A stretch of 64,000 nucleotides of DNA, from contig CAWESL010000005.1 in the NCBI GenBank assembly GCA_963811705.1, forward strand, positions 175,278-239,277, in the 5' to 3' direction. Within the stretch, counting starts at the first letter, position 1. The number at the start of each line of letters is the position of its first letter. A program made the translations under genes and the position numbers. Positions 1 through 64,000 of the stretch are shown piece by piece. This DNA comes from Ignavibacteriota bacterium. Lineage in GTDB: Bacteria > Bacteroidota > Ignavibacteria > UBA10030 > UBA6906. Below the pieces are notes generated by a model. It saw nothing but the letters and a program-made list of their open reading frames with translations, had not been told where the DNA came from and did no database searches.

Positions 1-1130
1 CCGATGTCGACATGCAGGTCACGGAAGATCTTCAACCGCGTCCCTTCTCCTGCAGGGACATGCAACCCTGCCTGCGCCATCAGGACGATGAACCCGACGC
101 ATTTCATGGCGACACTCTTCCCGCCCGCATTCGGTCCGCTGATGACCAGCGTCGTGTACCCGTTGCCGAGTTCCAGATCCAGCGGCACTGTCCCGTGTAA
201 TCCGTGGTTGAGCAGAAGGATCGGATGCCGTGCGCGCACCAGCGTCAACGGACCCTCGGGACCGACCTGGGGCTCCATGCCCAGGATTTCGATCGAGTAG
301 CGCGCCTTCGCCTGGAGAAAATCGAGCAGGGCAAGGCGGTGCAGATTCTCCTCGAGGTTCGCCCGGCGCTCGCGCACCTGAGACGTGAGAACCTGGAGGA
401 TTCTCTCCACCTCGCGTTGTTCCTGGAACTGCAGACTCCGGATTTCGTTATTGAGCTCAAGGGTCTCGGTCGGTTCCACGAAAACGGTCGCACCGCTCGA
501 GGACGCGCTATGGATGAACCCCGGGACATTCCGTTTGTGTTCGGTCTTGACGGGGATGACCATTCTCCCCTCGCGCGTCGTAATGATCTCCTCCTGACTG
601 AAACCGAGATCCGAAACGCCCCGGAGGATCGTCTCCAACCGTTTCCGGAGCTGCTCCGACTTCTCCGCAATCGACCGTCGAATGGCCAGGAGCTCTTTTG
701 AGGCGTTCGTCTTCACCGCGGCGGAATCGTCGATCGCCTGAGCGATATTGAACTCGAGGACTTTGTCGGCTCCGAGGCCTTCGGCGATAGACCACAGGAG
801 GAGGGACAGGTCTCGTCGCTTCGCAAGCACGGCACGTGTCAGGCGCGACGCACGCACGGTCGTCAAAATCTGAAGCAGTTCTTTCGGGAGGAGGGTTGCC
901 CCGTCAATGGCCGAGCGCGCGAGTGCCGGGCCGACAGGCTGCAGTCCTTCCAGCGGCAGCCCTTCCTCCTCCTCGAGCAGGCGTTTCATCTCTGAGACCT
1001 GCTGCAACGCGAGGCGCACCTGCGACGTCTCCGTTTCCGCCCTGAGTCCGCGCACGAGCTCAGCGCCGGGTTCCGATATTGCGTGTCGGAGAATCCGCTC
1101 CCGGATGCGCTCGAATTCGAGCTTCGACAT
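1..1130 (-). CDS. mutS2: Endonuclease MutS2 (Smr-type MutS paralog), N-terminal ~376 aa; 3-prime end runs off window start
   Basis: Minus-strand translation from ATG at 1128-1130 gives MSKLEFERIRERILRHA..., typical MutS2 N-terminus; Walker A region TLVISGPNAGGKSVAMKCVGFIVLMAQAG read on minus strand around 100-160. Not in ORF track because no stop within window. Confidence 0.8.
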   Translation of the reverse strand, partial: MSKLEFERIRERILRHAISEPGAELVRGLRAETETSQVRLALQQVSEMKRLLEEEEGLPLEGLQPVGPALARSAIDGATLLPKELLQILTTVRASRLTRAVLAKRRDLSLLLWSIAEGLGADKVLEFNIAQAIDDSAAVKTNASKELLAIRRSIAEKSEQLRKRLETILRGVSDLGFSQEEIITTREGRMVIPVKTEHKRNVPGFIHSASSSGATVFVEPTETLELNNEIRSLQFQEQREVERILQVLTSQVRERRANLEENLHRLALLDFLQAKARYSIEILGMEPQVGPEGPLTLVRARHPILLLNHGLHGTVPLDLELGNGYTTLVISGPNAGGKSVAMKCVGFIVLMAQAGLHVPAGEGTRLKIFRDLHVDI

Positions 1131-1147
1131 TGCCGACTGCCACGAGC

Positions 1148-1603
1148 TCATGCGCCGAGCATCCGTTTGACCGTTTCCTGGACGACCTTGCCGTCGGCTT
1201 TTCCCTTGAGCGCCTTCATCGCGACGGGCATGACCTTTCCGAAATCCTTTGATCCGGATGCGCCAACGTCCGTTATCACCTGACGGACCGCATTCGCAAT
1301 CTCTTCGGCCGACAATTGCTTCGGGAGATATTCCTGGATGATGGCGAGCTCGCGTTCTTCCTGGTCAACGAGCTCCATACGGTTCGCAGCCCTGAATTGC
1401 TCGATCGATTCACGACGCTTTTTCGCCGCGGTGGTCAGGACTCCGATCTCATCTTCCGGGGTCATCCCGGCTTCCGTCCCCCGTTTTTCAATTTCCTTTT
1501 CCAGCAGCGCTGCGCGGATCGTCCGCAGCGTCTCCCTTCGGAGTGTTTCGCCCTTCTTCATCGCCGACTGCAAATCAGTGCTGATTGTTTCCTTCAGACT
1601 CAT
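1148..1603 (-). CDS. GatB/YqeY domain protein
   Basis: 151 aa; sequence pattern (…AMKKGETLRRETLRTIRAAL…KDFGKVMPVAMKALKGKADGKVV…) matches GatB/YqeY family. Confidence 0.8.
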   Translation of the reverse strand: MSLKETISTDLQSAMKKGETLRRETLRTIRAALLEKEIEKRGTEAGMTPEDEIGVLTTAAKKRRESIEQFRAANRMELVDQEERELAIIQEYLPKQLSAEEIANAVRQVITDVGASGSKDFGKVMPVAMKALKGKADGKVVQETVKRMLGA

Positions 1604-1806
1604 GCGTCGTCACTGCTCCTTCCGGTGTCGAAAAAACGAAAAAGGCAGGAATCTCTACGTGGAGTCCCCGCCCGTATCTCTTTCGCAGGCCCCGCTGCGC
1701 GATGTCGTCATTCCACCGCCTGATCGAATTCCCGATCAGCCGGACATCCACCTGCCATGCACTGAAAAAATAGCCCTAATTCGACAAAAAGTCAACGCAC
1801 CATTCT

Positions 1807-2493
1807 TCACACTCCTCCGAAGATTTTGATGACATTTCCGCTGATCGATGCGGCTTCTTTCGAACAAAGAAATGTGATGAGCGCGGCGATCTCCTCAGGC
1901 GGAACCCAGGCGGAGTGGTCCGCCTTCGGCATTCCTTCCAGGTTCGCTTTCGTCCGGATGATCGACGGCGCTATAGCATTGCAGGTTACTCCGGTCCCGC
2001 GAATTTCCTGCGCGAGTGTCAGCGTCATGGTGACGACTGCGCCCTTCGATACTGCATATGCCTCGCGCCGTGCTGATGGCTGGAGCACAGGCATTGCCGC
2101 TATTGTGACGATTCTGCCGTTCTTCCTCGCCTTCATTCCCGCAAGAGTCATTTTCACGGCATGATGGGCAGTAAGAAAATTCATCCGAAACTGTCCCTCC
2201 AGGTCATCATCCGACGTTTCTTCCACCAGGGATCCCCCGACAAAGCCGCCTGCAAGACAGATGAGGATATCCGTCGGGCCGACGTTTTGCTCAACCGAAT
2301 CGAAGAACGCGCGCGCCGCGGGTTCAGCCGTGAGATCACACGCTGCCGCGTAGGTTGCTCCCCGGACGGCACCCGGACTGTTTCTTACGGGGACGGAGAC
2401 CTTTGCATCGAGGCTGCGGAAAGCCTCGATCACGACCATTCCAAGATCGCCGGTTCCTCCGGTGACGACCACATTGTTCCCAGCAAGTTGCAT
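1807..2493 (-). CDS. SDR family NAD(P)-dependent oxidoreductase
   Basis: Gly-rich Rossmann motif VVVTGGTGDLG near N-term; SDR catalytic region YAVSKGAV. Start chosen at internal ATG 2491-2493 (MQLAGNN…); the longer ORF to 2661 would overlap divergent gene at 2567. Confidence 0.8.
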   Translation of the reverse strand: MQLAGNNVVVTGGTGDLGMVVIEAFRSLDAKVSVPVRNSPGAVRGATYAAACDLTAEPAARAFFDSVEQNVGPTDILICLAGGFVGGSLVEETSDDDLEGQFRMNFLTAHHAVKMTLAGMKARKNGRIVTIAAMPVLQPSARREAYAVSKGAVVTMTLTLAQEIRGTGVTCNAIAPSIIRTKANLEGMPKADHSAWVPPEEIAALITFLCSKEAASISGNVIKIFGGV

Positions 2494-2566
2494 GGCGCCC
2501 TCATGTCTTGAAAGTCTGAACAGATAACGGTAGATTGAGCACAATCTTAAGGAGGAGGTACGTGCT

Positions 2567-3124
2567 ATGAAAGGGATTGTCTCACAATTCGCCCCGGTTT
2601 TTTCGGTTCTTCTCTTCGCCGTGATTCTTGTGTCCCCTGCTATTGCCCAGGAGGCCCCCAAGGTCGGCGATATGGCTCCTCAGTTTACGTTGCCAGCCGC
2701 AACGAAGGACACAATTGAGTTTTCAGGCATCAGCCTCAAGTCCGCGCTCGAAAAATCCAGGGTCATCCTGGCGTTCTTTCCCGCCGCGTGGAGCGGCGGA
2801 TGTACGACAGAGATGTGCACGATGCGCGACAACTTCACGGGCCTTTCGGGATTGCATGCGACCGTGTTCGGGATCAGCGGGGACTACGTCTTTACCGACA
2901 GGGAATGGGCAAAGCATCTGGGGCTGCAATTCACGCTTTTGAGCGACCATGACCATGCCGTTGCCAAGGCCTATCACACCTACAACTCTGATTCAGGGTA
3001 CAACGTTCGATCGATCTGGGTGATCGGGCAGGATGGGCGCATTCTCTACAAGGACCCGGCCTATAACGTCCAGAATCCGGATGCGTTCAACCGACTCAAA
3101 GATGCATTGGCATCGCTCAAGTAG
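2567..3124 (+). CDS. Secreted peroxiredoxin/redoxin (AhpC-TSA / Bcp-like thioredoxin-fold) protein
   Basis: Signal peptide; motif FFPAAWSGGCTTEMC typical of redoxin peroxidatic Cys region; strong SD AAGGAGGAGG upstream. Confidence 0.7.
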   Translation: MKGIVSQFAPVFSVLLFAVILVSPAIAQEAPKVGDMAPQFTLPAATKDTIEFSGISLKSALEKSRVILAFFPAAWSGGCTTEMCTMRDNFTGLSGLHATVFGISGDYVFTDREWAKHLGLQFTLLSDHDHAVAKAYHTYNSDSGYNVRSIWVIGQDGRILYKDPAYNVQNPDAFNRLKDALASLK

Positions 3125-3177
3125 ATCGCGGATCGTCTTTTGGTCGAGAGGTCTAACTTCTTTCACACAGGAAACTT

Positions 3178-4986
3178 ATGTTCAAATATAAGGTAGTAAT
3201 TCTCGCTCTCTTTTTCTCTTCCGTTTCGTTTGGTCAGACATCGCCGGAGATTCGCGCGTCTGACATCAAATTGTACCTGAAGTATCTCGCGTCACCGGAA
3301 CTGGAAGGAAGGGCGAGTGGATCGGAAGGAAACAGGAAGGCTGCGGCGTTCATCGCAGACTGGATGAGCCGTGACGGCATCGAGCCCAAAGGTGATAACG
3401 GGACGTATTTTCAGACCTTTGACTTTGTGGCGGCGGTTCGACTGGGAGACGGCAATGCAGTCTCCATGTCCGGAAAGACTTTCGAGGGAGGGACGGCATC
3501 GCTGAAAGTCAATGACGATTTTCGTCCCCTTGCATTCTCCTCGAACGGCTCGGTCAGCGGACCGCTCGCGTTTGCCGGTTACGGCATCACTGCCGGAGAC
3601 CAGAACTACGACGACTACGCCGGCCTCGATGTTGCGGGAAAGGTGGTCGTTGTCCTCCGTTACGGCCCCGATGGCTCCGATCCGCACAGTCCGTTTGGCA
3701 AATACACATCGTTCCGGAATAAGGCGAGGATCGCCCGTGACAAAGGCGCGGTCGCAATCATTTTCCTGAACGGCCCCCGCGACGAGCAATCCGACGATCT
3801 CGTGAGGCTGACCTACGATCAGAGCTTCGAGACTTCGGGGATCCCGGCGATTTCCATGAAGCGCGACTGGATCGAGAGACTCCTCGTCGCCCGCGGTGTC
3901 AGTCTCGGGTCGCTCCAGGATTCGATTCGCGCCACGAAGAAGCCCATGAGCCTCCCGCTCGATGCTGAAGCGACGCTGCAAACGAATGTCGTGAAGGTGA
4001 AATCGAAAACCGCGAATATCATCGGGTTTCTTCCCGGGAATGATCCCGTTCTTCAGGACCAGGTCCTGATTCTCGGGGCACATATGGATCATCTCGGCTA
4101 CGGAGGACGGGGGTCGGGCTCGCTTGTTCCGGATACGATCGCCATTCACCCGGGCGCGGACGACAACGCTTCGGGCGCGAGCGGTCTGATGGAAATCATG
4201 CAGTGGATGGGTTCGCGCAAGCAAACGCTCAAACGCAGCGTGCTGTTCCTCTTTTTCTCGGGTGAAGAATTGGGGACTCTCGGATCCGCCTACTATGTGG
4301 CACATCCTGAACTCCCGTTGGACCGGAGCATCGCCATGCTGAACATGGACATGGTGGGAAGACTGGAGGGGAAGAACCTTACGGTCTACGGTACAGGAAC
4401 TTCCTCTTCCTGGACTCCCCTGCTCGATCGCTTCAACAAGGATTCCACCTTTGCGTTGAAAACCATTCCCGACGGCTACGGCCCGAGCGATCATTCGCAG
4501 TTCTACGGGAAGGACATGCCGGTACTTTTTTTCTTTACCGGCACTCACAATGACTATCATAAACCAGGCGATACCTGGGAGAAGATCAATTATCCCGGCG
4601 AAGAAAAGGTCGTGCGGTTCGTGGCAAATATCGCAGACGCGATTGACATCATGCCGGCGCGCCCCGCGTTCACAAAAGTGCAAACGTCAACGCCTTCCAC
4701 CTCGGGGGACACGCGGTCGTTTTCCGTCACTCTTGGAATCATTCCTGACTATGCCGAAGGGTCCGATGGGATGAAAATCGGCGGGATCAGGCCTGGTGGA
4801 CCAGCGGAGAAGGCAGGGCTCCTTTCCGGCGACATCATCACGAAAATGGGCGGAAAGAAGATCATGAACATCTATGATTACATGGGAGTGCTCGGGGAAC
4901 TCAAGGCGGGAGATCAGGTCGACGTTGAAATAACCCGCGGCGGGCAGGCCATGACCTTCCATGCGACGATGCAGAAGCGTCAATGA
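3178..4986 (+). CDS. M28 family zinc peptidase with PA domain and C-terminal PDZ domain
   Basis: Signal peptide; M28 metal-binding motifs (HMDHLG, GADDNASG, FSGEELG, NMDMVG, DH…DT) and C-terminal PDZ-like GMKIGGIRPGGPAEKAGLLSGDIITKMGGKKI. Confidence 0.8.
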   Translation: MFKYKVVILALFFSSVSFGQTSPEIRASDIKLYLKYLASPELEGRASGSEGNRKAAAFIADWMSRDGIEPKGDNGTYFQTFDFVAAVRLGDGNAVSMSGKTFEGGTASLKVNDDFRPLAFSSNGSVSGPLAFAGYGITAGDQNYDDYAGLDVAGKVVVVLRYGPDGSDPHSPFGKYTSFRNKARIARDKGAVAIIFLNGPRDEQSDDLVRLTYDQSFETSGIPAISMKRDWIERLLVARGVSLGSLQDSIRATKKPMSLPLDAEATLQTNVVKVKSKTANIIGFLPGNDPVLQDQVLILGAHMDHLGYGGRGSGSLVPDTIAIHPGADDNASGASGLMEIMQWMGSRKQTLKRSVLFLFFSGEELGTLGSAYYVAHPELPLDRSIAMLNMDMVGRLEGKNLTVYGTGTSSSWTPLLDRFNKDSTFALKTIPDGYGPSDHSQFYGKDMPVLFFFTGTHNDYHKPGDTWEKINYPGEEKVVRFVANIADAIDIMPARPAFTKVQTSTPSTSGDTRSFSVTLGIIPDYAEGSDGMKIGGIRPGGPAEKAGLLSGDIITKMGGKKIMNIYDYMGVLGELKAGDQVDVEITRGGQAMTFHATMQKRQ

Positions 4987-4998
4987 CGGGGTCTGCGA

Positions 4999-5187
4999 TC
5001 AGTTCTTTTCCGGTTTTAGAATTCTGTGCGCGCTCATAACAAACCGCTGCACGATCCGAAGGCGGGCATCTTCGCTTCTCGCTGCTGAGAGGTCCGCCTG
5101 TTCATTTCTGATGAACGCTTCCAGCACCTTCCGTTCTGATTCCGTCAGCGAACTGACGTATTGTGAGAACATGTCAACTGCGGCCAT
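4999..5187 (-). CDS. Small hypothetical protein (start uncertain)
   Basis: ORF 4999..5283; internal Met (MAAVDMFSQ…) chosen to avoid overlap with flavin reductase; no recognisable domain. Confidence 0.3.
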   Translation of the reverse strand: MAAVDMFSQYVSSLTESERKVLEAFIRNEQADLSAARSEDARLRIVQRFVMSAHRILKPEKN

Positions 5188-5221
5188 TTCGCGTCTCCTG
5201 TCGGAACCACCTGTTGAATCT

Positions 5222-5710
5222 CTATGGTATTTCTTTCCAATAATTGAGCCCCGTGTCGCGCATCGCAAGGCCGACCCCGTCATCGTGAACTTCCGCCTGG
5301 ACTACTTCGCCGAGGAAAAGCGTGTGATCGCCGCTCTCCATGAGCTGCCGAACCTCGCACTCGAGACAACTCAGACTCTCCGTCAAAACCGGATTCCCCG
5401 CTTCTGATCGCGTATATTTTCTCCCGTTGAAATCCCCCGACCTTGAGACCGGGCTGCGAAGGAAATCCCTGGCGATGTCTTCGCCATCGGCGGGAAGGAC
5501 GTTCACGGAGAATCGTCGATGCCTCGTGATGGCGGCATGCATCGTCGATCCATGCTCGATGGCGACGGCAAGAAGGGGCGGTGTGAACGATGCCTGGACA
5601 ATCCAGTTTGCGAGAATTGCCATGCACGCGCCATCTTCCCCCGGAGCACCGAGGACATAGAGGCCGTAAGCCATCTGCTGAAGAGCTTTGCGCTTGACAC
5701 TCGGATTCAT
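5222..5710 (-). CDS. Flavin reductase-like (FMN-binding split-barrel) family protein
   Basis: 162 aa; pattern LQQMAYGLYVLGA…ILANWIVQASFTPPLLAVAI…RDFL…GRKYTRSEAGNPVLTESLSCLECEV typical of flavin reductase domain. Confidence 0.75.
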   Translation of the reverse strand: MNPSVKRKALQQMAYGLYVLGAPGEDGACMAILANWIVQASFTPPLLAVAIEHGSTMHAAITRHRRFSVNVLPADGEDIARDFLRSPVSRSGDFNGRKYTRSEAGNPVLTESLSCLECEVRQLMESGDHTLFLGEVVQAEVHDDGVGLAMRDTGLNYWKEIP

Positions 5711-6051
5711 GAGGGGGTGTGCGATCCTTCGGGTTCACCGGCACATTCGGGACATTCACAAAGAGCCCGGAGTATCCCCCAACTGTAGATCCCGTCCACG
5801 TGTCCGTCACCCCAGGAAAAACGCATCGCATAGTTGCCGATTTGTTCGGCCGCGTTCAAGTCGTACCTGCCGGGTGCGTCGAAGTCAACGGGAGACGGTC
5901 CATAATGCTGGCCGAGGATGGTCTCCCCCCTGCATCCTGCGCATGGGCAGGCATCCCGGAGGCGTTTCAGACCGACGGTTTCCAAATGACCATCGTCCCA
6001 GAGTAACGATATTTCCGTTGATGATTTCCGGCTTAACTTGCGTACGTACAT
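5707..6051 (-). CDS. DUF971 (gamma-butyrobetaine hydroxylase-like N-terminal) domain protein
   Basis: 114 aa; Cys pairs CPCAGCRGE … CECPECAGE and LWDDGH motif typical of DUF971; stop overlaps start of flavin reductase by 4 nt. Confidence 0.65.
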   Translation of the reverse strand: MYVRKLSRKSSTEISLLWDDGHLETVGLKRLRDACPCAGCRGETILGQHYGPSPVDFDAPGRYDLNAAEQIGNYAMRFSWGDGHVDGIYSWGILRALCECPECAGEPEGSHTPS

Positions 6052-6160
6052 GATATTAGAGTTCTTCTTGTAATGCTTTCCCAGTCACCTGTTGTGCGGC
6101 GCACAAATGTGAGAAAACCGTGCCGGAGCAGAGTGCTGGATCCTCAAGGGGAGGGAGCGA

Positions 6161-6694
6161 TTAGGACGGAGAGATTTCTGCCGAGGTGAGTCGGCGGGCA
6201 ATCTCGCGGAGCGCGTCTTTCGTGAGGAATTTCTGCACCAGGGGAAAAAGAATATGATTTTCCTTGTGAATATGGTTGACCATGATTCTCACGATTCCTT
6301 GCGCAATTGCTGCAACATTCCTTGCCGCTTCTTTATCCTTCCGATTCTTGTCCAGGAGCGCAAACGCCTTCTGCAACCGGGAAAACTCCTTCTTTAGCGC
6401 GCGGTGTTCGGTTCGCATCAGTTCTGTGGGACCTTCGACATACCGTTCGAGAACCGGGAACAGCGCCTCCTCCTCTCGCCTGTTATGATGGGTCACCTCA
6501 TCCCTGATAAATTCCACGGCGCGTGACAATCGCCGCCACTCATCTGCGGAATACCCTTCCGCTTCAATCGCGGCGCTTGCCTTCCGGAGCTGCGAAAGCT
6601 GCACAAGCGCTTCGTCGTGCTCCTGCATGAACTGGGCGATGGGATCGATCCGCACGCGCGTCAGATGCTCCGGAATGGCCGTGGTCTTTCTCAC
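6161..6694 (-). CDS. Hemerythrin-like (HHE cation-binding) domain protein
   Basis: 177 aa; repeated H/E-rich helices (MQEHDEAL…, TEHRALKKEF, HIHKENHILFP). Confidence 0.6.
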   Translation of the reverse strand: MRKTTAIPEHLTRVRIDPIAQFMQEHDEALVQLSQLRKASAAIEAEGYSADEWRRLSRAVEFIRDEVTHHNRREEEALFPVLERYVEGPTELMRTEHRALKKEFSRLQKAFALLDKNRKDKEAARNVAAIAQGIVRIMVNHIHKENHILFPLVQKFLTKDALREIARRLTSAEISPS

Positions 6695-6987
6695 TCCGAC
6701 TCCACCATCGTATTGAATTTGATCCCTTTCGCGTCGACCAGCTTGGACAGGCGGCCCATGAAAGCCTCTGAAACCTCATCGCCATCGTCAAAAATCTCCA
6801 GCTCTTCGATGCTCTCCGTGATAAAAACCTCCATGAACTGGTTCTTCCGGTTCTCCGCTTCGAAAACCCCGTAGTTCTTCTTTCGCTTCGTAACGAAATG
6901 TGCCTTCATCTCACGCGAAAGAGCAATGTATTGCTCGCGGCTATCAGGCTTTATTCCGTATGAGATGGTGAGCATTGCCTTAGGCAT
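6691..6987 (-). CDS. Hypothetical 98-aa protein
   Basis: Good-quality ORF, overlaps next gene start by 4 nt (operon); no confident family. Confidence 0.5.
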   Translation of the reverse strand: MPKAMLTISYGIKPDSREQYIALSREMKAHFVTKRKKNYGVFEAENRKNQFMEVFITESIEELEIFDDGDEVSEAFMGRLSKLVDAKGIKFNTMVESE

Positions 6988-7014
6988 GATCTTCCTTTCA
7001 AGTTGACATTCACG

Positions 7015-7389
7015 TTAGTACCCTGCTTCTCGAATCTGCTTTTCGGTCATTCCGTAGTAGTGTCCCAGCTCGTGGATGAGCGTGTCCCGTATGTTTGCGC
7101 GGAGTTCAGCGGCGTTTCCCGAGATCGTCTCGAGGTTCGCCTTGAACAGCGTAATCCGATCCGGGAGCACCGGAAGCATACCATAATCGACGCCCCGCTT
7201 TGACAGCGGCACGCCCTCGTACAGACCGAGGAGCAGTCCTCCTTTACGTACCCCCGCCCTCCGGAGTGTTGTCTCCGACGGGGCGTCATCGACGACAATG
7301 TGCAGGTTCTCGATCCTGCTTGAGAACCGTTGCGGCAGGGTCGACAGAACTTCCTGCACAACCTCATCAAACGTCCCGTCGTCGGCCAC
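7015..7389 (-). CDS. Zincin-like metallopeptidase (DUF1025-type) protein
   Basis: 124 aa; HELGHYYG zinc-binding motif near C-terminus. Confidence 0.7.
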   Translation of the reverse strand: MADDGTFDEVVQEVLSTLPQRFSSRIENLHIVVDDAPSETTLRRAGVRKGGLLLGLYEGVPLSKRGVDYGMLPVLPDRITLFKANLETISGNAAELRANIRDTLIHELGHYYGMTEKQIREAGY

Positions 7390-7406
7390 GCCGTCATCCC
7401 CTGTGA

Positions 7407-8111
7407 TTACACGCCGAACTTCACCATCCGGATCCCTGCTGCCAGGATCGCCGCGAGCACGGGTATGGAGAGCGCGGAAAAGAACGCGCGGGGAACAGAG
7501 AGCCGGTGTGCAACGCGAAGCGCATACACGAGCAGAATCCAGGACCAGAATACGGCGATGCTATCGAGCGTCAGCAACAGCAAATACGCCACAGGGTTAA
7601 TCACGAACGGAGGTGGATTCGAATCGAAAAAGTAGCCTCCAAAGACCGCGAGTTCCACGGGAAAAATAAAGACAAGCGACCAGACAATCGGGACCGTCGC
7701 GTACGCTATTACCGCCATGGTTGCCTTCATGGAAGAATGACCGCCGAGAATTTTCGAGATCACGCGAAGAACGAAACTCATCAGCACCACCGACACGATC
7801 CCGAGCACCGGGCCGGCCAGCAACGCGACCAGCAGCACTCCCCCCAGTCCGCCGAGAATCCGACCGTAGTTGCCGAACCAGAGAACCGTCACCGCAAATG
7901 CAATGCCGAAGAGGGCTGTCAGGAAAAGCGTATAATTCTTGTGCCGGGCGATCGCAATACGGTGCATCGTCGATCGCGGGGATTCCAGAAGTCCCCACGA
8001 TGTATGGAACAGATCGAGTGTGTCAACCTTCGTCTGGAGATATCCTTTGCAGGAGACACATACCACAGCAAGATCGTCGTTTTCTTTTCCGCATACTGGA
8101 CAGAGCAGCAT
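7407..8111 (-). CDS. Yip1-like multi-pass membrane protein with N-terminal zinc-ribbon
   Basis: N-terminal CPVCG…CVSCKG zinc ribbon followed by ~5 hydrophobic helices. Confidence 0.55.
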   Translation of the reverse strand: MLLCPVCGKENDDLAVVCVSCKGYLQTKVDTLDLFHTSWGLLESPRSTMHRIAIARHKNYTLFLTALFGIAFAVTVLWFGNYGRILGGLGGVLLVALLAGPVLGIVSVVLMSFVLRVISKILGGHSSMKATMAVIAYATVPIVWSLVFIFPVELAVFGGYFFDSNPPPFVINPVAYLLLLTLDSIAVFWSWILLVYALRVAHRLSVPRAFFSALSIPVLAAILAAGIRMVKFGV

Positions 8112-8215
8112 TGGACCTCCGGCGATAAGCGGACTGCCTCAACTGCCGAATTATCAACTACTTAAAGGTACATTTTTTCCCGCTCCCGATCAATTTCCCC
8201 GGGCACATGCGCAAA

Positions 8216-9592
8216 CTACGTGCGGATAGGCTCAAATTTTGCGGTGAAATGCCTGAGCATCGGCGGCTCTTCGACGATGCGATATCCGGGGAGACGCTCA
8301 CGGTGCTGATAGCATTCTTCGATGACTTCGATGACGTAGTCAATATGGCTCTGCGTGTACACCCGGCGCGGTATGGCGAGACGGACCAGTTCCATCCTCG
8401 CCGCTTGAAATGTTCCGCCGGCGTCCGTCCGTCCGAACATCACACTGCCGATTTCGACGGATCGGATGCCGCCGTGGCGATAGAGTTCGACGGAAAGCGA
8501 CTGGCCCGGGAATTGCGACGGTGGAATGTGCGGAAGAAAACGTTTTGCGTTCAGATAGATTGCATGGCCGCCCGGCGGCTGCAATATGGGCACGCCCGCT
8601 GCCGTCAAGCGTTCGCCAAAATATTCGATGGAGCGGATCCGGTATTGCAGATAGTGCTCATCCAGAACCTCGTCGAGCCCCTGGGAGATCGCTTCGAGAT
8701 CGCGGCCGGCGAGTCCGCCGTATGTGGGAAACCCTTCGGTCACGATCAGGAGATTGCGGGCGTTCCGGGCCAGCGCTTCGTCGTTGAGGGCAAGGAATCC
8801 TCCCATGTTCACAATGGCGTCCTTCTTCGCGCTCATCGTCGCGCCGTCCGCGTATGAGAACATTTCATGCACGATTTCGCGAACGGGCACCGTTGCGTAT
8901 CCCGCTTCGCGGCGCTTAATGAAATATGCGTTCTCGGCAAACCGGCATGCATCCAGGAAAAACGGGATGCCGAACGAGTGACAGAGCTCACTCGTTTCCC
9001 GGATGTTCGCCATCGAAACGGGCTGCCCTCCCCCGGAGTTATTGGTCACGGTCATCATGCAAAGGGGAATTGATTCCGCACCGACGCGCGTAATTAATTC
9101 CTTCAGTGCAGCAATGTCCATGTTCCCCTTGAAGTCCGCGATGACGTCAGGATCCGAGCCTGCACTCGTCGGGAGGTCGATCGCCTCCGCCTGGGAAAAC
9201 TCGACATTCGCGCGGGTGGTATCGAAATGACTGTTGTTCGGAATCACCTTCCCTTTTCCACCCACGATCGAAAAGAGGATCCTCTCGGCGGCTCTTCCCT
9301 GGTGCGTCGGGATGATGAAACGCATTCCGGTCAGATCGCGCACGGTTTGCTCAAACCGGTAGAAACTCCTGGCTCCCGCATAGGATTCATCCCCCCGCAT
9401 CATCCCTGCCCACTGGTCGGCACTCATGGCCGCGGTCCCGCTATCGGTCAGAAGGTCGATGAGCACTTCTTCCGCGTGAATCATGAACAGATTATACGCC
9501 GCCCGGCGCAATACCTCCTCCCGTTCAGCAGGTGTCGTGAAGCGAATCGGCTCCACCGATTTTATTTTGAACGGCTCGATGATGGTTTTCAT
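8216..9592 (-). CDS. tnaA: Tryptophanase / tyrosine phenol-lyase family beta-eliminating lyase (PLP-dependent)
   Basis: 458 aa; near-colinear similarity to E. coli TnaA from memory (PFKIK…EP, DLLTDSGT, IPTHQGR, SAKKDA PLP-lysine region, FPTYGGL, HFTAK C-term). Confidence 0.85.
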   Translation of the reverse strand: MKTIIEPFKIKSVEPIRFTTPAEREEVLRRAAYNLFMIHAEEVLIDLLTDSGTAAMSADQWAGMMRGDESYAGARSFYRFEQTVRDLTGMRFIIPTHQGRAAERILFSIVGGKGKVIPNNSHFDTTRANVEFSQAEAIDLPTSAGSDPDVIADFKGNMDIAALKELITRVGAESIPLCMMTVTNNSGGGQPVSMANIRETSELCHSFGIPFFLDACRFAENAYFIKRREAGYATVPVREIVHEMFSYADGATMSAKKDAIVNMGGFLALNDEALARNARNLLIVTEGFPTYGGLAGRDLEAISQGLDEVLDEHYLQYRIRSIEYFGERLTAAGVPILQPPGGHAIYLNAKRFLPHIPPSQFPGQSLSVELYRHGGIRSVEIGSVMFGRTDAGGTFQAARMELVRLAIPRRVYTQSHIDYVIEVIEECYQHRERLPGYRIVEEPPMLRHFTAKFEPIRT

Positions 9593-9607
9593 CGTTGGTG
9601 GGGTCGC

Positions 9608-10135
9608 CTATTCGTGTTGGTATCGGATCAGGGAAACCACATCTCTTCCCGCCAGCAATGCACGCCCCTTCAGAAACTCGAGCTCAATGAGAAACGAAAT
9701 GCCCGCCACGGTTCCGCCGAGCTTCTCGACGAGCGTACATGCCGCGTTCATGGTTCCGCCGGTCGCGAGGAGATCGTCATGCAGAAGCACCCGCATCCCC
9801 TTGCGGACCGCATCATTGTGGATCTCGATCGTGTCCGTTCCGTACTCGAGCGAGTATTCCTGGCGGGTCACGGTCGCGGGGAGTTTCCCCGGCTTGCGGA
9901 TCGGCAGAAAGCCGACGCCCAGTTTGTACGCGAGCGGCGCGCCAAGGATGAACCCGCGCGACTCGATCCCTGCGACGGCGTCGATCTTCTGGTCCCGATA
10001 CTGGTCGACCAGCATGTCGATCGCCGTCCGGAACATGACGGGGTCCTTGAGCAGGGTCGTAATGTCACGGAACATGATCCCTTTTTTCGGGAAGTCCGGC
10101 ACGGTCCGGATGGAACTCTGGAGGTCAAGGGTCAT
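9608..10135 (-). CDS. apt: Adenine phosphoribosyltransferase
   Basis: 175 aa; PRPP-binding motif [13 protein letters not shown]; typical Apt N-terminus ([15 protein letters not shown]). Confidence 0.9.
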
Positions 10136-10138
10136 GCG

Positions 10139-10921
10139 CTACCATTCGTTGGTTTTGTGGAGGAGGAAGTTTCCTATCCCCTGCCTGCAATCCGGCGTCA
10201 TCCTCGCCGCCGCATTCACGTTCGCAGCAAAATCCAACGCATCCACGAGGTTCAGGCCTTCGAGCTTTGCGATCAGTTCCTTGGTCAACGCCAGCGATGT
10301 CCCGCTGTTCTCAGTGCAAAGCGCGTCAGCCAATGACTGCGCGACCGTTTGCAGAGCGTCGTCGGGGATGACTTCGCTGACCAGGCCGATGGCATGCGCC
10401 TCGCGGGCGCTCAGCGCATTCGCGCGCAAGGTCAGTTCGCGCGCACGCCCTTCGCCGACACGACGGATCAGGAACGGCATGACCACCGCGGGCACGAAAC
10501 CGATATGCGCTTCGGTGTATCCAAACTCTGCGCGCTTCTCCCCCGCAAGGATAAAATCGCATACGGTCGCAAGACCACACCCTCCTGCGAGTGCAGGACC
10601 CTGCACGACGGCAATCACGGGTTTGCGCAATTCATAAACCGTCCTGAACAGCGTTGCGAGTTTTCCGGAGTCTTCACGGTTCGCTTCGAGCGATTGATCG
10701 GCAATGCGCTGGAGATACTCGAGATCGGCGCCGGCGCAAAATGCCGGACCTTTGGCATCGAGGAGAATGACTCTCACCGAGGGTTCCCGGGCGGCCGCGA
10801 GAAAAACGGTCGTCAGCTCGGCGATGGAGGATTCGTCCAGAGCATTGCGCTTCTCGGGGCGGTTGAGCGTGATTATTGCCTTACGCCCTTCCTGACGGTA
10901 AAGGAGACGTGTGGAATTCAT
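10139..10921 (-). CDS. Enoyl-CoA hydratase/isomerase (crotonase) family protein
   Basis: 260 aa; crotonase oxyanion-hole motifs (GPAFCAGADL…, VQGPALAGGCGLA). Confidence 0.85.
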   Translation of the reverse strand: MNSTRLLYRQEGRKAIITLNRPEKRNALDESSIAELTTVFLAAAREPSVRVILLDAKGPAFCAGADLEYLQRIADQSLEANREDSGKLATLFRTVYELRKPVIAVVQGPALAGGCGLATVCDFILAGEKRAEFGYTEAHIGFVPAVVMPFLIRRVGEGRARELTLRANALSAREAHAIGLVSEVIPDDALQTVAQSLADALCTENSGTSLALTKELIAKLEGLNLVDALDFAANVNAAARMTPDCRQGIGNFLLHKTNEW

Positions 10922-10980
10922 GGAGGAAAATAGCGATAAAACAGTGGAGAATCAACGAATTTCGTCAACAATCACGACTG

Positions 10981-11024
10981 ACGAAAAACGAACGCTCCTG
11001 CCATTAGACTGAAATGGCAGGAGC
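10981..11024 (-). terminator. Rho-independent terminator downstream of glnA
   Basis: Perfect 11-bp stem GCTCCTGCCAT/ATGGCAGGAGC (10994-11004 / 11014-11024) with 9-nt loop, followed on the minus strand by GTTCGTTTTTCGT. Confidence 0.6.
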
Positions 11025-11068
11025 GCAAGAATGAACAGGCGAGATTTTCGTCGTACGAAAGCGAAAGT

Positions 11069-12502
11069 TTAGACGTCGTAGTAGAGACCGAATTCATACG
11101 GATGCGGCCTGAGCGCCATGGGCTTCACTTCCTTGTCCATCTTGTACGAAATCCACGCATCAATGACTTCTTCACTGAAGACACCGCCGCGAATGAGGAA
11201 ATCGTGATCGGCTTCCAGCGCGTGGAGGGCCTCTTCCAATGAGCCGGGTGTCGAAGGAACCTTGCTCAGCTCTTCGGGACCGAGTTCATAGATGTCCTTG
11301 TCAAGCGGGTCGCCTGGATCGATCTTGTTCATGATCCCATCCAGACCGGCCATCAGGAGCGCGCCGAATGCCAGGTACGGGTTGCACGCCGGATCCGGGC
11401 ACCGGAATTCAAGGCGCTTGGCCTTGGGATTGTTTGAGTACATGGGGATGCGAACGGATGCGCTCCTGTTCCTCTGGGAATACGCGAGATTGACAGGCGC
11501 TTCGAACCCGGGGACCAGGCGTTTGTACGAATTCGTCGTCGGATTCGTGATGGCACAGAGTGCGGGAGCGTGCTTGAGAAGGCCACCGATGTAGTACAAG
11601 GCGATGTCGCTCAGATTTGCGTACCCGTTTCCATAGAACAGCGGCTTCCCGTTTTTCCAGAGACTCTGGTGAACGTGCATGCCGGACCCGTTGTCACCGA
11701 ACAGGGGCTTCGGCATGAAGGTCACGGTCTTTCCGCGCTGGTGCGCGGTGTTTTTAATGATGTATTTAAAGAGCAAAAGGTTGTCCGCGCATTTGAGCAG
11801 CGGAACGAACCGCATGTCGATTTCCGATTGACCGGCAGTCGCAACTTCGTGGTGCTGCGCTTCGATGTCGATGCCTCCCGCGATCAGATTCTGGGTCATC
11901 TCGTTCCGAAGATCGTTCAAATGATCGGAGGGAGGCGCGGGAAAATATCCTTCCTTGTAACGGGGCTTGTACCCGAGGTTGGGCATCTCATCCCGGCCCG
12001 AATTCCAACGACCTTCAATGGAATCCAGGTAGAAGAAGCTGCTGTGCTCGTTGGTGTCAAAGCGTACATCATCAAAAATGAAGAACTCCGCTTCCGGTCC
12101 GAAAAACGCCGTGTCGGCAATTCCTGTCGACTTCAGGTAGGCCTCCGCCTTGTGCGCGATTGAGCGCGGGTCACGCTCATATCCTTCCCCTGTCAACGGG
12201 TCCCGGATGTCGCAGATCATGCTCAAGGTCTTGACCTCGACGAACTGATCGATAAACGCGGTGGAGGGGTCAGGGAGAATCAGCATGTCGCTTTCATTGA
12301 TGACTTTCCACCCCCGAATGCTCGATCCATCGAACCCAAATCCATGATCAAACGAGCTCTCTTCGAGTTGGGTTACCGGGACGGAAAAATGCTGCCAGAG
12401 TCCCGGCAGATCGACGAATTTGAAATCGATCATTTTCACGCCGTTGTCTTTGATCATTTTGAAGACCTGACTGACGGCACTGCTGCCCGCCTTTTTCGCC
12501 AT
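11069..12502 (-). CDS. glnA: Glutamine synthetase, type I
   Basis: Near-colinear to E. coli GlnA from memory (…KFVDL…FDGSSI…, ATP-binding [41 protein letters not shown], adenylylation-loop region). Start taken at MAKKAG… (12502) rather than upstream ATG at 12610. Confidence 0.9.
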
Positions 12503-12551
12503 TGCTTCGTCCTTAATGTTGTGAAAGTGAGTTTGGAGGAGTCTCGAATAT

Positions 12552-13010
12552 TTACTTTGTCGGTTCAAGCTTGAGCCGGAGCGTTTCCTTCGCGGTCGAG
12601 AGTACGACATTCGTCCGGGTGCTCAGAACGCCCGGCCAGGTCTGCACTTTCGCAAGCAGCTTCTCCAGCGATGCCGTGTTGTGCGTACGGACTTTCAGCA
12701 GGTGGCTTCCCTCTCCCGTAATTGCATGGCACTCGAGGATTTCATCGGACGCGGCGGCGTGTTCGAGAAACTGATGGTAGTGACGCGATGTATCCATCGT
12801 AACAAAAATAAACGCCGTGATATCGCGGCCGACCTTCTTCGGGTCAACCGTGGCGAAATAGCCCCTGATGATCCCTGCCTCCTCAAGCTTGCGCAAGCGC
12901 TCGCTGACCGAGGGGAGCGACAGTCCGACCGCCTCGGCCAGGTCATTCCGCCGGGTCCTCCCCTTTTGTTGTAACATTTCCAGAATCTTGACATCGATGT
13001 CGTCGAGCAT
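12552..13010 (-). CDS. Lrp/AsnC family transcriptional regulator
   Basis: 152 aa; N-terminal HTH ([45 protein letters not shown]) and C-terminal RAM domain. Confidence 0.9.
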
Positions 13011-13128
13011 GGGAAAAATGGAGGCGGCGCCAGCGGCGCCTTAATTTGTTAGGAATCTATGGTCTTGTACTTAACAAAATAAGGCGATTAGTGGCGCGAG
13101 TCAAGGGGAGGAGAAAATTTATTTTCGC

Positions 13129-13158
13129 GGGAACATTGGCCTTCCAGGCCATGTTCCC
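13129..13158. promoter_or_regulatory. Inverted repeat GGGAACAT(T)GGCC-ttcca-GGCCATGTTCCC in divergent intergenic region
   Basis: 12/13-nt arms with 5-nt spacer between divergent Lrp/AsnC (-) and 13200 (+) starts, so not a terminator; AT-rich palindrome GAAAATttATTTTC at 13112-13125 just upstream. Confidence 0.45.
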
Positions 13159-13199
13159 AAGACCGTCCCCGTAGGAACCACCATTCAGAGGAGGTCCGC

Positions 13200-13496
13200 A
13201 TGTACATCACGCGAGAGGTCTTTCACTGCAAACCCGGCCATGCGAAGGATGTCGTGGCCATGTTCAAGAAAGCCGCCCCGGTTTTCAAGGAAATGGGCAT
13301 GGGAGAGGTGACAATTCTGACCGATGTCAGCGGTCAACCGTACTGGACTGTGGTCGTCGAGCAGGAGGTGAAAAGTCTTGATGAGTTCGCTGATTCGACG
13401 CGGAAAACGATGTCCGACCCGCGCATCTCCGAGCTCTTCAGCGGCTATCACGATCATGTCCTCGGGGGGACGCGCGAACTCTATAAGCGGGAGTGA
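13200..13496 (+). CDS. Hypothetical 98-aa protein (possible small alpha/beta-barrel fold)
   Basis: Strong SD AGGAGG 7 nt upstream; no confident family. Confidence 0.5.
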   Translation: MYITREVFHCKPGHAKDVVAMFKKAAPVFKEMGMGEVTILTDVSGQPYWTVVVEQEVKSLDEFADSTRKTMSDPRISELFSGYHDHVLGGTRELYKRE

Positions 13497-13591
13497 TGGC
13501 GGCACGGCAATCCTGAACAAGACCTCCCGGGAAAGCAGCGTCGATCCCTCGGATCGAAACGCTGCCCGATTCCCGGGAGTCAAGACCGGGC

Positions 13592-14464
13592 TCAGTCGTC
13601 AGGATGACCGTCATGATTCCTGTCGTTCCCGCAACGGCCGCTTCCGAAGGCGTTGCGAATTGCCTGGTTAATCCGCACGTGATTGAGGAACGATGTGTCG
13701 GTCGGGTCAAGGAACGTTCCGGTGACGGGATCCTTGAACAGGAGGCTGACGTTGAAATTGAAAGCAAGGGTGACGGAAGAGATCGCCTGAGGAACCACGA
13801 ACGTGCCCGGGATATTGACCGAGAGCTCGAGGTCCGAATGGAACACGAACGGGGTCCACGTCCCATTCTTCATTGCCGCGCCCCAGATGACGACACTCGA
13901 CCCAACGACCGACGAATCCATCGGATCAATCACAACCTGCCGCTGATCGTCGCTGTCGAATCCATCGTCCCCCGCGTGCATGCGGTGAATGATGAACGAG
14001 ATGTCATCATACGTTCCGGCGGGAATGCTCTGACTCGCGAAATCGACTGATACGGTATCGCGGATATGGACGATAAAGGGTCCGTTCAATGTCACATCGT
14101 TGCTGTCCCCCCCATTGAAGATACCGTCTTCGTGTCCGTCGCCGCCATGACCATGGCCATCGCCATCTCCTCCCATTTGCCCGATGTTCACGCTGTCCGC
14201 GGCATTGTGGAGATGAATCTTCTCAATAACAACATCGATACTGTCGATACGTATGGAATCGGCAAACGCCGTACCGCCCGTTTTCATCAAAGAGACACCT
14301 GCTGTCGAGCGGCTGAATGACATAGCCAGATGAACCTGCGCGCCGGAACCGAAGCTCGCTCCGACGGGGTTATCTGCAGTTTTTGTGCATCCAACGAATG
14401 TAAAGAGCAGGCCGAGACACACTCCTGCAATTGCCGCCAATGGCTGGTTGATAAGCCGTGCCAT
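13592..14464 (-). CDS. Lipoprotein with His/Gly/Asp-rich segment (DUF4382-like)
   Basis: Lipobox-like LFTFVGC after signal peptide; GGDGDGHGHGGDGHEDG repeat. Confidence 0.55.
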   Translation of the reverse strand: MARLINQPLAAIAGVCLGLLFTFVGCTKTADNPVGASFGSGAQVHLAMSFSRSTAGVSLMKTGGTAFADSIRIDSIDVVIEKIHLHNAADSVNIGQMGGDGDGHGHGGDGHEDGIFNGGDSNDVTLNGPFIVHIRDTVSVDFASQSIPAGTYDDISFIIHRMHAGDDGFDSDDQRQVVIDPMDSSVVGSSVVIWGAAMKNGTWTPFVFHSDLELSVNIPGTFVVPQAISSVTLAFNFNVSLLFKDPVTGTFLDPTDTSFLNHVRINQAIRNAFGSGRCGNDRNHDGHPDD

Positions 14465-14592
14465 AACGATCCCCCCCGGTTTGATGAACGATGCGTAAAT
14501 CGACCAATGACAGAGAACTTTGATGTATTAGTAACAATCTACGCATTGGATTCGTTGCAGGCATCTCGGGGAAAAGCAGGGACAAAAGCCTC

Positions 14593-16560
14593 TCACCGCG
14601 ATGATGACCAACGATTATTTGCCGGATCGATGTCCGGAAGACGTTCCTCAGGGTCGATGATCACAGAAATGATGCGACTTGTCGAACCCGCCTGGAATGT
14701 ATAGTCCCCTGATCGTTCCCAGATCTCCACGGGGAGGTGGACCATCGTCGAACGTCCGTTCGCTTCGTCAATGCGGATGGTCACCGGCATGACCAACTGA
14801 CCGAGGTTTTTGATTGTCACGAGAGCACCTTTTGCAGAGTCGCCCTGCACATAGCTCACTTCGGAGACGGCCTGGTCCAGATTCCACTTTTCGATAAACC
14901 ACCCCTTCCAGAACCAATCGAGGTTTTCGCCTGCGGCGTTGTTCATCGTGCGGAAGAAATCCATCGGCGAGGGGTGCTTGTACGCCCATCGGCGGATATA
15001 GGTTCGAAAGGCGTAATCAAATCTGTCCTTGCCAAGGATATCCTCTCGCAGCAGGACCAGTCCCAAAGCGGCCTTGTAATACTCGAGCGTGTGGACATAC
15101 TTCCCCGGAATCGCGTCGGCAAACGTGACAACCGGTTGGGAATCCGCGCTCAGCAGATAGGGAACGATCTCGCGGGCCGGGTTTCCACCTTTCGGCGCGT
15201 ACTCGTTGTCGCGCTTCGGCGCAAACTCCCCGCCGTTGAATTCGGCAGTCGCGGAGATGTCGATGAACGTGTTGAACCCTTCGTCCATCCAGGCATTCAC
15301 ACGTTCATTCGATCCCACGATCATGGGAAACCACTCATGGCCGAACTCATGATTCGCCACGATCCACATCCCTTTTCGCGAAGCTTTCCAGCTCCCAAAG
15401 ATGACGCCCGGGTACTCCATACCTCCAACGGGTCCTCCCACTGCCGTTGCCTCCCCATAAGGATAGGGAAACCAGTCGCGAGAGAAGATCTCGACACTGT
15501 GCTTCACATACTGCGTGCAGCGCTTCCATGTCGTATCCAATGCGCTCTCCACGGGGTAGACTGCCATGGCGAGAGCGCTCTTCCCTTCCGGCAAGTTGAT
15601 CCTGGCAGCATCCCAGAGGAAGGAAGTGGAGGAAGCCCAGACAACGTCCCTCGCATTCTGCATCCGAAAATGCCACGTGCGCATTTGCCCGCTGACACGT
15701 TCTCCGGCGGAACGCGTGACATCATCAAGGCCGCGCACCGTTACCGTTGAATCACTCTTGCGGGCTCTGGCGAGTCTCTGCAGCTCGGTTCGTGTGAGGA
15801 CACTTGAGGCGTTCACCAGTTGTCCTGAACCCACGACGAGCTGGTTGGCGGGGACGGTCACACGATAGTCGAAATCTCCATACTCACAATAGAACTCCCC
15901 CGGCCCAAGGAATGGGAGAACGTTCCACCCTGCAAGGTCGTCGTAGACCTCCATGCGAGGATACCATTGTGCGATATCGTAAATCGTCCCGTTTTTCGTC
16001 GCGAGCAATCCCGTGCGCGCCAGACCCGCAGGGGGGATCGGGAAAGAGTAGACGATTACCACGGTCAATTTCCCACCGTGCGCGCCAAGGGGAACCGGCA
16101 AGCGGACCTGCATGCGCGTGTCGTCAACGATGTATTCCGGTTTTGACTTCTTCCCGTTCCGGATCAGTTCAACACTTTCAATCGCAAAACCCCCGTTGAA
16201 TTGCGGAGGACTCAGCGAGAGTTTGGCCCCGCGCGAGACTCTCCGCAGTTGGTTCTGGTCAAGAGCCACCCAGAGGTAGGAAAGTTGGTCCGGGCTGTTG
16301 TTCGTGTAGGCGATACGAACAGTTCCTGCAATCGTATTCGATGCAACATCGAGACGTGCATCGATCCTGTAGTCGGCCCGGTTTTGCCAGTACAACGGTC
16401 CTGGTTCGCCGTTGCTGCTTCGGTAGGGGCTTTTTGATTGACTGTCGAACAGCGGATCGAAGGCCCTGTGGGGGTCGTAGCCACTTTGTGAATAGGCTGG
16501 GGAGGCGGTACCCAGGACCAACCAAGCAACGATTGCGGAGATTGCCGGCAGCGGTTTCAT
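14593..16560 (-). CDS. Secreted M1 family aminopeptidase (aminopeptidase N-like)
   Basis: HEXXH-18-E zinc motif VANHEFGHEWFPMIVGSNERVNAWMDEGFNTF; GxMEN-like GGMEYPG; signal peptide begins at MKPLPAIS (start set to 16560). Confidence 0.8.
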   Translation of the reverse strand: MKPLPAISAIVAWLVLGTASPAYSQSGYDPHRAFDPLFDSQSKSPYRSSNGEPGPLYWQNRADYRIDARLDVASNTIAGTVRIAYTNNSPDQLSYLWVALDQNQLRRVSRGAKLSLSPPQFNGGFAIESVELIRNGKKSKPEYIVDDTRMQVRLPVPLGAHGGKLTVVIVYSFPIPPAGLARTGLLATKNGTIYDIAQWYPRMEVYDDLAGWNVLPFLGPGEFYCEYGDFDYRVTVPANQLVVGSGQLVNASSVLTRTELQRLARARKSDSTVTVRGLDDVTRSAGERVSGQMRTWHFRMQNARDVVWASSTSFLWDAARINLPEGKSALAMAVYPVESALDTTWKRCTQYVKHSVEIFSRDWFPYPYGEATAVGGPVGGMEYPGVIFGSWKASRKGMWIVANHEFGHEWFPMIVGSNERVNAWMDEGFNTFIDISATAEFNGGEFAPKRDNEYAPKGGNPAREIVPYLLSADSQPVVTFADAIPGKYVHTLEYYKAALGLVLLREDILGKDRFDYAFRTYIRRWAYKHPSPMDFFRTMNNAAGENLDWFWKGWFIEKWNLDQAVSEVSYVQGDSAKGALVTIKNLGQLVMPVTIRIDEANGRSTMVHLPVEIWERSGDYTFQAGSTSRIISVIIDPEERLPDIDPANNRWSSSR

Positions 16561-16755
16561 CGGAACGTCCCATGGAATAGTGACATTGTCTGGAGTGAAG
16601 CGCTCATCGGGGTTCATACATCTACGCAATCGGCGGGAAAACAGCAATGGGATGCGCGATAACGGCTATCGGCACAATTCCAACGTTCAACGCGGGGCGA
16701 CGCGCTCGGCCGTCCCCGCGCAGAACGAGAGCGGAATTGGTGCGCTCCTCAGCGG

Positions 16756-17541
16756 TTACAGGAAACGTTGCTCCAATTCCAGCGCTCGCGGAAAGAGGAT
16801 GTTGTTTTCGAGGTGCACGTGCGTATGCAGATCCCGTTCAAACTCCTGGAGTTCCTGCAAACTTACGCGGTACGTCGTACATGCGTCTGCCGGGGGCTGA
16901 TATTCCCGCGTTGCATTTCGGATTGCTGCCGCAAGGTCTCCGGCGGATTCGTGCTCGGTTTCCATCATCCGGATCGGATTTGCCGCCGAGCCGAACGGTG
17001 CCCGGACAAACGGCGCCTCGCTCCTCGCTGCCATGCCCAACATCGCCAGATACGGGAACAGCACCCTCTCCTCTTTCATCATGTGGGAAGCAAGATCCGT
17101 CGCGATCTTCTGGAAATCGTTTGCGACGCCAAGAAGTTCCGGGTGATTTTTCTCGTGGACGGACGCGATCTTTTTGGTATGGGCCAGCAATGCAGGCGTG
17201 ACCCTGCGGACATAGGCGTGATGCCGTTCGATGATGTGCGCGACCAGCTCATCGATGTCCATGACGTCGAATTTCCCCTTCTGTGCCTGCGCCATCGACT
17301 CCAAAAGGGCGATTTCGGATTCGACCCGCTGCAGTGGAACTCCCTGTTCTTCGCAGGCAGTGCTGAGCGGGACATTTCCGTGACAGCAGAAATCGATCCC
17401 GTATTTTTCAAAGACAGACGCGGTACGGAAGTCCTGAATCACAATCGACCGCACAGTGGGCTCGACAATGGTCTCCATCGTGTTCTCCATATTTGTTCCA
17501 TTATGATTTATTTCAGAGTGCTTTGTCTTAAATACCTTCAA
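16756..17541 (-). CDS. ric: Iron-sulfur cluster repair di-iron protein (RIC/ScdA/YtfE family)
   Basis: N-terminal ScdA_N motif FEKYGIDFCCHG; hemerythrin-like H/E motifs; start may be one of several Mets at 17541-17480. Confidence 0.8.
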   Translation of the reverse strand: MKVFKTKHSEINHNGTNMENTMETIVEPTVRSIVIQDFRTASVFEKYGIDFCCHGNVPLSTACEEQGVPLQRVESEIALLESMAQAQKGKFDVMDIDELVAHIIERHHAYVRRVTPALLAHTKKIASVHEKNHPELLGVANDFQKIATDLASHMMKEERVLFPYLAMLGMAARSEAPFVRAPFGSAANPIRMMETEHESAGDLAAAIRNATREYQPPADACTTYRVSLQELQEFERDLHTHVHLENNILFPRALELEQRFL

Positions 17542-17546
17542 AAAAA

Positions 17547-18167
17547 CTACCGCAGCGTGATCTTCCCGTCCTGATCGATTTGGAGAAGTCCCTTGTGCTC
17601 CATCCCCTTGACGGCGCGAATGACCGTTTCGACGCGAAGCCCGGACATGTCCGCAATTTGCTGCCGGCTGAATGGGACCGCGAACCCTTCTGCCCGGTTC
17701 TGCTCTCTCTGCCGGAAATATGTCAGGAGGGTCGTGATCCGGTGCTCCGCCTCCTCCACCGCCAGCTCGGAGAGCATCATCGATTTATATTCCAGTCGTT
17801 TCGAAAGCGATTCTGTGATCGAAAGATGGACGGAGAAGTTCCTTTTCAGAAGGTCGAGAAAATTCGCCCGCGTTAACTTCCACAGTTCACTCTCCTCAAC
17901 CGCAACGGCTGATGCCGGGTAGGAAGTTCTTGTAAAGAACGGAGGCTCTCCGAAGCTTGCTCCCGCCTCGAAATAGCCCTGGACGAACTCTTTCCCTTCT
18001 TCGTTCATGCTCACCATCTTGACCCTGCCCCGTTTCACGATGAAAAATGCAGTCCCGGTTTCCCCCTGGCGAAAGATCGTCTCCCCTTTGGCGAACGGAA
18101 CCACCTTGCCGCGATGCCTCCTGAGGAGCACCTCGGGAATCGCCATTCTTCCTTCTCGTGACTTCAT
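17547..18167 (-). CDS. Crp/Fnr family transcriptional regulator
   Basis: 206 aa; cNMP-binding-like domain plus C-terminal HTH (RQQIADMSGLRVETVIRAVKGMEHKGLL); stop 5 nt upstream of ric start. Confidence 0.9.
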   Translation of the reverse strand: MKSREGRMAIPEVLLRRHRGKVVPFAKGETIFRQGETGTAFFIVKRGRVKMVSMNEEGKEFVQGYFEAGASFGEPPFFTRTSYPASAVAVEESELWKLTRANFLDLLKRNFSVHLSITESLSKRLEYKSMMLSELAVEEAEHRITTLLTYFRQREQNRAEGFAVPFSRQQIADMSGLRVETVIRAVKGMEHKGLLQIDQDGKITLR

Positions 18168-18185
18168 GATACGATAGTCCGGGGG

Positions 18186-18197
18186 GAATTACTTATG
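18186..18197. promoter_or_regulatory. FNR/CRP-type box (TGAT-N4-ATCA) in 5-prime region of crp/fnr-family gene
   Basis: aTGATgtagATCAt, 19-30 nt upstream of the regulator start codon. Confidence 0.4.
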
Positions 18198-18407
18198 ATG
18201 TAGATCATACGGGCGGAAAGTGGCACGTTAGTCGGGCACAGACTCCCCTTCATCGTTCCTTAAGCAGGACAAGGAGGGCCTTTGCATTATTGAACTCTTC
18301 TTCCTTTGAGGAAAATAACAGAGTCACCGTTTTCCCCTTTCCCATTCCCCGGCAGGCTCATACACTCGCTTCCCTCGTATGGCCACTTCCTTCTCCAACA
18401 GTAGAGG

Positions 18408-20849
18408 TCAGCGTGTCTCCAGAGAGACGCTGCCGGCAGTAAGACCCTCAGCTTCCGCCGTCAGGTGAATCGTTCCGACTTTCCCCTTTTCCGATCGGAT
18501 GATCACCTGGCACTGACCGTTAAAGAGATGGTACCGATCCGATCGAAACGAATCCATGCATGTCGCATCACCGTTCGCAACCGCGGCAAGCGCTCCCGGT
18601 CCGCTCAGGCGGAAACGCACCAGGTTCTCCGCCGATGGCACTTCCCGGCCTTTCTGGTCTATCCCAATGACCTTCACATAGCACAGATCCGTGCCGTCGG
18701 CGCGGATGACGGAGTCCTCAGGAATCACAGCAAGTGCTGAAACCGGGCCGGTGGTTTCTTTGACGTCGCGGGCCCATTCTTTTCCGTTTCGGTACGCGAC
18801 GGCCAGGAGAGTCCCCGGCTCGTACCTGACACTGTCCCAGCGAACACGATACTCAAACGGCCCCTTCTTCTTCCGTCCCAACGATGTGCCGTTCAGGAAG
18901 AGTTCCACCTCGTCGCCGGAGGTGTAAACGTGCACAGGCGTAATCTGCCCTTCGCGTCCAGGCCAGTTCCAGTGCGGGAGAATGTGCACCATGGGGAGGT
19001 CGGGGCGCCATCGGGATTGATATAAATAGAACCTGTCCTTCTTGAATCCGCAGAGATCGACAATGCCGAAGTACGAACTCCGGGAGGAGGATGTATCTTC
19101 TGAATATGGAGTCGGTTCCCCCAAATAGTCGAATCCCGTCCAGACAAACTCCCCTGCGACAAACGGATTCTGATCTTCCGCTTTGAATTCTACGTCCGGG
19201 ATCGTAGCCCACGGGGGTGCCGAGAGATCATAAGAATTGACCTGGCCATCAAACGCTCCCTTTGATTTGTCGTCGCTTACGGGGAAGAAATACTCGCCGT
19301 TTGAGCTAATGCAGGAGGCAGTTTCGCTCCCATACAGCGGCTTGGACGGATTCGTCTCTCTAAATTTGCCATAGAGGTGCGGCTTGTAGTTGTAACCGAA
19401 CACATCCACGGAATCCTGGAACCCGTCGAAACCGGCCTTTGGATTGTCACATGCTGCCGTCACGGGGCGTGTGGGATCCTCGCTCAGGAATATCCTCCGC
19501 AGTTCTCCGACCAGCTTTCCATTCTCCTGTTCACGGACCTCGTTGCCGCAACTCCACATCACGACGCTGGGGTGGTTTCGATCTCGACGAACGAGTGCCC
19601 GAATATCCTTCTCATGCCATGCACTAAATAATGTGCTGTAATCGTTTGGCACCTTTCCCTGAATCCAACAATCGAAGGATTCGTCGAGGACGAGCATCCC
19701 CATCCTATCACAAAGGTCGAGGAGTTCTGGTGCTGGAGGATTGTGAGAGGTTCGGATGGCGTTGCATCCCATCTCCTGGAGGATCCTGATCTGTCGGGCG
19801 AGAGCTGCAGGATTCACCGCCGCCCCGAGCGGGCCAAGGTCATGGTGGTCGCAAACGCCGTTGATCCTCTCTCGGCTTCCATTTAGAATGAACCCTTCCC
19901 GGGGGTCGAACACCGCACTGCGAATTCCAAACCGGTCGGAGGTCGAACCGACGGCCTTCCCATTCTGGACAATCGTTGTCCGGAGGACATAGAGATGTGG
20001 GGTCCTTGTGCTCCAGAGTTTTGGAGAAGTGACAGAGGCTTTGCCCATCACTCTTAAGGACTTACCTCCAGGAACAAGAATTGATTTCTCGGGGAGTGTT
20101 GCCACCGTCTTTCCTCCCTCTTCTTCCTGGATTGCCCTGCGGACGACGAGTTCAACGGGAGCAGTCGACTGATTTTGGATCTCCGATGAGACCTGAACTA
20201 ACGCTTTGGCCTGGGATACTTCCGGCGTGGAGACGAAGGTGCCCCAATGTGCCACATGAACCTTCCCCGTTGAAACCAGCCAGACATTGCGGTAAATTCC
20301 TCCGCCGGGGTACCAGCGAGAGAATCCTTCAGGGTTTTCCAGCCGAACCGCGATGACATTTTCGGCGTCAAACTTGAGATACGGAGTGAGTTCCAGTCGG
20401 AACGAGGCGTAGCCATAAGGCCATTCCCCGAGGTAGTGACCGTTCAGCCATACTTTCGCATGTGACATCGCCCCGTCGAAATCAATGAAGTAGAGAGCTC
20501 CCTTATTCGTTGGGGGGACGCGAAAGTGCTTTCGGTACCATCCAATTCCCTGCCAGGGTAGCTTCCCTGTATTGCTGGGGAGGTTCTTTCGAAAGCCCTC
20601 TTCGATCGCCCAATCGTGAGGGAGGTCCACTTTTCGCCAGCCGGCATCTTCAACTGCAGGGTTTTCAAGCCCCGCAGGCTCATTTCGAACAGATGCGTCC
20701 GGCATCACACCAAAGCGTGAGAAACGCCAACCGTCGTCAAATGACTCACGCGTTTCCAAACCGGCGGCTTTCAGCGATATTGACGATCTGGCGAAAACAG
20801 TAATCATACTTAGAAGTATGATAGACATGAGCCATAGTCGGTAAGTCAT
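18408..20849 (-). CDS. Glycoside hydrolase family 2 (beta-galactosidase/beta-glucuronidase-like), secreted
   Basis: 813 aa; signal peptide; GH2 sugar-binding and TIM-barrel motifs including WSCGNE catalytic region. Confidence 0.8.
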   Translation of the reverse strand: MTYRLWLMSIILLSMITVFARSSISLKAAGLETRESFDDGWRFSRFGVMPDASVRNEPAGLENPAVEDAGWRKVDLPHDWAIEEGFRKNLPSNTGKLPWQGIGWYRKHFRVPPTNKGALYFIDFDGAMSHAKVWLNGHYLGEWPYGYASFRLELTPYLKFDAENVIAVRLENPEGFSRWYPGGGIYRNVWLVSTGKVHVAHWGTFVSTPEVSQAKALVQVSSEIQNQSTAPVELVVRRAIQEEEGGKTVATLPEKSILVPGGKSLRVMGKASVTSPKLWSTRTPHLYVLRTTIVQNGKAVGSTSDRFGIRSAVFDPREGFILNGSRERINGVCDHHDLGPLGAAVNPAALARQIRILQEMGCNAIRTSHNPPAPELLDLCDRMGMLVLDESFDCWIQGKVPNDYSTLFSAWHEKDIRALVRRDRNHPSVVMWSCGNEVREQENGKLVGELRRIFLSEDPTRPVTAACDNPKAGFDGFQDSVDVFGYNYKPHLYGKFRETNPSKPLYGSETASCISSNGEYFFPVSDDKSKGAFDGQVNSYDLSAPPWATIPDVEFKAEDQNPFVAGEFVWTGFDYLGEPTPYSEDTSSSRSSYFGIVDLCGFKKDRFYLYQSRWRPDLPMVHILPHWNWPGREGQITPVHVYTSGDEVELFLNGTSLGRKKKGPFEYRVRWDSVRYEPGTLLAVAYRNGKEWARDVKETTGPVSALAVIPEDSVIRADGTDLCYVKVIGIDQKGREVPSAENLVRFRLSGPGALAAVANGDATCMDSFRSDRYHLFNGQCQVIIRSEKGKVGTIHLTAEAEGLTAGSVSLETR

Positions 20850-20924
20850 TGTTTATCATCCTCATTAGTAGACAGTTTTGAGTGATTTCTACGTCTCTCG
20901 TGGCCATACGGGAATGGCGGATTC

Positions 20925-21998
20925 TCAAACTTGTTTGGGAACCGAAGACGGATGCAGGGGGAGATCCCGTAAGATCACCGCACTATATTCGGGGCTGATA
21001 TCCCGCTGGGGCTCAGCCAGCATCTCGTATCCGACCATGTATTTTTTAATAGAAGAGGATCGGAGGAGAGGAGGATAGAAATGCATATGAAAATGCCACT
21101 CGGAGTGTTTCTTGCCGTCGGTGGGAGCCTGGTGCAGTCCTGAAGAGTACGGAAAGGGAACCTTGAAGAGACCGTCGTACTTTGCGGTAATTGCCAGGAT
21201 CGCATCGGCATAATCCTGCTTCTCGTTCCCTGCAAGTTCCAGAATGGAAGAACGCCTTCGTTTTGGGGCAATCATTGTCTCGTACGGCCAAACTGCCCAG
21301 AACGGAACAAGAACAACGAATGCGTCATTCTCGTAGACCACCCGTTCGCCGAGCCGACGCTCAAGCTCGAGATATTCCACCAAGAGGTTCCGTTGCGTCT
21401 TCGCACGGTATCTCTTGAACTCTCTCCCCTCCTTGAGAGGCTCCATCGGGATGCTTTCCTGCGCCCAAATCTGGCAATGAGGATGCGGGTTGCTGTTGCC
21501 CATGGCCGCACCCTTGTTCTCGAAGATCTGGACTGACGAGATGTGCGGATCGGATCCGAGAGTCCTGAACTCATCCTGCCAGACGGAGATGACGTCGACG
21601 ACTTCCTTTTGGCTCAGATCGGCCAGCGTGAGATCGTGGCGCGGTGAGAAATTCACAACGCGGCAAATGCCCCTTTCGGCCTTTGCCTGCAAGAGGGTCG
21701 ACGCCTTCGAATTCTGCGAAGGCGTGTCCGGCAATAATGCAGGGAAATCGTTTGTGAAGACGAACGTTCCGGTATAGGCGGGATTGCGAATGCCCCCGGC
21801 GCGCAAGTTTCCCGGACAAAGATAGCAGCCCGGATCATAGGGCGGTCGGACCGGATTTTGTGGTGCGCCGACCTCACCACGCCAGGGCCGGGATGTTCGC
21901 TGGGGGGAAACGAGAATCCACTCGCCGGTGAGGATATTTCTTCTGCGATGAGGATGGCCGTACAGTTCAGATTTTTGCATCTTCCCCGACATTGACAA
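20925..21998 (-). CDS. galT: Galactose-1-phosphate uridylyltransferase
   Basis: Colinear with E. coli GalT from memory (HPHRRRN…, FENKGAAMG(N/C)SNPHPHCQIW HPH motif, FHMHFYPPLLRS). Confidence 0.9.
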   Translation of the reverse strand: MSMSGKMQKSELYGHPHRRRNILTGEWILVSPQRTSRPWRGEVGAPQNPVRPPYDPGCYLCPGNLRAGGIRNPAYTGTFVFTNDFPALLPDTPSQNSKASTLLQAKAERGICRVVNFSPRHDLTLADLSQKEVVDVISVWQDEFRTLGSDPHISSVQIFENKGAAMGNSNPHPHCQIWAQESIPMEPLKEGREFKRYRAKTQRNLLVEYLELERRLGERVVYENDAFVVLVPFWAVWPYETMIAPKRRRSSILELAGNEKQDYADAILAITAKYDGLFKVPFPYSSGLHQAPTDGKKHSEWHFHMHFYPPLLRSSSIKKYMVGYEMLAEPQRDISPEYSAVILRDLPLHPSSVPKQV

Positions 21999-23142
21999 CT
22001 CCGGTTCCGGATCGGATGGATGTCACGTACGCATTCGGCTTGATTCCGAACCGTCGATAGTACGCATCGACAACTTTCCTGGTGACATCATCGACGGCGT
22101 CATGCTCGATGAGGTTGATGGTGCATCCTCCGAATCCGCCCCCCATCATTCGCGCCCCGTACACCTGGGGGATGCTTTCGGTGGCGTCGACCAGGAAATC
22201 AAGTTCCCTGCAACTCACCCCATATTCATCGCGGAGCCCGGCATGGGTCAGATACATCAGCACGCCAAAGCCATTAATATCTCTTCGCGTCAGCGCATCA
22301 CACGCCTGAAGCATTCTGCTGTTCTCTTCAACGACGTATTGACATCGTTTGTAGACGGTCGGGTCGAGCGACGAGCGCGACTCCTCGAGCATTTCCGGGA
22401 ACACATCGCGCAGACTCCTGACGCCCGGGAAATTCCGTTGAATGCCCGCCACGCCCATCGTGCATTCGACCCGTCGCCGGTTATATTCGGATGAGGCAAG
22501 CGAGTGGGAGACCCGGGAATCGAACAGGACGATGGCCAGGTTATCATAGTCAAACGGGTACGACGTATGTTCAAGGGACCGGCAGTCGATGCGCAGGACC
22601 TTTCCCCGTTGTCCGAAAATATTGATATACTGGTCCATGATTCCGCACTGGACTCCGACGAATTCGTTTTCCGCCTTCTGGGCGAGCTTCACCAGGGTCA
22701 AATTGTCGATGCCCAGGTCGAACAACGTATTCATGCCAAAGGCGAAGCCGGCCTCAATCGCGGCAGACGACGACATGCCGGCCCCGATCGGGATGTCTCC
22801 GCCATAGACACAACGGAAGCCTCGCAGGGGATATCCGGCGTTCATCAACTGATCCACCACGCCAACGACATAGTTCGGCCACGACTTCGTGGAGCGCGTC
22901 ACCGAAGAAAGCGTGAAACGATGATCGTCGTTCATGTCCAGGGCGACGATGCGGCATTCCTCATCCGGTGCCGGGCCGAGGGCGAAATACATCGCCCTGC
23001 TGACGGCCGCCGGAAGGACAAACCCTTCATTGTAGTCCGTGTGTTCTCCGAGAAGATTCACTCTCCCGGGAGAACGAACGACGAGCGGTTTATCGCCGAA
23101 CAATTCGACATAGGATTTCTCTACCACCTGAGCGTATTTCAT
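21967..23142 (-). CDS. galK: Galactokinase
   Basis: GHMP kinase motifs (PGRVNLLGEHTDYNEG, GAGMSSSAA); start set at MKYAQVV (23142); overlaps galT by 32 nt. Confidence 0.9.
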   Translation of the reverse strand: MKYAQVVEKSYVELFGDKPLVVRSPGRVNLLGEHTDYNEGFVLPAAVSRAMYFALGPAPDEECRIVALDMNDDHRFTLSSVTRSTKSWPNYVVGVVDQLMNAGYPLRGFRCVYGGDIPIGAGMSSSAAIEAGFAFGMNTLFDLGIDNLTLVKLAQKAENEFVGVQCGIMDQYINIFGQRGKVLRIDCRSLEHTSYPFDYDNLAIVLFDSRVSHSLASSEYNRRRVECTMGVAGIQRNFPGVRSLRDVFPEMLEESRSSLDPTVYKRCQYVVEENSRMLQACDALTRRDINGFGVLMYLTHAGLRDEYGVSCRELDFLVDATESIPQVYGARMMGGGFGGCTINLIEHDAVDDVTRKVVDAYYRRFGIKPNAYVTSIRSGTGVVNVGEDAKI

Positions 23143-23288
23143 TTTCTTCTCGCAACACAATGGGCTGGGCCTCCCCCCCCGCAACGACTACCGGGAGGAT
23201 CGACCCGTGAATTCCGGGACGTGCAGTTCGCGCCTCGTCGGATCGACCGGGTCTCCGCGTTCGGGGGGCGCCACGAGAAAGGGACTCA

Positions 23289-24290
23289 TCAGGTTGACCC
23301 GCGGACGATCAATTTTGCTTCAAGCACGTAGGTCGTTGGTTCCTTCAATCGACCTTCGATTGTGTCGATAAGGACCGCCGCTGCCTTCCGCCCCATGTCG
23401 AAGGATGGCTGATCGACCGTTGTCAATTGCGGGTCGACGAGGCTCGTAATCTTGTTGTTCGAAAATCCGATAAGCGCGATATCACGCGGAATTCTGAGCC
23501 CGGCTTCCTTGATGCGCTGAAACGCTCCAATGGCCACAGGGTCGTTCACTGCAAAGATCGCATCAGGAATGTTCTTTTCCTCAAGCAGCGCGCTCATCGA
23601 CGCATAACCGTCCTGCTCGTGCATCCCGCCGAATCGGACGTGATGTTCGCTGACGGGAATGCCGGCCTCGGCCAGCGCGGCGACATAGCCCTCCCACCGG
23701 AGCCTGCAAATTCCGAGCTCACGCGGGCCTCCGAAGTGCGCAATCCGTTTATAGCCCTTGGATACAAGATAGCGGACCGCGTTGTGCGCGGTCGTCAGGT
23801 CGTCGATAACGACCTTCGACGCGACGATGTCGTTGCAGGCCCTGTCAAAGAAGACCAGCGGGACTTTCCGCTTCAGCACCTCACGAAAATGTTCGCTCCC
23901 GCCCGTATCCTGAGCGATGGAAACCACCACCCCGGCCACGCGATGATTGAGCAGCAAATGCGTGTTGATGCTCTCGCGTTCAGAGCTCTCGTTCGACTGG
24001 CAGACGAGGATCGTATACCCCGCTTTGTAGGCCACGTCCTCCACGCCACTAATAGCCGAGGAAAAAAAATCGTGCTTGATTTCGGGGACGATCACGCCGA
24101 GCGTCGTTGTCCGGCTGTTCCGGAGGCTGCGCGCGATCGGATTCGGCGAGTAGTTCGCCTCCGCGGCAATCTTCCGGATCAGCGTCCGGGTATCCTGCTT
24201 GACATCGGGATGATCACTGAGCGCACGGGAGACCGTAGAAGGAGATATGCCAAGTTTGGTGGCGATGTCGACGATGGTGGTTTGTTTCAT
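23289..24290 (-). CDS. LacI family transcriptional regulator
   Basis: N-terminal HTH MKQTTIVDIATKLGISPSTVSRAL plus periplasmic-binding-fold domain. Confidence 0.9.
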   Translation of the reverse strand: MKQTTIVDIATKLGISPSTVSRALSDHPDVKQDTRTLIRKIAAEANYSPNPIARSLRNSRTTTLGVIVPEIKHDFFSSAISGVEDVAYKAGYTILVCQSNESSERESINTHLLLNHRVAGVVVSIAQDTGGSEHFREVLKRKVPLVFFDRACNDIVASKVVIDDLTTAHNAVRYLVSKGYKRIAHFGGPRELGICRLRWEGYVAALAEAGIPVSEHHVRFGGMHEQDGYASMSALLEEKNIPDAIFAVNDPVAIGAFQRIKEAGLRIPRDIALIGFSNNKITSLVDPQLTTVDQPSFDMGRKAAAVLIDTIEGRLKEPTTYVLEAKLIVRGST

Positions 24291-24308
24291 CGGAGAGAAA
24301 GTTGTACC

Positions 24309-24320
24309 GCAAACGTTTGC
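24309..24320. promoter_or_regulatory. LacI-type palindromic operator GCAAACGTTTGC
   Basis: Perfect 12-bp palindrome matching LacI-family core AAnCGnTT, 19-30 nt upstream of the LacI start. Confidence 0.5.
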
Positions 24321-24418
24321 AATATATCAAATTTATACGGTTTTCTCAAGTCATCGGAAGAAACACTCCCCCACGACTGAAATCTCCTGCGATTGAACCG
24401 CAAACGGTTCGCGATACG

Positions 24419-25741
24419 TCATCTCAGTAGGACAAGTTTCTCGGTCTTGACGTATGCATCCGACTTCATCCTGCAGTAGTAGACGCCACTTGCGGCGGCT
24501 TTTGGCGACCACTGCACGATGTGGTGACCAGCAGAGGCAAACCCATCGACGAGCTGGGCGACCACCTCTCCAAGAGCGTCATAGACCGTGATCGCCACAG
24601 GTCCGGCTGCGCGAAGGTCATATTCAATCGTCGTGCTCGGATTGAACGGGTTGGGATAGACATTCAAATCGTACCGGTGAGGCGTCTCTTCGTTGCCGAC
24701 CGACGTCGCGTTGATCCCGAGGAATGCGTCCAGCGCGGCCGTGGGTTGTTTCGTCGACGGATTCCAGGCACCGAGGTTATACCCCATCCAGGAATAACTT
24801 TCGGGCTCCCAGTAAAAAACGCCCAGGCCGCCCACCGACTTCGTCTTCGCGATCAGATCGAGGAGATAATGGTTCGCGTTGATCGGATCGTTGTACAGGT
24901 ATCCCGCTTCTGCGACCATGACTTTCGTCTGATACCGGCTGATCATGTCGTTCATCGTGATCAGTGCCAGGCTGTCATCGGTAGCCCAGGGCAGGTTTGC
25001 CCAGTACGGGTATACCGACATTCCGATGATATCCCATTTGGCTCCGTTGTTCCTGAGTCCATCGAAGATCCTCCGGTACATGGCATCGTTGTGCCCGTCG
25101 GAAAGATGCACAATCACCTGGATGGAACTATCGACGGCCTTTGCGGCATTGTACCCCGCGTTGATGATCGCAGCGAAGTTCGCAATATGTGTCGACGCTC
25201 TCCCATCCTCCCAAAGCGTCCCGTCATTAGTCTCATTGCCGATCTGTACCCAAGCCGGAATGACACCGAGAGATTTCAACGTATCCAACACTCCGAAAAC
25301 ATGGTCATACACATCTTGCAGCAATTTGGAAAGTGAATCGCCCGCCCAGGCGGCAGGTTTCGTCTGGTGGCCGGGGTCCGCCCACGTATCGCTCAAATGA
25401 AAATCCAGCATTACCCGGAAGCCTGCGCTATCTGCGCGGTGGGCCATATACGCGACATCCGTCTTGCCGCAGTATTTACCCGTCGGATTGACCCATACCC
25501 GAAACCGCAGGGAATTGATCCCCTTGCTTTTCAGAATATCCAGGCAATTCCTCTGAACCCCCGCATTGTCTCGAAACACCACCCCCTGGGCTTCCATTTG
25601 CGAAAGCCAGCCGATATCGGCCCCGTTGGCAAACTGTGCCGTCGCCGTGTGAAAGGCGCCAACGAGCAGCGCGAGGATGACGAGCATAGGACCGGAATGG
25701 TTCAGGTGTGAAACACCAGAATTCCTCATGAATTCTCCCAT
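24419..25741 (-). CDS. GH53 arabinogalactan endo-beta-1,4-galactanase with T9SS C-terminal sorting domain
   Basis: GH53 catalytic motifs VQIGNE and FYWEP; C-terminus NVYPNPFNPSTTIEYDL…GVYYCRMK is a Por/T9SS CTD. Confidence 0.85.
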   Translation of the reverse strand: MGEFMRNSGVSHLNHSGPMLVILALLVGAFHTATAQFANGADIGWLSQMEAQGVVFRDNAGVQRNCLDILKSKGINSLRFRVWVNPTGKYCGKTDVAYMAHRADSAGFRVMLDFHLSDTWADPGHQTKPAAWAGDSLSKLLQDVYDHVFGVLDTLKSLGVIPAWVQIGNETNDGTLWEDGRASTHIANFAAIINAGYNAAKAVDSSIQVIVHLSDGHNDAMYRRIFDGLRNNGAKWDIIGMSVYPYWANLPWATDDSLALITMNDMISRYQTKVMVAEAGYLYNDPINANHYLLDLIAKTKSVGGLGVFYWEPESYSWMGYNLGAWNPSTKQPTAALDAFLGINATSVGNEETPHRYDLNVYPNPFNPSTTIEYDLRAAGPVAITVYDALGEVVAQLVDGFASAGHHIVQWSPKAAASGVYYCRMKSDAYVKTEKLVLLR

Positions 25742-25762
25742 GGAAATGGTCGCGACGTTGAC

Positions 25763-28700
25763 TTACGGAGCGATCGCTGACGGGACATGACTCTCGGGGC
25801 GCCGCGCAAGCGACTCCAGGGAATCCAGGACGAAAACTGTCGGACCCGGACTGCCGTCATCATTCCACACTCCGCGCTCGGGTGCCCAATACAGGACACC
25901 AATGCCGTTCGGTGAATGTTCCACCGTCTGCAAGAGATCAGCGATGAACTGAAGTCGACCTTGAGCAGTGACCGGCCACAACATGTCCTCATTGTTCTCC
26001 ACCCGGGAACTGTCGTACCCCGTCTCAGCGACAAGGAATTCCTTGTTATATCGGTTTGCACACTCGATCATGTTCGACCGCAGTCCTTCGAGGGTGCCGT
26101 GATGCCATTCGGGATAGAAGCTCTCGGCAATGATATCATAGTCAACGCCGGCGGCTTCCAGGTGGTCGAAGAACCATTTCGTGACCGGCCAGTTGCCTCC
26201 CTGGTCGATATGAATCACGATACGGGGAGGCGTGTCTCCGGCCGCGTCCTTCACCCCTCGAGTCGCCGCCTTGATGATCCTCGTGAGGTGGTCCCATTGT
26301 CGTGCTTCATCGTACGGTTCCGGAGGATTGTAGCGGTTTGATCCGGGAATCTGTACCTGCGCCATCGGCCAGAGCGTCCCTCGCGTGATTTCATTTCCGA
26401 TCTGCACCCAATCCGGCATTGCGCCCGCCTGCTTCAGCCGAGTGATGACATCTCGCGCATAGGTTTCGACACGCTTCTCGAGCGCATCAAATCTCAACCC
26501 TCTCCAGGCGAGGGGAATATCCTGGTGCTGAGGATCTGCCCAGGTATCGGAAAAATGGAAGTCGAGACTCAACAACGCACCTGACGTCTTAATCCGCCTC
26601 GCAAGAGCGATAGTGTTCTCCAGCGAGTTGTCCGGAGCATCCCTGACCGGTGATACGAACACGCGCAGGCGGAACGCCTTCCATCCGTGATTCGACAGGA
26701 TCGTGAGTTCATCGCTGGGCTTCCCGTTCTCCTGGTACGTCGGCATGAGCGCGTATCTTCCGCGACCGGCTGCCGCAAGGAATGAAATGTCCGCCCCCAG
26801 TAAGACGTTTGGCGGATGCGTCGGTCCCTTCTTTCCCACGGTGAGAATCACTTCATACTCCGGGGAAAGGGTGAGCGACTTCACGCTGGCGATTTGCGTT
26901 GCGCCGTTAAAAGCGGGCCACATCGCCCCGGGGATATACACGGGAGCGTCTTTCCGCAAGGGCAGAATGCTCAATGCGAGCCCTTTCGCCAACGCTTCAG
27001 CTCCAAGTTGTTTCAGCCCGACTTCCCAAGTCCTTCCATTATAGAAATTGTCGCAAAGCAGGCGGTTGTTGTCGGACAACCGGGCGATGTCTCCGGCATA
27101 GGTGATGTTGAGGAACATATCGCTGAGGCCCGCCGGAATGGTTTTGGGCAATATCACATTCCACACACCGGCCCGTGTGAGCGTGGAATCATCGGGAGCG
27201 GTTGCGACGGCACAATTGCGCCAGGTGATGAACTTGCCCATCTTCACCGGTGGCACCGGGCGCGGATCGCGGATCTTCTTCAGACCGACAGGGATCGTCG
27301 TTGGCTCAACGGACGCAACGTAATGGTTGAACATTCCGTCGAAGTCTGTCATGCGCAACGGAACGTCTGCTGCGACCGGCCCGTGTACCCTGGGATACAT
27401 GGAGATCTCGAACGATCGCGTATCGCGAGAGCGGAGGTGAATCCTGTCACCCGCGGCAAACACGTCCGCGGGGGTGAGGAGCACGTGTTCCCTCCCATTG
27501 AGTCTCAGTTTCCAGGTATTCTCTGCTTCTTTTTCGGACAGCAGCACGATGAGGACACTGCGGCCGCTGTTGGTCTTTATCGTGATCGCCCCGGCAGTTG
27601 ATGGCAAGACCCCACGGATGGCGATGCGGCGCTTATCGCGAGCAACAGTGCCGCTCGTTGATCTCAGCGTGTCAATTGTCGTTGCGTCGAACACGAACTC
27701 TGATCTGCGCCCGGGAGAGGCCACGAAAAAATAGCATGATCGACGCCCATCCCATATTCGTGTCAACGGTTGGGCGGTGGCATACTTCAGAATGGCACCT
27801 TCCATCTCAAAGTTAACGGGCCAGAAGAACGATGATTGCGATGGGATGGAGACCGGCGCACCGGGAATGTCGATTGTTTCCGACGGAAGTTTGAGTCGAA
27901 CCTGTATGTCGTGTTGATCAGCCAGCGGATAGTGGCGAAGATAATTGTTGAAGAAAAGGTATCCACGATCGCCCCGTGTTCGCGCTGAAACACGCAATGT
28001 CGTGGTATCGCGCGGGCCGGACGGGATGATGTCGGGGAGGATGGCCGTCATCGTCGCCAGGTCCGATCCGAATTCCTCGATGAACAGATGAAGTGCTTTC
28101 AGTTCCCGGAACGAGCGGTTCATCCGCCCGAACTCGTCCAACGGGGCCTGGAAATCGTACGACTTCACTGGTACATCATTCGGATAGCCCGTCGCTTGTG
28201 ATTCCTGAAGCGTCGTGAATTTCCCGTCGGGATTTGTTCCTCCATGGAACATGTAATAGCCCAACAGATTCACGCCTGATCCGAGCGTACTGAGCGCCAT
28301 CGCAGCGATGTCGCCCGACGAAACAACAACCCTCCGGTGATAGGTGTCCTCCATGCCCCCTCCCAGCTCCGCTGTGAATCGTGGGTAACGGGTATGGCCC
28401 ACCACTTCGGCCGGGGGAATCGCCCCCTGCATGATTCCCGCGGTTCCGACCGGTGTCCCGATGTGAAATTGGAACACGCCCTGCGGATCGGGCTGAAGCT
28501 CATGGATGCTGCCGGACCACGGTTCATCGGGGTATCCGCCGTAAACGGGAACAAAGGCATGAGGCGGGATCACGGCATTGTCCCAGCCGGTGATCGTATA
28601 CAGCGGCACATCAAGTCCGGCGTCCATCGCGATGCTTTTCAGTTTCAACAGGTACGCCTCGCCTGCATTGGCCGAACGGTCGCCGTACTCATTTTCGATC

Positions 28701-29404
28701 TGGATTCCGACAACGGGCCCACCTTCCTTCCAGAGCAATCCTCTCAATTGTTTTCCAATTTCGCCGTAGAAGGTCCTCACGGAGGCAAGGAAAGTCGAGT
28801 CCAGGACCCGTGTCGGGCCCTTGGCCATGAGCCAGTCAGGGAACCCGCCGTTTCGAACTTCCCCATGAGACCATGGACCGATTCGCGGATAGACGTAGAG
28901 TCCATGTCTCCCACACAGCTCAACAAACCTGCGCAGGTCGCGCTGTCCGGACCAATCGAATCTTCCCTCGATTTCTTCATGATGGATCCAGAAAATATAG
29001 GTGGAGACGATCTGGACCCCACCCGCTTTCATCTTGAGGATTTCCTGCTCCCAATACTTTTGCGGATATCGACTGAAGTGAAATTCCCCCATCACCGGAA
29101 GCCACGGTTTGCCGTCAAGGACAAGGTACCGGCTATTCACGCTGAGGGTGCTGCCGTCGGGTGACATTCCGGCGCGTTCGCTCCCCATTGCAAGATAGTC
29201 GGACTCCGGCCCCGCCGCCTGCCGGGTGGCATCAATGGTGAAGACCTTCGTTGCGGGTCCCGACGCCTGCGCAAAGCCCTGCGCGCCACTGACAAGGAAT
29301 ACCAGGATGCAGACCGCAGCGAACGATCGACAAGGGCGCATTGCAATCGGATTCGTCATGGGTCTGTTTGAATTATCGTTCATCGGAATCTCGCCGTTCT
29401 CCAC
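25763..29404 (-). CDS. Fusion: N-terminal GH35 beta-galactosidase, C-terminal GH53 endo-galactanase, secreted
   Basis: GH35 motif GGPVVGIQIENEYG; C-terminal ~330 aa parallels the neighbouring GH53 (LDFHFSDTWADP, VQIGNE, LYWAPE). Confidence 0.8.
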   Translation of the reverse strand: MENGEIPMNDNSNRPMTNPIAMRPCRSFAAVCILVFLVSGAQGFAQASGPATKVFTIDATRQAAGPESDYLAMGSERAGMSPDGSTLSVNSRYLVLDGKPWLPVMGEFHFSRYPQKYWEQEILKMKAGGVQIVSTYIFWIHHEEIEGRFDWSGQRDLRRFVELCGRHGLYVYPRIGPWSHGEVRNGGFPDWLMAKGPTRVLDSTFLASVRTFYGEIGKQLRGLLWKEGGPVVGIQIENEYGDRSANAGEAYLLKLKSIAMDAGLDVPLYTITGWDNAVIPPHAFVPVYGGYPDEPWSGSIHELQPDPQGVFQFHIGTPVGTAGIMQGAIPPAEVVGHTRYPRFTAELGGGMEDTYHRRVVVSSGDIAAMALSTLGSGVNLLGYYMFHGGTNPDGKFTTLQESQATGYPNDVPVKSYDFQAPLDEFGRMNRSFRELKALHLFIEEFGSDLATMTAILPDIIPSGPRDTTTLRVSARTRGDRGYLFFNNYLRHYPLADQHDIQVRLKLPSETIDIPGAPVSIPSQSSFFWPVNFEMEGAILKYATAQPLTRIWDGRRSCYFFVASPGRRSEFVFDATTIDTLRSTSGTVARDKRRIAIRGVLPSTAGAITIKTNSGRSVLIVLLSEKEAENTWKLRLNGREHVLLTPADVFAAGDRIHLRSRDTRSFEISMYPRVHGPVAADVPLRMTDFDGMFNHYVASVEPTTIPVGLKKIRDPRPVPPVKMGKFITWRNCAVATAPDDSTLTRAGVWNVILPKTIPAGLSDMFLNITYAGDIARLSDNNRLLCDNFYNGRTWEVGLKQLGAEALAKGLALSILPLRKDAPVYIPGAMWPAFNGATQIASVKSLTLSPEYEVILTVGKKGPTHPPNVLLGADISFLAAAGRGRYALMPTYQENGKPSDELTILSNHGWKAFRLRVFVSPVRDAPDNSLENTIALARRIKTSGALLSLDFHFSDTWADPQHQDIPLAWRGLRFDALEKRVETYARDVITRLKQAGAMPDWVQIGNEITRGTLWPMAQVQIPGSNRYNPPEPYDEARQWDHLTRIIKAATRGVKDAAGDTPPRIVIHIDQGGNWPVTKWFFDHLEAAGVDYDIIAESFYPEWHHGTLEGLRSNMIECANRYNKEFLVAETGYDSSRVENNEDMLWPVTAQGRLQFIADLLQTVEHSPNGIGVLYWAPERGVWNDDGSPGPTVFVLDSLESLARRPESHVPSAIAP

Positions 29405-29507
29405 GGCCGTTCATGAAGCGATCAATGCTGCTCCTCAGAACCAGGTGCGGGCGGCAACAGCGTCCGCGCCTGCAGCCGCAAATGGCTGCAGGCACGGAGC
29501 GTTCCAG

Positions 29508-31238
29508 TTACTTCATCAGGAGCATTTTCATTGTCGTTATGTTCTCTCCGGCGGTGAGGCGATAGAAGTATGCTCCGCTGGCGAGACTGTGGGCATCAAA
29601 CGTCACAAAATGGGGACCCGCAGCGAACGTTCCTTTCGCCAGGGTCGTCACGACTTGACCAAGGGTATTGAAAACGACCAACTCAACATTACTCGATCGT
29701 GACAGGGTGAAAGAAATCTCGGTCGTCGGGTTGAAAGGATTCGGATAATTCTGGCTCAGGGTGAATTGGAGCGGCGTCCCGGTGATCGTCGGATTGACGC
29801 TGGTTGGACGCCATTGCGCCAACTGCGACGGGAACCAGTTCAGATCACCCAGTGCAAATCCGTCACTTCCTGCTGATTGCAGGGTGGTGTTGGAGTAGGC
29901 CAGGTTCTCAGGAACGGGGTATCCCTGGGTCGTCATCCAATTGCTCGCCACGCCATCCCATGTCGGCGGATCAAAGAGCTGGTAGACGTAGGGGCGGAGA
30001 CCCTTTCCCGCCTGATTGTTGTGCCAGAGGGTATCGACGAACACGGCCATCCTGCTTCCAGCCGTCTGCACAAGCGCGGCGTTGAATCCCGGATCGACGC
30101 TGTCGTTGTTGGCCACATTGATGAACGGCCACGCGGTCTTGTCTGTCAGCATGCCGGGCTGAGAATTGATGAAATCCGGCGGGCGCAGCGGCGTGATGCT
30201 TGCGATCCCGGCGGAATTGAGAGCCTCCCATTTCGAAACGATTTGTTGCGGCCAGAAGTACGCATTGTTCGTGATCGTGATATGACGGCTCGCTTCCGTC
30301 ATGTTGTACGGGGCCGCCGCCAGGGATCGGAGAGAATCGAGAGGGATGATCGAGGATCCCCAGCTGCCGGGGACGTTGTTGTACCATGACACCGGGTAGG
30401 CAGCGGACGAAACGCTATAGAATATGTTGTTCTTGATGACGGCGTTGTGCATCTGGTACAAATCGAACGCTCCTCCCTGCCCCGAGAAGAAAATCGTGTT
30501 GTGCTGGAAGTCCAGGAAGGTGCAACCGTACCCCGCTGAGCCCAGGACATATCCGCCGGTGATGAAAAATGTGTTGTTGTAGAACTTCGCGGTATCGCAC
30601 GGGTAGGTTCCCGGGTCCACCCAGGCAAATCCCGGATTCTGCGGATTGTCATCCTGGTTGTTTCGGAATTCGCAATTGGTCACGTAGAAGCTGTTGTGAT
30701 CATGATTCCAGGTATCAAACAGATTCGGCGTGCCGGCGCCCGAAATATTCTCAAGGATGCAGTGATCGAAGACGAACACATTGTTGTCGCCGGACGGGGC
30801 AACAAAGCGACCGGTGAACGAGATCGTATCGGTCCTCGTCCCCATGAAATACAATCCCCGCAGCGTAAGCGTGTCGTTGCCCTGCGGGCTGAAGAAATTC
30901 CCAATCGAGGAATTGTCCGGAGCGATCGACGGCGCAACGACAGGGGGATGTCCAGTCGTCGGGTTGAGGTAGCCGATGATGGTGACGCTTCCCTTCACTG
31001 CGATCGGTGCCGTCATCCAATAGACGGTATCGAGAGAGCTCGTGGGTTTCAGCAGGAAGACTGTGTTCGGCTTGACCATCCCTCCCGCCAGCGTGTCGGC
31101 ATTGATGACATCATTGAGATTGCCGGGCGGCAACGCCGCGACAAGGACGGTATCGGCCGGCGCCGCGAACATCGTCGATGGCCCCAGTGATAGTGCCAGC
31201 ATGGCCATCAAGAGGAAAAACGTAGATGTTGCCTTCAT
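29508..31238 (-). CDS. Secreted right-handed beta-helix repeat protein with T9SS C-terminal sorting domain
   Basis: Signal peptide; N/G/T-rich repeats typical of pectate-lyase-like beta-helix; C-terminal NYPNPFNPTTEISF…GAYFYRL CTD. Confidence 0.6.
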   Translation of the reverse strand: MKATSTFFLLMAMLALSLGPSTMFAAPADTVLVAALPPGNLNDVINADTLAGGMVKPNTVFLLKPTSSLDTVYWMTAPIAVKGSVTIIGYLNPTTGHPPVVAPSIAPDNSSIGNFFSPQGNDTLTLRGLYFMGTRTDTISFTGRFVAPSGDNNVFVFDHCILENISGAGTPNLFDTWNHDHNSFYVTNCEFRNNQDDNPQNPGFAWVDPGTYPCDTAKFYNNTFFITGGYVLGSAGYGCTFLDFQHNTIFFSGQGGAFDLYQMHNAVIKNNIFYSVSSAAYPVSWYNNVPGSWGSSIIPLDSLRSLAAAPYNMTEASRHITITNNAYFWPQQIVSKWEALNSAGIASITPLRPPDFINSQPGMLTDKTAWPFINVANNDSVDPGFNAALVQTAGSRMAVFVDTLWHNNQAGKGLRPYVYQLFDPPTWDGVASNWMTTQGYPVPENLAYSNTTLQSAGSDGFALGDLNWFPSQLAQWRPTSVNPTITGTPLQFTLSQNYPNPFNPTTEISFTLSRSSNVELVVFNTLGQVVTTLAKGTFAAGPHFVTFDAHSLASGAYFYRLTAGENITTMKMLLMK

Positions 31239-31429
31239 GACATCTCTCCTTTTGTTATAGGGTACGACCTCGGACAGCGTAAATGCGAACTCGTCAAGAG
31301 AACGGCGTATCCATCACCCGTTGCCGGAGCGATGCTCCCTCCGTGGTGACAATCCGGGCAATGGGCCACCTCACGGGGATGCTTCCTTCATGGTGTTCCT
31401 CCTTCCTGTTGTGCATGTGAATTGGTTCC

Positions 31430-34400
31430 TTATTCGGGTCTCCATCGCACTCCAAGGTCTGCCGTTAGTCCATAGTTTGATTCCGACGTCGGAAAGCCGG
31501 AACCACGGATCAGGTACACATCTGCTTCGCTGTTGATGTTGTTCACATCGGCGTACACCTCAAAGCCGTCCCACGGAAGTCCTTGCTTCACCGAAATGTC
31601 CCAGCGGAGGTACTTGTCCTTGTCCGAACGGAGGGAGTTGAAGAAGTTCGTTCCATTATACACTTGCGACTGATAAATCATCGACGCCAGCACGGAGAAC
31701 TTCCCATAGTCGAAACCGAGGGAGAAGTTCACGATGTCGTTGGGTTGCTGAATGAGCCGGTCGGTATACGAGGTATCGACATGGCTGGTGAGGAACGGAT
31801 AGGTGGTGGCCTGAACGGCGAGGTTGTAGGGATATTCGGCGCTGGAGAAAATGTGCGTGTAGTTGATATTCAACACCAGGCCGCTGAAGGGATCCGGGAG
31901 ATACCAAAAATGCGTCTGCCATTCGGCTTCAATGCCGTAGACGTCAACACGGTTTGGATTGTTGATGAAGGTCGTGAGCGAGAACGTTTTGGTATAGGCC
32001 GGAACTCCAGGATACGCCGCAGGATTCGCGATGAAGCTCTGTTGACTGAAGAGCTGGTCGTAGATGCGCTTCAGAAAGGGACTGACCGCGAACAGGCCGA
32101 TGGTATTGTCATGAACCGATACCTGAAAATCGTAGTTCTGGGAACGGGCCGGCTTCAACGCGTAGTTGTTCCACACCACAAAGTGTCCGGTGTTGCTGGA
32201 GGCATCCATGCGCGGAATGATCTGGGAAAAATCAGGATACGCGAGCGTGCTGGTATAGGAAGCACGGAGCGTCAGCCACCCGAGCGGATCATACTTGATG
32301 CTCATGTCGGGCAGGAAATAACCGTGATACTCGTCCTGCGTGACATTCGTGGAGAGGAGCGGTTGAGGATACGGATTCGTGGCGTCCGCATTGCCATCGA
32401 AATGTGCCGCCGTATAGGTGGTCTTCAGTCCCTGGTATCGGAAGCCCGCCATGATTGAGACTTCGGGCCCGATGGTGAAGGTGCCCATAAGGTATTCCGC
32501 GCTCCGGAACTCATTCCCGGTGTAGTCGCTCGCGACGCTCCCATATTGATCCGGAACGTAGCTGGGAACCGGCCCGACGGGCGTGGTGGTTGTCGCGCCG
32601 AGGATCTTCATTTCATTCATGATCTGATCGAGGACGTCGGCATTGACGGCAGACAACATCGCATAGTCGCCCTTGAGGAACTTCCCGAAGTTCATCGTCG
32701 GGTCATAGAGCCCGCGAATCGGAAACGCAATGTTGCCCGAAGGGTCAAAACTGTAGGGCGCCTGGGTCAGCCACGGGAGGGCCTGAAGAAGCCGCAGGCG
32801 GAATCCCGAAGCGTTGTTCCCGATAAGGCTGCCGAACCCGTCATCAAAATTGTAATACCGGGTGGTATACTTGTACTGCCCTCCCCCTTTCACGGTGGCG
32901 GTGACGAGGTCCGACAACTGAAAACTTGTTTCGAGATCAATCGACCCCTGCATATCGTCCTGCTTGTTGAAGCTGCTCCAGGTCGAATTTCCCTGCCATT
33001 TCATGCCGGCCAGGTTCACCGAATCCTGTGCCGCCTGTGCAATCTGGATCGGGTTGAGATGGTTCGGAATATTGGTCGTTCCGGCAGAAGCCTGTTCAAA
33101 GACCATCCTCCACCCGCTCGGCGTCCGATTGTCCGAATACGCATTCGAGAGCTTCGCCTGCAGGCGATAGGCCCCGAAGGTTTGCTCATATTCGAGGATG
33201 TTGGTGACCACGTTCAGTTGATTGGTGGAGAGCTGTGTTCCGAACTGGATGTCATTGCCGTAATTGGCAAGATTGTAGGTCTCGTCGTGAGATTCGTTTG
33301 TCGACTTGCCGTAACTCACCAGATTCACCAGCGCAATCTTCCCGCCGACCGTTTGATAGTCCAGTGTCAATGCGCCATCGTATCGACGCTGATCGGTCGG
33401 GGAAAACGACAGGTTGAGACTGCCGAGGGCGATATCATCGGGCTTGTTCTTGTTGAAGATATAGTACGATCCGCCGAGTTGGTTGGATGTCAGGTTCTGC
33501 CGTTGGGCAATCCCCTGCGCAAAGACACCGAAACGATTGTCGAAAAACCGCTGCTCGACGCTCGCCACAAACTTGTAGTCGTGATACGAATTCATCAGAT
33601 CCTCGTAGGCACCCTGCGCAAGCAGCGTCACCAACGGGGCTCCCGACGCCGATCCTTTGGCTTCCCGAAGCCCAAAGTTCACCGTGCCGCCCAGCACCGC
33701 GGCATCCATATCCGGTGTGGACGTCTTGTACACTTCGATGCCTTCCAGTGCGTTTGACGAAATCATACTCAGATCCACCGCTCGGCCTCCGGGAGTGTTA
33801 GTCGGCGTGGCGTAGATCCCCCCCGTCGTGATACTCCCTGCATCGTTTGCCGGAATCGATATTCCATCGATCGTTATCGAGTTGTATTGCGGCGCAAGTC
33901 CACGGATCACCACCTGAGTCGCTTCACCCCCTGACCGGACCAGGGAAACCCCCGGAAGTCTTCCGACGGATTCCGCGGCGTTGGCGTCCGGCAGTTCCTG
34001 GATGCGCGCTGACGAAACGACATTGACGATGTTCTTGGAACCCAGCTGTTGCGCAATCGCCGTTTGCTGCCCCAGGGCTTGCGCGGTGACGACTACCTCG
34101 TTCCCCTGGATGGTCTGGACCTCCAACCGGAAGTTGAGCACCACAGTTGAATCCGCCGTCGTGGTGATCTCGTGCGTCGAAGTCGAGTAGCCGATCATGG
34201 AGGCACGCACGGTCCACTTCCCGACAGGGATTGCGCGCAGCGTGTACTTCCCGTCGATATCCGCGACACCTCCCATGGACGTACTCACAAGCACGATGTT
34301 TGCGCCCGCGAGGGCCTCGCCGGTCTTGCTGTCCTGCACCCGTCCTGTGAGCGTTGCGGAACCTTGCGCAGAAGCGGCGTAGCAGGAGAACAGGGACGCA

Positions 34401-34453
34401 AGAATCAACAGGATGGACACGATGTTGCGCCGGGAAGCGGTATGAAAACGCAT
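31430..34453 (-). CDS. SusC/RagA-like TonB-dependent outer-membrane receptor with N-terminal carboxypeptidase-regulatory-like domain
   Basis: 1007 aa; signal peptide, CarbopepD_reg-like TGRVQDSKTGEALAGANIVL, plug and beta-barrel; no SusD-like gene follows. Confidence 0.85.
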   Translation of the reverse strand: MRFHTASRRNIVSILLILASLFSCYAASAQGSATLTGRVQDSKTGEALAGANIVLVSTSMGGVADIDGKYTLRAIPVGKWTVRASMIGYSTSTHEITTTADSTVVLNFRLEVQTIQGNEVVVTAQALGQQTAIAQQLGSKNIVNVVSSARIQELPDANAAESVGRLPGVSLVRSGGEATQVVIRGLAPQYNSITIDGISIPANDAGSITTGGIYATPTNTPGGRAVDLSMISSNALEGIEVYKTSTPDMDAAVLGGTVNFGLREAKGSASGAPLVTLLAQGAYEDLMNSYHDYKFVASVEQRFFDNRFGVFAQGIAQRQNLTSNQLGGSYYIFNKNKPDDIALGSLNLSFSPTDQRRYDGALTLDYQTVGGKIALVNLVSYGKSTNESHDETYNLANYGNDIQFGTQLSTNQLNVVTNILEYEQTFGAYRLQAKLSNAYSDNRTPSGWRMVFEQASAGTTNIPNHLNPIQIAQAAQDSVNLAGMKWQGNSTWSSFNKQDDMQGSIDLETSFQLSDLVTATVKGGGQYKYTTRYYNFDDGFGSLIGNNASGFRLRLLQALPWLTQAPYSFDPSGNIAFPIRGLYDPTMNFGKFLKGDYAMLSAVNADVLDQIMNEMKILGATTTTPVGPVPSYVPDQYGSVASDYTGNEFRSAEYLMGTFTIGPEVSIMAGFRYQGLKTTYTAAHFDGNADATNPYPQPLLSTNVTQDEYHGYFLPDMSIKYDPLGWLTLRASYTSTLAYPDFSQIIPRMDASSNTGHFVVWNNYALKPARSQNYDFQVSVHDNTIGLFAVSPFLKRIYDQLFSQQSFIANPAAYPGVPAYTKTFSLTTFINNPNRVDVYGIEAEWQTHFWYLPDPFSGLVLNINYTHIFSSAEYPYNLAVQATTYPFLTSHVDTSYTDRLIQQPNDIVNFSLGFDYGKFSVLASMIYQSQVYNGTNFFNSLRSDKDKYLRWDISVKQGLPWDGFEVYADVNNINSEADVYLIRGSGFPTSESNYGLTADLGVRWRPE

Positions 34454-34560
34454 GATTTCCTCCTTGAGAAGATTGGATCGTGAGGCTGATCGTGAAAAGA
34501 TCGCGGCGTTGACCGGGGCACGTGTCTCAAAAGAGAGCGGCCGGGGTCCGGGGAGACGGG

Positions 34561-35580
34561 CTACGCCGAACTGCGGACGACAAGATCGGTATCGAGAACG
34601 ATGGTCCGCTTTTGATCGTCACTCCATTTATTGTCGATTGCTTCAATCAAGAGTCTCGTCGCCACCTTCCCCATTTCGAAAGACGGCTGGTTGACGGTAG
34701 TAATCGGCGGGTCGACAAGACTCGTGATCCAGTTGTTCGAGAATCCTACGAGCGCGATATCCCGCGGAATACGGAGACCGGCCTCTTTGATCTTTTGGTA
34801 GGCCCCGATCACCACGGGATCATTGACGGCGAACACGGCGTCGGGGAATCCGGAATCGGTGAGGAGTCTCGCCATCGACGCATACCCGTCCTCCTCATGC
34901 ATGCCGCCGTACGGAACGAGCTCCTCGGTGACGGCGATGCCTGCCTGTTTCAACGCATCGACGTAGCCTTCGCATCGTTTCCGACAAATGGCAAGGTCCC
35001 TCGGTCCGGCAAGATGCGCGATCCTCTTGTAGCCTTTTTGGACAAGATACCGTACTGCATCGAAGGCACTTTTGTAGTCATCGATGATGACTTTGCTCGC
35101 AGGCACGTCATCGCACGCGCGGTCGAAAAACACGAGCGGAATCTTTCGCTTGAGGAAGTCCCGGAAATGACCTCCGGTGATCGTCTTCTGGGAAATTGAA
35201 ACAAGGAGACCCGCGACGCGGTGATGCATGAGAAGGTTGGTGTGGACCACTTCACGTTCGAAGCTTTCGTTCGACTGACAGAGGATGATGGTGTATCCCT
35301 GTTGGTAGGCAACCTCTTCGATTCCGCTGATCGCCGACGAGAAGAAATCGTGCTTGATCTCGGGGACGATCACGCCGAGGGTCCGGGTCTGATTGCTCTT
35401 CAGGCTCTGCGCGATGGGGTTGGGAAAGTAGTGCAATCTCTTCGCGAGGCGGCGGACGCGGTCCTTCGTCTCATTTCGCACGTCCGGATGGTCGATCAGC
35501 GCACGCGAAACCGTTGACGGCGAGATTCCCAATTCTCGCGCGAGGTCGATGATCGTCACGTGTCTTCCTGTATGCTTCAT
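34561..35580 (-). CDS. LacI family transcriptional regulator (paralog of 23289-24290)
   Basis: Start chosen at ATG 35578-35580 (MKHTGRHVTIIDLARELGISPSTVSRAL), colinear with the paralog; upstream ORF extension just translates operator repeats. Confidence 0.9.
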   Translation of the reverse strand: MKHTGRHVTIIDLARELGISPSTVSRALIDHPDVRNETKDRVRRLAKRLHYFPNPIAQSLKSNQTRTLGVIVPEIKHDFFSSAISGIEEVAYQQGYTIILCQSNESFEREVVHTNLLMHHRVAGLLVSISQKTITGGHFRDFLKRKIPLVFFDRACDDVPASKVIIDDYKSAFDAVRYLVQKGYKRIAHLAGPRDLAICRKRCEGYVDALKQAGIAVTEELVPYGGMHEEDGYASMARLLTDSGFPDAVFAVNDPVVIGAYQKIKEAGLRIPRDIALVGFSNNWITSLVDPPITTVNQPSFEMGKVATRLLIEAIDNKWSDDQKRTIVLDTDLVVRSSA

Positions 35581-35659
35581 GGACGAATCCCGAGGAGACG
35601 CACGTTGGTTCGATTGTTCACAGTGCGAATGGCAGATGCATCTGCAGGCGATCATTCCT

Positions 35660-35747
35660 ACAATCGTTGCCACAATCGTTACCACAATCGTTTGCAATCT
35701 ACATTTTCCGAGACAAATGTCAATAGAAATCTTATGCAAACGATTGC
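35660..35747. promoter_or_regulatory. Array of LacI-type operator sites: three tandem ACAATCGTT half-site repeats plus full site TGCAAACGATTGCA
   Basis: Repeats at 35660-68, 35672-80, 35684-92; full site 35734-35747 fits the LacI-family pattern TGnAAnCGnTTnCA. Confidence 0.5.
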
Positions 35748-36006
35748 AATCAGCATTCCGCCTGCCCGATGCTGTTTCCTGAACAATTCCCTTCCGGCAT
35801 TGGAAAAGACAAAGTAGAGGAATGAGGAGTCGTCGAGTCTCCTATCGTCCAAGCCACCGGCGTGAGGGGATGTTCTGATGAATTCAGTCGATCAGGAAGT
35901 GTCTGTCGGTGGAGGATCCGACCTGTGTATGAGGAGGGGGCCGCAGTTCAAGCAGCTCTAATGACCGTTTCTTCAGGAGGGAGTGTAAGTTGCTAAACGC
36001 GAGAAG

Positions 36007-36225
36007 CTATTCTCCGCTGGGACTGTCCTCATGCAGGAGCGTCATGTCCCGCTGAATCAACGTCGCGCCACGCCGCTCCAACTCCTTCCAGGGAATCCCA
36101 AGATGTGCCGCAGCAGCGTCTTTCGCTTCCTCCGGCGTGGAATGCCGCAGATGATCCAGCACGATTCGTCGCTCTCCGTTCTCGATGATTTCCACAGCCC
36201 AGACGACGTCATTACGTGAGTTCAT
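36007..36225 (-). CDS. Hypothetical 72-aa protein
   Basis: ORF only; overlaps the next small ORF by 14 nt. Confidence 0.3.
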   Translation of the reverse strand: MNSRNDVVWAVEIIENGERRIVLDHLRHSTPEEAKDAAAAHLGIPWKELERRGATLIQRDMTLLHEDSPSGE

Positions 36226-36469
36226 ACGAAATCCTCTTGCAAAGTCCTTCGACGCTCAATTCGAAACAGCTCCCGTTGTCGGGACAACCAACAATTACTG
36301 ACAGCGCACGTCTCTGGTCCGACCTGAAGTCCGCATTCACCGGACGAGCACCACTGCTATCGTTGCCCACAAAGGAGCCCGTCTCCAATCGACAATACGA
36401 TACTTCGCTCGCGAGCCCCGACCCATTGAACGTCACTTTGTACGCGGCAGGTGGCTGTTGCCCGTTCAC
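36212..36469 (-). CDS. Hypothetical 85-aa protein
   Basis: ORF only. Confidence 0.25.
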   Translation of the reverse strand: MNGQQPPAAYKVTFNGSGLASEVSYCRLETGSFVGNDSSGARPVNADFRSDQRRALSVIVGCPDNGSCFELSVEGLCKRISYELT

Positions 36470-36708
36470 AAGCCAAGGACATCGTAGATCGCAGGCCGGA
36501 CAAAACTTTCCGCCGTCCAGTTCATGTTCTTATCGCCGGTCCACCACCCTTCTCCGGATATTGTTCTCAGCCACGACTCCCCGCAACTCGTGCACAGGAT
36601 CGCTTCGATCCTTTTTCAGAACCAGGGGCAATGGCTGCGAAAGGGCCTGATCACAAGGTGCGAGGACGAACGGCAACGAAAAGAAAATGCCCCTCCGAAA
36701 CAGCGCCA

Positions 36709-37080
36709 TTACGAACCCCGCTTGCCCCCGCGTCGAATGGCACCGGCACCTCTTGGCCCGGGATCGCCACGGTACATTGTCTTTGTCCCGCCATGAACTG
36801 AGGCACCACCGCGGTTCACGGCCGACAGATGAAATTCATCACCGGGTTTCAGATGCTTTACCCGAAGGGGACCTGATCCGAGATCCTTCGTCCGTAGACC
36901 CTCGATGGCATTTCGGGCTTCCGACTTTATGGGCATTTCGACAAAACCATACTTTTGCGAAACGCCGGTTTTCTTGTCTGTTACGACGACTGCCGATCGC
37001 ACCTCCCCAAATTCGGCAAACATCGTCCGAAGGGAATCGTCGGTCACGTCCTCTGGGAGACTACCAACAAAAATGTGCAT
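36709..37080 (-). CDS. RRM-type RNA-binding protein with Gly/Arg-rich tail
   Basis: RNP2 IFVGSL and RNP1 KYGFVEM motifs; start set at MHIFVG (37080). Confidence 0.85.
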   Translation of the reverse strand: MHIFVGSLPEDVTDDSLRTMFAEFGEVRSAVVVTDKKTGVSQKYGFVEMPIKSEARNAIEGLRTKDLGSGPLRVKHLKPGDEFHLSAVNRGGASVHGGTKTMYRGDPGPRGAGAIRRGGKRGS

Positions 37081-37462
37081 ACCTCCCCTCCATCGGTTGG
37101 ACATAACTGCAAAAAACGACCTCTGGTCAAAATACCCGCTTTCGGGCAGAAATACAACTTTGACGCTTCTGCCAAAGCGAAATGCCTGAGGTCGGGGGCA
37201 GGTTATCTATTTCGTGCGGCCACGACTGTTTGAATTTCAACCGGAGCATTTGCGGCCAAAAGGGTGGATCACTGGAGGCTGGTTGAAACGATTAGATAAT
37301 AGACTTGAGAGGAATAAAGGTAAGGATATAAAAATATAGGAGGTTACGGCCATCAAGCACGAGGGATATATCGCAGGCCGTGCATAGCAGAAACCATGCC
37401 CTCTTACCGACATTCAAAAAGCATGGCGCAGCTTTACAGTGCCCTTGGAGGAACCAATGCCT

Positions 37463-38884
37463 CTAAGGAAGATCGGATGCCCCCATAAGATACTTGTCGG
37501 CCCCCTTCGCTGCCTTCCGCCCTTCTGCGATGGCCCACACGACAAGGGATTGGCCTCGCCGCATATCGCCAGCCGAAAAGACACCGGGAACGGTACTCAT
37601 GTAGCTCTCGTCGGTCTTGACGTTTCCTCGCGCGTCAATGGCCACGCCGAGTTTATGCAGCATCCCCTCTTTCGTTGGCCCGGCAAAACCCATCGCCAGG
37701 AGGACGAGATCACCATGCAAGGAAAATTCGGTTCCTTCAATTGGCTCGAAGCGCGGAGGTGGACCGACACGGGCGGCGCGCAGCGCGGTCACATTTCCAT
37801 CGGCATCCCCTTCGAATGCTATCGTCGCTACTGCCCATTCCCGTACGCCCCCCTCTTCGTGCGAACTCTCGGTCCTCAACTGAAGCGGCCACATCGGCCA
37901 TGGGGTGATCGGTGAACGCTGGGCCGGCGGTTGCGGCATAATCTCAAACTGATGAATCGATTTCGCTCTTTGACGGATGCAAGTGCCCAGACAGTCGGCG
38001 CCCGTATCGCCGCCGCCGATGATCACGACGCGTTTCCCAGTCGCGAGGATCTCCACAAATGGATCGATGCGCTCCCCCGCAACCCTGCGGTTCTGCTGCG
38101 GTAGGAAATCCATTGCGAAATGGATTCCCTTCAATTCGCGACCGGGGACCATCAGATCGCGCGGTGCTTCCGAGCCCCCACACAGGAGGATGGCGTCATA
38201 GGTTCTGCGCATCTCTTCAGCACCGATGTTTACGCCGACATGCGTCCGGGTCGAAAACACGATCCCTTCCGCCTGCAATTGCTCCACTCGCCGATCGATC
38301 AGGTGCTTTTCGAGCTTAAAGTCGGGAATGCCATAGCGCAGGAGCCCTCCCAACCGGTCGTTCTTCTCATAGACCGTAACGTGATGTCCTGCGCGGTTGA
38401 GCTGCTGCGCTGCCGCCAGTCCGGAAGGCCCCGATCCGATGACGGCCACGCGTTTCCCGGTTCTGCTCATCGGCGGCTCGGGAACGATCCACCCCATCTT
38501 AAACGCATGATCGACGATTTCCCGTTCAATGACTTTGATCGTCACAGGATCGTCATTGATGCCGAGAACGCATGCGGCTTCGCACGGAGCCGGGCAGATG
38601 CGTCCGGTAAACTCCGGGAAATTGTTTGTGGAATGAAGAATGGCGATCGCTTCCTTCCAGCGGTTGCGGTAGACGAGGTCATTCCAATGCGGAATGACAT
38701 TGTTCACCGGGCAGCCGCTGTGGCAGAACGGAATGCCGCAATCCATGCAGCGCGCCGTCTGCGTCTGCACCTTTTGCGACGGAAATTCAACGTAGACTTC
38801 CTTCCAGTCGCGGGTGCGCTCATCGATCGAACGCCGTTGCGGCAGCTCCCGCGTGAATTCCATGAACCCTGTCGGCTTACCCAT
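37463..38884 (-). CDS. gltD: Glutamate synthase (NADPH) small subunit
   Basis: Fe-S Cys clusters ([23 protein letters not shown]) and FAD/NAD Rossmann motifs ([27 protein letters not shown]). Confidence 0.9.
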
Positions 38885-41800
38885 GGACCGCCTCCTTCGC
38901 CGTCACCGGCGGCACCGTCCGAATGGCCGGTGTCCGCTCAATTCCGAGAACCCGCTTGTAGTCATGCGGGAACACTTTGACGAACTTCTCGCGCATGACG
39001 TCCCATCGGTCCAAAATGCATTTTCCCCTGGTGCTCCCGGTCGCGGTGATATGGTTGCCGATGAGGTCCTGCACGTTCTTCTCGTCGTCGTCGTTCAAGG
39101 GATCGAGGTCGACGATGCTCCTGTTGCATTTACGCCTTGCGAAATCCCCGGTCTCATCCAGAACGTAGGCGATGCCGCCCGACATGCCTGCAGCGAAATT
39201 ATTGCCGGTCGGACCGAGAACGAGCACGGTTCCATTGGTCATGTATTCGCATCCGTGCGCACCCACGGCCTCCACCACGGCGGTGGCGCCCGAATTCCGG
39301 ACGGCAAAGCGCTCGCCCGCCATCCCGCAGAAATAGGCTTCGCCGCTCGTTGCGCCGTAGAGCACGACATTCCCGACGATGACGTTTTCATTTGGCGTGA
39401 AGCCGGAATTGCGCGGAGGATAGACAATAATCTTGCCGCCGGAGAGTCCCTTCCCGACATAATCGTTCGCGTCTCCTTCGAGAAGCAGGGTAACGCCCCG
39501 GGCGAGAAACGCGCCAAAACTTTGTCCCGCCGAGCCGGCAAGGCGGATGATGATCGTGTCGTCAGGCAGTCCCTGCGACCCGTAGCGCCGCGCGATCTCG
39601 CCGCTCAGCATGGCGCCGATCGTGCGATGGATGTTGCGTACGGGAAGCGAAAGCTTCACCGGCGTTCCAGCTTCCAGCGCGGGCTTCGTCTTGTCAATCA
39701 GTTGATAGTCCATCGACTTTTCGAGACCATGGTTCTGCGGAACCATGCAGCGGCGTGCCACGCGGAGTGGCACCGTCGGCTTGTGAAGGATGGCGGACAG
39801 ATCGATGCCGCGGGCTTTCCAGTGCTCAATCGCCTCCCGGGGCTGGATCATGTCCACACGACCGATCATCTCATCCATCGTCCGGAACCCCATTGCCGCC
39901 ATCTGCTCGCGTACTTCCTCGGCAACGAAAAAGAAGAAGTTGATCACGCGCTCGGGAGTGCCCTGGAACTTCTTCCGCAGGACCGGGTCCTGCGTCGCTA
40001 TGCCGACGGGGCAGGTGTTCAGATGGCATTTCCGCATCATCACGCACCCCATGGCGATAAGCGGAGTCGTGGCGAATCCGAATTCCTCTGCACCCAGCAA
40101 CGCCGCGATAACGACATCGCGGCCGGTCTGGATCTTCCCGTCAGTCTGTATCCTGGTTCGACCTCGCAGATCGTTCAGGAGCAGGACCTGTTGCGCCTCC
40201 GCGATCCCCAGCTCCCACGGGATCCCGGCGTGCTTGATCGATGTCAACGGCGATGCTCCCGTTCCTCCGCTGTCCCCGCTGATGAGGATCCGGTCGGCGT
40301 GCGCTTTCGCGACGCCTGCGGCCACCGTCCCCACCCCCACCTCCGAGACCAGTTTCACCGAGATCTGTGCCTTCGGGTTGACATTCTTCAGATCGAAGAT
40401 CAGCTGGGCAAGGTCTTCGATCGAATAGATGTCGTGGTGCGGCGGCGGAGAAATGAGCCCGACGCCAGGAATCGAATGCCGTGTTTTCGCAATGACCGCA
40501 TCGACCTTGTGGCCCGGCAGTTGTCCGCCCTCACCCGGCTTCGCCCCCTGCGCGATCTTGATCTGGAGCTCGTCCGCATTGATCAGATAGTGCGCGGTAA
40601 CGCCGAACCGTGCGGACGCCACCTGTTTGATGGCGCTTCGACGCGAATCGCCGTTCGCATCCGGTGTGAACCGGCTCTCTTCCTCCCCGCCTTCACCGGT
40701 GTTCGATCGGCCGCCGATCCTGTTCATTGCGATCGCGAGTGTTTCGTGCGCCTCTTTGCTGATCGAACCGAACGACATCGCCCCCGTCACAAACCGCTTG
40801 ACGATCTCTTTGGCGGGCTCAACCTCCTCGATGGGCACCGGATGATCCCCTTGCCGCAGCTCCATCAATCCCCGGAGCGTGTACAGATCCCTGTTCTGGC
40901 GGTTCACGATCTCGGAATATTCCTTGTACGTTGCGTAGTCCGCCCGCAGGACGGCATCCTGCAACTTCGCAATAGTCGCCGGGTTGATCTGGTGACGTTC
41001 ACCGTTGACCCGGAACTGATAGGAGCCGCCGAGGTCGAGCTGCGACTCCGCGTCCGAAACACGCTGAAGGGCATGGTGATGCTTCATCTCCGCTTCCCGG
41101 AGGAGGACGTCGAGCCCGACGCCCTCGATGCGCGAGACGGTCCCGGTGAAGTATTTATCGATGATGGTTTTGTTGAGTCCGATCGCCTCGAAGATCTGGG
41201 CGCCGCGGTAGCTCTGCAGCGTCGAAATGCCCATCTTCGAAAAGACTTTCAAGAGACCTTTGCCCACCGCCTTGATATAGTTGTGCAGAGCCTTTTCGAA
41301 CGAAAGACCTGCGGGGAACAGGTTCTTTTGCGCGAGGTCCTCAAGCGTTTCGATGGCCAGGTAGGGATTGATGGCGCTTGCACCATAGCCAATCAGGAGC
41401 GCGTAATGCATCACTTCCCGCGCTTCCCCTGTTTCGACCACCAGCGCGACCTGTGTGCGGGTCGTTTCCCGCACAAGATGGTTGTGGACCGCTGTCAGGG
41501 CGAGAAGGCTCGGGATGGGAGCGTACTCCTCGTCCATCCCCCGATCCGAAAGAATGATAATCGTATACCCCGATTCAATGGCCAGGCTCGCCCTGCGGCA
41601 CAATCCCGTAAGCGCCCGCTCCAGTTCCTCCGCGCCCTCGTTCACGCGGAACAGCATGGGGAGCGTCGTCGCAAGGAAATCCCCCTGCGATACTCTTCGA
41701 AGCTTCTCCAGATCGCGGTTGGTGACGATCGGATCCCTCAGCTTCAGGGTGTGGCAGTTCTTCGGGGTCTCTTCGAGGATATTGCGTTCCGTTCCGATGT

Positions 41801-43433
41801 AGCTTGTCAGCGACATCACCAGATCTTCCCGGATCGGATCAATGGGCGGATTGGTGACCTGCGCGAAGAGCTGCTTGAAATAATTGAACAACGGTTGCGG
41901 CCTGTCCGACAGGCATGCCAGCGGCGTATCCGCCCCCATGGAGCCAACGGGTTCTTCTCCGTTCTCCGCCATCGGCATCATCAGGATCCGGATGTCCTCT
42001 TCCGTGTATCCGAACGCCCGCTGGCGTTTGAGAATGTCCGCTGGATTAAACGCGTGCTCACGAGGAGGATCCGGGAGCATTTCCATCGTGATTTGATTTT
42101 CCTTGAGCCATGCGCCATACGGTTGACGGCTGCTCAAGGCCGCCTTGATTTCCTCGTCGGGAACCAGCCGCTGCTCGTCCAGATCGACGAGCAACATTTC
42201 CCCCGGCTGAAGGCAGGCCTTGATCTTCACCCGCTCGGGTTCAATCTCCAGGACGCCGGTTTCCGATGCCATGATCACAAGGTCGTCATGCGTGACGAGG
42301 TACCGCGCCGGGCGGAGGCCGTTGCGGTCGAGGGTTGCGCCGATCACACGTCCATCGGTAAAGGCAACCGCAGCAGGACCATCCCAGGGTTCCATGAGCG
42401 ACGCGTGATATTCGTAGAACGCCTTTTTCTCCTCGCTCATGCTCGTGTCTTTGTCCCACGCTTCCGGAATCAACATCGCGAGAGCGTGCGGGAGCGTGCG
42501 ACCCGCCAGGTGCAGGAGCTCCACAACATTGTCGAGGGAGGACGAATCGCTTCCTTTCGCTTCGACGATGGGTATGACCTTGCGGATATCGACGCCGAAC
42601 AGGTCGGACTTCAGGACCGACTGACGTGCGTGCATCCAGTTGACGTTTCCGCGCAGGGTATTGATTTCGCCGTTGTGGCAGATGTAGCGGAACGGGTGCG
42701 CGAGCTGCCAGTTCGGCAGCGTGTTCGTCGAGAAGCGCTGGTGAACGAGGCACAGAGCGCTCTTGGTGGCGGGATCCGAGAGGTCCGAGTAAAAACGTTC
42801 GATCTGAGGCGCCAGCAGCAGTCCTTTGTACACAATGGTGTATGAGGACAGAGACGGGATGTAGAAGAACTCCTTCTCTTTGACGTTGGATTTCTCAATC
42901 TCGCTCTCGATGCGTTTCCGGACCACGTACAGTTTTCGTTCGAACTGATCCTGCGTGAGATCGGGTCCGCTACGGACGAAGATCTGCTCGATATAGGGTT
43001 GTGTTGCCCGCGCGATACGTCCGATCGCGTCCGCCTCAATCGGGGTGTCACGCCAGCCGATCACCGTGAGGTTCTCCTCCTGAACGACCCGGTCGATAAT
43101 CCCTTCGCACTGGAGCCGTGATTGCGGTTCGACCGGGAGAAAAATCATCCCCACGCCATATTGCCCGGGCCCCGGCAGAGAAAAACCGAATTGTTTGCAC
43201 TCCTTGAGGAAGAACTCGTGGGGAATCTGAATCGTTACCCCCGCTCCGTCTCCTGTTTCCGGATCGCTTCCGCTCGCCCCTCGGTGGGTGAGGTTGATCA
43301 GGATCCTGATCCCCTGGGTGACAATTTCGTGTGATTTTTCGCCCTTGACGTTGACGATGAATCCCAGACCGCACGCATCGTGTTCGTTTCGAGGATCATA
43401 CAGTGGAAAATCGTCCCAGAATGGGTTCTTCAT
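38877..43433 (-). CDS. gltB: Glutamate synthase large subunit
   Basis: Ntn amidotransferase start (…[10 protein letters not shown]), FMN/central and GXGXG C-terminal domains; start set at MKNPFWDD (43433); overlaps gltD by 8 nt. Confidence 0.9.
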
Positions 43434-43628
43434 GACACTTGCCTCTTGAGAGAATGCCGCGTCCGGATTCGCTTCCCTTTGTATGCAAAAATGCTTGATC
43501 GGCTTAAGAAACGAAAGCCAGACCAAGCTGGAGGTTTACCAAAGTGAGGTCGGAGCGGCCGATACGGCACTAAATTTAATCTACGAGTTCCGCAATGAAA
43601 CGCAAGCGATCGGCGGGATCACCTTCCT

Positions 43629-44948
43629 TCAATCGAAAAGTCGCAGTTTCTTGTCAACGGTTCCCCTTCGCGATTTCCCCATGATCCAGACGAATGCCAG
43701 ACCCGCCAATCCTGTCACGACCGCAACGAGCGCCAGAAAACCGACAAACGGCAAAATCGCGACTGACATCACGAGCGAAATCCACGCAAAGATCTTATGT
43801 CCGGCCTTCCCTTCCAGCAGTTTGATTCCGCTGGCAGACCCGATGATGTAGACCAGGATGGCCGCTCCGCTCGGGATCAAGAGTGCGTCCTGCAGATTCA
43901 TCCCCGTCACATAGTAGAGTCCCAACATGACCATCGCCATGCTGAAAAGCATGATCAGGCTCCGGTCGGGAACGCCGCTCCTCGCATGGAGATGCGCCAG
44001 GGAACGGGGAAAGCCGCCGTCTTTGGCAACCGCATAGATCACCCGGGACATCCCTGCGGTGTAAGCATTGGCGGCACCGAATATAATAAACAGCGCGAGG
44101 ATCGCGGTCGCCAACGCCCCATAGCGCCCGAAAACGTTTGCAAAGATCGCCGCGAACGGCGCAACGCTTCCACCCGCCGTGTATGCCCCGGTTCCCACAG
44201 TGACAGTCGCCACGGCGACGTACAACAGTCCGATCAGGAGCACGCTCAGTTGGATGCTCCTTCGAAAATCGCGTTTAGGATTCTCGAACTCTTCTGCGAT
44301 ATTCGAGACGTTCTCGTACCCGAGGAATGACCAGAAGATGAGCGCTGCCGCGGTGCCGACCGGAAGAAGCCCGTGCGGCAGGAACGGGACAAACCTCTCC
44401 CGCTGGATCAATCCCACGGAAAATGCCACCGCTGCCACAAGCAAGATGAGAATGGCGACGACGACAGCAAGCTGCACACGGTTGCTGAACGTAATCCCGC
44501 GATAGTTGATGACGAACGCCAGAAGGATCACCCCGGCGGCGATCACGTAGCTTTCACCCCTCGCCATCGGCACAGCGTACGAGATATAGGAAGCGGCGAT
44601 AAGGGTCACCGCGGGCGCCCCGGAAACAAACCAGAGGGCAAAGAGCCAGCCAACGACTGTGGCAATCCCCGGGCCGAAACTTTCCCTTGCGAAGGCGTAG
44701 ACACCGCCCGACTCGGGACGTCTGGCAGAAAGGGAGGCGAACGTCGAGGCAAAGGGGTAGCTCGCAAGACTCAGAACGACCCATGCGATGAGCGAGGCCG
44801 GTCCGGCGATCTGCGCGGCGAGTCCGGGCAACACAAGCACTCCCGACCCGAGGACGGAGCTGATGTAGAGCGCAACCGCATGCCGCAACCGAATCGTTTT
44901 CCTGAATTGTGGCTCGCGTTCGTCGAGTGTTACCGTGACATCCTGCAT
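43629..44948 (-). CDS. APC-family amino acid permease
   Basis: 439 aa, 12 predicted TM helices, APC-like N-terminal consensus. Confidence 0.8.
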   Translation of the reverse strand: MQDVTVTLDEREPQFRKTIRLRHAVALYISSVLGSGVLVLPGLAAQIAGPASLIAWVVLSLASYPFASTFASLSARRPESGGVYAFARESFGPGIATVVGWLFALWFVSGAPAVTLIAASYISYAVPMARGESYVIAAGVILLAFVINYRGITFSNRVQLAVVVAILILLVAAVAFSVGLIQRERFVPFLPHGLLPVGTAAALIFWSFLGYENVSNIAEEFENPKRDFRRSIQLSVLLIGLLYVAVATVTVGTGAYTAGGSVAPFAAIFANVFGRYGALATAILALFIIFGAANAYTAGMSRVIYAVAKDGGFPRSLAHLHARSGVPDRSLIMLFSMAMVMLGLYYVTGMNLQDALLIPSGAAILVYIIGSASGIKLLEGKAGHKIFAWISLVMSVAILPFVGFLALVAVVTGLAGLAFVWIMGKSRRGTVDKKLRLFD

Positions 44949-45133
44949 TCGTCACCAGGTGTTGGGGTACGGGGGTTCATTTTTCCAACATCCGCTGGAG
45001 GAGCCGCCGTTCCCTGTTTTTGTCAAGAACGCTCAATTGCGTTCGATACCCCCCATGCCTTCACGCAAATGGGCCCCGGGTTGAACGCGTACCCTCTTCT
45101 TGTGAAAAAGTCTTCCTTCTTTTACTATATTGG

Positions 45134-46342
45134 AAAATGGAAAACAGTGCGAAAATAGCGACCACGATGACCCTGGAAAATCGGTACGAAAAGCTGATCA
45201 AGTACCTCACGGACTACATCTACACGGTGACGATCCGCGACGGCGTTGCGGCAGAAACCTATCATGGACCCGGCTGCCTTGCGGTAACCGGCTATACGTC
45301 GGACGACTACAAAGCCGATCCTGACCTCTGGTCAAAAATGGTCCCACGGGTAGACCGGGACAATGTCCTTGCGCAAGCCACCGTCGCCCTGTCCGGTCAA
45401 GATGTCCCTCCTCTCGAGCACCGGATTATTCACCGGGACGGAACGACGCGCTGGATCCGCAATACGATTGTGGTGACCAAGAACGACTCCGGAACCCCCG
45501 TCGCCTATGACGGTCTGATCAATGACATCACGGAACGCAAACGGCGGGAACTTGATGAAGCGGTCCGAAGCCAGCAACTGATTCAGGCGGACAAGATGGC
45601 CTCCCTGGGGATCCTTGTATCCGGTATCGCCCATGAAATCAATAATCCGAACAACTTCATCCAACTCAACGGACGCCTGTTTTCGAGGATCTGGACTGAC
45701 ATCGTGCCCATCCTGGACGAGTACCTGCACGCGAACGGCGATTTCAGCATCGCAGGAATGTCGTATGATTCATCCCGTGAGAAGCTCGCCCACTCCCTTG
45801 AAGGGATTCTGAAGGGTTCGGACCGGATCCAGAATATCACCCGGAGCCTCACCGATTACGCCAAACATGACGGCGCCACGCGCAACGAATCCGTCGACAT
45901 CAATCACGTTGTTGGCTTGGCCATTGAAATTGCCGGCAACCTGATCAGGGAGTCCACAGAGGACTTTCGTGTCGATTACGGGAGCGACGTTCCGGCGATC
46001 AAAGGGAATGCCCAACAACTGGAACAGGTGATCATCAATCTGATCACTAACGCGTGCCAGTCGCTGCGAACAACGGCGGACGAAATCCGGGTCACGACAT
46101 CGTTCCACAAAGAACGGAATGAGGTGCGGGTGGCCATCGTTGATCGTGGAGGCGGCATCAGAGAGACGGACCTGAAGCACATCATGGATCCGTTTTTCAC
46201 CACCCGGCGCGACAAGGGGGGCACGGGCCTGGGTCTCTCCGTGTCGCTCAATATCGTAAAAAGCCACGGTGGACGCATCGTTTTGACCAGCGAACCCGGG
46301 AAAGGGACAATCGCGAAAGTGTATCTCCCGGTGATGCAATGA
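45134..46342 (+). CDS. Cytoplasmic PAS-domain sensor histidine kinase (NtrB-like)
   Basis: PAS region; H-box GIAHEINNP; HATPase N, G1 and G2 boxes (NLITNA, DRGGGI, GTGLGLS); start set at MENSAKI. Confidence 0.85.
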   Translation, partial: KMENSAKIATTMTLENRYEKLIKYLTDYIYTVTIRDGVAAETYHGPGCLAVTGYTSDDYKADPDLWSKMVPRVDRDNVLAQATVALSGQDVPPLEHRIIHRDGTTRWIRNTIVVTKNDSGTPVAYDGLINDITERKRRELDEAVRSQQLIQADKMASLGILVSGIAHEINNPNNFIQLNGRLFSRIWTDIVPILDEYLHANGDFSIAGMSYDSSREKLAHSLEGILKGSDRIQNITRSLTDYAKHDGATRNESVDINHVVGLAIEIAGNLIRESTEDFRVDYGSDVPAIKGNAQQLEQVIINLITNACQSLRTTADEIRVTTSFHKERNEVRVAIVDRGGGIRETDLKHIMDPFFTTRRDKGGTGLGLSVSLNIVKSHGGRIVLTSEPGKGTIAKVYLPVMQ

Positions 46343-47778
46343 ATGCAAAGATCAACCCCGCTCACCCGATCCTCTTCGTCGACGATGAGGAACATTACCT
46401 CCTCAGCGTCGAGCTGGCGATGTCCTCGAATGGGATAACGAATATCGAGACGTGTCGGGATAGCCGCCTCGTCCTCGACATGCTTTCCCGGAAGGCGTAT
46501 TCTCTCGTCGTTCTCGACATTACCATGCCGCACCTTTCCGGCGGACAGCTCTTGCCGCAGATCGTGGACCGACACCCCGAGGTGAATGTCATCATGGTGA
46601 CCGCCGTCAACGACGTCGCAAGTGCCGTGGCGTGCATGCAAAACGGGGCCTTCGATTATCTCCTAAAACCGATCGATGAAACCCGGTTGGTCGCAGCCGT
46701 GAAGCACGGCCTCGAACTCACCGAGGTCCGGGCGGAGAATGCGATGTTGAAGGAATCGTTCCTTCGCGAATCCGTCGAACACCCGAAAGCATTCGCCCCC
46801 ATCATTACCCGGTCTCCGGGTATGCAGTCGCTCTTCAAGTATATCGAGGCCGTGGCCCCGACGGACCTTCCCATCCTGATTACGGGAGAGACAGGAACCG
46901 GAAAAGAACTCTTTGCACACGCGATCCATGCAGCAGGAGGAGCGAAAGGGCAACTTGTCTCGGTCAACGTTGCGGGAGTCGACGACAATCTCTTCTCGGA
47001 CACCTTGTTCGGCCACAGGAAAGGGGCGTTCACAGGTGCGGATGCAGAACGAAAGGGAATGATCGAGAAGGCAGACAGCGGAACGCTCTTTCTCGACGAG
47101 ATCGGAGACCTCAGCATCGAGTCGCAAGTGAAACTCCTCCGCCTCCTGCAGGACGGTCAGTACTATCCGCTCGGCTCAGACATCGCACGCCTCTCTAATG
47201 CACGGATTGTCGTTGCAACTCACCAGGACATTCACCGACTGAAGACCCAGGGAACATTCCGTCAGGATCTCTACTATCGGCTCAAGTCCCATCATATCAA
47301 TATACCACCCCTGCGCGAGCGCAGATCGGATATCCCGTACCTGATCGATCACTTTCTTGCCGAAGGATCAAACGCCCTTCAAAAGAAGCGGCCGACGGTT
47401 CCGAGAGAACTCTACCCGTTGCTGGGCAATTACGACTATCCGGGCAACGTCCGTGAATTGCAGGGGATGATTTTCGACGCTCTGAGCAGGCATACGTCGG
47501 GCATCCTCTCGCTTGAGTCGTTTCGACGAACGATCAACGCGGATCGCTCTGTCGCCAACGGCAGTCTCCCGGGGCTGAGTACCGATCAATCCGCCGCCGA
47601 CGCACTGTCCTCGCTGGGCAGCCGCTTCCCGACGCTGTCGGAGATGGAAGACGCGATGATTGCCGAAGCACTCTTGAGGGCGGAAAACAATCAGACAATC
47701 GCCGCGGAAATGCTCGGCATCTCACGACGGGCACTGAACAACCGCCTTCAGCGAAGACCCCCCTCTGACCTTCGATAA
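46339..47778 (+). CDS. Sigma-54-dependent response regulator (NtrC family)
   Basis: Receiver domain (FVDDEE…VLDITMP); AAA+ sigma-54 interaction domain with Walker A GETGTGKE and GAFTGA; C-terminal HTH; start overlaps kinase stop. Confidence 0.9.
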   Translation: MNAKINPAHPILFVDDEEHYLLSVELAMSSNGITNIETCRDSRLVLDMLSRKAYSLVVLDITMPHLSGGQLLPQIVDRHPEVNVIMVTAVNDVASAVACMQNGAFDYLLKPIDETRLVAAVKHGLELTEVRAENAMLKESFLRESVEHPKAFAPIITRSPGMQSLFKYIEAVAPTDLPILITGETGTGKELFAHAIHAAGGAKGQLVSVNVAGVDDNLFSDTLFGHRKGAFTGADAERKGMIEKADSGTLFLDEIGDLSIESQVKLLRLLQDGQYYPLGSDIARLSNARIVVATHQDIHRLKTQGTFRQDLYYRLKSHHINIPPLRERRSDIPYLIDHFLAEGSNALQKKRPTVPRELYPLLGNYDYPGNVRELQGMIFDALSRHTSGILSLESFRRTINADRSVANGSLPGLSTDQSAADALSSLGSRFPTLSEMEDAMIAEALLRAENNQTIAAEMLGISRRALNNRLQRRPPSDLR

Positions 47779-47880
47779 CCCCCCGAAACCCCTGCCACGT
47801 TTCAGCATCGCTCCACTCATGTGACATCGGTCCAACCTGCTGCACCATCGCGTCTTGCGGCGATGAGATGATTCCCAGTT

Positions 47881-47896
47881 GTTCATTTTGTGGCAC
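47881..47896 (+). promoter_or_regulatory. Candidate sigma-54 (-24/-12) promoter TGGCAC-N5-TGGCT
   Basis: TGGCACccctTTGGCT; one mismatch to TGGCAC-N5-TTGCW; ~145 nt upstream of the 48043 gene. Confidence 0.35.
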
Positions 47897-48042
47897 CCCT
47901 TTGGCTGTTTCATTTTCGACAGTCTACGGGCGCCGTCGTTGATAGGCAACGAGTTACAGAAGGTCACTGGTGTTGGCATTCTTTTCGCTAAACTCTCGTT
48001 CAAGCGAATCAAACGAATCACCAAACGCAACAAGGAGGGTAT

Positions 48043-48471
48043 ATGCGACGGAGAGCACGAACGCTGTGGCCGGTGGCGATCCTGGCACTTTCATTATCAG
48101 TAAGTGCCCTGGGGCAGACCAGGACGGTACCGAAAGTGCGTGATCATCACAAGCTCATGTTGATCCTGGAGTATTCCCTGAAGAGCGATATTCCGGGAAT
48201 CGTCGAATCAACGATCTACGATATGATCCAGTACAAGAGCTACTATCCAAAGCAGAATTTTTCACGCTTGATTTCCGATCTCAACGACCTGTCGGCGTCA
48301 TGCAGGGACTCTGCGATCAGCTACAAAGCTCATCTGGCGAGCATGTACCTCAGCTATGGTTCGAGCCTCGACAACGGCAGCGCGTTCGATCCGAGCGACC
48401 ACGAGCGGGCATTTCAACTTGCTTCGGACCAGTTGTCGCGGAAGTTCCTCTTCACCCACGCCACGGAGTGA
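48043..48471 (+). CDS. Hypothetical secreted protein
   Basis: SD AAGGAGGG; signal peptide MRRRARTLWPVAILALSLSVSALGQ. Confidence 0.5.
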   Translation: MRRRARTLWPVAILALSLSVSALGQTRTVPKVRDHHKLMLILEYSLKSDIPGIVESTIYDMIQYKSYYPKQNFSRLISDLNDLSASCRDSAISYKAHLASMYLSYGSSLDNGSAFDPSDHERAFQLASDQLSRKFLFTHATE

Positions 48472-48672
48472 TGGTCGAGAGGGGTTGCGGAAGAGTGGAC
48501 GTGATGCGATAGGCTACAAGGAGCAGAATATTTCTCTCCGGAAATGTCTGCTCCTTGTCTGCTTCCCTATCCTTCGAGCATGGCACGCTTACCTGCCGGG
48601 CTCCCATTTGTCTAAATGCAATGGTCCCCGATGTGACCTTCACATCGTCGCCCTGCACCATGGCATTCCCGG

Positions 48673-49443
48673 TCAGAACGATCGAGAGCGAATCGGAGGA
48701 ATAGGCGACGCGCTCGCCAGAGAAGTGGATGATCGTACGGTTTCCATCACCTTGAGTCGATAGAACATTGAATCACTGGGTCGGGTCGGTTCCCCACGCT
48801 CGTGGGTTGCCCCTGTATCGAATCTGCACTCAATACCGATCCAACCAGCGCCACCCAAAGAACGATCCGGGTCAGACTTCGAAGGTACGGTGACGTACGG
48901 TCTCCATGGAATGTTGATGAATCCTGCGTACACCTACTCCTGGTCCAGAACATCCGGAACTCTGGGCACAATGCGCTCCTGAAGGATGTCGACCCAGCCG
49001 ACAAAGACATAGTCGGGTCCAGCGATTGCCGATGAGGTAATGCACGTGGTCTTGTGCTCTGGTCCGACCGCAACAAACCGCAACGATCCCAGCGGGTCCA
49101 TTCCGGCGTCGGATTGGAGTTGCCCGACGGCCCATCGCGTCGACGATCTCGTAAATTCGAGCATGGCCCGAATCATATCGTCATCAAGGGAATCGTCGCC
49201 AAGCACCGCAGCAGGGAGAATCGAGGGTAAAATGTAGAGATGCATCACTGTGATTCCGTCAGCTCGCTGTGGGGTAAATGCCCGGGCACGCCGCCAAATC
49301 CTCGAAATCACCTGGACGTCGACAGAGTGAAATGTAGACTTCCCGGGTTCCGCAGTCAAGGTCGAGAGCGAAAAAGAGGATCCGGCTTCCCATCCAAATG
49401 GGAGGACTGCGGGAATCCCGCATGCGCCCTTGAAATTGAACAA
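48673..49443 (-). pseudogene. Hypothetical gene interrupted by an in-frame TAG (48934-48936)
   Basis: ORFs 48934..49443 and 48673..48933 are in the same frame, separated only by TAG. Confidence 0.3.
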
Positions 49444-49653
49444 GCGCGGAGCTACCTTGGTACAGCCAATCCTATCAGTTCCTCGCTTTCAGCATCCGAA
49501 GGGTGATACTGATCTTCGTGTCATCGGCGGATGAAGCGCATCAACTATCGGGGGGCATCTCCCCCACGCTTCCGTAAGATCTTCACCCGTTCTCTTCCAC
49601 GAGCTTGCTCTCCTCTTCTCATCATGCCACGAACAATCCGTAAGGAATGAGAA

Positions 49654-52600
49654 ATGAACATCTTCCGACGCATGGCAATTGCAGCAGTGCTGACGGGCCT
49701 CGCAACCTGCGCGCTCTCACAGGAATCATCTCCGCCGCCCAAATTAAAGGACGAGTACCGCATGCCGTGGAAACGGGGAGAAGAGACGTACCTACGCCTT
49801 TGGATCGTCGCAGGAGCGTTGCGGGGGGGACTTACGACGGATTGCTTCGCAGATAGTGGAGGCGAAGCCCGGCTCCGGCCCACAGAAGGCCAGGTGCAGA
49901 AAATGCCTGACGGCTCGACCCTCCAATGGCACTCTGAGAAATCCTGGTCGGACGAAGTGGGCTTTTCCAATTTATCGGGATCGCGAGACAGTGCCGTGGC
50001 GTACGCATTCACCAGGATCCCCCGTCCGCAAGCCGGGAAAGCGCTACTCTCAGTCGGAAGTCTCAACGGGATTCGGGCGTGGGTGAACGGCACGCTCGTT
50101 CTCTCGCGGGACGGAACCCGGTCATGCACGCCGGATGAAGATCAGGTCCAGATGTCGATGAGCGCCGGAGAGAACGACCTCCTCATCAAAATCCCGGCCG
50201 ACGGGATGTTCTACGCGCGGGTTCTGGAGCAAGGGAGCGTTTTCCCGCGAAGGCAGGAAATTAGCCCTTCGATCATCCGGACTTCGCAGGACGGTTTCAC
50301 GCTTAAGACCGACATCCACGGAGAGCGGGCCGATGCGGATGCAGTAAAGGTGGAAGTGATCCGCCCCGGGGGAACGTCCGTTTACGGAACAATGTCGCTT
50401 CGAGGAGATACCGTCGATGTCGATGCCCGGGATTGGGAGGACGGGCCTTATGAAGTGCGATGCACGACTCTCACGCCGAGAGGCCTGCTCGTCGCGAGTC
50501 ATCTTCCGTGGTACAAGGGTGATTTCCTTCCCCTGGCCAGAGAGCTTGCGGCTACTGCCGCAAAGGCCGATGCTCTTCGTCCTGAGGGCGCCACCCTGAA
50601 AATGCTCGCAGACATGATCGAGGATCGGCTGGGATGCACGCTTGCCGACGTAAAAGGGAATCCGTGGCAGAAGGTTCACTCCCCGCTCATGGAATATCGG
50701 GAAATGGTGCTCGAACGGGAAGGTGCACCGGGTCGCATCAGACCGTACGGGTTCGTCCGCCTCGCATACATCGATGACGTGGACGGTTCACCACAATTCT
50801 GCCGTGCCTATCTTCCGGCCGGATATGATCCCGCAAAGAAGTGGCCCCTCGTGATTCAATTACACGGCTACAATCCCGCCAACCCGGTCTACGTCCGCTG
50901 GTGGGCCGCCGATGTGCGCCATGCGGGGAGCGACATGGAATTCCCGGGGCAGCAAGGAGTCATTTACGTTGAACCCCACGGACGTGGCAACACGCAATAC
51001 CTCGGCATGGGAGACAAGGATATCCTTCACGTCATTGCCGAAGCAAAACGGTTGTTCAATGTGGACGAAGACAGAATTTACCTGACGGGTGATTCCATGG
51101 GTGGATGGGGCACGTGGAACGTCGCGAGCAGGCATCCGGATCTCTTTGCGGCCATTGCACCAGTGTTCGGCGGGTCCGACTATCACGCCCAGATGGCGGA
51201 AGAGGAGCTTGCACATCTTACTTCCGTCGAGCGGTTTTTCAATGAGAAATCCAGCTCATGGGGCATGGCCGACGGCCTGTTGAACGTTCCAATGTTTGTT
51301 CGCCACGGCGACGCGGACCAATCGGTAAACGTCGAGTACTCCCGCTGGGGCGTACGGCTGCTGCAACGCTGGGGATATGATGTGCGGTACCAGGAATACC
51401 CCGGTCGCGGGCATGAGGCGTTGGTATACCAGAACGGCACAATGAACATCGAATGGTTTCTGCAGCATCACCGGAATTCCACTCCGGATCATGTGCGGAT
51501 TCGATCGGCGGAATTGCGCAACGCTTCGGCCTATTGGGTGCGGGTTCTGCAGGCGGCGAGTCCTCTGGCGTTCATGTCGCTTGATGCGGAGATCGTGGAG
51601 CGCAACCTCATCAGGGTGGACTCGGACAATATCCTGGACATCGAGCTCTCCCCTCCCCCGAAGCTGGTCGATCTCGAGAAGCCCGTCAACGTCGTCTGGA
51701 ACGGAGTTCCGTTCGCTGCCAGACTCCACGACGGAACATTTACGCTAACCGCAAAAGAGTATCATCCTTCGACGACGCACAAATCCGCTCAGCTGCCCGG
51801 AACCATGACGGATTTCACGACGACCCCCTTTGCTGTCGTCGTGGGGACCGTGTCGAAAGACACGGCTATGGCCGCGATGTGCAGGGCGAAGGCATCGGGA
51901 TTCATCGATCGGTGGAAGACCTGGCAAAACCAGCCGCCGCGCGTCTTCGCCGACACGTCGATCACGGAAGGGGATATGGCGAAGTACTCCCTCCTCCTGG
52001 TCGGGGGAACGGAGTCGAATCTCGTCACCGCGAAGTTTGCGTCAAGGCTCCCTCTTCAGATCTCTTCCGCGACAATCACGATTGACGGAACTGAGTTTCC
52101 TGCCGCCGATGCCGCAGTGCAAATGATCTACCCGAACCCCCTCAATCGGGATCGCTACGTTCTGGTAGCGGCAGCGACGTCCGTTGATGGGATGTACTTC
52201 AACGAGCTGAATCCCCAACGACTTTCCGGCTGGGATTACGTCATTACGGACGGTCGAGTCCCGACGTATCACCAGAAAGTGTCGCCAGGACAGATGACGC
52301 TCGCATCGGGGATGTTCGATTACAACTGGCGCTTCAAGACTTCGCTCGTGCAATCCGGCGATTCCACGGTACGCGCGAACGGGCTCGTACGACACCGGCC
52401 CGTTTCCGGTTTTGTTCCGGACTTCAAGTTGCTTGACGCGTACGTCGGTCGATACAGCATCTCCCATGGACCGGTCGTGATGATCACGAAAAATGGGAAC
52501 GATTTAATCGCGAACATCCAGGGAGCCCCCGGCGACGGCGACAAGCTGTTGCCCGAATCGAACGCCAGCTTCAGTCTGCCGAAGTATGATCTGTGGCTCA

Positions 52601-52683
52601 GCTTTGTCCGGGACAAGAGCGGGAAAGTCGTCGGCATCGTCGGCTTCCAGGAAGGTGTCTTCGAAGCGACAAAAGTCGAATAG
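49654..52683 (+). CDS. Large secreted alpha/beta-hydrolase-fold protein (prolyl-oligopeptidase/esterase-like)
   Basis: Signal peptide; nucleophile elbow GDSMGGWGT; 1009 aa. Confidence 0.65.
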   Translation: MNIFRRMAIAAVLTGLATCALSQESSPPPKLKDEYRMPWKRGEETYLRLWIVAGALRGGLTTDCFADSGGEARLRPTEGQVQKMPDGSTLQWHSEKSWSDEVGFSNLSGSRDSAVAYAFTRIPRPQAGKALLSVGSLNGIRAWVNGTLVLSRDGTRSCTPDEDQVQMSMSAGENDLLIKIPADGMFYARVLEQGSVFPRRQEISPSIIRTSQDGFTLKTDIHGERADADAVKVEVIRPGGTSVYGTMSLRGDTVDVDARDWEDGPYEVRCTTLTPRGLLVASHLPWYKGDFLPLARELAATAAKADALRPEGATLKMLADMIEDRLGCTLADVKGNPWQKVHSPLMEYREMVLEREGAPGRIRPYGFVRLAYIDDVDGSPQFCRAYLPAGYDPAKKWPLVIQLHGYNPANPVYVRWWAADVRHAGSDMEFPGQQGVIYVEPHGRGNTQYLGMGDKDILHVIAEAKRLFNVDEDRIYLTGDSMGGWGTWNVASRHPDLFAAIAPVFGGSDYHAQMAEEELAHLTSVERFFNEKSSSWGMADGLLNVPMFVRHGDADQSVNVEYSRWGVRLLQRWGYDVRYQEYPGRGHEALVYQNGTMNIEWFLQHHRNSTPDHVRIRSAELRNASAYWVRVLQAASPLAFMSLDAEIVERNLIRVDSDNILDIELSPPPKLVDLEKPVNVVWNGVPFAARLHDGTFTLTAKEYHPSTTHKSAQLPGTMTDFTTTPFAVVVGTVSKDTAMAAMCRAKASGFIDRWKTWQNQPPRVFADTSITEGDMAKYSLLLVGGTESNLVTAKFASRLPLQISSATITIDGTEFPAADAAVQMIYPNPLNRDRYVLVAAATSVDGMYFNELNPQRLSGWDYVITDGRVPTYHQKVSPGQMTLASGMFDYNWRFKTSLVQSGDSTVRANGLVRHRPVSGFVPDFKLLDAYVGRYSISHGPVVMITKNGNDLIANIQGAPGDGDKLLPESNASFSLPKYDLWLSFVRDKSGKVVGIVGFQEGVFEATKVE

Positions 52684-52762
52684 AAGCACCAGCACCCCGC
52701 GCTCATTCGCGCAGAGGAGGGGCGGCGCCCGCAACGCCGGCGGCATCAAAGGCTGCTCGGTC

Positions 52763-55700
52763 TTAGAAAGTCACTTTCACCGTTACGACGGAATGTGATC
52801 TTGTCGGCACAACGACGGTCCTCCCCTTCACCGGCACCGGCGCTCCGTCTTTTTCCAGAAAGTCTGAGCGTTCAACACTTCTGGGTGGCTTCGGCAATTG
52901 CAGTACCGCTGAGCAGTCCACTCCCGTGGCGTCATACCACTGGACTATCCACGCGTTCGAATTCTCGGCCTTTTTCAGGCTGCTGAGCACCAGGTTCGAC
53001 GGCTCCAGGGTCAGAAACGAATGGCGATCAGGCAAGGGTCCCTTGTGGGAATTTGTGACGATTGCAATCAACGGATTATTGAACTCGTAGCCGCGCTGCA
53101 CCGTCCGGGCATCACGCCAGTCCCCCGCATGAGGATAGAGGGCGTACTGAATGGAATGCTTCCCCCGGTCGGCTGTCGGGTCCGGAGACTTTGGGGAACG
53201 TAGCAAAGAAAGCCGCATCGTGTTGCCTTTGATGTCGTATCCATACTTGGCATTGTTGAGGAGGCTCACGCCATAGCCCCCGGAAGAAACATCGGCCCAC
53301 TTTTCCGCCGGCACTTCAACTTTCGCTTTCTCCCAACTTGTCCGCATTTGCGTCGATCGCTGAATCCATCCGAAGGGAATTTCATACGAAGCCACGGTGT
53401 CCGTGACAGTCAGTGGAAATGCCACCTTGAGCATCGTGTGGTCTTCCCACCAGTCGACATCGGTCGTAAAGTCGATCCGATCCAGACCGTTATAGAGAAT
53501 GATCTCTTGCGTGAAGAACGAAGATGGGAAATCCTCGGTCGGAAAATCCTTCACAGTACCGGGTTTCAAATAGTCACGGTGAAGGCGGAGGATACACCGC
53601 ACGGGTCCGGTTTCCACGATTTCCGCCCCTCTGTACTTCGAGGGAAACTCGACGCCGGTCAACCCGATATTCCAGGCGTCGTAGTGTTTTGGCAGGTCTT
53701 CGAGAAGCTGAAGCCGATTGCCGGGGCCCTCAAGGAGCTCTTTCCCGTTTCGTTTGTCCTCGATGCTCTTCACCCATCCGCTCGTGGAGTCCACCATTAC
53801 CTTGAACAGACCGTTGTCGAGAGAAATCGGTGATGTTGCCAGCGCTTCTTTGAACTCCGACGGCGTCTGCTTTCGAAGCTCGTAAACGGCATATCCCATT
53901 GACGGAACCTTCGAGGCGATAAAGAGGATCTCCCTGCGGTATTTTCCGACGTCTACGCTTTGCGAAGGAATTTCGTTCCCTCGCGCGTCAAAGATCGCGT
54001 AGTCGCTTGTGTCCCCTTCCGGAAGAGCGACGCGTGCGACGTCGGTTCTCTCCCATCCAAGAGTGTTGACGATCACCACCGGCGTCCCCTTCCGGAATGC
54101 CGACGTATTTACCTGACGGACAATCTGCTGGAGCGAGCCATCCAACTGGAACTGTCCGATATGACGGGCCTCGTTGTCCGTCGCCGTTGCGTCGATATAG
54201 ACCTCCCTGATTCCCGAACCAGGAAGAATGTCGTGGAATTGATTGAACAACACCTTCCTCCACGCAGCCTCGAGATCAGCGCCATGGTAAGGCCTTCCGA
54301 AGAGCGTCGCAAGCGTGGAGAATTCTTCTGCATCGGTAAGAAGAAATTCATTGGAGCGATTGAACTTCTTCATGTTCGCCTGGGTCGTGAACGTCCCCTG
54401 GTGATACTCCAGATAGAGCTCATCCTTCCATACAGGCACTGTCGAGAGGTCCTGTTGCTTCAACCAATCGAGATACTGGGTTGCAGTCCCGAACTCGATC
54501 GTTGGGAAAATATCCAATGTTCTCAGGTGGTCGATGCGTGCAAGCATTTCAAGGGACGGCCCCCCGCCGTGGTCGCCGACGCCGAATAAGATGAGCATCT
54601 TCCGAAACCCGGTGTTGGCCTCGAACTCGCGCAGCCAATCATTCAACTGATACGGATTATCGATCGTGTTGACATAGTCAAACGGGAAGTAACTCAGGAT
54701 TCGAGATCCGTCCGCAGATTCCCACCAGAAGACCCGATACGGGAAGACATCTGTTTCATTCCATCCGATTTTCTGCGTAATGAAGGCATCGATCCCCGCG
54801 TTGCGGTACAGCATCGGCATATTGCCATTGTACCCGAACGAGTCGGGGTTCCAGCCGATCTTCACATCCACATCGAAATTTCTCTTAAAGTATTCCTTCG
54901 CGTACAGAAGATGCCTTGCCCAGGAAACCCCGCTTGGCAGGTTGCAGTCCGGTTCGACCCACATTCCGCCCACGATTTCCCAGCGCCCGGTTTTCACCGC
55001 CTGCTGCATCTGGCGGAAGAGGTCCGGATACAGGCGCTGCATCCAGTCATAGTACGCCGCCGCGCTCTGGGTGTAGGTAAAATCCGGCCGTGCCTTCATC
55101 ATGTTCATCACGGAAGAGAACGTGTTCCGGCAGACCTGAATCGTTTCCTTCGACCGCCACAGCCACGCCGCGTCAATGTGCGCGTTCGCGTCGAAGAAGA
55201 GGGTGAACCGCCTTGCGAATTCCTTGATGGGGAGCAGGTCGGCGCGCACTGCGGCGATGGATGCCTGGAATTGTTCGAGGTCACCCTTCCGGAGCGCTTT
55301 GATGTCGACGCGTTGGGCGAGGGACTGGAGCAATTGGTTCAGCCGGAACTTCTCGCCCTTATCGATGGTGGACCTGTCGATCCCCGGGTCCACTTTCGCG
55401 TTGGCATTTGTCTGATACGTATCGAAGCTCAGAAGCTTTTGACCGATCCGCAGGCTCAGGGCGAAATCGCTCACGAGGTCTCTGATCGATTTGCTTGTTC
55501 CGGTCTCCAACTCTGCGCGGAGAAGCCGGAGCGGACCGCCGGTATTGATCGCTTTGATCGCGATCAGGAAGCGTTCTCCGGGCTTTGCGTCCTTCGTCAA
55601 TTCGAATTCGCCGTCCCACGGGAAACGTCCCTTGCTCTCGCCGTTCACCCAGAGATAGCCGTAGTCGTCGACGGAGACAAGAAACCGGACCGTGCCGCGG

Positions 55701-56053
55701 ACGGGTTGTCCGAGGATGCGGTCCGGCAGCACGATCTCCTTGCGAAGCCAGCAAGAGTCGGGATAAATGCTCTCGCCGATTCCGAGGGTTTCCCACTGCG
55801 CATCGTCGAAGGCTTTGGATGTGGGATCGCCGACGATATGGGCGGCCTTCAGATCGCGACTCACTTTCCAGTTGTCGAACGAAACGACGGTGAGGGAGTC
55901 GAGCGCTCGGCTCAAGCGATCGACATTCGATTGAGCGATGAGCCGACCCGGAACAATGAACGTAACGCCAAGAAGCAGGAGTGCGGTTTGGGCGCATCGC
56001 CCAACGGAATCGATCAACTGGTGAGATGCGGAAGTCTTTTCCACCGGGACCAT
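52763..56053 (-). CDS. Glycoside hydrolase family 38 alpha-mannosidase
   Basis: GH38 N-terminal motif NAHIDAAWLW and typical domain order; 1096 aa. Confidence 0.85.
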   Translation of the reverse strand: MVPVEKTSASHQLIDSVGRCAQTALLLLGVTFIVPGRLIAQSNVDRLSRALDSLTVVSFDNWKVSRDLKAAHIVGDPTSKAFDDAQWETLGIGESIYPDSCWLRKEIVLPDRILGQPVRGTVRFLVSVDDYGYLWVNGESKGRFPWDGEFELTKDAKPGERFLIAIKAINTGGPLRLLRAELETGTSKSIRDLVSDFALSLRIGQKLLSFDTYQTNANAKVDPGIDRSTIDKGEKFRLNQLLQSLAQRVDIKALRKGDLEQFQASIAAVRADLLPIKEFARRFTLFFDANAHIDAAWLWRSKETIQVCRNTFSSVMNMMKARPDFTYTQSAAAYYDWMQRLYPDLFRQMQQAVKTGRWEIVGGMWVEPDCNLPSGVSWARHLLYAKEYFKRNFDVDVKIGWNPDSFGYNGNMPMLYRNAGIDAFITQKIGWNETDVFPYRVFWWESADGSRILSYFPFDYVNTIDNPYQLNDWLREFEANTGFRKMLILFGVGDHGGGPSLEMLARIDHLRTLDIFPTIEFGTATQYLDWLKQQDLSTVPVWKDELYLEYHQGTFTTQANMKKFNRSNEFLLTDAEEFSTLATLFGRPYHGADLEAAWRKVLFNQFHDILPGSGIREVYIDATATDNEARHIGQFQLDGSLQQIVRQVNTSAFRKGTPVVIVNTLGWERTDVARVALPEGDTSDYAIFDARGNEIPSQSVDVGKYRREILFIASKVPSMGYAVYELRKQTPSEFKEALATSPISLDNGLFKVMVDSTSGWVKSIEDKRNGKELLEGPGNRLQLLEDLPKHYDAWNIGLTGVEFPSKYRGAEIVETGPVRCILRLHRDYLKPGTVKDFPTEDFPSSFFTQEIILYNGLDRIDFTTDVDWWEDHTMLKVAFPLTVTDTVASYEIPFGWIQRSTQMRTSWEKAKVEVPAEKWADVSSGGYGVSLLNNAKYGYDIKGNTMRLSLLRSPKSPDPTADRGKHSIQYALYPHAGDWRDARTVQRGYEFNNPLIAIVTNSHKGPLPDRHSFLTLEPSNLVLSSLKKAENSNAWIVQWYDATGVDCSAVLQLPKPPRSVERSDFLEKDGAPVPVKGRTVVVPTRSHSVVTVKVTF

Positions 56054-56233
56054 TTGCGTCTTCCTTTCGGGAAATGCAGCAAATTAGCGCAGAAAGGTGA
56101 GAAGGTCAATCGAAGAACAAGATCCAAGGCCCGGATGGGCACGGGCCTTGGATGATGAGAAGTGATTAAAGAAGAGACGACGACGGTCAATGTGCGTACC
56201 AAGCGGCCGGACGCCCCCGATACGCAGCATGAC

Positions 56234-56632
56234 CTACTTCATGAGGCCTTTCAGTAGGTCCACCCCCTGCTCCATGATGTTGCCCTGGGGAATGCTGCCG
56301 TTGGGCGTCAGCTTGTCAACAATCTGGGGAAGGAGTTGCGAGAGGTGCGATGTCATTTCTTCCGACGACACGCCGGCAGACTGCGCGAGATTCTTCAACG
56401 TGTCCGCACCGATCCCTTGCTGGATTTGCGCCGGAGTGATCGGCAGGTTTTTGCCGGTACTGACCCATGAGTTGATGATGTCACCCAACCCGGACGCTTT
56501 AAACTGGCTCACGAGCCCTCCCAATCCGCCTGATTGCTGGTTCGACAACAAACCGAGCACGGCATTCAGCACATTGTTCTGCGTTCCCCCTCCGCCGAGG
56601 AGTGAACCGGCGAGATTGTCCAGAATTCCCAT
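56234..56632 (-). CDS. YidB family protein (DUF937)
   Basis: 132 aa; Gly/Leu-rich with conserved LGDIINSWVSTGKN-type motif. Confidence 0.75.
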   Translation of the reverse strand: MGILDNLAGSLLGGGGTQNNVLNAVLGLLSNQQSGGLGGLVSQFKASGLGDIINSWVSTGKNLPITPAQIQQGIGADTLKNLAQSAGVSSEEMTSHLSQLLPQIVDKLTPNGSIPQGNIMEQGVDLLKGLMK

Positions 56633-56696
56633 AAATCCTCCGTGTATGATGGATGTGCGATGAACTCGATCCCTGTCTGCTGGTCTCCGCTATTGT

Positions 56697-57738
56697 TTAC
56701 TCCCCCTTGCTCATCTTCGGCCACGAATATCCATACATTGCGATGAGCGCAATACAAAAGAGTGGCACGAGGAAGCTGAACGACATATTGTAAAGATCCC
56801 CAAGGTATCCCATAAGCTCCGGCATGATCGCTCCGCCAATGATCGCCATGACGATGAAACCTGAAGCCCTCTTCGCCTTCACTCCAAGCCCGTGGATGTC
56901 AAGGGCAAAGATCGTCGGAAACATAATCGACATGAAGAAGAAGCTGAGAAACATCGCGCGCTGCCACTGCACCGACGAAATGCGGGTGTGACCAGATGGA
57001 ACGGCTGACGTTGGAGTCGGTTGAGTCGCTCAGGTGATACTCATCCTCTGTATTCAGGTCGGGGACCTTGGCGAAGTAGAAGACCACCGCCATTACAAGG
57101 ACGATCACTGCTACGGCAAGGTAAGGGATGTACAAATGACCCTGGGCGACTTCTGCGTCACCGGCGGAATAAAAGAAGACTCCCCCGATGATGGGACCAA
57201 AAATCCATCCGACACCGTTGAACGATTGAGCAAGATTAATGCGCGCTGCGGCAAACGACTTCGGACCAAGAACCGTTGTATAGGGATTGGCCACCGTCTC
57301 AAGAATTGTCAACCCCATGGCTATGACACACACTCCCAGCAGGAACGCCCAGAATGATGAGATGGATGTTGCAGGAACAAACCAGAATCCGCCCAGCGCG
57401 ACGATCAAGAGCCCGGATATGATGCCTCCTTTGTAACCGAGTTTGCGTGCCAGCCAGCTTGCGGGCATGGCCATCAGAAGATAGCCCAAATAGTGCGCGA
57501 ACTGCACCCAGGCCGACTGTGCCTTTGTCAAATGCAGTTGATCCTGAAAGTGCTTGTCCATCACATCGATCATCCCATTGCAGATTCCCCACAACAAGAA
57601 CAACGTGCTGACGAGTGCAAACGTGAATACGTAGCTCCTGCCATCCTCACTCTTGAACATCTTGGAGAGATCCATGACGACTTCCTTTAGCAACAGCTTG
57701 ACGAGTCGAGCAAGTGACGGCATGCTCATCATCAACAT
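56697..57738 (-). pseudogene. fucP: Degraded L-fucose:H+ symporter (FucP-family MFS transporter)
   Basis: ORF 56899..57738 matches FucP N-terminal half up to …SHPHFVGAVAA then goes out of frame; ORF 56697..56972 matches only the last two TM helices (…FIVMAIIGGAIMPELMG…); ~70 aa of mid-protein missing. Confidence 0.65.
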
Positions 57739-57869
57739 CTATGTCGACGCCCACATCGAATGACAGGGCTAAAGCATGCGTCGAAATGTATCCTTCACAA
57801 AGTTCGAATTCAAGTGAGGGGCAAGACAGATCGCGCAACCCGACTTCCGGCCTTCGAAAAAGCAGCATC

Positions 57870-58268
57870 GGCGGAGGAATTATATCGAATGGCGGGACTA
57901 ATGGACGATGGTGGGGAGTGGCCTGGTGTAAATTTGGGACGAAATGTCGGTTGTCTCACAATCTTAGAGTCCCCATTCTTCATTCCTCCGGCCTCATCTC
58001 CCCTGCGCGCGGCGGCGAAAGCGATAGAGATTTCGTGCACAAACTTGGAATTGTGCTGAAGGAACTGAATGAATCTGCAATCTGGCTGACCTTCATCCAG
58101 GAAGGGAGGTACCTGATGGACTCAGAGCTCGGAAGGATTCAGGAAGAATGCACGACGATGTGCCGAATCATCGCTGCGAGTATCAACACGGTGCGGAAAA
58201 GATGTGAGAATGAGATGGGAAGGAGATTATCGAAAATTGAGAATCGAAAATCGAGGATCGGAAACTGA
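57870..58268 (+). CDS. Four-helix-bundle protein (TIGR02436-like), probably diverged or truncated
   Basis: C-terminal half GGESDRDFVHKLGIVLKELNESAIWL resembles the conserved SxKDFIHKLSIALKEANET motif; N-terminal region of ORF 57714.. is low-complexity. Confidence 0.4.
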   Translation, partial: GGGIISNGGTNGRWWGVAWCKFGTKCRLSHNLRVPILHSSGLISPARGGESDRDFVHKLGIVLKELNESAIWLTFIQEGRYLMDSELGRIQEECTTMCRIIAASINTVRKRCENEMGRRLSKIENRKSRIGN

Positions 58269-58316
58269 TCAGCAATCCTCGATTCTCAATCATCGATCTT
58301 CGATTTTCGATTTTCG
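58229..58316. repeat. Long imperfect palindrome built from CGAAAAT/ATTTTCG heptamer units, centred on CTGATCAG
   Basis: Left arm ATTGAGAATCGAAAATCGAGGAT, right arm ATCCTCGATTCTCAAT…CGATTTTCGATTTTCG; centre 58265-58272. Confidence 0.5.
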
Positions 58317-58334
58317 TGCACCCACCAGGACTCC

Positions 58335-58383
58335 CGTCTCGCCTTCGGCGAGACGAGGCTCGTCCCGAACTTCGTTCGGGACG
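58335..58383. repeat. Two tandem GC-rich hairpins (9-10 bp perfect stems, TTC loops)
   Basis: CGTCTCGCC-ttc-GGCGAGACG (58335-58355) and CGTCCCGAAC-ttc-GTTCGGGACG (58361-58383); no U-tract on either strand. Confidence 0.5.
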
Positions 58384-58397
58384 GCGAACCTGGAAAC

Positions 58398-58445
58398 TGT
58401 GCACCCAGTAGGACTCGAACCTACAACCCACTGATTAAGAGTCCC
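58398..58445 (-). other. tRNA 3-prime fragment (T-arm plus acceptor 3-prime strand); candidate att repeat at island boundary
   Basis: Minus strand reads …GTAGG-TTCGAGT-CCTAC-TGGGTGC-A (canonical T-stem/loop, acceptor, discriminator), but no matching 5-prime acceptor strand (GCACCCA), D-arm or foldable anticodon arm upstream. Confidence 0.5.
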
Positions 58446-59029
58446 AGCTTGGTTAGAGCCGACTTGTGCGAACACCCCTTTTGACAGGATTCCTTGAAGT
58501 CTCTTCACTGGGTCTGATAGTTCCAAACCCAATTGGTCCACAGTCCTGTCTACAGCTTCCCTGCTCGCGCCGATGAAATTGTGTGGGTGATGTTCTTGAC
58601 TCTACTTCAATTTACGAAACGCCAGTTGCCATAGCAAGCCATACATTCTCGCCGTTGTCCCGCATCACATCTTCGAGCCAGTGCCCCCCCACTTTGTCTC
58701 ACAAAGATGCCCCACAACTGCCGACATCATGAACTCCTCGAGGAACAAGACGGCTTCGCAAGAATGACCGCGCATTCTTCACTGCGAGGTTGAATAGACG
58801 GCGCTTTCTTATGGAATGTCCTCATAATGTGACGAATCGAGAACTTGGTTAAACCAGTCGAATCGATATTCTCGCCCTTGGTTTCCTCGTCGCAAAGCCT
58901 ACGGCCCCCTGTCCGTGCAGCCGACAAACAATCTTCTTACTTCATTCGAGTTGCATCAAGGGAGCAATTCACTAGATCGGCTTCAACACTCGCGTATGGG
59001 ACGTTATCTTTGTATATAGCGACTCAGAG

Positions 59030-61696
59030 TCATTCCTTAACTCGCCTTCCGACATCATATTTGGCGTATTTGTTCCGGTAAGTTACCAGTCCACCCTCTA
59101 GGTAGTTAATGACTTCGATGCCAACAGGATCGTGGTCCATTGAACCTTCAAGAGTTACTCTACCTCTGTCTGCATCAGCCTCAAGAACGACGAAACTATC
59201 ACTGTCAGAGGCTACCGCCAAGCTCGAATTATGAGTGGTGAAGATAAACTGACGCCTTTCCTTGCCCTTGCGCAATTTCATACAGACGTCTGTCCAAATG
59301 GATCTGATGTCAAGAGAATCTTCTGGCTGGTCGATCACAATGGGCATGCTTCCATCACTTAGAGCCATGATGAGCATTGCTGTGCATTTCTGACCGACAG
59401 ATAACCTGGCCAAAGGTGCGTGGGAGCCATCCGATAGACAATACTGTATCTGAGGCCTGTCCTGTGGCACCGCCTTGTACTGCAGTTCCAGCAAGTCCTC
59501 TATTTCGACAACATCAAGAAGGTAGTTGGCCAATGTCACGACGGCACCCAATTCCAGGGACACTTTGCTTGCCAGATCTTTCAATCTTTCAGGCTGCCTT
59601 CGGGCTGCGTAGGTGATAATCTTGCCAATGAACTCCCTTGGAGTTACGGATTGACAGATTCTCTCGATATCGGTATCTCGTAGGTACGATCCCCTCTTCA
59701 GCTCACCTAGTCTTTGCTTGAACACGTCCACATTTGAAGCTTCCAGCAGCGTAATCTTTAGCTTCCCAGAAGATTCTTCCTCAAACATCCGGCATTTAGC
59801 TCTTCGATCGGCGCTGAAGGCGCCGTATATCTTGGCCAGCCGATCTAGTCGCTCGTTCCTCTCATCGCTGATTTGTTTCGCTTTGTCCACAAGCTCCTTC
59901 GCCTTGTCCAAGCGACTCTGCGTATCTGCTAGTTCCTTCACAAGCTTTGATCGCTTCGCGGCAACAGCCTGATAGGTGCCTCCCATTTGCCTTACAGTCG
60001 CTTCATAGTCTGCCTTGGCGGCTTTGTATGTAGAGAGCAGCGCGTGTTCCTCTGAGGAAAGACTACCGAGTATTTCATGCAGTCTGTCGCCCAACTCCCT
60101 GAGTTTGAGTTCCACCGCCGCTCTGGTTTCTGAAATCAGTTTTGCAGCCCTCCTCAGGCTTGGGTCATCCGCCACCGAAGCCGGGAAGGCTGGAGTGGGA
60201 ACATCTAGAAAGTACTTCACAGCGGGACCTACTCTTGACGACAACCCCTTGACATAGGCGAGCGACGATTGAAGAGCTTGCTGTTTACCCTCTGCCTTGG
60301 CAAATTTCTCAAACACCGGATTCTTCAGTGACTCGTCGATGCCGATTACTTCAGCGTTGATTGTGTCTATTCGCTTCTTGAGCCCCTCGGTCTCGATGAA
60401 GGCTCGTAGGGCGGCCGCGAGCTGTTTGTCAAGACCCTTCAATTCCCTCTCGAACTGGTCAATGGCTTCAGTATGGGCTTTGAAGTCAAAGAACCTGTCA
60501 ATGAAAGCGAGCTGTTCGTTTTCGTCTTCGGCAATTCTAATGATTTCATTCTGACTGAGAAAGAGTACGGGGAACACTCGCGTAACATCTACAGAAGCAT
60601 CCTCTTGCGGGTTGTTTTCTTCCGGATCATAATGGCGTTTGACTGCTATTCGTCTTCCTGTTTCCAGTACCAAGGTTACCTCGACTGTTCCATATGTCTT
60701 CAGGCACTGTTCTAACTTGCTTCGATGATCGTCCGCTACACCCTCATTGGCTGAGCACTGATCAAGGACAAACCTGAGTAGTTCCACAAGGAGCGACTTG
60801 CCTGATCCCTTTGCACCGATTACACTTGTTAGACCCTCGTGAAATGTGATCGTGCAGCCATCGAGAAAACCACCGAGGATAGAAATGGTTTCTATCCTCG
60901 GAAACACAATCGGCTCGGCAAGTTCGATTCTAATTCGGACGTCTGGATCATCAAAACAGTTCCTCAGACTTTGGAGATCAACTCGCTCCATCTTGAAGTA
61001 CGTTACTCTTATGCCGATGCCCTCGACACTATGGCCACTCTTACCTGCCAGGGCCGGATTGTCCGAAGATTGAATCACAGCAAGTTTCCGCTTATACTCT
61101 GGATCTGTCCCGTCCAGGAAGTCAATTGCCCTTCGTCTGTTGCTCCTCTTCTCCGGATCTAGATTGTCGGTTGCCTCCACAGCATGCAATGATGAATGCT
61201 GAATGACCAGCGTCCTTGAGCGACCCTTCATTTCTGTAAACAACCCGTGACTCGAATTCACGTGAGCCGGTATAGCCAGAGCATCACAATCAGCAATTTG
61301 TGCAATGACTTCAGAAGGAGACCTCTGAACGACAGTGGTTTCCCTGCCATGATCTTCCGGAGATAGACCCAACTTACTTAGAAGGTCTCTGACATGTTCT
61401 CCTCGTTTGGATGGATCAAAAACTGCCAGTATGTGGACCCCGGATCCTGCTTGGGTTGTGATCTCTACACCAGGGAAGACCGCAAGTGGTTTTCCCTCCG
61501 CGGCTGCCTTGATCTTATCAACCCACTCGCCACTGTTATGGTCCGTGATCGCTATGCCTGCAAGGCCTTTACTGATGGCTTGGGCCACGATATCGGCAGC
61601 AATCGCCTCAGCTTTAGCATCAGTGGGATGAATAAAATCTGAAGAAGCGGGAGTGTGAACATGCAGGTCGAGAGAAACATACTTTAATCCTGGCAT
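59030..61696 (-). CDS. PHP-domain phosphoesterase fused to Rad50/SbcC/RecF-like ABC ATPase with long coiled-coil
   Basis: N-terminus LDLHVHTPASSDF…ITDHN…GVEIT…AIPAHV (PHP His/Asp motifs); Walker A GAKGSGKS (~aa 310); ~400 aa coiled-coil-like; C-terminal signature LSVGQK, Walker B IVIDQPEDSLD, H-loop FTTHN. Confidence 0.75.
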   Translation of the reverse strand: MPGLKYVSLDLHVHTPASSDFIHPTDAKAEAIAADIVAQAISKGLAGIAITDHNSGEWVDKIKAAAEGKPLAVFPGVEITTQAGSGVHILAVFDPSKRGEHVRDLLSKLGLSPEDHGRETTVVQRSPSEVIAQIADCDALAIPAHVNSSHGLFTEMKGRSRTLVIQHSSLHAVEATDNLDPEKRSNRRRAIDFLDGTDPEYKRKLAVIQSSDNPALAGKSGHSVEGIGIRVTYFKMERVDLQSLRNCFDDPDVRIRIELAEPIVFPRIETISILGGFLDGCTITFHEGLTSVIGAKGSGKSLLVELLRFVLDQCSANEGVADDHRSKLEQCLKTYGTVEVTLVLETGRRIAVKRHYDPEENNPQEDASVDVTRVFPVLFLSQNEIIRIAEDENEQLAFIDRFFDFKAHTEAIDQFERELKGLDKQLAAALRAFIETEGLKKRIDTINAEVIGIDESLKNPVFEKFAKAEGKQQALQSSLAYVKGLSSRVGPAVKYFLDVPTPAFPASVADDPSLRRAAKLISETRAAVELKLRELGDRLHEILGSLSSEEHALLSTYKAAKADYEATVRQMGGTYQAVAAKRSKLVKELADTQSRLDKAKELVDKAKQISDERNERLDRLAKIYGAFSADRRAKCRMFEEESSGKLKITLLEASNVDVFKQRLGELKRGSYLRDTDIERICQSVTPREFIGKIITYAARRQPERLKDLASKVSLELGAVVTLANYLLDVVEIEDLLELQYKAVPQDRPQIQYCLSDGSHAPLARLSVGQKCTAMLIMALSDGSMPIVIDQPEDSLDIRSIWTDVCMKLRKGKERRQFIFTTHNSSLAVASDSDSFVVLEADADRGRVTLEGSMDHDPVGIEVINYLEGGLVTYRNKYAKYDVGRRVKE

Positions 61697-62047
61697 TATC
61701 GACCCCTCCAGATGCGAATAGGCTTTTCGTGGTACCTCTTTTCCCCCTTGATTGCATGCTGCTGAAAATCTGCGAGCCAGTTTTGGTGATTTCAGGTAGA
61801 ACAGGGCAAACGATATTCCTTCCGGAGGAGTGTGCAGCCCCTCTAGGAGACCTGTAGCCAGATCCTCGAGTTCTCACACCGGTTCGCGAGATCCTTCTCA
61901 GAGCACTATTCTAAGAGTCCTTCGAACGAGACGGGCAGGGACCAATGGATTCCGCAAAGCCTCCAATGGTATCGCTTCCCCTATCCTCGGATGTGCCAAC
62001 TGATTCGCCGGTCCTTTGGCAGGCCAAATAGTGGCAAAGGCCGGCAG

Positions 62048-62560
62048 TCACGACTCCTCCTTGATTGTGCCGTTTTCCTCGACCCTCAGGGTAATCCACT
62101 CGAACCGTTCCCTCTCAACCGCTCTTTCAATAGATCGTTGGAGATCCCTGTGTTGCCCTGAAGATGATTCTCGGTCGAGCAACACGATACGTTTGACCTG
62201 ATCGGCATTCTTCATTCCATCGAAAACGACAAAATCAATAGGATGAAAGAGAACCTTTGCGTCATCTGGATTCAGTCTGCGAGGAGTGAATACAGGATCG
62301 ATCTTCTTGACAACTCTCCCCGCGGCAATGCGCCCTCTTTGCCGGGCTAGCTCCTGTAATTCCTGTTTACGCTCTTCAAGCTTATCTGCCAACGATTCAA
62401 GCCGGTCCGCCTCCGCATCAAGGGTATCCATCCAATCCGTTCTTGGCTTTGTCCTCAAGAAGACTCTGCAATCGCTTAAGCGGATAAACTCCCGGCACCT
62501 AGGACAAATGCCGAAAATCTGTCTCTGGACGTTGAAGAACTTCAATATCTCTTCTTTCAT
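62048..62560 (-). CDS. Small protein: N-terminal CPxC zinc-ribbon-like motif, coiled coil, C-terminal PD-(D/E)xK-like domain
   Basis: 171 aa from MKEEILKF; GICPRCREFIRLSDC; coiled-coil DAEADRLESLADKLEERKQELQELARQR; C-terminal FHPIDFVVFDG…KRIVLLDRE; ATG overlaps upstream stop (ATGA). Confidence 0.55.
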   Translation of the reverse strand: MKEEILKFFNVQRQIFGICPRCREFIRLSDCRVFLRTKPRTDWMDTLDAEADRLESLADKLEERKQELQELARQRGRIAAGRVVKKIDPVFTPRRLNPDDAKVLFHPIDFVVFDGMKNADQVKRIVLLDRESSSGQHRDLQRSIERAVERERFEWITLRVEENGTIKEES

Positions 62561-63065
62561 TTCTTCACCTCCTGCTTGTACACATCCCAAAGGAGGCGTT
62601 TCTTCGCTATAACCGATCGTATTTCCTTTTGGTGGTTGTTCAAGCGTGCATTGCCTGTCTTGATGTCCGTAAATAGAATGCGCTCAACCTTCCCTTTGGC
62701 GCTAAGACCCTCGAAAATGATATAGTCAATCGGGTCGAATAACGAACGGCAGTCATTGGAGTTGAAGCGGAACGATTTCATGGCTGGAGCTAGCCGCTCA
62801 GTATGAATCCAATGTTGATTGATTTGGCTCCCACCTCAGACCGCTTGCTGATGTTCCTTCTCTCTTCCCGCAGTTCCTTTACCTGCTCGCGGAGTTGGGC
62901 AACGCGCTCTTCATAGAGTTTCTCTGCTTCTGGAGTGAAGCTGTCAAGATGAAACAGATGAGCATCCCGAAGACGAATCGTTTCCTGGCAACTTGGACAT
63001 ACCACATAGAATCGCTCATGGGTGAGCGTATGGATGATCTGCTTGGCAATTCCCGAAAGATCCAT
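62557..63065 (-). pseudogene. Tandem paralog of 62048-62560, split into 91-aa N-terminal and 74-aa C-terminal ORFs by a ~26-nt insertion/frameshift
   Basis: 62790..63065 (VVCPSCQETIRLRDAHLF…coiled coil…AKSINIGF) aligns to the N-half and 62557..62781 (FDPIDYIIFEG…ILFTDIKTG) to the C-half of the intact paralog; different frames, 8 nt apart. Confidence 0.5.
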
Positions 63066-63276
63066 CTATCGTGACTCCGAGGTCTCGTTAACTGCCCCCG
63101 CAACAAGGCTACACCAAGTGCATCATCTATGATCGGGAGGAAGAGAATCTGAATTTGGTACCAACAGTGGCCTTTGATCTGCCGGCACTCGTTTGTACTT
63201 CTTACCTTCGATAACACATGACAATGTGATTAGAACATAGTTCGCACCGATCCAGGATGCATCAACCATGTTGTCC

Positions 63277-63746
63277 TCATCGACGTGCGACGCTTAGTCG
63301 CATAGCTTCATTGAGCAGCGCTTCCATGTTGTTGCGAATTTCCGCCAGATCATCGTTTTGCCTGTTTGCTAGATTTACAACGATCTGCGCCGATCGCGGG
63401 GTCAGAAGTCGTTGCGTAAGTATCCCGAGGCCATATAGGGGACTCCATGATGACACCATTGCGGCCTTTACTTCACCTCCGAAGGAATTCGGTTTGAGTC
63501 CAAAAATGCGCAATGGAATTTGATCGGTATTCGATAAGGAAAGGCACCAGCCTCCCCGATTCTGTCTCCGGAAACATCATATTCACCGACCAACTCAGCA
63601 AGGGCCGCGATCGCCTTTTCTACGGTCAACGCGAGTGAATCTCCGCTCAGCCAACTGCTGACCCTCCTCGTATTACTCCCCCACAGTCCAAATCTGACGC
63701 ATGTTAGGAAATCAATCTCATTACTCTTTACCACCTTTAGCCGCAT
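63277..63746 (-). CDS. Two overlapping hypothetical ORFs (92 aa and 78 aa), possibly one frameshifted gene
   Basis: ORF 63468..63746 and 63277..63513 overlap by 46 nt in different frames; no family recognised. Confidence 0.25.
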
Positions 63747-64000
63747 CTTGAATCCACTCTTTCGATGTGTTCGGATGCCTACCGTAATCCAATGACGGCA
63801 ATCTCACCTGCAGTCATCCCAAGTATTCATCAGACAATGTGTCGGTCTGACACCCTAGAGGTAGAGCATCCGCAAGATGTCCACCAGTCTTGGTAGACAC
63901 GACGGTACCCACAAGGTCGGGCAAACGAAAGAGGACCTCCTCCCCCGTTAGATACTCTCAAGCCTATCCCGGGGATTTACGGGCTGCAAACTGGATCTAG

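Follow-up and report, generated by a model that had tools for sequence, protein, structure and literature searches.

A low-GC segment beside a tRNA-Lys(CUU) fragment carries a TrlF/Ppl-type protein and an ordered pair of PF10107 nuclease-like genes

Composition of the segment and the tRNA-Lys fragment

The right-hand end of the 64-kb window, as we call the whole stretch of DNA that was analysed, is occupied by a low-GC foreign segment (58442..64000) that adjoins the 3' fragment of a tRNA-Lys gene and runs off the window end. Its composition and the tRNA fragment mark it as the probable distal part of an element in that tRNA gene. The genes that it carries lie on the minus strand: an intact gene for a TrlF/Ppl-type protein of 888 aa, two small genes of the PF10107 family (EH-B and EH-A) and a third small gene that is frameshifted. 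No integrase was found in the part of the segment visible in the 64-kb window.

The segment is compositionally foreign. Its GC content is 0.499, against 0.5646 +/- 0.0096 (minimum 0.547) for host windows of equal size in 1-56000, and its tetranucleotides correlate with those of the bulk at 0.583, where host windows reach 0.924 +/- 0.016. The same departure is seen in GC3, at 0.51 in the gene of the 888-aa protein and 0.70 in the adjoining mannosidase gene. A GC and tetranucleotide check proposed in the first-pass annotation of this DNA therefore sets the segment apart from its flanks. The drop in GC which that annotation had read by eye is real, but it starts from a baseline of about 56.5%, not from the ~58-62% claimed. 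Likewise, the boundary that it placed at the tRNA fragment (58.45 kb) holds to within ~1.8 kb: the best single GC change point falls at ~56.6 kb, where GC passes from 0.565 to 0.50, so that the drop begins ~1.8 kb to the left of the fragment, and an extra step at 58441 on top of this change point is not separable from it (2dLL = 1.65).

The truncated tRNA 3' end reported at the boundary is genuine, and of the kind left by site-specific integration. It consists of 42 nt (58400..58441, minus strand), with the anticodon loop at one end and the discriminator base at the other, and matches positions 31-71 of the Rfam model RF00005 (27.1 bits, E = 1.9e-4); the tRNA is thus truncated at its 5' side, and an ARAGORN scan of the whole 64-kb window yields no tRNA gene. 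We read the fragment as Lys(CUU) because its anticodon loop is CUCUUAA. Three contigs (L089, L093, L099) contain intact tRNA-Lys(ctt) genes sharing the 3' end with it, and the same 5'-truncated fragment is found in three unrelated metagenome contigs (L091, L094, L098), a recurrence consistent with an integration scar. The foreign segment lies on the 5' side of the fragment, which is the position expected for attR, and the fragment itself resembles an attR scar. A second copy of the tRNA 3' end, of 17 nt (GAGTCCTGGTGGGTGCA; 58317..58333, minus strand), lies 83 nt from the first and was also picked up as direct repeat D3. It matches GAGTCCTNNTGGGTGCA exactly, where ~0.10 matches are expected by chance and two matches occurred in 0 of 100 shuffles, and may have been left by an earlier integration.

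Architecture and family of the 888-aa protein

The intact gene at 59030..61696 (minus strand) encodes a protein that joins an N-terminal PHP domain to an SMC/Rad50-like ABC ATPase, into which a coiled coil is inserted. The first-pass annotation had described this fusion, and it is confirmed by profiles and alignment, by the AF2 model (pLDDT 84), which is made up of a PHP domain, an ABC head and a coiled coil, and by Foldseek. The PHP domain (aa 1-255; 60932..61696, minus strand) is a predicted metal-dependent nuclease module. It matches Pfam PF02811 at aa 10-82, is modelled with a pLDDT of ~90, and finds its best structural match in the PHP domain of RNase AM (7ug9, TM 0.68). Ten of its residues (D10, H12, H14, D52, H53, E78, H88, H145, D212 and H222) do not vary among 27 homologues, the 888-aa protein included, and presumably represent the metal-ligand residues of the PHP motif.

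The ABC head is split into two lobes. The N-lobe (aa 267-403; 60488..60898, minus strand) matches AAA_23, AAA_15 and SMC_N in Pfam and contains the Walker A motif GAKGSGKS at aa 294-301, of which G294, K296, G297, G299, K300 and S301 are invariant in the same 27 homologues. The C-lobe (aa 747-880; 59057..59458, minus strand) has the signature LSVGQK, the Walker B motif VIDQPED and the H-loop H822; S766, G768, Q769, K770, D789, Q790, P791, E792, D793 and H822 are all invariant, Pfam AAA_21 matches at aa 761-826, and there is a sequence match to the C-lobe of AriA. Between the lobes, the coiled-coil insert (aa 406-641; 59774..60481, minus strand) forms four long helices in the AF2 secondary structure (406-456, 460-497, 512-571 and 575-641). 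Since its apex loop (aa 498-511) contains no Cys, the protein has no zinc hook.

The profile NF045780 (TrlF_fam_ATP) scores 365.5 bits over its positions 8-932 of 944, above the curated equivalog cutoff of 350 bits. The RefSeq label for PHP+ATPase fusions mentioned in the first-pass annotation does exist ("TrlF family AAA-like ATPase"). The Ppl models are the second-best matches. Because the 216 bits of NF042955 are far below its equivalog cutoff of 1000 bits, we regard the protein as a member of a sister family and not as Ppl itself. The TrlF family is defence-associated. The PADLOC and Foldseek searches that had been suggested returned the PADLOC Ppl model at 158.9 bits, with side-hits to LmuB, AriA, GajA and PtuA (the last three weak), and, besides the RNase AM PHP domain, the heads of SMC, MukB, Rad50, JetC, RecF, RecN and LmuB. 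The plasmid-encoded Ppl WP_101883328 is collinear with the protein from end to end (25% identity, residues 1-879, E = 4e-51), and more than 1000 homologues were found, the best at 71% identity. By sequence, the 888-aa protein is thus assigned to the already named TrlF family, sister to Ppl, and is of a kind already known. We found in the literature no experiment or function for any TrlF-family protein.

The PF10107 pair and the broken genes

Both small proteins belong to PF10107 (Endonuc_Holl), in line with the PD-(D/E)xK-type fold first ascribed to them, and, as had been described, one gene is whole and the other split. EH-B (62048..62560, minus strand) is an intact Hjc-like protein of 170 aa and of the B type (PF10107 E = 1.2e-14; motif HPID...LDRE), whose true start is MKEEIL and not the upstream TTG, and 355 homologues of ~169 aa share up to 79% identity with it. 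EH-A ends and EH-B begins in a shared ATGA, in which stop codon and ATG overlap. EH-A (62557..63065, minus strand) represents the A type and has its canonical motif, PID...[DE]IK. Relative to L106 and L107 it has suffered a 1-nt deletion between 62800 and 62799, outside any homopolymer run; its stitched translation scores 85.7 bits on PF10107 and shares 85% identity with the A gene of L106, which is intact. EH-A is likely a pseudogene.

The two genes had been taken for tandem copies with Zn-ribbons, and neither description is upheld. They share only ~30% identity, so they are not recent duplicates, and sequence comparison identifies them as an anciently diverged, strictly conserved heterologous pair, A then B. 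This order is kept in 8 other loci, usually with overlapping stop and start codons, next to restriction-modification, SIR2-HerA, MADS or phage DNA-modification genes. Where a canonical zinc ribbon would have two knuckles, both proteins show just one, of the CPxC type, the second Cys of which is not conserved in the B type, in an N-terminal hairpin followed by a long helix, and there is no hydrophobic N-terminus.

The third small gene (63277..63746, minus strand) would encode ~160 aa, but its frames, read from the sequence, are split into ORFs of 92 and 78 aa. It has no match in Pfam or NCBIfam and 124 relatives in the representative library; elsewhere its N-terminal domain is fused to a McrB-like AAA_5 (P0300) or to a Metallophos domain (P0264). 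To the left of the segment, an MFS transporter gene and a four-helix-bundle gene are also broken. General sequencing error is an unlikely cause of the frameshifts, because long chromosomal genes, such as that of the 1549-aa GltB, are intact. Since several adjoining genes are pseudogenes, the island appears to be decaying and the 888-aa gene may not be expressed.

Function, alternatives and likeness to known systems

We consider it likely that the segment is the distal end of an acquired element in tRNA-Lys(CUU), which carries independent defence-island-like units, among them a stand-alone TrlF/Ppl-type protein with a Ppl-like mechanism. The horizontally acquired element would have inserted into the tRNA gene and left the displaced native 3' end at 58400-58441, with the integrase and the intact tRNA expected beyond 64 kb. 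Its visible cargo would comprise three units: the TrlF/Ppl-type protein, the A-then-B cassette with its broken A gene, and the frameshifted small gene. The 888-aa protein would most likely act alone, by homology with Ppl of E. coli, a single-gene anti-phage system (PMC11482910). In the summary of Xu et al. (Mol Cell 2026) given by PMC12904381, Ppl is described as a 3'-5' exonuclease of ssDNA that is inhibited by NTPs, at the PHP as well as the NTPase domain, and activated by 3'-OH ends. By analogy, the SMC-like head may sense nucleotides and DNA ends, probably dimerising via head engagement and the coiled coil, while the PHP domain would be a metal-dependent 3'-5' exonuclease, held off by bound NTPs and released once NTPs run low and 3'-OH DNA ends become exposed through infection. 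At 25% identity and 216 bits against the 1000 of the Ppl cutoff, this mechanism is transferred across a family boundary, and it is from Ppl that we infer nuclease polarity, NTP gating and anti-phage function in this host.

The genomic context agrees with a protein that behaves as a stand-alone gene. Across 46 full-length homologue loci no neighbour family occurs in more than 5; the recurring neighbours are serine recombinases, methyltransferases and restriction helicases, and the 81 nearest neighbours include Type III, IIG and IV restriction enzymes, DpdF, PsyrT, MADS parts, PD-T4-6 and integrases. The closest homologue (P0001) adjoins a DUF1156/DUF499/SNF2 operon, and many loci have ordinary metabolic neighbours. 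It is possible, if unlikely, that TrlF-type proteins serve the mobile elements themselves, in plasmid or ICE competition, in exclusion or as Wadjet-like anti-plasmid factors: relatives occur on 893 plasmids, 632 of them conjugative, no neighbours are commoner than serine recombinases and integrases, the structural matches include JetC, and no TrlF-clade relative was found in the viral contigs of IMG/VR. However, 80% or more of the query is covered in just 48 of the 893 plasmid records, and most of the matches may be partial matches to the ATPase; Ppl shares this architecture and restricts phages T7 and Bas63 lacking gp130; and such contexts do not discriminate, defence genes being typical cargo of mobile elements too.

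The frameshifts in EH-A and in the third small gene, improbable as general sequencing errors, the broken genes to the left and the missing integrase in the visible part would also fit an inert, decaying relic whose genes are at present without function in this organism. We think this improbable, given that the 2.7-kb TrlF-type ORF is unbroken and keeps every family-invariant residue, and that EH-B is intact. There is very little to recommend a housekeeping DNA-repair enzyme, a fused analogue of SbcCD or RecN acting on DNA ends or hairpins, even though SMC, Rad50, RecN and RecF are the closest structural matches of the ATPase head and PHP domains are proofreading exonucleases in PolX and PolC (PMC11482910 ref. 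93; 3f2b match): the family has a patchy distribution that takes in many bacterial lineages, Patescibacteria and archaea, with variable neighbours and plasmid-borne relatives, the gene here sits beside a tRNA scar in DNA of foreign composition, and the sister family is experimentally anti-phage. Finally, the idea in the first-pass annotation that the three genes form one defence system, with a PHP-ATPase sensor or motor and small PD-(D/E)xK effectors as in SbcCD, Lamassu or Gabija, is hardly credible: the genes are co-stranded within 4 kb on one foreign segment, and ABC/SMC-type ATPases are often paired with nucleases in defence systems (cf. the side-hits to LmuB, AriA and GajA), but the reading is largely refuted by the lack of co-occurrence, with a PF10107 gene in 0 of 87 loci around TrlF-clade homologues (tblastn), a TrlF gene in 0 of 8 independent pair loci, no conserved neighbour in the full-length TrlF loci, just the 1.03-kb pair shared with the closest locus (L106), a 351-nt gap between the units and a nuclease domain already present in the large protein. 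What is left of the proposed link between defence and a mobile island is a member of a defence-associated family in foreign DNA, and not its union with the nucleases in one module.

As a stand-alone TrlF/Ppl-type protein, the 888-aa protein shares with TrlF (NF045780) the PHP plus ABC/SMC-like ATPase architecture and a similar length, and annotated plasmid TrlF genes likewise stand alone, beside toxin-antitoxin, recombinase and IS genes; it is only ~25% identical to the plasmid-borne TrlF proteins retrieved and belongs to an environmental clade, with 45-71% identity to its other members. Ppl (Gao et al. 2020) is also a single gene, of 892 aa, with a collinear domain order and all catalytic motifs aligned; the identity is 25%, the host here is an environmental bacterium and not an enterobacterium, and likeness in trigger and target is predicted only. 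With the ATPase-plus-nuclease systems OLD (class 1), PARIS (AriA) and Gabija (GajA) the likeness is limited to the ATPase lobes, the "DQPE" Walker B C-lobe being common with AriA; here the nuclease is a PHP domain, not TOPRIM or HNH, and there is no partner gene. The analogy with SbcCD/Mre11-Rad50 drawn at first is sound for the ATPase fold, an SMC/Rad50-type head split by an antiparallel coiled coil and combined with a phosphoesterase nuclease, although sequence similarity to Rad50 is marginal. It fails for the rest: PHP is fused in cis, instead of a separate calcineurin-type Mre11/SbcD subunit, and the coiled coil is short (~90-130 residues per arm), without the CxxC zinc hook. The small proteins match PF10107/COG4741, the [quoted passage not shown]. 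The A type retains the acidic and D/E-x-K residues that PMC1189080 gives for this family, whereas in the B type D-R-E replaces (D/E)-x-K. The proteins treated in the literature on the family are single, possibly membrane-anchored and of unknown function; here they form a strictly ordered pair, and this uncharacterised pair is the sole potentially new element of the segment.

The island and its tRNA-Lys edge

The flagged feature is real: a fragment of an island, foreign in composition, that lies at a tRNA-Lys(CUU) integration scar. The bulk GC content of the window is 0.565, and 5.56-kb windows taken within positions 1-56000 average 0.5646 +/- 0.0096, the lowest being 0.547. The GC content of the segment 58442-64000 is 0.499, i.e., about 6.8 SD under these host windows, and its tetranucleotide correlation with the bulk is 0.583 vs 0.924 +/- 0.016 for the latter. 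GC3 is 0.51 in the gene of the 888-aa protein vs 0.70 in the adjacent mannosidase gene. The GC, GC3, and tetranucleotide profiles thus bear out the GC drop and foreign composition proposed in the first-pass annotation, which had put the GC baseline too high (58-62%) and the boundary at about 58.45 kb. The drop stands, but its position does not: a single GC change point is best placed at about 56.6 kb, and an extra step at 58441 is not significant, being statistically inseparable from this change point (2dLL = 1.65).

The stretch between 56.6 and 58.4 kb has a GC content of about 0.52. It contains an MFS transporter, likely a pseudogene, broken into two ORFs (279 and 91 aa; 56697-57738, minus strand), and a truncated ORF for a four-helix-bundle protein of the 23S rRNA IVP type (57714-58268). 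Since the transporter pseudogene lies to the left of the tRNA scar, the insertion of the island is not its explanation. Directly after the truncated IVP ORF comes a dense array of palindromic units resembling ATCGAAAATCGAGGATCG (58213-58327), with several overlapping inverted repeats of 22-32 nt. Two Rfam matches, Plastid-ycf2 and MIR5020, were discarded as artefacts produced by antisense tRNA sequence and by a palindromic repeat, and the spurious MIR5020 match was traced to this array. The first 56 kb are ordinary chromosome with long intact genes, such as those of GltB (1549 aa), GltD, a TonB-dependent receptor, and an NtrC-type two-component system, which makes general sequencing noise an unlikely source of the frameshifts in the flagged region. 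A scan for promoters and terminators gave counts no higher than the shuffled expectation.

ARAGORN makes no tRNA call anywhere in the window. When the stretch was cut to permit truncation, the Rfam tRNA model matched 58400-58441 on the minus strand (positions 31-71, 27.1 bits, E = 1.9e-4), which confirms the truncated tRNA 3' end noticed at the island edge. This 42-nt, 5'-truncated tRNA-Lys(CUU) has an intact T-arm (GTAGG/TTCGAGT/CCTAC) and the 3' strand of the acceptor, and we read its anticodon loop, CUCUUAA, as that of a probable Lys(CUU) tRNA. Its 3' end sequence, which is also expected on the intact copy of the gene, is CTCTTAATCAGTGGGTTGTAGGTTCGAGTCCTACTGGGTGCA. On the tRNA strand, the foreign DNA 5' of the fragment corresponds to higher window coordinates, and two GC-rich hairpins follow the fragment at about 58340-58395, separating it from a 17-nt second copy of the extreme 3' end of the tRNA. 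Foreign DNA on the 5' side and two hairpins after the fragment are as expected if the fragment is the displaced native 3' end of the tRNA (attR). The second copy (58317-58333, minus strand) is 83 nt from the 42-nt fragment, and the chance expectation for such a match is about 0.1. It suggests that integration has occurred more than once, and may be a remnant of a previous integration or excision at this site.

A scan of metagenome contigs with a 22-mer from the 3' end of the fragment retrieved 15 loci. Intact tRNA-Lys(ctt) genes with this 3' end are found in the contigs L089, L093, and L099, and truncated tRNA-Lys(CUU) 3' fragments are found in three others (L091:143-186, L094:1931-1974, and L098:1287-1331), where the matching sequence begins at the anticodon loop, lacks the 5' half, and receives no ARAGORN call. 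The recurrence of the 5'-truncated fragment in three contigs bears the signature of a recurrent att core. The upstream, element-side sequences of these three contigs are similar to each other and unlike that of the window; they appear to belong to a different element family using the identical att core. The full 42-mer had no match in the metagenome contigs, and the search for an empty site gave none: no locus among the 15 has flanks in common with the window. A Pfam-based search of the visible part of the island (58442-64000) gave no integrase signal. The peptide FSIRHIMRTF, encoded between the tRNA fragment and the TrlF gene, looked integrase-like by eye and was set aside, as it has no Pfam match at E <= 1.

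The 888-aa protein and its genetic neighbourhood

The main cargo of the island is an intact gene (59030-61696, minus strand) for a predicted single-protein PHP-ATPase nuclease of the TrlF/Ppl type. The 888-aa product matches the NCBIfam profile NF045780 ('TrlF family AAA-like ATPase') with 365.5 bits (E = 9.6e-109) over residues 9-869 and profile positions 8-932 of 944, i.e., near full length and above the curated cutoff of 350 bits. Its score against NF042955 ('anti-phage protein Ppl') is 216 bits, well under the equivalog cutoff of 1000 bits, and the PADLOC model of Ppl (PDLC02208) gives 158.9 bits (E = 3.9e-47). On these profile scores, we class it as a homologue of Ppl and not as an equivalog. 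Homologues number over 1000, with lengths of about 890 aa, and the closest is 71% identical; in a scan of genome contigs, the best relative is 47% identical.

The fusion of a PHP domain with an ABC ATPase, proposed from the first reading of the sequence, is confirmed by several lines of evidence. First, Pfam identifies PHP (aa 10-82) followed by AAA_23, AAA_15, SMC_N, and AAA_21. Second, an alignment of 27 homologues has ten invariant N-terminal residues (D10, H12, H14, D52, H53, E78, H88, H145, D212, and H222), which we read as the probable metal ligands of the PHP motifs. The Walker A motif (GxKGxGKS, aa 294-301), the Walker B motif (D789-Q-P-E-D793), H822, and the residues S766, G768, Q769, and K770 of the ABC signature are also invariant. 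Third, the AlphaFold2 model (mean pLDDT of 84.2) consists of a PHP barrel (aa 1-255), an ABC N-lobe (aa 267-403), four long helices (aa 406-641), a helical domain (aa 655-741), and an ABC C-lobe (aa 747-880). Fourth, Foldseek searches of the PDB retrieve the heads of SMC, MukB, Rad50, JetC, RecF, RecN, and LmuB, and RNase AM (7ug9) for the PHP domain. No Ppl or TrlF structure was found in the PDB by sequence, profile, or Foldseek.

The first-pass annotation had joined this gene to the small genes next to it in a three-gene defence system, a proposal that the comparative data do not support. The three small ORFs have no tblastn match in 87 loci fetched around homologues of the TrlF clade, and when the neighbours in 46 full-length loci were clustered, no family turned up in more than five of them; those that recur are serine recombinases, DNA methyltransferases, and restriction helicases. 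Among the 81 nearest neighbours, no Pfam family occurs more than three times; they include scattered Type III, IIG, and IV restriction enzymes, DpdF, PsyrT, MADS components, and PD-T4-6, together with integrases, resolvases, and ordinary metabolic genes. The closest homologue adjoins a DUF1156/DUF499/SNF2 operon, and others adjoin serine recombinases. We found no relatives of the TrlF clade in IMG/VR. The 888-aa protein has a single-gene organisation with no conserved partner, as in Ppl, and the TrlF clade shows the pattern of a stand-alone defence gene with horizontal mobility, and not the one of a housekeeping repair enzyme.

A small KTSC-domain ORF lies directly upstream of one TrlF homologue (L004:7564-7776, in a fetched locus) and of one pair of PF10107 genes (L117:3977-4195). 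Its presence in both contexts may be a coincidence or may reflect a shared accessory gene.

The PF10107 pair and the end of the segment

Both small genes upstream of the TrlF gene, A and B, belong to PF10107 (Endonuc_Holl, COG4741), a predicted minimal PD-(D/E)xK nuclease family that is still uncharacterised; searches of the literature under these identifiers found no functional work. The gathering score of the Pfam family is 23.8 bits, and B obtains 54.9, the C-terminal piece of A 69.9, and stitched A 85.7 bits. B (62048-62560, minus strand) is intact, and its true start, MKEEIL, overlaps the stop of A as ATGA. A (62557-63065, minus strand) has lost 1 nt between 62800 and 62799 relative to the fetched loci L106 and L107, outside any homopolymer run. 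Once stitched, it is 85% identical to A of L106, the closest relative, with which the window has only a 1.03-kb cassette in common (78% nucleotide identity). The genes had been described as tandem copies with a zinc ribbon, and neither description is upheld. In the window, A and B are only about 30% identical to each other; they are an ancient heterologous pair, and each has a single CPxC knuckle, whose second Cys varies in B, instead of a canonical zinc ribbon. A has the canonical motif PID...[DE]IK, and B has PID...LDRE, without the Lys. The AlphaFold2 monomer model of B has a low confidence (pLDDT of 62), insufficient for searching by fold, which would be compatible with an obligate partner and proves nothing. 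PADLOC-DB v2 has no match at E <= 0.01 for B or the C-terminal piece of A, and the N-terminal piece of A gives weak coiled-coil noise only.

The order A-then-B is found in all nine loci (the window, L106, L107, L110, and L115-L119), with an archaeon and two viral contigs among them. In each of the five loci with called genes, A and B share a 4-nt overlap; in L116 and L117, they are a few nt apart. Orthologues are 35-85% identical across loci (54-85% in the cellular ones alone), A and B have about 25-29% identity with one another, and only the 1-kb cassette moves between contexts. These contexts are diverse: a DraIII-like enzyme and a methyltransferase (L106), a PLD/SNF2 helicase cluster and a DUF1848/DEAD helicase cluster on the flanks (L107-109), a UPF0175/DUF3368 toxin-antitoxin pair (L110-112), N6_N4 methyltransferase and XhoI genes about 5 kb off (L115), MAD7 and a type I/IIG restriction-modification system in a Thermoproteota archaeon (L116), and SIR2 and HerA in Ignavibacteria (L117). 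The viral neighbours are genes of 7-deazaguanine synthesis, glycosyltransferase, and DNA methyltransferase (QueD, GTP cyclohydrolase, and a glycosyltransferase in L118; DNA methyltransferases in L119). Because the order is fixed, A and B have diverged from each other relative to their orthologues, the cassette is mobile, and the contexts are those of restriction and modification, the pair might be an undescribed two-subunit nuclease system acting in conflicts based on DNA modification, e.g., a heteromeric restriction-like enzyme telling modified from unmodified DNA. We put this forward as a tentative reading, and a rather doubtful one. The pair is incidental to the island, and it is its most novel element, broken in the present genome. 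It is also the more useful by-product of this analysis, a candidate for a new nuclease system that is cheap to test.

Further along the segment, a frameshifted gene of about 160 aa (63277-63746, minus strand) encodes an N-terminal domain of about 90 aa that has no Pfam match. This domain recurs in 124 representative proteins, some of them small and some fused to McrB-like AAA_5 (protein P0300 of the representative library) or Metallophos (P0264), and may be a module for DNA binding or for reading modifications. Another protein of this library of 15 billion proteins, P0241, is 100% identical to the 92-aa ORF of the window. No convincing ORF is present in the final 250 nt of the window.

Relation to Ppl, TrlF, and SbcCD

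In a pairwise comparison, the 888-aa protein is collinear over residues 1-879 with Ppl of a Klebsiella plasmid (WP_101883328), at 25% identity (E = 4e-51) and with every motif in register. Ppl is given as a single-gene system under the same reference as dsr1, tmn, qatABCD, hhe, and upx. We take this source reference to be Gao et al. 2020. In 2024, Ppl was still called uncharacterised, although it was known to restrict T7 and to be countered by gp130 of Bas63 (PMC11482910). In a review of 2026 (PMC12904381) that summarises Xu et al. (Mol Cell 2026), Ppl of E. coli is described as a 3'-5' exonuclease of ssDNA that is inhibited by NTPs bound at both the PHP and the NTPase domain and is switched on once infection has depleted the nucleotides and 3'-OH ends have been made by a homing endonuclease of the phage. 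By analogy with this sister family, the 888-aa protein could act in the same manner.

What is known already is the named family and a mechanism described for Ppl, not for TrlF. Our literature searches found nothing published on TrlF, the matches to the acronym being unrelated, so the protein of the window counts as a divergent new member of a named family. The flagged feature alone changes little, as it adds another divergent protein of the TrlF/Ppl group on a tRNA-Lys island. Its environmental clade extends across many bacterial lineages, Patescibacteria, and archaea, with members that are 45-71% identical to each other and about 25% identical to Ppl, and that keep every catalytic residue. 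Such a clade is useful for testing how general the recently described mechanism of Ppl is.

The protein differs from SbcCD and Mre11-Rad50 in two respects. These complexes have a separate Mre11/SbcD subunit of the calcineurin type, whereas the segment gives no Metallophos match and the nuclease is the fused PHP domain. They also have a CxxC zinc hook at the apex of the coiled coil, whereas the apex loop of the 888-aa protein (aa 498-511, DVPTPAFPASVADD) has no cysteines and thus no Rad50-type hook. The annotated plasmid genes of TrlF and Ppl are, like the gene of the window, solitary, and they lie beside toxin-antitoxin, Abi, and IS genes.

Follow-up and report, generated by a model that had tools for sequence, protein, structure and literature searches.

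An orphan tRNA-Lys(CTT) 3' half as a probable integration scar beside presumed defence-island DNA in an uncultured Ignavibacteria-like genome

Islands and prophages that occupy tRNA genes at the anticodon-loop subsite ('A') have been described (Williams 2002, as cited in PMC4383910), and the regenerated tDNA together with the displaced fragment marks the ends of such an island (PMC4383910). In the Islander collection, a 3' tDNA fragment was present in 3760 of 3919 islands, 2083 islands had an anticodon-centred site, and 125 tandem arrays were recorded (Hudson, Lau and Williams 2015; PMC4383910). The criteria of that collection recognise the anticodon loop 'A' or the T-stem region/junction 'J' as subsites, and ask for a cognate full-length tRNA gene on the same replicon, in the same orientation and 2–200 kb 5' of the 3' fragment, with a tyrosine integrase inside (PMC4383910).

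The locus described here lies in a 64-kb window, the whole stretch of DNA that was analysed, and resembles the Islander islands in several respects. Its terminal 3' tDNA fragment begins at the anticodon loop, shares its strand with the native downstream flank and adjoins compositionally foreign DNA with accessory (defence) cargo, and in relatives this tRNA hosts tandem arrays. Unlike the typical Islander case, the predicted regenerated tRNA and integrase of this island fall outside the window, and the module is rearranged relative to the neighbouring core genes. The fragment extends through the discriminator and is a terminal rather than an internal piece of a tRNA, its boundary, 2 nt to the 5' side of the anticodon loop, coincides with a recognised crossover subsite, and it overlaps no conserved protein-coding domain; short unsupported ORFs are the only frames across it, and no protein family match was obtained in 58290–59029. 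Quite probably, an integrative element recombined with tRNA-Lys(CTT) at the anticodon-loop subsite and left the displaced 3' half as an attR-type distal repeat. The features of the locus are collected in Table 1.

Table 1. Coordinates of the orphan tRNA half and of the features on either side of it (positions in the window; parts of minus-strand features are listed 5' to 3')
Feature	Position	Strand	Basis or remark
Four-helix-bundle gene remnant (23S rRNA IVS protein family, PF05635/TIGR02436)	57999..58268	+	Convergent with the tRNA
AT-rich long inverted repeat	58229..58316	.	Native flank 3' of tRNA-Lys in relatives
tRNA-linked 83-nt unit	58317..58399	-	Repeat finder, relatives; first base C58399 shared with the orphan fragment
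Unit: TTCCAGGTTCG		-	Copy of variable-loop/T-stem 5' strand
Unit: GC hairpins	58362-58382 and 58335-58355	-	Followed by GAGTCCTGGTGGGTGCA
Orphan tRNA-Lys(CTT) 3' half, putative attR-type core	58399..58443	-	Homology to L013-L016 stops at 58443
Fragment: GA		-	Last 2 nt of anticodon-stem 5' strand
Fragment: anticodon loop CTCTTAA	58441-58435	-
Fragment: TCAGT		-	3' strand of anticodon stem
Fragment: variable loop GGGTT		-
Fragment: T-stem 5' strand GTAGG	58424-58420	-	T-arm GTAGG-TTCGAGT-CCTAC
Fragment: T-loop TTCGAGT	58419-58413	-
Fragment: T-stem 3' strand CCTAC	58412-58408	-
Fragment: acceptor 3' strand TGGGTGC	58407-58401	-
Fragment: discriminator A	58400	-	Then C58399
Sequence in place of the tRNA 5' half, GCACAAGTCGGCTCTAACCAAGCTGG	58444..58469	-	Unrelated to tRNA by alignment
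Non-coding stretch between fragment and TrlF gene	58470..59029	.	Without homologue in any fetched locus
PHP-domain and SMC-like TrlF-family AAA ATPase, 888 aa, Ppl-related	59030..61696	-	Presumed island cargo
Endonuclease related to archaeal Holliday-junction resolvases	62048..62590	-	Presumed island cargo
Endonuclease paralogue, frameshifted	~62600-63065	-	N- and C-terminal parts in different frames

By alignment, the 44–45 nt of 58399–58443 are identified as the 3' half of a tRNA-Lys(CTT) gene. A sequence-only reading of this DNA had proposed an orphan tRNA 3' end consisting of T-arm and acceptor on the minus strand; the T stem-loop, the 7-nt acceptor strand and the discriminator A are present as it described them (58424–58400), but the fragment is longer than that: the variable loop, the 3' side of the anticodon stem and the anticodon loop, which that reading had not recognised, are also preserved. 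The 44-mer GACTCTTAATCAGTGGGTTGTAGGTTCGAGTCCTACTGGGTGCA (58443–58400, minus strand) corresponds to positions 30–73 of the 73-nt tRNA-Lys(CTT) of relatives. Identity to the orthologues is 40/44, the only differences being in two T-stem pairs, where the relatives have CC/GG and the window GT/AC, with pairing kept in both. Four random substitutions would give two intact compensated T-stem pairs with P ~2e-5, and the same two pairs covary in the homologues listed (CC/GG in 112, GC/GC in 9, GG/CC in 5 and GA/TC in 1), so the GT/AC allele arose in a functional tRNA and not by decay of the orphan.

The 22-mer GGTTCGAGTCCTACTGGGTGCA occurs once in the window, where no copy is expected by chance even at ≤3 mismatches. 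No further copy of the 44-mer or of the adjoining 83-nt unit was found in the window beyond an 18-nt copy at 58316–58333. The exact GT/AC variant of the fragment had no match in the JGI metagenomes, and no intact tRNA with the GT/AC T-stem allele was found in the JGI metagenomes or among the GTDB representatives, which do not include the source species. In a scan of the GTDB representatives with a 25-mer, all matches fell in unrelated genes, for tRNA-Arg and tRNA-Ile, of Lactobacillaceae and CPR bacteria.

Relatives of the locus (designated by L numbers) were found through the neighbouring GH38 alpha-mannosidase gene (52763–56053, minus strand), whose counterparts in L013 and L014 are 82% and 81% identical and lie on contigs of 1.23 Mb and 0.83 Mb. 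A further database protein matches it with 100% identity and comes from a contig of 241,193 nt. Both relatives carry an intact 73-nt tRNA-Lys(CTT), GCACCCATGGCTCAATTGGTAGAGCAACTGACTCTTAATCAGTGGGTTCCAGGTTCGAGTCCTGGTGGGTGCA, about 5 kb from GH38, at the position homologous to the fragment and with the same downstream flank. In blastn comparisons with L013, L014 and the two provirus ends, L015 and L016, the matching part of the window ended each time at 58443. No tRNA-Lys 5' half was found anywhere in the window on either strand at ≤3 mismatches, the promoter region of the relatives' tRNA is absent from the window, and 58444–58469 is read as element-derived DNA at the junction.

On the downstream side, toward lower coordinates, the 83-nt unit, the AT-rich inverted repeat and the convergent four-helix-bundle gene follow one another, collinear with the 3' flank of the tRNA in the relatives, and similarity to L014 reaches 57844. 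The flank of hairpin and four-helix-bundle gene is common to L022, L028 and L070, and the hairpin is shared by L025 and L030. Only the C-terminal half of the four-helix-bundle gene is left in the window, with about 100 nt missing in comparison with L014 4286–4678, and the remnant is probably a pseudogene. Farther along, fucP (L-fucose permease; 56697–57738, minus strand) is represented by two ORFs that cover profile positions 1–244 and 329–409; this points to an internal deletion of about 85 residues and a frameshift, and the gene is probably a pseudogene, directly beside the island boundary.

The same site is used elsewhere. A search pattern made from the 3' half, which did not constrain the two variable T-stem pairs, matched twice in the IMG/VR provirus Ga0172379_10001092 (58,239 nt; L015, L016 and L093). 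At the left end of the provirus, an intact tRNA-Lys(CTT) is immediately followed by a convergent gene encoding a tyrosine integrase of 347 aa (PF00589) and by a repressor-like gene. The right end has an orphan half beginning ...aatGACTCTTAATCAG, and the direct repeat measures 46 bp. The provirus thus resembles the window in its use of tRNA-Lys(CTT) and in its orphan boundary, which agrees within 1 nt: the provirus orphan starts TGACTCTTAA and the window's GACTCTTAA, so that the former begins 1 nt further 5' in tRNA numbering. It differs in that it shows no sequence similarity to the window's island side and in its T-stem allele, which is CC/GG in the provirus repeat and GT/AC in the window.

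In the JGI metagenomes, the pattern matched at least 120 stretches, and among the matches listed, with the window and L013/L014 included, 124 sites were evaluable. Orphan halves made up 23 of these 124 (22 and the window). On the 5' side of the anticodon loop, identity to the tRNA extended over 0 bases in three orphans, 1 in four, 2 in ten (the window among them), 3 in three, 4 in two and 8 in one; the boundary therefore falls within 0–4 nt in 22 of the 23 listed, or 21 of 22 without the window, and the mode of 2 is the window's value. The metagenome contig L025 presents a complete tandem array of tRNA-Lys, an integrase island, an orphan half, a second integrase island with a DUF4062 gene, another orphan half and the AT-rich hairpin flank, and in L080, L107, L075 and L111 integrase homologues lie directly 3' of an intact tRNA. 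Integrase-bearing elements in related bacteria use exactly the fragment's site, and tRNA-Lys(CTT) is identified as a busy integration hot spot in the clade, visited by a provirus as well as by small integrase islands.

The upstream side is of a different character. The DNA from 58444 to 64000 has no match in L013, L014, the provirus or the 124 related loci compared, and its G+C content is 0.499 against 0.565 for 1–56053, below that of every 5.5-kb core window (0.547–0.596). The sequence-only reading had placed the orphan half exactly at a G+C transition; the drop is real, but it is gradual, extending over about 56.5–58.7 kb, rather than a step located precisely at the fragment. The non-coding stretch beyond the fragment is presumed to be the P-arm side of the island end, and nothing convincing in the way of arm-type repeats, a promoter or a terminator was found in 57700–59100 (the promoter scan was of sigma-70 type and may not suit the phylum). 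The TrlF gene scores 365.5 bits with NF045780 (cut-off 350) and 3.9e-47 with the PADLOC Ppl model. Its nearest homologue, 71% identical, sits in a defence island of other organisms together with DUF1156, DUF499 and SNF2 genes, and remoter homologues of 45–49% identity are scattered over many phyla, so that the family has a patchy phyletic distribution. The split of the neighbouring endonuclease paralogue is either a frameshift or a sequencing indel.

Several other explanations of the fragment were weighed. According to one of them, 58400–58469 is a complete but degenerate or unconventional tRNA (a pseudogene or tRNA-like RNA), or else a tmRNA. The Rfam tRNA model RF00005 does align with 58400–58469 end to end, GCAC at 58469–58466 can pair with GUGC of the acceptor end, and a 4-bp D-like stem can be drawn; however, this permissive alignment scores only 17.3 bits, where 29 is the gathering score, contains two non-standard acceptor pairs, and shortens the anticodon stem by two deleted positions, three of the five anticodon-stem pairs being missing. 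With the same model, the intact orthologue L014 scored 74.2 bits and L016, an undisputed orphan half with an unrelated 5' flank, 23.5 bits. Since the true orphan outscores the window site, a weak full-length alignment of this kind is to be expected from a 3' half alone, and the possible pairing of GCAC gives no evidence for a 5' half; the earlier claim that no 5' half lies upstream accordingly stands, and the accompanying claim of no acceptor pairing is corrected by these four pairable bases. ARAGORN predicted neither a tRNA nor a tmRNA over the whole 64-kb window, nothing in the window reached an Rfam gathering score, and no tmRNA family was detected in 57800–59300 even at E ≤10. Neither a complete cloverleaf from a predictor nor an Rfam gathering score, by which a functional tRNA gene would be recognised, was thus obtained, nor were the paired tRNA-like ends with a tag reading frame that a tmRNA would show. 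The rejection of a tmRNA by the sequence-only reading is upheld, and the complete predicted tRNA that it had named as speaking against an orphan did not appear. The fall in identity to the orthologues from 40/44 to random occurs exactly at 58443, as at a breakpoint and not as in gradual decay. A complete tRNA or tmRNA was rejected on the results of ARAGORN and Rfam with the orphan and intact-gene controls, and this explanation as a whole is scarcely credible.

A break of another kind, in which an inversion or some other rearrangement with one breakpoint in the anticodon loop split the tRNA-Lys gene, with no insertion and no regenerated tRNA and with the TrlF region as no more than a new neighbour, is improbable but has some observations in its favour. 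The module of tRNA half, hairpin and four-helix-bundle gene is inverted relative to YidB-GH38 in comparison with L013 and L014, so at least one further rearrangement occurred at the locus, and the truncated four-helix-bundle gene and the internal deletion of fucP testify to other decay in the flank. Integrase-mediated recombination between inverted att-like sites could have been responsible. Between L013 and L014 themselves, however, the surroundings of the tRNA differ on either side, which makes orientation against GH38 weak evidence; a single inversion, moreover, predicts a plus-strand 5' half between the four-helix-bundle remnant and fucP, and the search of the window with ≤3 mismatches returned none. 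The low G+C content and the unique defence cargo fit an acquired island and count against a mere inversion. Less likely still is a chimeric metagenome join at the repeated tRNA half, attL and attR being identical repeats: the source is a metagenome-assembled contig and several nearby genes look frameshifted, but the same orphan architecture recurs at 22 other sites among the matches listed, and a misjoin there would in most cases still have produced an intact tRNA or a proper attR. Integration, in turn, has to account for the fact that neither the partner tRNA-Lys nor an integrase was seen in the window, which takes in only 5.5 kb of the presumed island. A tblastn search of the window with the integrase of the provirus found no homologue, and PF00589 was absent among the island ORFs scanned. 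The visible cargo contains no phage or conjugation genes, and the GT/AC allele is carried by no intact tRNA in the metagenomes and representatives searched. In every complete example, the integrase stands at the tRNA-proximal end, so its absence from the visible 5.5 kb is expected, and it would be situated beyond 64000.

The proposal of an attachment-site repeat, already made in the sequence-only reading, is supported by the intact tRNA in relatives, the breakpoint at 58443, the provirus, the other orphans and L025. It can be refined, with comparative support, to tRNA-Lys(CTT) as the parent gene, the anticodon loop as the subsite, the higher-coordinate side as that of the presumed island, and 58443/58444 as the boundary. 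Sequence comparison shows the identity of the fragment, its exact boundary, its native downstream flank and the foreign and unique character of the upstream DNA; this particular junction was presumably made by integration, with a regenerated tRNA-Lys and an integrase presumably located beyond the window end.

The following course of events is proposed. A tyrosine-integrase element would have recombined with tRNA-Lys(CTT) in the anticodon loop, and the element's own copy of the 3' half would have restored a working tRNA at the proximal end (attL), beside the integrase. The old 3' half would then have stayed on the native flank as a non-functional direct repeat at the distal end (attR, 58399–58443), with the 83-nt unit, the AT-rich hairpin and the four-helix-bundle remnant on the native side at lower coordinates and the low-G+C, defence-gene DNA from 58444 to past 64000 representing the element. 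Were the element still mobile, the fragment would serve as the attR core for excision; otherwise, it would be a fossil boundary marker. The fragment alone is inert because it has neither a promoter nor a 5' half.

The fragment is a real but ordinary scar of integrative elements, a kind of feature that is already known. It gives a base-precise boundary between core and acquired DNA (58443/58444) in an uncultured Bacteroidota/Ignavibacteria-like genome and marks the region of the TrlF/Ppl-like ATPase as defence cargo acquired horizontally. It is helpful for annotation and island calling and changes no concept.

Next to the fragment, a second tRNA 3'-end copy of 18 nt, GAGTCCTGGTGGGTGCAC, was detected by the repeat finder at 58316–58333, 83 nt downstream, which the sequence-only reading had missed. 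This copy closes the 83-nt unit, in which a split T-arm copy encloses two GC hairpins in the would-be T-loop and which ends in a tRNA acceptor strand; the unit folds at -53 kcal/mol (z = -5.9). It is absent from L014, single in the window and present twice in L013 (4848–5013), and longer versions occur in L030, L133, L128/L096, L047, L129 and L135. The CC/GG T-stem allele is kept by the unit even beside tRNAs with GT/AC (window) or GG/CC (L030), and the units of the window and L013 are distinguished by one compensatory pair per hairpin. Hairpins of the unit type are concentrated beside tRNA-Lys 3' ends: of those in the 797 kb examined, 26 lie no more than 250 nt from a tRNA-Lys 3'-end motif and 22 lie elsewhere.

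Cis-mobilizable or decayed elements flanked by att sites and devoid of recombination genes (CIMEs) are familiar from the literature on Streptococcus thermophilus ICEs. The 83-nt unit is like them in being a tiny stretch bounded by tRNA 3'-end copies, with a copy number of 0, 1 or 2 among relatives, and unlike them in being far smaller, highly structured with its two hairpins and placed inside a split T-arm copy, its mobility being putative. The unit is most simply read as a scar left by elements of the T-loop/junction subsite, or as a miniature derived from them; membership of an undescribed family of tRNA-Lys-linked miniature elements or structured RNAs is unlikely. Units of this kind could be very small non-autonomous integrative elements that integrases targeting the T-loop or the T-stem/acceptor junction mobilise in trans, or they could be processed 3'-trailer RNAs.

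Some minor observations concern the native flank and its surroundings. The AT-rich inverted repeat 58229–58316, which is of the ATCGAAAATCGAGGATTG type, separates the tRNA flank from the four-helix-bundle gene. In L014, motifs similar to this repeat occur on both sides of that gene, at 4679–4757 and ~4244–4285, which suggests a cassette-like unit around genes of the 23S rRNA IVS protein family. A degenerate remnant of a tRNA-Lys 3' half with a matching 5' boundary was found in L014 at 241–278 (minus strand), 4.5 kb beyond the intact tRNA, and the small region that it delimits contains the four-helix-bundle gene together with genes for a DDE transposase and an FRG-domain protein; the flank called 'native' may therefore be an old island in its own right. 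A candidate for a decayed older orphan in the window at ~57955–57975 (GACTCTAAGATTGTG) was dropped, as it was not significant in blastn-short. The Rfam model for the Plastid-ycf2 5'UTR (RF04354) matches the antisense of the fragment (58399–58469, plus strand) with 25.3 bits and the intact L014 tRNA with 51.9 bits; the model evidently contains an antisense tRNA-like segment, and the match is a cross-match and not a real feature. The Plastid-ycf2 and miRNA matches, all far under their gathering scores, were set aside as by-products of tRNA-like or hairpin sequence. Downstream of its unit, L133 carries repeated tRNA-Leu 5' fragments on the minus strand (GCCGAAGTGGCGGAATTG), and an intact tRNA-Leu occupies the corresponding position in L128.

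Follow-up and report, generated by a model that had tools for sequence, protein, structure and literature searches.

A TrlF/Ppl-family PHP-ABC ATPase fusion as a candidate single-gene immunity protein in an Ignavibacteriota bacterium

Gene and domain organization

The gene lies on the minus strand within the last part of the window, which is the whole stretch of 64,000 nucleotides that was analysed. According to the open reading frame list, it is an intact, ATG-initiated frame of 888 amino acids at 59030..61696. Its length is complete in comparison with homologues, as residues 1-887 can be aligned to the homologue P0001. Promoter and terminator scans gave matches at chance level only. The features of the locus are as follows.

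59030..61696, minus strand: complete gene of the TrlF/Ppl-family PHP-ABC ATPase fusion, stop codon included (open reading frame list; TrlF_fam_ATP and PADLOC Ppl matches; homologues)
61703..61709, minus strand: Shine-Dalgarno-like GGAGGGG, 6 nt 5' of the ATG at 61696 (read from the sequence)
60989..61684, minus strand: PHP phosphoesterase/nuclease domain, residues 5-236
60488..60898, minus strand: N-terminal lobe of the ABC ATPase head, residues 267-403, with Walker A G294-S301 and Q-loop Q382 (AlphaFold; Pfam AAA_23, AAA_15 and SMC_N)
59774..60481, minus strand: helical arm, residues 406-641, with helices 406-497 and 512-641 and a Cys-free, 14-residue apex loop at 498-511
59474..59761, minus strand: strand and six-helix domain, residues 646-741, leading from the arm to the C-terminal head lobe (AlphaFold secondary structure)
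59033..59461, minus strand: C-terminal lobe of the ABC ATPase head, residues 746-888 (Pfam AAA_21 and AAA_15; PDB match to AriA; residue conservation)

The preliminary description had listed PHP and ABC motifs in the translation, and all of them were confirmed by Pfam, by the TrlF model and by an alignment of 220 homologues; they are not chance matches. The PHP motifs are HVHT (residues 12-15), ITDHN (49-53), GVEIT (76-80) and PAHV (143-146). The ABC motifs are GAKGSGKS (294-301), LSVGQK (765-770), IVIDQPEDSLD (786-796) and FTTHN (819-823). The AlphaFold model of the protein (pLDDT 85.6) contains a PHP barrel, an SMC/Rad50-like ABC head and a helical arm, so that both the PHP fold of the N-terminal domain and the assembly of the ATPase motifs into an ABC head are upheld.

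Alignment placed nine putative metal ligands in the PHP domain: H12, H14, D20, H53, E78, H88, H145, D212 and H222. These ligands are conserved in at least 97% of the 220 aligned homologues, except at position 20, where 124 of them have C and 90 have D. All nine align with the ligands of Ppl, the characterised homologue. The sole variant feature is a clade-conserved insertion of 9 residues inside the D-x-H motif, between D212 and H222, where Ppl has a canonical SDAH. No Zn-ribbon was seen, and the 888-residue protein is without any CxxC.

The C-terminal head lobe carries signature residues S766, G768 and Q769, Walker B D789, the predicted catalytic E792, D-loop D796 and H-loop H822. K300 is kept in all 220 homologues, Q382 in 219 and H822 in 205 (93%), and the other ABC catalytic residues are kept in at least 97%. 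Each of K300, Q382, S766, G768, D789, E792 and H822 is present and has its counterpart at the aligned position of Ppl. By PDB sequence search, AriA was the best match for the C-terminal lobe (residues 665-831, E 6e-5); by fold search, the ATPase part matched the heads of Smc, Rad50, RecN, RecF and JetC. No solved structure of Ppl or TrlF was found in the PDB by sequence, profile or fold search, and the matches obtained were to separate PHP and SMC/Rad50/AriA structures only.

The arm is predicted by the model to be a presumably antiparallel helical pair of about 235 residues, with helices of about 92 and 130 residues. A coiled coil of about 400 residues had been proposed earlier. A helical arm does exist, but it is shorter than proposed and is followed by a separate helical domain of about 95 residues at 646-741, for which no family match was obtained.

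Family assignment and comparison with known systems

The protein matched the NCBIfam model TrlF_fam_ATP (NF045780, 'TrlF family AAA-like ATPase') with 365.5 bits (E 9.6e-109), with protein residues 9-869 aligned to model positions 8-932 of 944. The curated cut-off of this model is 350 bits, which the protein clears by only 15 bits. Close homologues score 360-381 bits, and the clade of the window thus sits at the edge of the family, barely over the cut-off. The layout is identical to that of the TrlF family, in which a PHP domain precedes an ABC head that is split by a helical insertion. An archaeal plasmid protein annotated as TrlF shares 26-27% identity with the protein of the window. A literature search on TrlF returned neither the origin of the name nor an underlying experiment. 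The Pfam matches were to PHP, AAA_15, AAA_23, AAA_21 and SMC_N; the PHP match (26.9 bits) is barely over the gathering score of 26.4, and the SMC_N match (30.9 bits) is under the cut-off of 40.

A Klebsiella plasmid protein of 892 residues, annotated by PGAP as 'anti-phage protein Ppl', is collinear over residues 1-879 with 25% identity (E 4e-51). It passes the TrlF model with 473 bits, and Ppl is therefore a subfamily of TrlF. On the Ppl equivalog model NF042955, a true Ppl from a plasmid reaches 1343 bits, whereas the protein of the window, with 216 bits, falls short of the cut-off of 1000. Because of this score and the 25% identity, any functional transfer from Ppl crosses subfamilies. The PADLOC Ppl profile (PDLC02208) was the best match in the defence library (E 3.9e-47); this profile has no stated cut-off, and the match consists of two stretches, the better of which covers residues 3-571 only.

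The TrlF/Ppl family is already curated in NCBIfam and PADLOC, and the fusion of a PHP domain to an ATPase is therefore known. Ppl has been published as a defence gene (Gao et al.). Judged from its sequence, the protein is an ordinary new TrlF/Ppl member and no new kind of machine. It shares the nine PHP ligands, the ABC motifs and the stand-alone organization with Ppl.

Like SbcCD/Mre11-Rad50, the protein has an ABC head of the Rad50/SbcC type into which a helical arm is inserted. However, the nuclease of those complexes is a separate calcineurin-like Mre11/SbcD subunit, while a PHP domain is fused in cis here; their arm has a CxxC zinc hook at the apex, while the arm here is short and the apex loop lacks Cys. 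No Mre11/SbcD-type partner gene was found among the neighbours in the window, and none is conserved in 52 related loci. Membership of Rad50/SbcCD was rejected, as the NCBIfam Rad50 models gave 15.2-15.5 bits against cut-offs of 847-1000. In SMC proteins, a coiled coil of more than 300 residues per arm ends in a globular hinge domain for dimerisation. Membership of the SMC proteins was rejected on scores of about 22-27 bits against cut-offs of 567-729, and their layout was rejected on the arms of about 92 and 130 residues, joined by the 14-residue loop without a hinge.

An ABC head is also common to PARIS AriA, Lamassu LmuB, Gabija GajA, Septu PtuA and Wadjet JetC. LmuB, AriA, GajA and PtuA were weak PADLOC matches, and JetC and LmuB were Foldseek neighbours. 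These systems are multi-gene or employ Toprim, HNH or other effectors, and none has an N-terminal PHP domain. Conversely, the PHP enzymes EndoQ and RNase AM (TrpH/YciV) are stand-alone enzymes without an ATPase.

Genomic context and distribution

The GC content of the window drops from about 0.56 to 0.50 across about 56-58 kb and is then low up to the window end. The neighbours of the gene are Endonuc_Holl paralogues and open reading frames without a family match. The second Endonuc_Holl paralogue is frameshifted, and an MFS transporter gene in the window is split. One further feature was located next to the gene, at lower window coordinates.

58400-58469: degenerate tRNA-like remnant (sub-threshold Rfam match, 17.3 bits against 29)

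No intact tRNA that could serve as an integration site was found in the window by ARAGORN, and no integrase was seen up to the window end at 64000. The T-arm/acceptor sequence of the remnant has no second copy within the window, and the ends of an island are therefore not definable from it.

Open reading frames lying up to 6 kb from the gene were clustered all-against-all over the 52 related loci. No conserved partner gene was found, with the commonest neighbour cluster present in 5 of the 52 loci. The Endonuc_Holl genes and the other neighbours in the window have no counterpart in any related locus. Since no neighbour is conserved, the gene is independent of those around it. Genes of serine recombinases, integrases and restriction-modification systems of types I and III recur as neighbours over the 52 loci. 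A homologue with 71% identity adjoins SNF2-DUF1156-DUF499, Hypoth_Ymh and SLFN_AlbA_2 genes, and other relatives adjoin resolvases, a Replic_Relax gene or a RES toxin gene. The setting of the gene is mobile or defence-related, in contrast to the core repair setting of SbcCD/Mre11-Rad50.

The search for homologues gave 1045 sequences at E<=1e-5. At E<=1e-30 there were 1003 representatives of 50%-identity clusters, nearly all of about 890 residues and with identical architecture. Their spread is patchy and takes in many phyla of bacteria and archaea. A match over at least 80% of the query is present in 48 records of the plasmid collection. A match to at least part of the query occurs in 893 records, of which 632 are predicted to be conjugative; most of these 893 are partial ATPase matches, not full-length ones. 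The plasmid copies are annotated as TrlF or Ppl, and one adjoins an Abi gene. Three records of the phage collection contain homologues, two from Listeria with 99% coverage and one of 14 kb from Vibrio with 50% coverage.

Proposed function and alternative explanations

Ppl of E. coli is reported to be a single-gene anti-phage nuclease, a 3'-5' ssDNA exonuclease which senses 3'-OH overhangs, is activated by them and is inhibited by NTPs (Xu et al. 2026, Mol Cell 86:180, as described in citing papers). By sequence comparison, the protein of the window is probably a TrlF/Ppl-family immunity protein that acts as a stand-alone, single-gene system with a Ppl-like mechanism and is carried on horizontally acquired DNA. 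Its anti-phage activity, substrate, NTP control and oligomeric state are proposed by analogy. The PHP domain would be the nuclease effector; the SMC/Rad50-like ABC head and the arm of about 235 residues would form a nucleotide-binding sensor or regulator, and the heads would probably dimerise head to head around NTP. If E. coli Ppl is a guide, cellular NTPs would hold the protein inactive. Phage infection would deplete NTPs and expose 3'-OH DNA ends, and the released protein would then degrade DNA in the 3' to 5' direction, stopping the infection. The single-chain DNA-end machine suggested earlier agrees in this respect with the published outline of Ppl, but neither the novelty of the fusion nor membership of SbcCD/Mre11-Rad50 was borne out.

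The clade of the window comprises most of the environmental homologues, carries the loop of 9 residues in the D-x-H motif and shares about 25% identity with Ppl. It is doubtful, but conceivable, that this clade is a functionally distinct branch of TrlF/Ppl. If so, it may respond to or act on another nucleic acid, such as RNA or DNA that is modified or contains lesions, in the manner of its nearest PHP relatives by structure, RNase AM and EndoQ, and the ABC head and arm may be a different kind of sensor.

A related explanation keeps a Ppl-like defence role and changes the substrate or the trigger, so that the PHP domain of the clade may cut RNA or damaged or modified DNA instead of 3'-OH ssDNA ends. 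In the fold search with the AlphaFold model, the PHP part was closest to EndoQ, a lesion-specific endonuclease, and RNase AM and other PHP phosphoesterases also matched. The closest solved domains by profile search were of the RNase AM/TrpH type (9etk and the 5'-3' exoribonuclease 7ug9) and the 3',5'-bisphosphate phosphatase type. The D-x-H insertion also favours this explanation, and the phage counter-defence protein Bas63 gp130, which is described as Ro60-like and acts against Ppl, hints at a link to RNA. However, each of the nine metal ligands has its aligned equivalent in Ppl, and the two proteins are collinear throughout. Moreover, a single class of PHP fold is known to cover activities on several substrates, and the structural neighbours are therefore no guide to the substrate. 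This explanation is considered unlikely.

The protein might otherwise serve competition or maintenance of mobile elements, by exclusion of rival plasmids or ICEs or by stabilisation of its own element, and not be primarily anti-phage. The 48 plasmid records, the 632 predicted conjugative ones and the resolvase, integrase and Replic_Relax genes that often adjoin are consistent with this. JetC is a fold neighbour, and plasmids are the target of Wadjet and similar SMC-like defence systems. Against this, the plasmid matches are mostly partial ATPase matches, and the sole tested homologue protects against phages. Mobile elements commonly carry defence genes in any case. Such a role appears improbable.

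A housekeeping DNA-repair machine, a one-chain analogue of SbcCD/Mre11-Rad50 for chromosomal hairpins or double-strand ends, is very improbable. Synteny is lacking (any neighbour in at most 5 of the 52 loci), the distribution is patchy over phyla, and some copies are located on plasmids and small phage-like elements. The recombinase and restriction-modification neighbours, a local GC content below that of the rest of the window, the absent zinc hook and the Rad50/SbcC scores of about 15 bits against 847-1000 also speak against it, and the homologue that has been characterised serves immunity. A gene in decay, left as a non-functional remnant of a degraded island, is the least credible explanation, since the frameshifted Endonuc_Holl paralogue, the split MFS transporter and the degenerate tRNA-like sequence are outweighed by a full-length frame with a good ribosome-binding site and all catalytic residues intact.

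A TrlF/Ppl-family immunity protein thus probably accounts for the gene, which marks the last 6 kb or so of the window as probably horizontally acquired. The main value of the finding is annotation, with the gene labelled as a TrlF/Ppl-family defence candidate. The enterobacterial Ppl, the one studied experimentally, is a small divergent corner of a family with about 1000 clusters at 50% identity. While it opens no new question, the dominant environmental clade with its altered PHP motif would be a reasonable target for extending the biochemistry of Ppl.

Domain architecture and predicted fold

The gene at 59030..61696 (-) is one ORF of 888 codons with an ATG start, and GGAGGGG lies 6 nt 5' of the ATG. 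All the motifs quoted in the preliminary description were found where expected in the encoded protein. They are listed below together with the segments of an AlphaFold2 model (46-sequence alignment; mean pLDDT 85.6, pTM 0.69).

aa ~5-236, beta/alpha PHP domain (model), followed by a short beta linker
aa 12-15, HVHT
aa 49-53, ITDHN
aa 76-80, GVEIT
aa 143-146, PAHV
aa 267-403, ABC head N-lobe (model)
aa 294-301, GAKGSGKS
aa 406-497 and 512-641, two long helices with a 14-residue connecting loop (model)
aa 646-741, strand and six-helix domain (model)
aa 746-851, ABC head C-lobe, then a C-terminal helical tail (model)
aa 765-770, LSVGQK
aa 786-796, IVIDQPEDSLD
aa 819-823, FTTHN

The motifs are not a chance collection; Pfam matches accompany them: PHP at aa 10-82 (26.9 bits, barely over the gathering score of 26.4), and AAA_15, AAA_23, AAA_21, and SMC_N, which together cover aa 276-830. 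The preliminary description, a PHP domain fused to a Rad50/SbcC-like ATPase with a coiled coil of ~400 aa, was essentially correct. Both halves of the fusion stand, since the PHP fold and the ABC head are formed in the prediction. In a Foldseek search of the PDB, the N-terminal domain matched RNase AM (7ug9, target TM 0.66). The family profile, run against PDB sequences, found the TrpH/RNase AM-type PHP entries 3e0f, 7ug9, 9etk, and 2yb1 (E 7e-11 to 7e-8); AriA, SMC, and Rad50 were also matched. The Walker and signature motifs are predicted to assemble into an ABC head, and Foldseek retrieved the heads of Smc, JetC, MukB, condensin, Rad50, and RecN (E 1e-9 to 1e-6). The arm is shorter than described: the helices span aa 406-497 and 512-641, thus ~235 aa instead of ~400 aa. 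Its tip is a simple loop in the model and lacks both a hinge domain and a CxxC zinc hook; CxxC does not occur anywhere in the protein.

The protein resembles SbcCD/Mre11-Rad50 in working principle, in that an ABC head with an arm is coupled to a DNA-end-directed metal nuclease. However, the zinc hook and an Mre11-type partner are both lacking, and scores on the Rad50 models are ~15 bits; membership in that family was therefore rejected.

Family relationships and residue conservation

The protein belongs to the TrlF family, and is a paralogous relative of the anti-phage protein Ppl, not an equivalog. The NCBIfam model NF045780 ('TrlF family AAA-like ATPase') matched aa 9-869 with 365.5 bits (cut-off 350). 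Full-length matches below threshold were obtained with the 'anti-phage protein Ppl' model, at 216 bits against a cut-off of 1000, and with the 'Spaf_1101 family' model, at 214 bits against 475. Ppl was the top PADLOC match by far (E 3.9e-47), followed by weak matches to ATPases of other defence systems (LmuB, AriA, GajA, PtuA, and mad3). Ppl itself is a subfamily within TrlF, since a Klebsiella conjugative-plasmid protein named 'anti-phage protein Ppl' by PGAP scored 1343 bits on the Ppl model and also 473 bits on the TrlF model. This Klebsiella Ppl shares 25% identity with our protein over aa 1-879 (E 4e-51).

The PADLOC candidate PDC-M49A matched aa 9-96 (the PHP end) and aa 766-853 (the ATPase C-lobe) with separate profiles, which suggests that related PHP-ATPase proteins are already among PADLOC's untested candidates.

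A search of 90%-identity clusters gave 1045 proteins at E<=1e-5; the best 120 of these are nearly all 880-900 aa, with PHP and AAA_23/SMC_N/AAA_21 domains. At E<=1e-30, 1003 representatives of 50%-identity clusters were found. The family is thus large. The best match is 71% identical, so the exact protein is new and its kind already known. The feature is already catalogued, and the mechanism of the best-studied family member is published. Among species genomes, the bacterial carriers include Acidobacteriota, Chloroflexota, Planctomycetota, Verrucomicrobiota (Chthoniobacterales), Bacteroidota, Actinomycetota, Patescibacteria, and Bacillota; the archaeal carriers include Bathyarchaeia, Thermoplasmatales, Methanoperedens, Methanoregula, and Methanothermococcus.

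Conservation was assessed in an alignment of 220 sequences (the query, 217 full-length homologues of 25-71% identity, Klebsiella Ppl, and the Halapricum TrlF protein). The PHP ligands H12, H14, H53, E78, H88, H145, D212, and H222 are kept in 214-220 of them. Ligand position 20 is C in 124/220 and D in 90/220; such a C/D swap is known from other PHP domains. The ATPase residues G294, G297, G299, K300, and S301 (Walker A), Q382, S766, G768, Q769, D789, E792, D796, and H822 are kept in 201-220. The protein is collinear with Ppl and has the same catalytic residues, but differs in the PHP metal-binding S-D-x-H motif, which is split by nine residues (SD-NPALAGKSG-H, D212-H222). Exactly nine residues separate D and H in 125/220 and eight in 33/220; the canonical one-residue spacing occurs in 40/220, namely Ppl (SDAH), the Halapricum protein, and 38 others. 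Most environmental TrlF-family members in this alignment carry an insertion here.

Genomic contexts

ORFs called up to 6 kb away from the gene at 52 non-redundant loci were clustered all against all, and no conserved neighbour family was found (maximum 5/52 loci). Recurrent neighbours were large serine recombinases, tyrosine integrases, type III Mod and Res, and type I HsdM and HsdS. The 71%-identical homologue adjoins SNF2-helicase/DUF1156/DUF499, Hypoth_Ymh, and SLFN_AlbA_2 genes; the Halapricum plasmid copy is flanked by DUF1156 and DUF499/DUF262 genes; further homologues adjoin resolvases, a Replic_Relax gene, and a RES-domain gene. Klebsiella Ppl adjoins an Abi-family gene and an IS element, and a Staphylococcus plasmid copy has an Fst toxin gene on one side and a recombinase gene on the other. 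A near full-length homologue is present in 48 records of the plasmid collection, and PGAP names it TrlF or Ppl in nearly all rows listed. The phage collection gave two small Listeria records (18-20 kb, 99% coverage) and a Vibrio record (14 kb, 50% coverage across the span). Taken together, this is the pattern of a defence module that is mobile and self-sufficient and consists of a single gene.

Sets of a TrlF-family gene with SNF2-helicase/DUF1156/DUF499 (and DUF262) genes recur, at L001-L003 1-7600 (loci of the 71%-identical homologue) and independently at L085 1041-10532 (the Halapricum archaeal plasmid). This may be repeated co-location in defence islands, not a functional link.

The surroundings in the window are as follows.

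56697-57738 (-), MFS transporter, apparently split between the overlapping ORFs 56899-57738 and 56697-56972, either as a pseudogene with a frameshift or through an error in sequencing; located immediately outside the stretch of lower GC
57714-58268 (+), 184-aa ORF directly adjoining the tRNA-like remnant; its C-terminal part resembles the four-helix-bundle '23S rRNA-intervening sequence protein' family (28 bits vs 33.8, sub-threshold)
58400-58469 (-), degenerate tRNA-like sequence, sub-threshold Rfam tRNA match
62048-62590 (-), first PF10107 paralogue (Pfam)
62557-63065 (-), second PF10107 paralogue (Pfam), with a frameshift near 62790
63468-63746 (-), 92-aa ORF with no match in Pfam, NCBIfam, or PADLOC

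The GC content falls from ~0.56-0.59 to 0.48-0.52 across ~56-58 kb and does not recover before the window end, where no long ORF occupies the final ~250 nt. The drop from 0.56 to 0.50 takes up ~2 kb before the tRNA-like remnant. In this remnant the T-arm and the 3' acceptor strand (GTAGGTTCGAGTCCTACTGGGTGCA) are perfect and the anticodon loop is Lys(CUU)-like, but the stems of the anticodon and acceptor arms are disrupted. The Rfam tRNA model gave 17.3 bits (gathering score 29), and ARAGORN called no tRNA there. The remnant is probably what is left of an integration (att) site at the border of an acquired island, which continues past the window end. No integrase was seen within the window; the other end of the island lies beyond the 64,000 nt.

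The tandem PF10107 ('endonuclease related to archaeal Holliday junction resolvase') pair sits upstream of the TrlF gene, with a 351-nt gap. The paralogues are 27% identical to each other; both contain a coiled stretch and, at the N-terminus, a zinc-ribbon-like CxxC...C segment. Neither matched PADLOC or NCBIfam. The pair could be separate island cargo unrelated to the TrlF gene, since no counterpart adjoins the TrlF gene at any related locus.

Proposed mechanism by comparison with Ppl

Ppl is credited to Gao et al. as a defence gene; it is described as one gene that combines an ATPase with a PHP domain, and phage Bas63 gp130 is reported to counter it. In a 2026 review, and in two papers that cite Xu et al. 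(Mol Cell 86:180), Ppl is described as a 3'-5' ssDNA exonuclease. According to these sources, it is inhibited by NTPs bound at both the PHP and NTPase domains, and switched on by phage-induced NTP depletion together with 3'-OH ends from phage homing endonucleases.

Given the 25% identity and the change in the D-x-H loop, our protein could differ from Ppl in substrate and trigger; that its clade, the dominant environmental one, differs in substrate or trigger is a residual reading that seems unlikely. Most likely, we infer, the protein works by the Ppl scheme, because it is collinear with Ppl and keeps all the catalytic residues. The NTP-bound heads would hold the PHP nuclease silent, infection would free it, and the freed nuclease would degrade DNA bearing free 3' ends.

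Follow-up and report, generated by a model that had tools for sequence, protein, structure and literature searches.

A frameshifted gene in an Ignavibacteriota contig belongs to a conserved two-gene cassette of paralogous predicted PD-(D/E)xK nucleases

Two adjacent small genes in a stretch of 64,000 nucleotides from the Ignavibacteriota contig CAWESL010000005.1 (the window) encode paralogous predicted nucleases, here called A and B, of which A is intact and B is broken into two open reading frames (ORFs). What looks like a split paralogue is a frameshifted gene, one base short, from a known family of predicted nucleases. Locally it is a commonplace pseudogene, although a sequencing error is possible, and the cassette to which both genes belong is an uncharacterised variant architecture of that family, in which B is followed directly by A in bacteria and archaea alike. 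We consider it fairly probable that this conserved and autonomous cassette encodes a heteromeric nuclease, assembled from an active and a degenerate subunit, that would serve as a defence or addiction module; in the window it would be inactivated, provided that the loss of the base does not stem from the assembly. A preliminary description of the locus had drawn attention to the tandem genes; its observations are confirmed in part and its interpretation is partly supported, but the mechanism that it proposed for the split is wrong.

The locus and its two paralogues

The features of the locus are collected in Table 1. The two fragments of B (B-N and B-C) have the sizes and positions given in the preliminary description, whereas A comprises 170 rather than 171 amino acids when counted from its ATG; a longer, TTG-initiated form of A has 180. 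The ATGA overlap through which the two genes had been proposed to be translationally coupled is real. By reading of the sequence, a GGAG motif lies 9 nt upstream of the B-N start codon, the start of A is preceded by its own Shine-Dalgarno sequence within the 3' end of B, and no Shine-Dalgarno-like sequence stands just upstream of B-C. Promoter, terminator, tRNA and Rfam scans around the locus were uninformative.

Table 1. Coordinates of the genes and sequence features at the locus, numbered from the first letter of the window
Feature	Position	Strand	Remarks
B gene (B-type PF10107 nuclease), disrupted	62557..63065	minus	169 aa once one base is restored
B-N fragment, 91 aa	63065-62790	minus	From the ORF list; N-terminal helix, CPSC knuckle and long helix; C-terminal end ...IGFILSG*
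B-C fragment, 74 aa	62781-62557	minus	Starts at the conserved internal Met96; D114 and D134-I-K136 present, E90 absent
A gene (A-type PF10107 paralogue), intact, 170 aa	62560-62048	minus	D109, D129 and R130 kept; E131 replaces the Lys of (D/E)xK
1-nt deletion site	62799..62800	minus	A G is missing where CTG meets GAG (codons L89-E90); from DNA alignments and the change from frame 1 to frame 3
Premature TAG	62790..62792	minus	Product of the frameshift
ATGA overlap of B stop and A start	62557..62560	minus	A start codon 62560-62558, B-C stop codon 62559-62557
AGGAGG Shine-Dalgarno sequence of A	62573-62568	minus	Within the 3' end of B; read from the sequence
TrlF/Ppl-like ATPase gene, 888 aa	61696-59030	minus	N-terminal PHP domain and SMC-like ABC ATPase

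The paralogy of A and the split gene, as first described, holds up well. BLASTP aligns A with B-N at an E-value of 3e-07 (34% identity) and with B-C at 2e-13 (30% identity), and profiles of the two subfamilies match in hhalign with a probability of 98.9% (E 2e-17); judged by these comparisons the relationship lies far above chance level. The suspected nuclease-like nature of the proteins is likewise borne out, at the level of family membership, by PF10107 (Endonuc_Holl, predicted PD-(D/E)xK nucleases), the gathering cutoff of which is 23.8 bits: A scores 55.1 bits (9.9e-15) and B-C 69.9 bits (2.8e-19), while B-N alone gives no match. Once B is repaired by one base it scores 85.7 bits in a single continuous stretch, residues 49-164, which spans the frameshift site. 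The best homologue of A, P0121, is 79% identical to it.

One missing base accounts for the split

Translation of all three frames of the strand places B-N in frame 1 and B-C in frame 3. Where every aligned relative reads ATH YTN GAR CGN (Ile-Leu-Glu-Arg), the window reads ATA CTG AGC GGC TAG, and DNA alignment with six intact relatives (L001, L004, L005, L088, L006 and L012) locates a single missing base between positions 62800 and 62799. Along its entire length (100%) the repaired protein shows 85% identity to P0001 and P0002, two intact proteins of 169 aa. Its best 120 homologues are single ORFs without exception (120/120; 162-192 aa), and an exhaustive profile search returned mostly full-length forms of 164-176 aa, the shorter entries resembling truncated metagenomic ORFs.

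These results bear directly on the mechanism put forward in the preliminary description, according to which one copy of a recent tandem duplicate was split by an insertion of about 26 nt that introduced a TAG and a new in-frame ATG, the outcome being either a decaying gene or a protein made of two parts. Two ORFs do exist, and in a MAFFT alignment a gap of nine residues in A lies opposite B residues 95-103, which corresponds to the length difference of about 26 nt. However, none of the 120 intact B-type proteins lacks these nine residues, and hhalign places the difference elsewhere, which means that its position depends on the aligner; the difference is a trait of the whole B subfamily and not the lesion. 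The lesion is a deletion of one nucleotide, the ORFs lie in different frames rather than in one frame interrupted by a stop, and the supposedly new ATG encodes Met96, which is a methionine in 106 of the 120 B-type homologues. Nor is the duplication recent or local, A and B being only about 30% identical and having separated before the pair spread through bacteria and archaea. A two-part protein fares no better: none of the best 120 homologues is split, neither fragment retains the invariant E90-R91 and P94, which the frameshift has removed, and a Shine-Dalgarno sequence is lacking for B-C. Even if both pieces were translated, the enzyme would still be without a catalytic residue, because E90 is missing from both. 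Of the two outcomes first envisaged, decay was the right one, given that B is indeed disrupted, but we regard the insertion account as a whole as refuted. Programmed -1 ribosomal frameshifting was also considered and rejected, since the site (A-CTG-AGC) offers no slippery X XXY YYZ heptamer and all relatives are single-frame.

The repaired B differs from the gene of L001 (79% nucleotide identity) with a dN/dS of 0.09, and the comparison revealed no second indel or stop codon in its 169 codons. It follows that the break is either very recent or an assembly error, and B in the window would be a non-functional, recent pseudogene unless the latter is the case. That the frameshift is an artefact of sequencing or assembly, and that the true genome carries an intact 169-aa B and a working cassette, is a possibility to be taken seriously even if it is the less likely one. 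One base suffices to restore a perfect full-length ORF with this low dN/dS and no further lesion, all invariant residues outside the break are retained, and what is absent is one of two adjacent Gs. Yet the site is not a long homopolymer, and the many long uninterrupted ORFs of the window (888-1549 aa) speak for a low indel error rate. Window B moreover has a serine at the near-invariant Cys25, where 117 of the 120 homologues have cysteine and 3 have serine. The cassette has also decayed elsewhere, independently: A is frameshifted in L075, B is truncated in L036 and L070, and only remnants of A are left in L077 and L080. Two metagenome DNA scans were made for near-identical relatives that might share the deletion, of which the first found none and the second only the known lineage at 79% identity; exact-sequence look-ups of A and of the neighbouring TrlF-like protein likewise returned no record. 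For practical purposes, either the gene in the window should be labelled a pseudogene or the break should be resequenced.

A complete and a degenerate active site

The COG4741 family motif has been given as E-(V/I)D-E(V/I)K (PMC1189080). B-type proteins carry it in full, with the proviso that in the window E90 is absent from both fragments; A-type proteins do not. In 120 homologues counted for each type, the B-type residues E90, D114, D/E134 and K136 are each found in 120/120. The A-type proteins keep D109 and D129, but the position of the catalytic lysine is occupied by Glu in 55, Gln in 36 and Lys in 16 of 120 sequences, and the counterpart of the catalytic glutamate is R94 in the MAFFT or K85 in the hhalign alignment. 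The difference between TDIK in B and LLDRE in A that had been pointed out earlier is real and is not confined to the window, where B has D-I-K and A has D-R-E: it holds across each subfamily. The B-type hence possesses, by sequence, the catalytically complete set E-D-(D/E)xK, and the A-type is degenerate, having lost the lysine and the aligned glutamate. It is noteworthy that the A-type has invariant polar residues of its own, including D88, D99, D100, K102, H106, D109, D129, R130, H137, Q141 and S143, which may form a rearranged yet working active site.

The proposed zinc ribbon could not be confirmed. Four Cys/His ligands arranged in two knuckles are found in neither chain, each of which has one CPxC knuckle; the conserved cysteines are C23, C25 and C26 in the B-type and C19 and C31 in the A-type, where C22 is present in only 65/120. 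A Pfam search of the ORFs returned a sole zinc-ribbon match with an E-value of 0.039, below cutoff. A metal site may be shared between the A and B subunits.

AlphaFold2 monomer models were of low confidence, with a pLDDT of 62 for A (alignment of 34 sequences) and 54 for the B-type protein P0002 (32 sequences). Both agree in the order of their elements, with a helix and a hairpin in front of a helix of about 45 residues and an alpha-beta-beta-beta-alpha-beta succession thereafter. In the A model the predicted elements, a helix at 43-87, strands at 101-105, 110-114 and 124-128, a helix at 134-149 and a strand at 157-160, come in an order that would fit the core of a PD-(D/E)xK fold, but with a pLDDT of about 50 in the domain. 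A Foldseek search of the A model against the PDB yielded only noise, with nothing at E <= 0.001, and profile searches of PDB sequences gave coiled-coil noise and no PF10107-family structure detectable by sequence. The assignment of the PD-(D/E)xK fold is accordingly taken from the Pfam match and from the published classification of PF10107 as a PD-(D/E)xK family (PMC1189080, PMC3424549), and not from the AlphaFold2 models. The N-termini (MKEEILKFFNVQRQ... and MDLSGIAKQIIHTL...) are hydrophilic by sequence reading, and the hydrophobic transmembrane or leader helix that stands at the N-terminus of COG4741-type proteins was not seen in them. Overall, A and B, each of about 170 aa, share one plan, in which a short helix leads into a beta-hairpin knuckle with cysteines, followed by a long helix (about 45 residues) and a minimal PD-(D/E)xK domain of the PF10107 family.

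The B-A pair as an inherited and mobile unit

Searches with repaired B and with A each retrieved hundreds of full-length proteins, with contigs common to both sets. Among 185,579 species genomes scanned, 71 loci were found, and in essentially all complete loci among 85 that were examined B comes first and A follows directly on the same strand. The hosts comprise Acidobacteriota, Bacteroidota (many of them Chitinophagaceae), Ignavibacteria, Gemmatimonadota, Chloroflexota, CPR phyla, Nitrospinota, Bathyarchaeia and Thermoplasmata, so that the pair extends over at least nine bacterial and archaeal lineages; cultured carriers are Hydrotalea sandarakina DSM 23241 and Terrimonas sp. R1. With their identity of about 30%, A and B are two old subfamilies that separated before the pair spread across bacteria and archaea.

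The tight spacing seen in the window is widespread. In the 70 other loci with both genes, B and A overlap by some length in 36, show the identical 4-nt overlap in 22, and in 56 either overlap or are separated by 5 nt at most; many other loci also have GGAG or GGAGG motifs similar to the AGGAGG of A. Over 65 loci the pairwise divergences of A closely track those of B (matrix correlation r = 0.90; Mantel test, 0 of 999), and the mean divergence of the two is equal. Compared with the nearest relatives of the window (79% nucleotide identity), homology extends from codon 3 of B to the stop codon of A, and the flanks are unrelated. Taken together, fixed order, tight spacing, co-divergence and homology that ends at the edges of the two genes show that the pair is an old, co-inherited, horizontally mobile and self-contained cassette. 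Neither a concatenated B+A query nor the exhaustive profile search turned up a fused B-A protein, so that gene fusions lend no support to an interaction of A with B.

A phage origin of the cassette was considered and rejected. No viral relatives were found in 2.9 million viral contigs or in PHROGs, and phage or plasmid records gave no match except distant single-gene COG4741 proteins of Acinetobacter. PADLOC-DB v2.0.0 (2023) gave no meaningful match for A, B-C, repaired B or the proteins P0001, P0089, P0121 and P0159; the only match that appeared there, to LmuB (0.002), was of the coiled-coil type. The literature searched likewise yielded no paper describing the B-A pair.

Variable neighbours and an adjacent TrlF-like ATPase

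The surroundings of the cassette vary greatly: 128 immediate neighbours of pairs fall into 116 Pfam families, none of which occurs in more than two neighbours. Described simply by occurrence, they include SIR2 with HerA, AbiU/AIPR, AbiEii, GmrSD, WYL regulators and transposases as well as restriction-modification genes (XhoI, Bsp6I, DraIII, BsuBI/PstI and Eco57I-like), and the closest relatives of the window cassette adjoin AIPR or DraIII and methyltransferase genes. Ordinary metabolic or housekeeping neighbours are also numerous (urocanase, FAA hydrolase, CLC channel, MFS), and no methyltransferase was found consistently beside the pair among its neighbours. A GHKL-type ATPase of about 470 aa adjoins the pair in eight loci of bacteria and archaea, in seven of them on the same strand and at a distance of at most 70 nt.

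In the window the pair is followed by a gene for a large ATPase, and the preliminary description had suggested a functional link with it. One could accordingly imagine that the pair is an accessory module, effector or immunity, of this TrlF/Ppl-like PHP-ATPase and that the three genes form one system. The ATPase lies on the same strand only 350 nt away within a common low-GC island, scores 365.5 bits with the NCBIfam TrlF model, above the cutoff of 350, and is similar to the anti-phage protein Ppl. The adjacency is nevertheless not a conserved association: when 85 other loci were searched by tblastn with this ATPase, none had a homologue within 10 kb of the pair (0/85). Homology with the closest cassettes moreover stops at the stop codon of A, and those cassettes have the other defence genes named above in its place. 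We regard a three-gene system as very unlikely, and from these comparisons the ATPase would be a separate occupant of the low-GC island.

The same neighbourhood data help to weigh a second alternative, namely that the pair is a housekeeping enzyme of repair or recombination, a heterodimeric resolvase of Holliday junctions or other branched DNA. Among structure-specific repair nucleases it is typical for an active paralogue to form a heterodimer with an inactive one, and many neighbours of the pair are ordinary metabolic genes. PF10107 is, furthermore, related to archaeal Holliday junction resolvases and to the YraN group (PMC1189080). A housekeeping role is difficult to reconcile with a patchy, transfer-like distribution that is limited to the 71 loci of the genome scan, with the want of a fixed genomic position or a conserved repair-gene neighbour, with frequent pseudogenisation, and with the repeated proximity to restriction-modification, Abi and SIR2-HerA genes and to transposases. 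It strikes us as improbable, if clearly less so than the three-gene system.

A possible mode of action

The conserved cassette with one complete and one degenerate subunit is probably a defence or addiction module. In the mechanism that we propose, the long helices of A and B would hold the two proteins together as a heteromeric endonuclease, and the Cys knuckles of both may share a metal. Cutting would be carried out by the B subunit only, with A acting as a structural, targeting or restraining partner, and the cassette would operate as an autonomous defence against mobile elements or as an addiction module of the toxin/antidote type. A more far-reaching version can be entertained only tentatively: the cassette would be an undescribed, horizontally mobile two-gene immune or addiction system of bacteria and archaea, built on a PD-(D/E)xK endonuclease that is obligately heteromeric. 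The catalytically complete B would be sensed or gated by A, its degenerate paralogue, and coiled coils would join the two, possibly together with a shared metal site to which each chain contributes a half-knuckle, as in the Rad50 zinc hook. Literature on Holliday junction resolvase-like proteins in defence, and on TrlF, was searched for relevant work, and none was found.

Whichever function applies, the pair is a fixed, co-evolving and translationally coupled cassette absent from PADLOC-DB v2.0.0 and not a local oddity, and the two cultured carriers make it testable. If it is truly a defence or addiction module, it would add a compact two-gene system to those known.

Comparison with known systems

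The closest relatives are the proteins of PF10107 (COG4741), predicted endonucleases related to the archaeal Holliday junction resolvase (PMC1189080), none of which was found to be experimentally characterised in the literature searched. The C-terminal 110 or so residues of A and B match the family model well above cutoff. The classical members (PMC1189080) are, however, single genes with an N-terminal transmembrane helix, in place of which A and B have a helix of hydrophilic character, followed by a Cys knuckle and then a long helix. A further difference lies in the fixed pairing of two subfamilies, of which the A-type is without the Lys and Glu.

In its genetic organisation the pair is reminiscent of toxin-antitoxin and abortive-infection cassettes: it is compact, coupled and mobile, decays frequently and has variable flanks, often with defence genes or transposases. 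Unlike the partners of most such modules, B and A are paralogous to each other, and the pair is without a match among the PADLOC v2 models. The Type IIT restriction endonucleases BbvCI and Bpu10I offer another parallel, each being one enzyme that arises from the co-expression of two adjacent paralogous PD-(D/E)xK genes. The resemblance lies in the adjacency of two small PD-(D/E)xK paralogues; in BbvCI and Bpu10I, though, each subunit is catalytic and the genes are always linked to cognate methyltransferases, whereas the B-A pair has no consistent methyltransferase.

Heteromers of an active and a degenerate paralogue are well known from XPF-ERCC1, from Mus81-Eme1 and from the alpha and beta subunits of the crenarchaeal tRNA-splicing endonuclease. 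These enzymes belong to other nuclease families and fulfil other roles, and for A and B we infer the assembly. By analogy, what the B-A cassette may have in common with them is a combination of two nuclease-fold paralogues of which one is catalytically complete. Should the cassette prove to be a defence or addiction module, it would also represent a bacterial pairing of an active nuclease with a pseudo-nuclease, a design that is better known from the repair enzymes of eukaryotes.

Decay and variation of the B–A cassette

The two-gene unit of B-type and A-type nuclease genes has decayed independently in five other loci, either by frameshifting of A (L075), by truncation of B (L036 and L070) or down to remnants of A (L077 and L080). 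Intact cassettes are present in two cultured isolates, Hydrotalea sandarakina DSM 23241 (L048) and Terrimonas sp. R1 (L068), which are therefore convenient sources for experiments; the former encodes a further PF10107-like ORF. Besides bearing the frameshift, the B gene of the window encodes a serine at residue 25 (CPSC). Variants here are rare: the residue is almost invariant, with a cysteine (CPCC) in 117 of the 120 B-type proteins.

In eight loci from Acidobacteriota, Gemmatimonadaceae and Bathyarchaeia (L019, L023, L028, L029, L033, L050, L053 and L078) the pair is adjoined, upstream or downstream, by a gene for a GHKL/HATPase_c_3-like protein of approximately 470 aa, which lies no more than 70 nt away on the same strand in all but one of them (7/8). 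This protein may be an optional third component of the cassette.

The putative genomic island and its ATPase

In the window the GC content falls from approximately 0.56 to approximately 0.50 at a tRNA fragment near 58 kb and remains at this level through the window end at 64 kb. The fragment reads as a tRNA 3' half and is accompanied by a second, partial copy, and neither ARAGORN nor Rfam detected a complete tRNA in this region. Taken together, the tRNA fragment and the GC drop look like an att-type boundary of an integrated island carrying the TrlF-type gene and the nuclease pair. Between the fragment and an ORF resembling a 23S-rRNA-IVP lies an AT-rich stretch of short repeats, for which the sole Rfam output consisted of sub-threshold microRNA matches that we regard as spurious. 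Near the start of the low-GC island is also an MFS transporter ORF, which covers only part of the profile and may be truncated.

Immediately upstream of B, two overlapping ORFs in different frames may represent a second frameshifted gene. Neither had a match in Pfam, NCBIfam, PADLOC or PHROGs, and their conceptual fusion had none in Pfam or in a PDB sequence search.

Features of the window and of cassette-bearing loci in other genomes
Locus	Position	Strand	Feature	Details
Window	56899-57738	-	MFS transporter ORF	279 aa only; profile positions 17-203 of 347
Window	58213-58330		AT-rich short repeats	cgattttcgattttcg, with atcgaaaatcgagga on opposite strand
Window	58317-58334		Second, partial tRNA 3' half	18 nt; within feature listed as 58317-58442 (-)
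Window	58399-58442	-	tRNA 3' half	T-arm GGTTCGAGTCC and acceptor end
Window	59030-61696	-	TrlF-family ATPase gene, intact	888 aa; N-terminal PHP domain, SMC-like ABC ATPase
Window	62991-62993	-	B codon 25	Ser
Window	63277-63746	-	Two overlapping ORFs	92 aa and 78 aa
L036	4492-4737		B, truncated
L048	2120-2617		Third, distant PF10107-like ORF	Besides B–A pair
L070	4505-4876		B, truncated
L075	10001-10503		A, frameshifted
L077	1238-1507		A, only fragments remaining	Syntrophaceae
L080	3697-3970		A, only fragments remaining	Syntrophaceae

The PHP/ATPase protein encoded beside the pair scores 365.5 bits against the NCBIfam TrlF-family cutoff of 350, and probably represents a single-gene defence candidate in its own right, sharing the island with the nucleases. 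Its relatives include Ppl, an anti-phage protein, with 216 bits in NCBIfam and 3.9e-47 for PADLOC Ppl.
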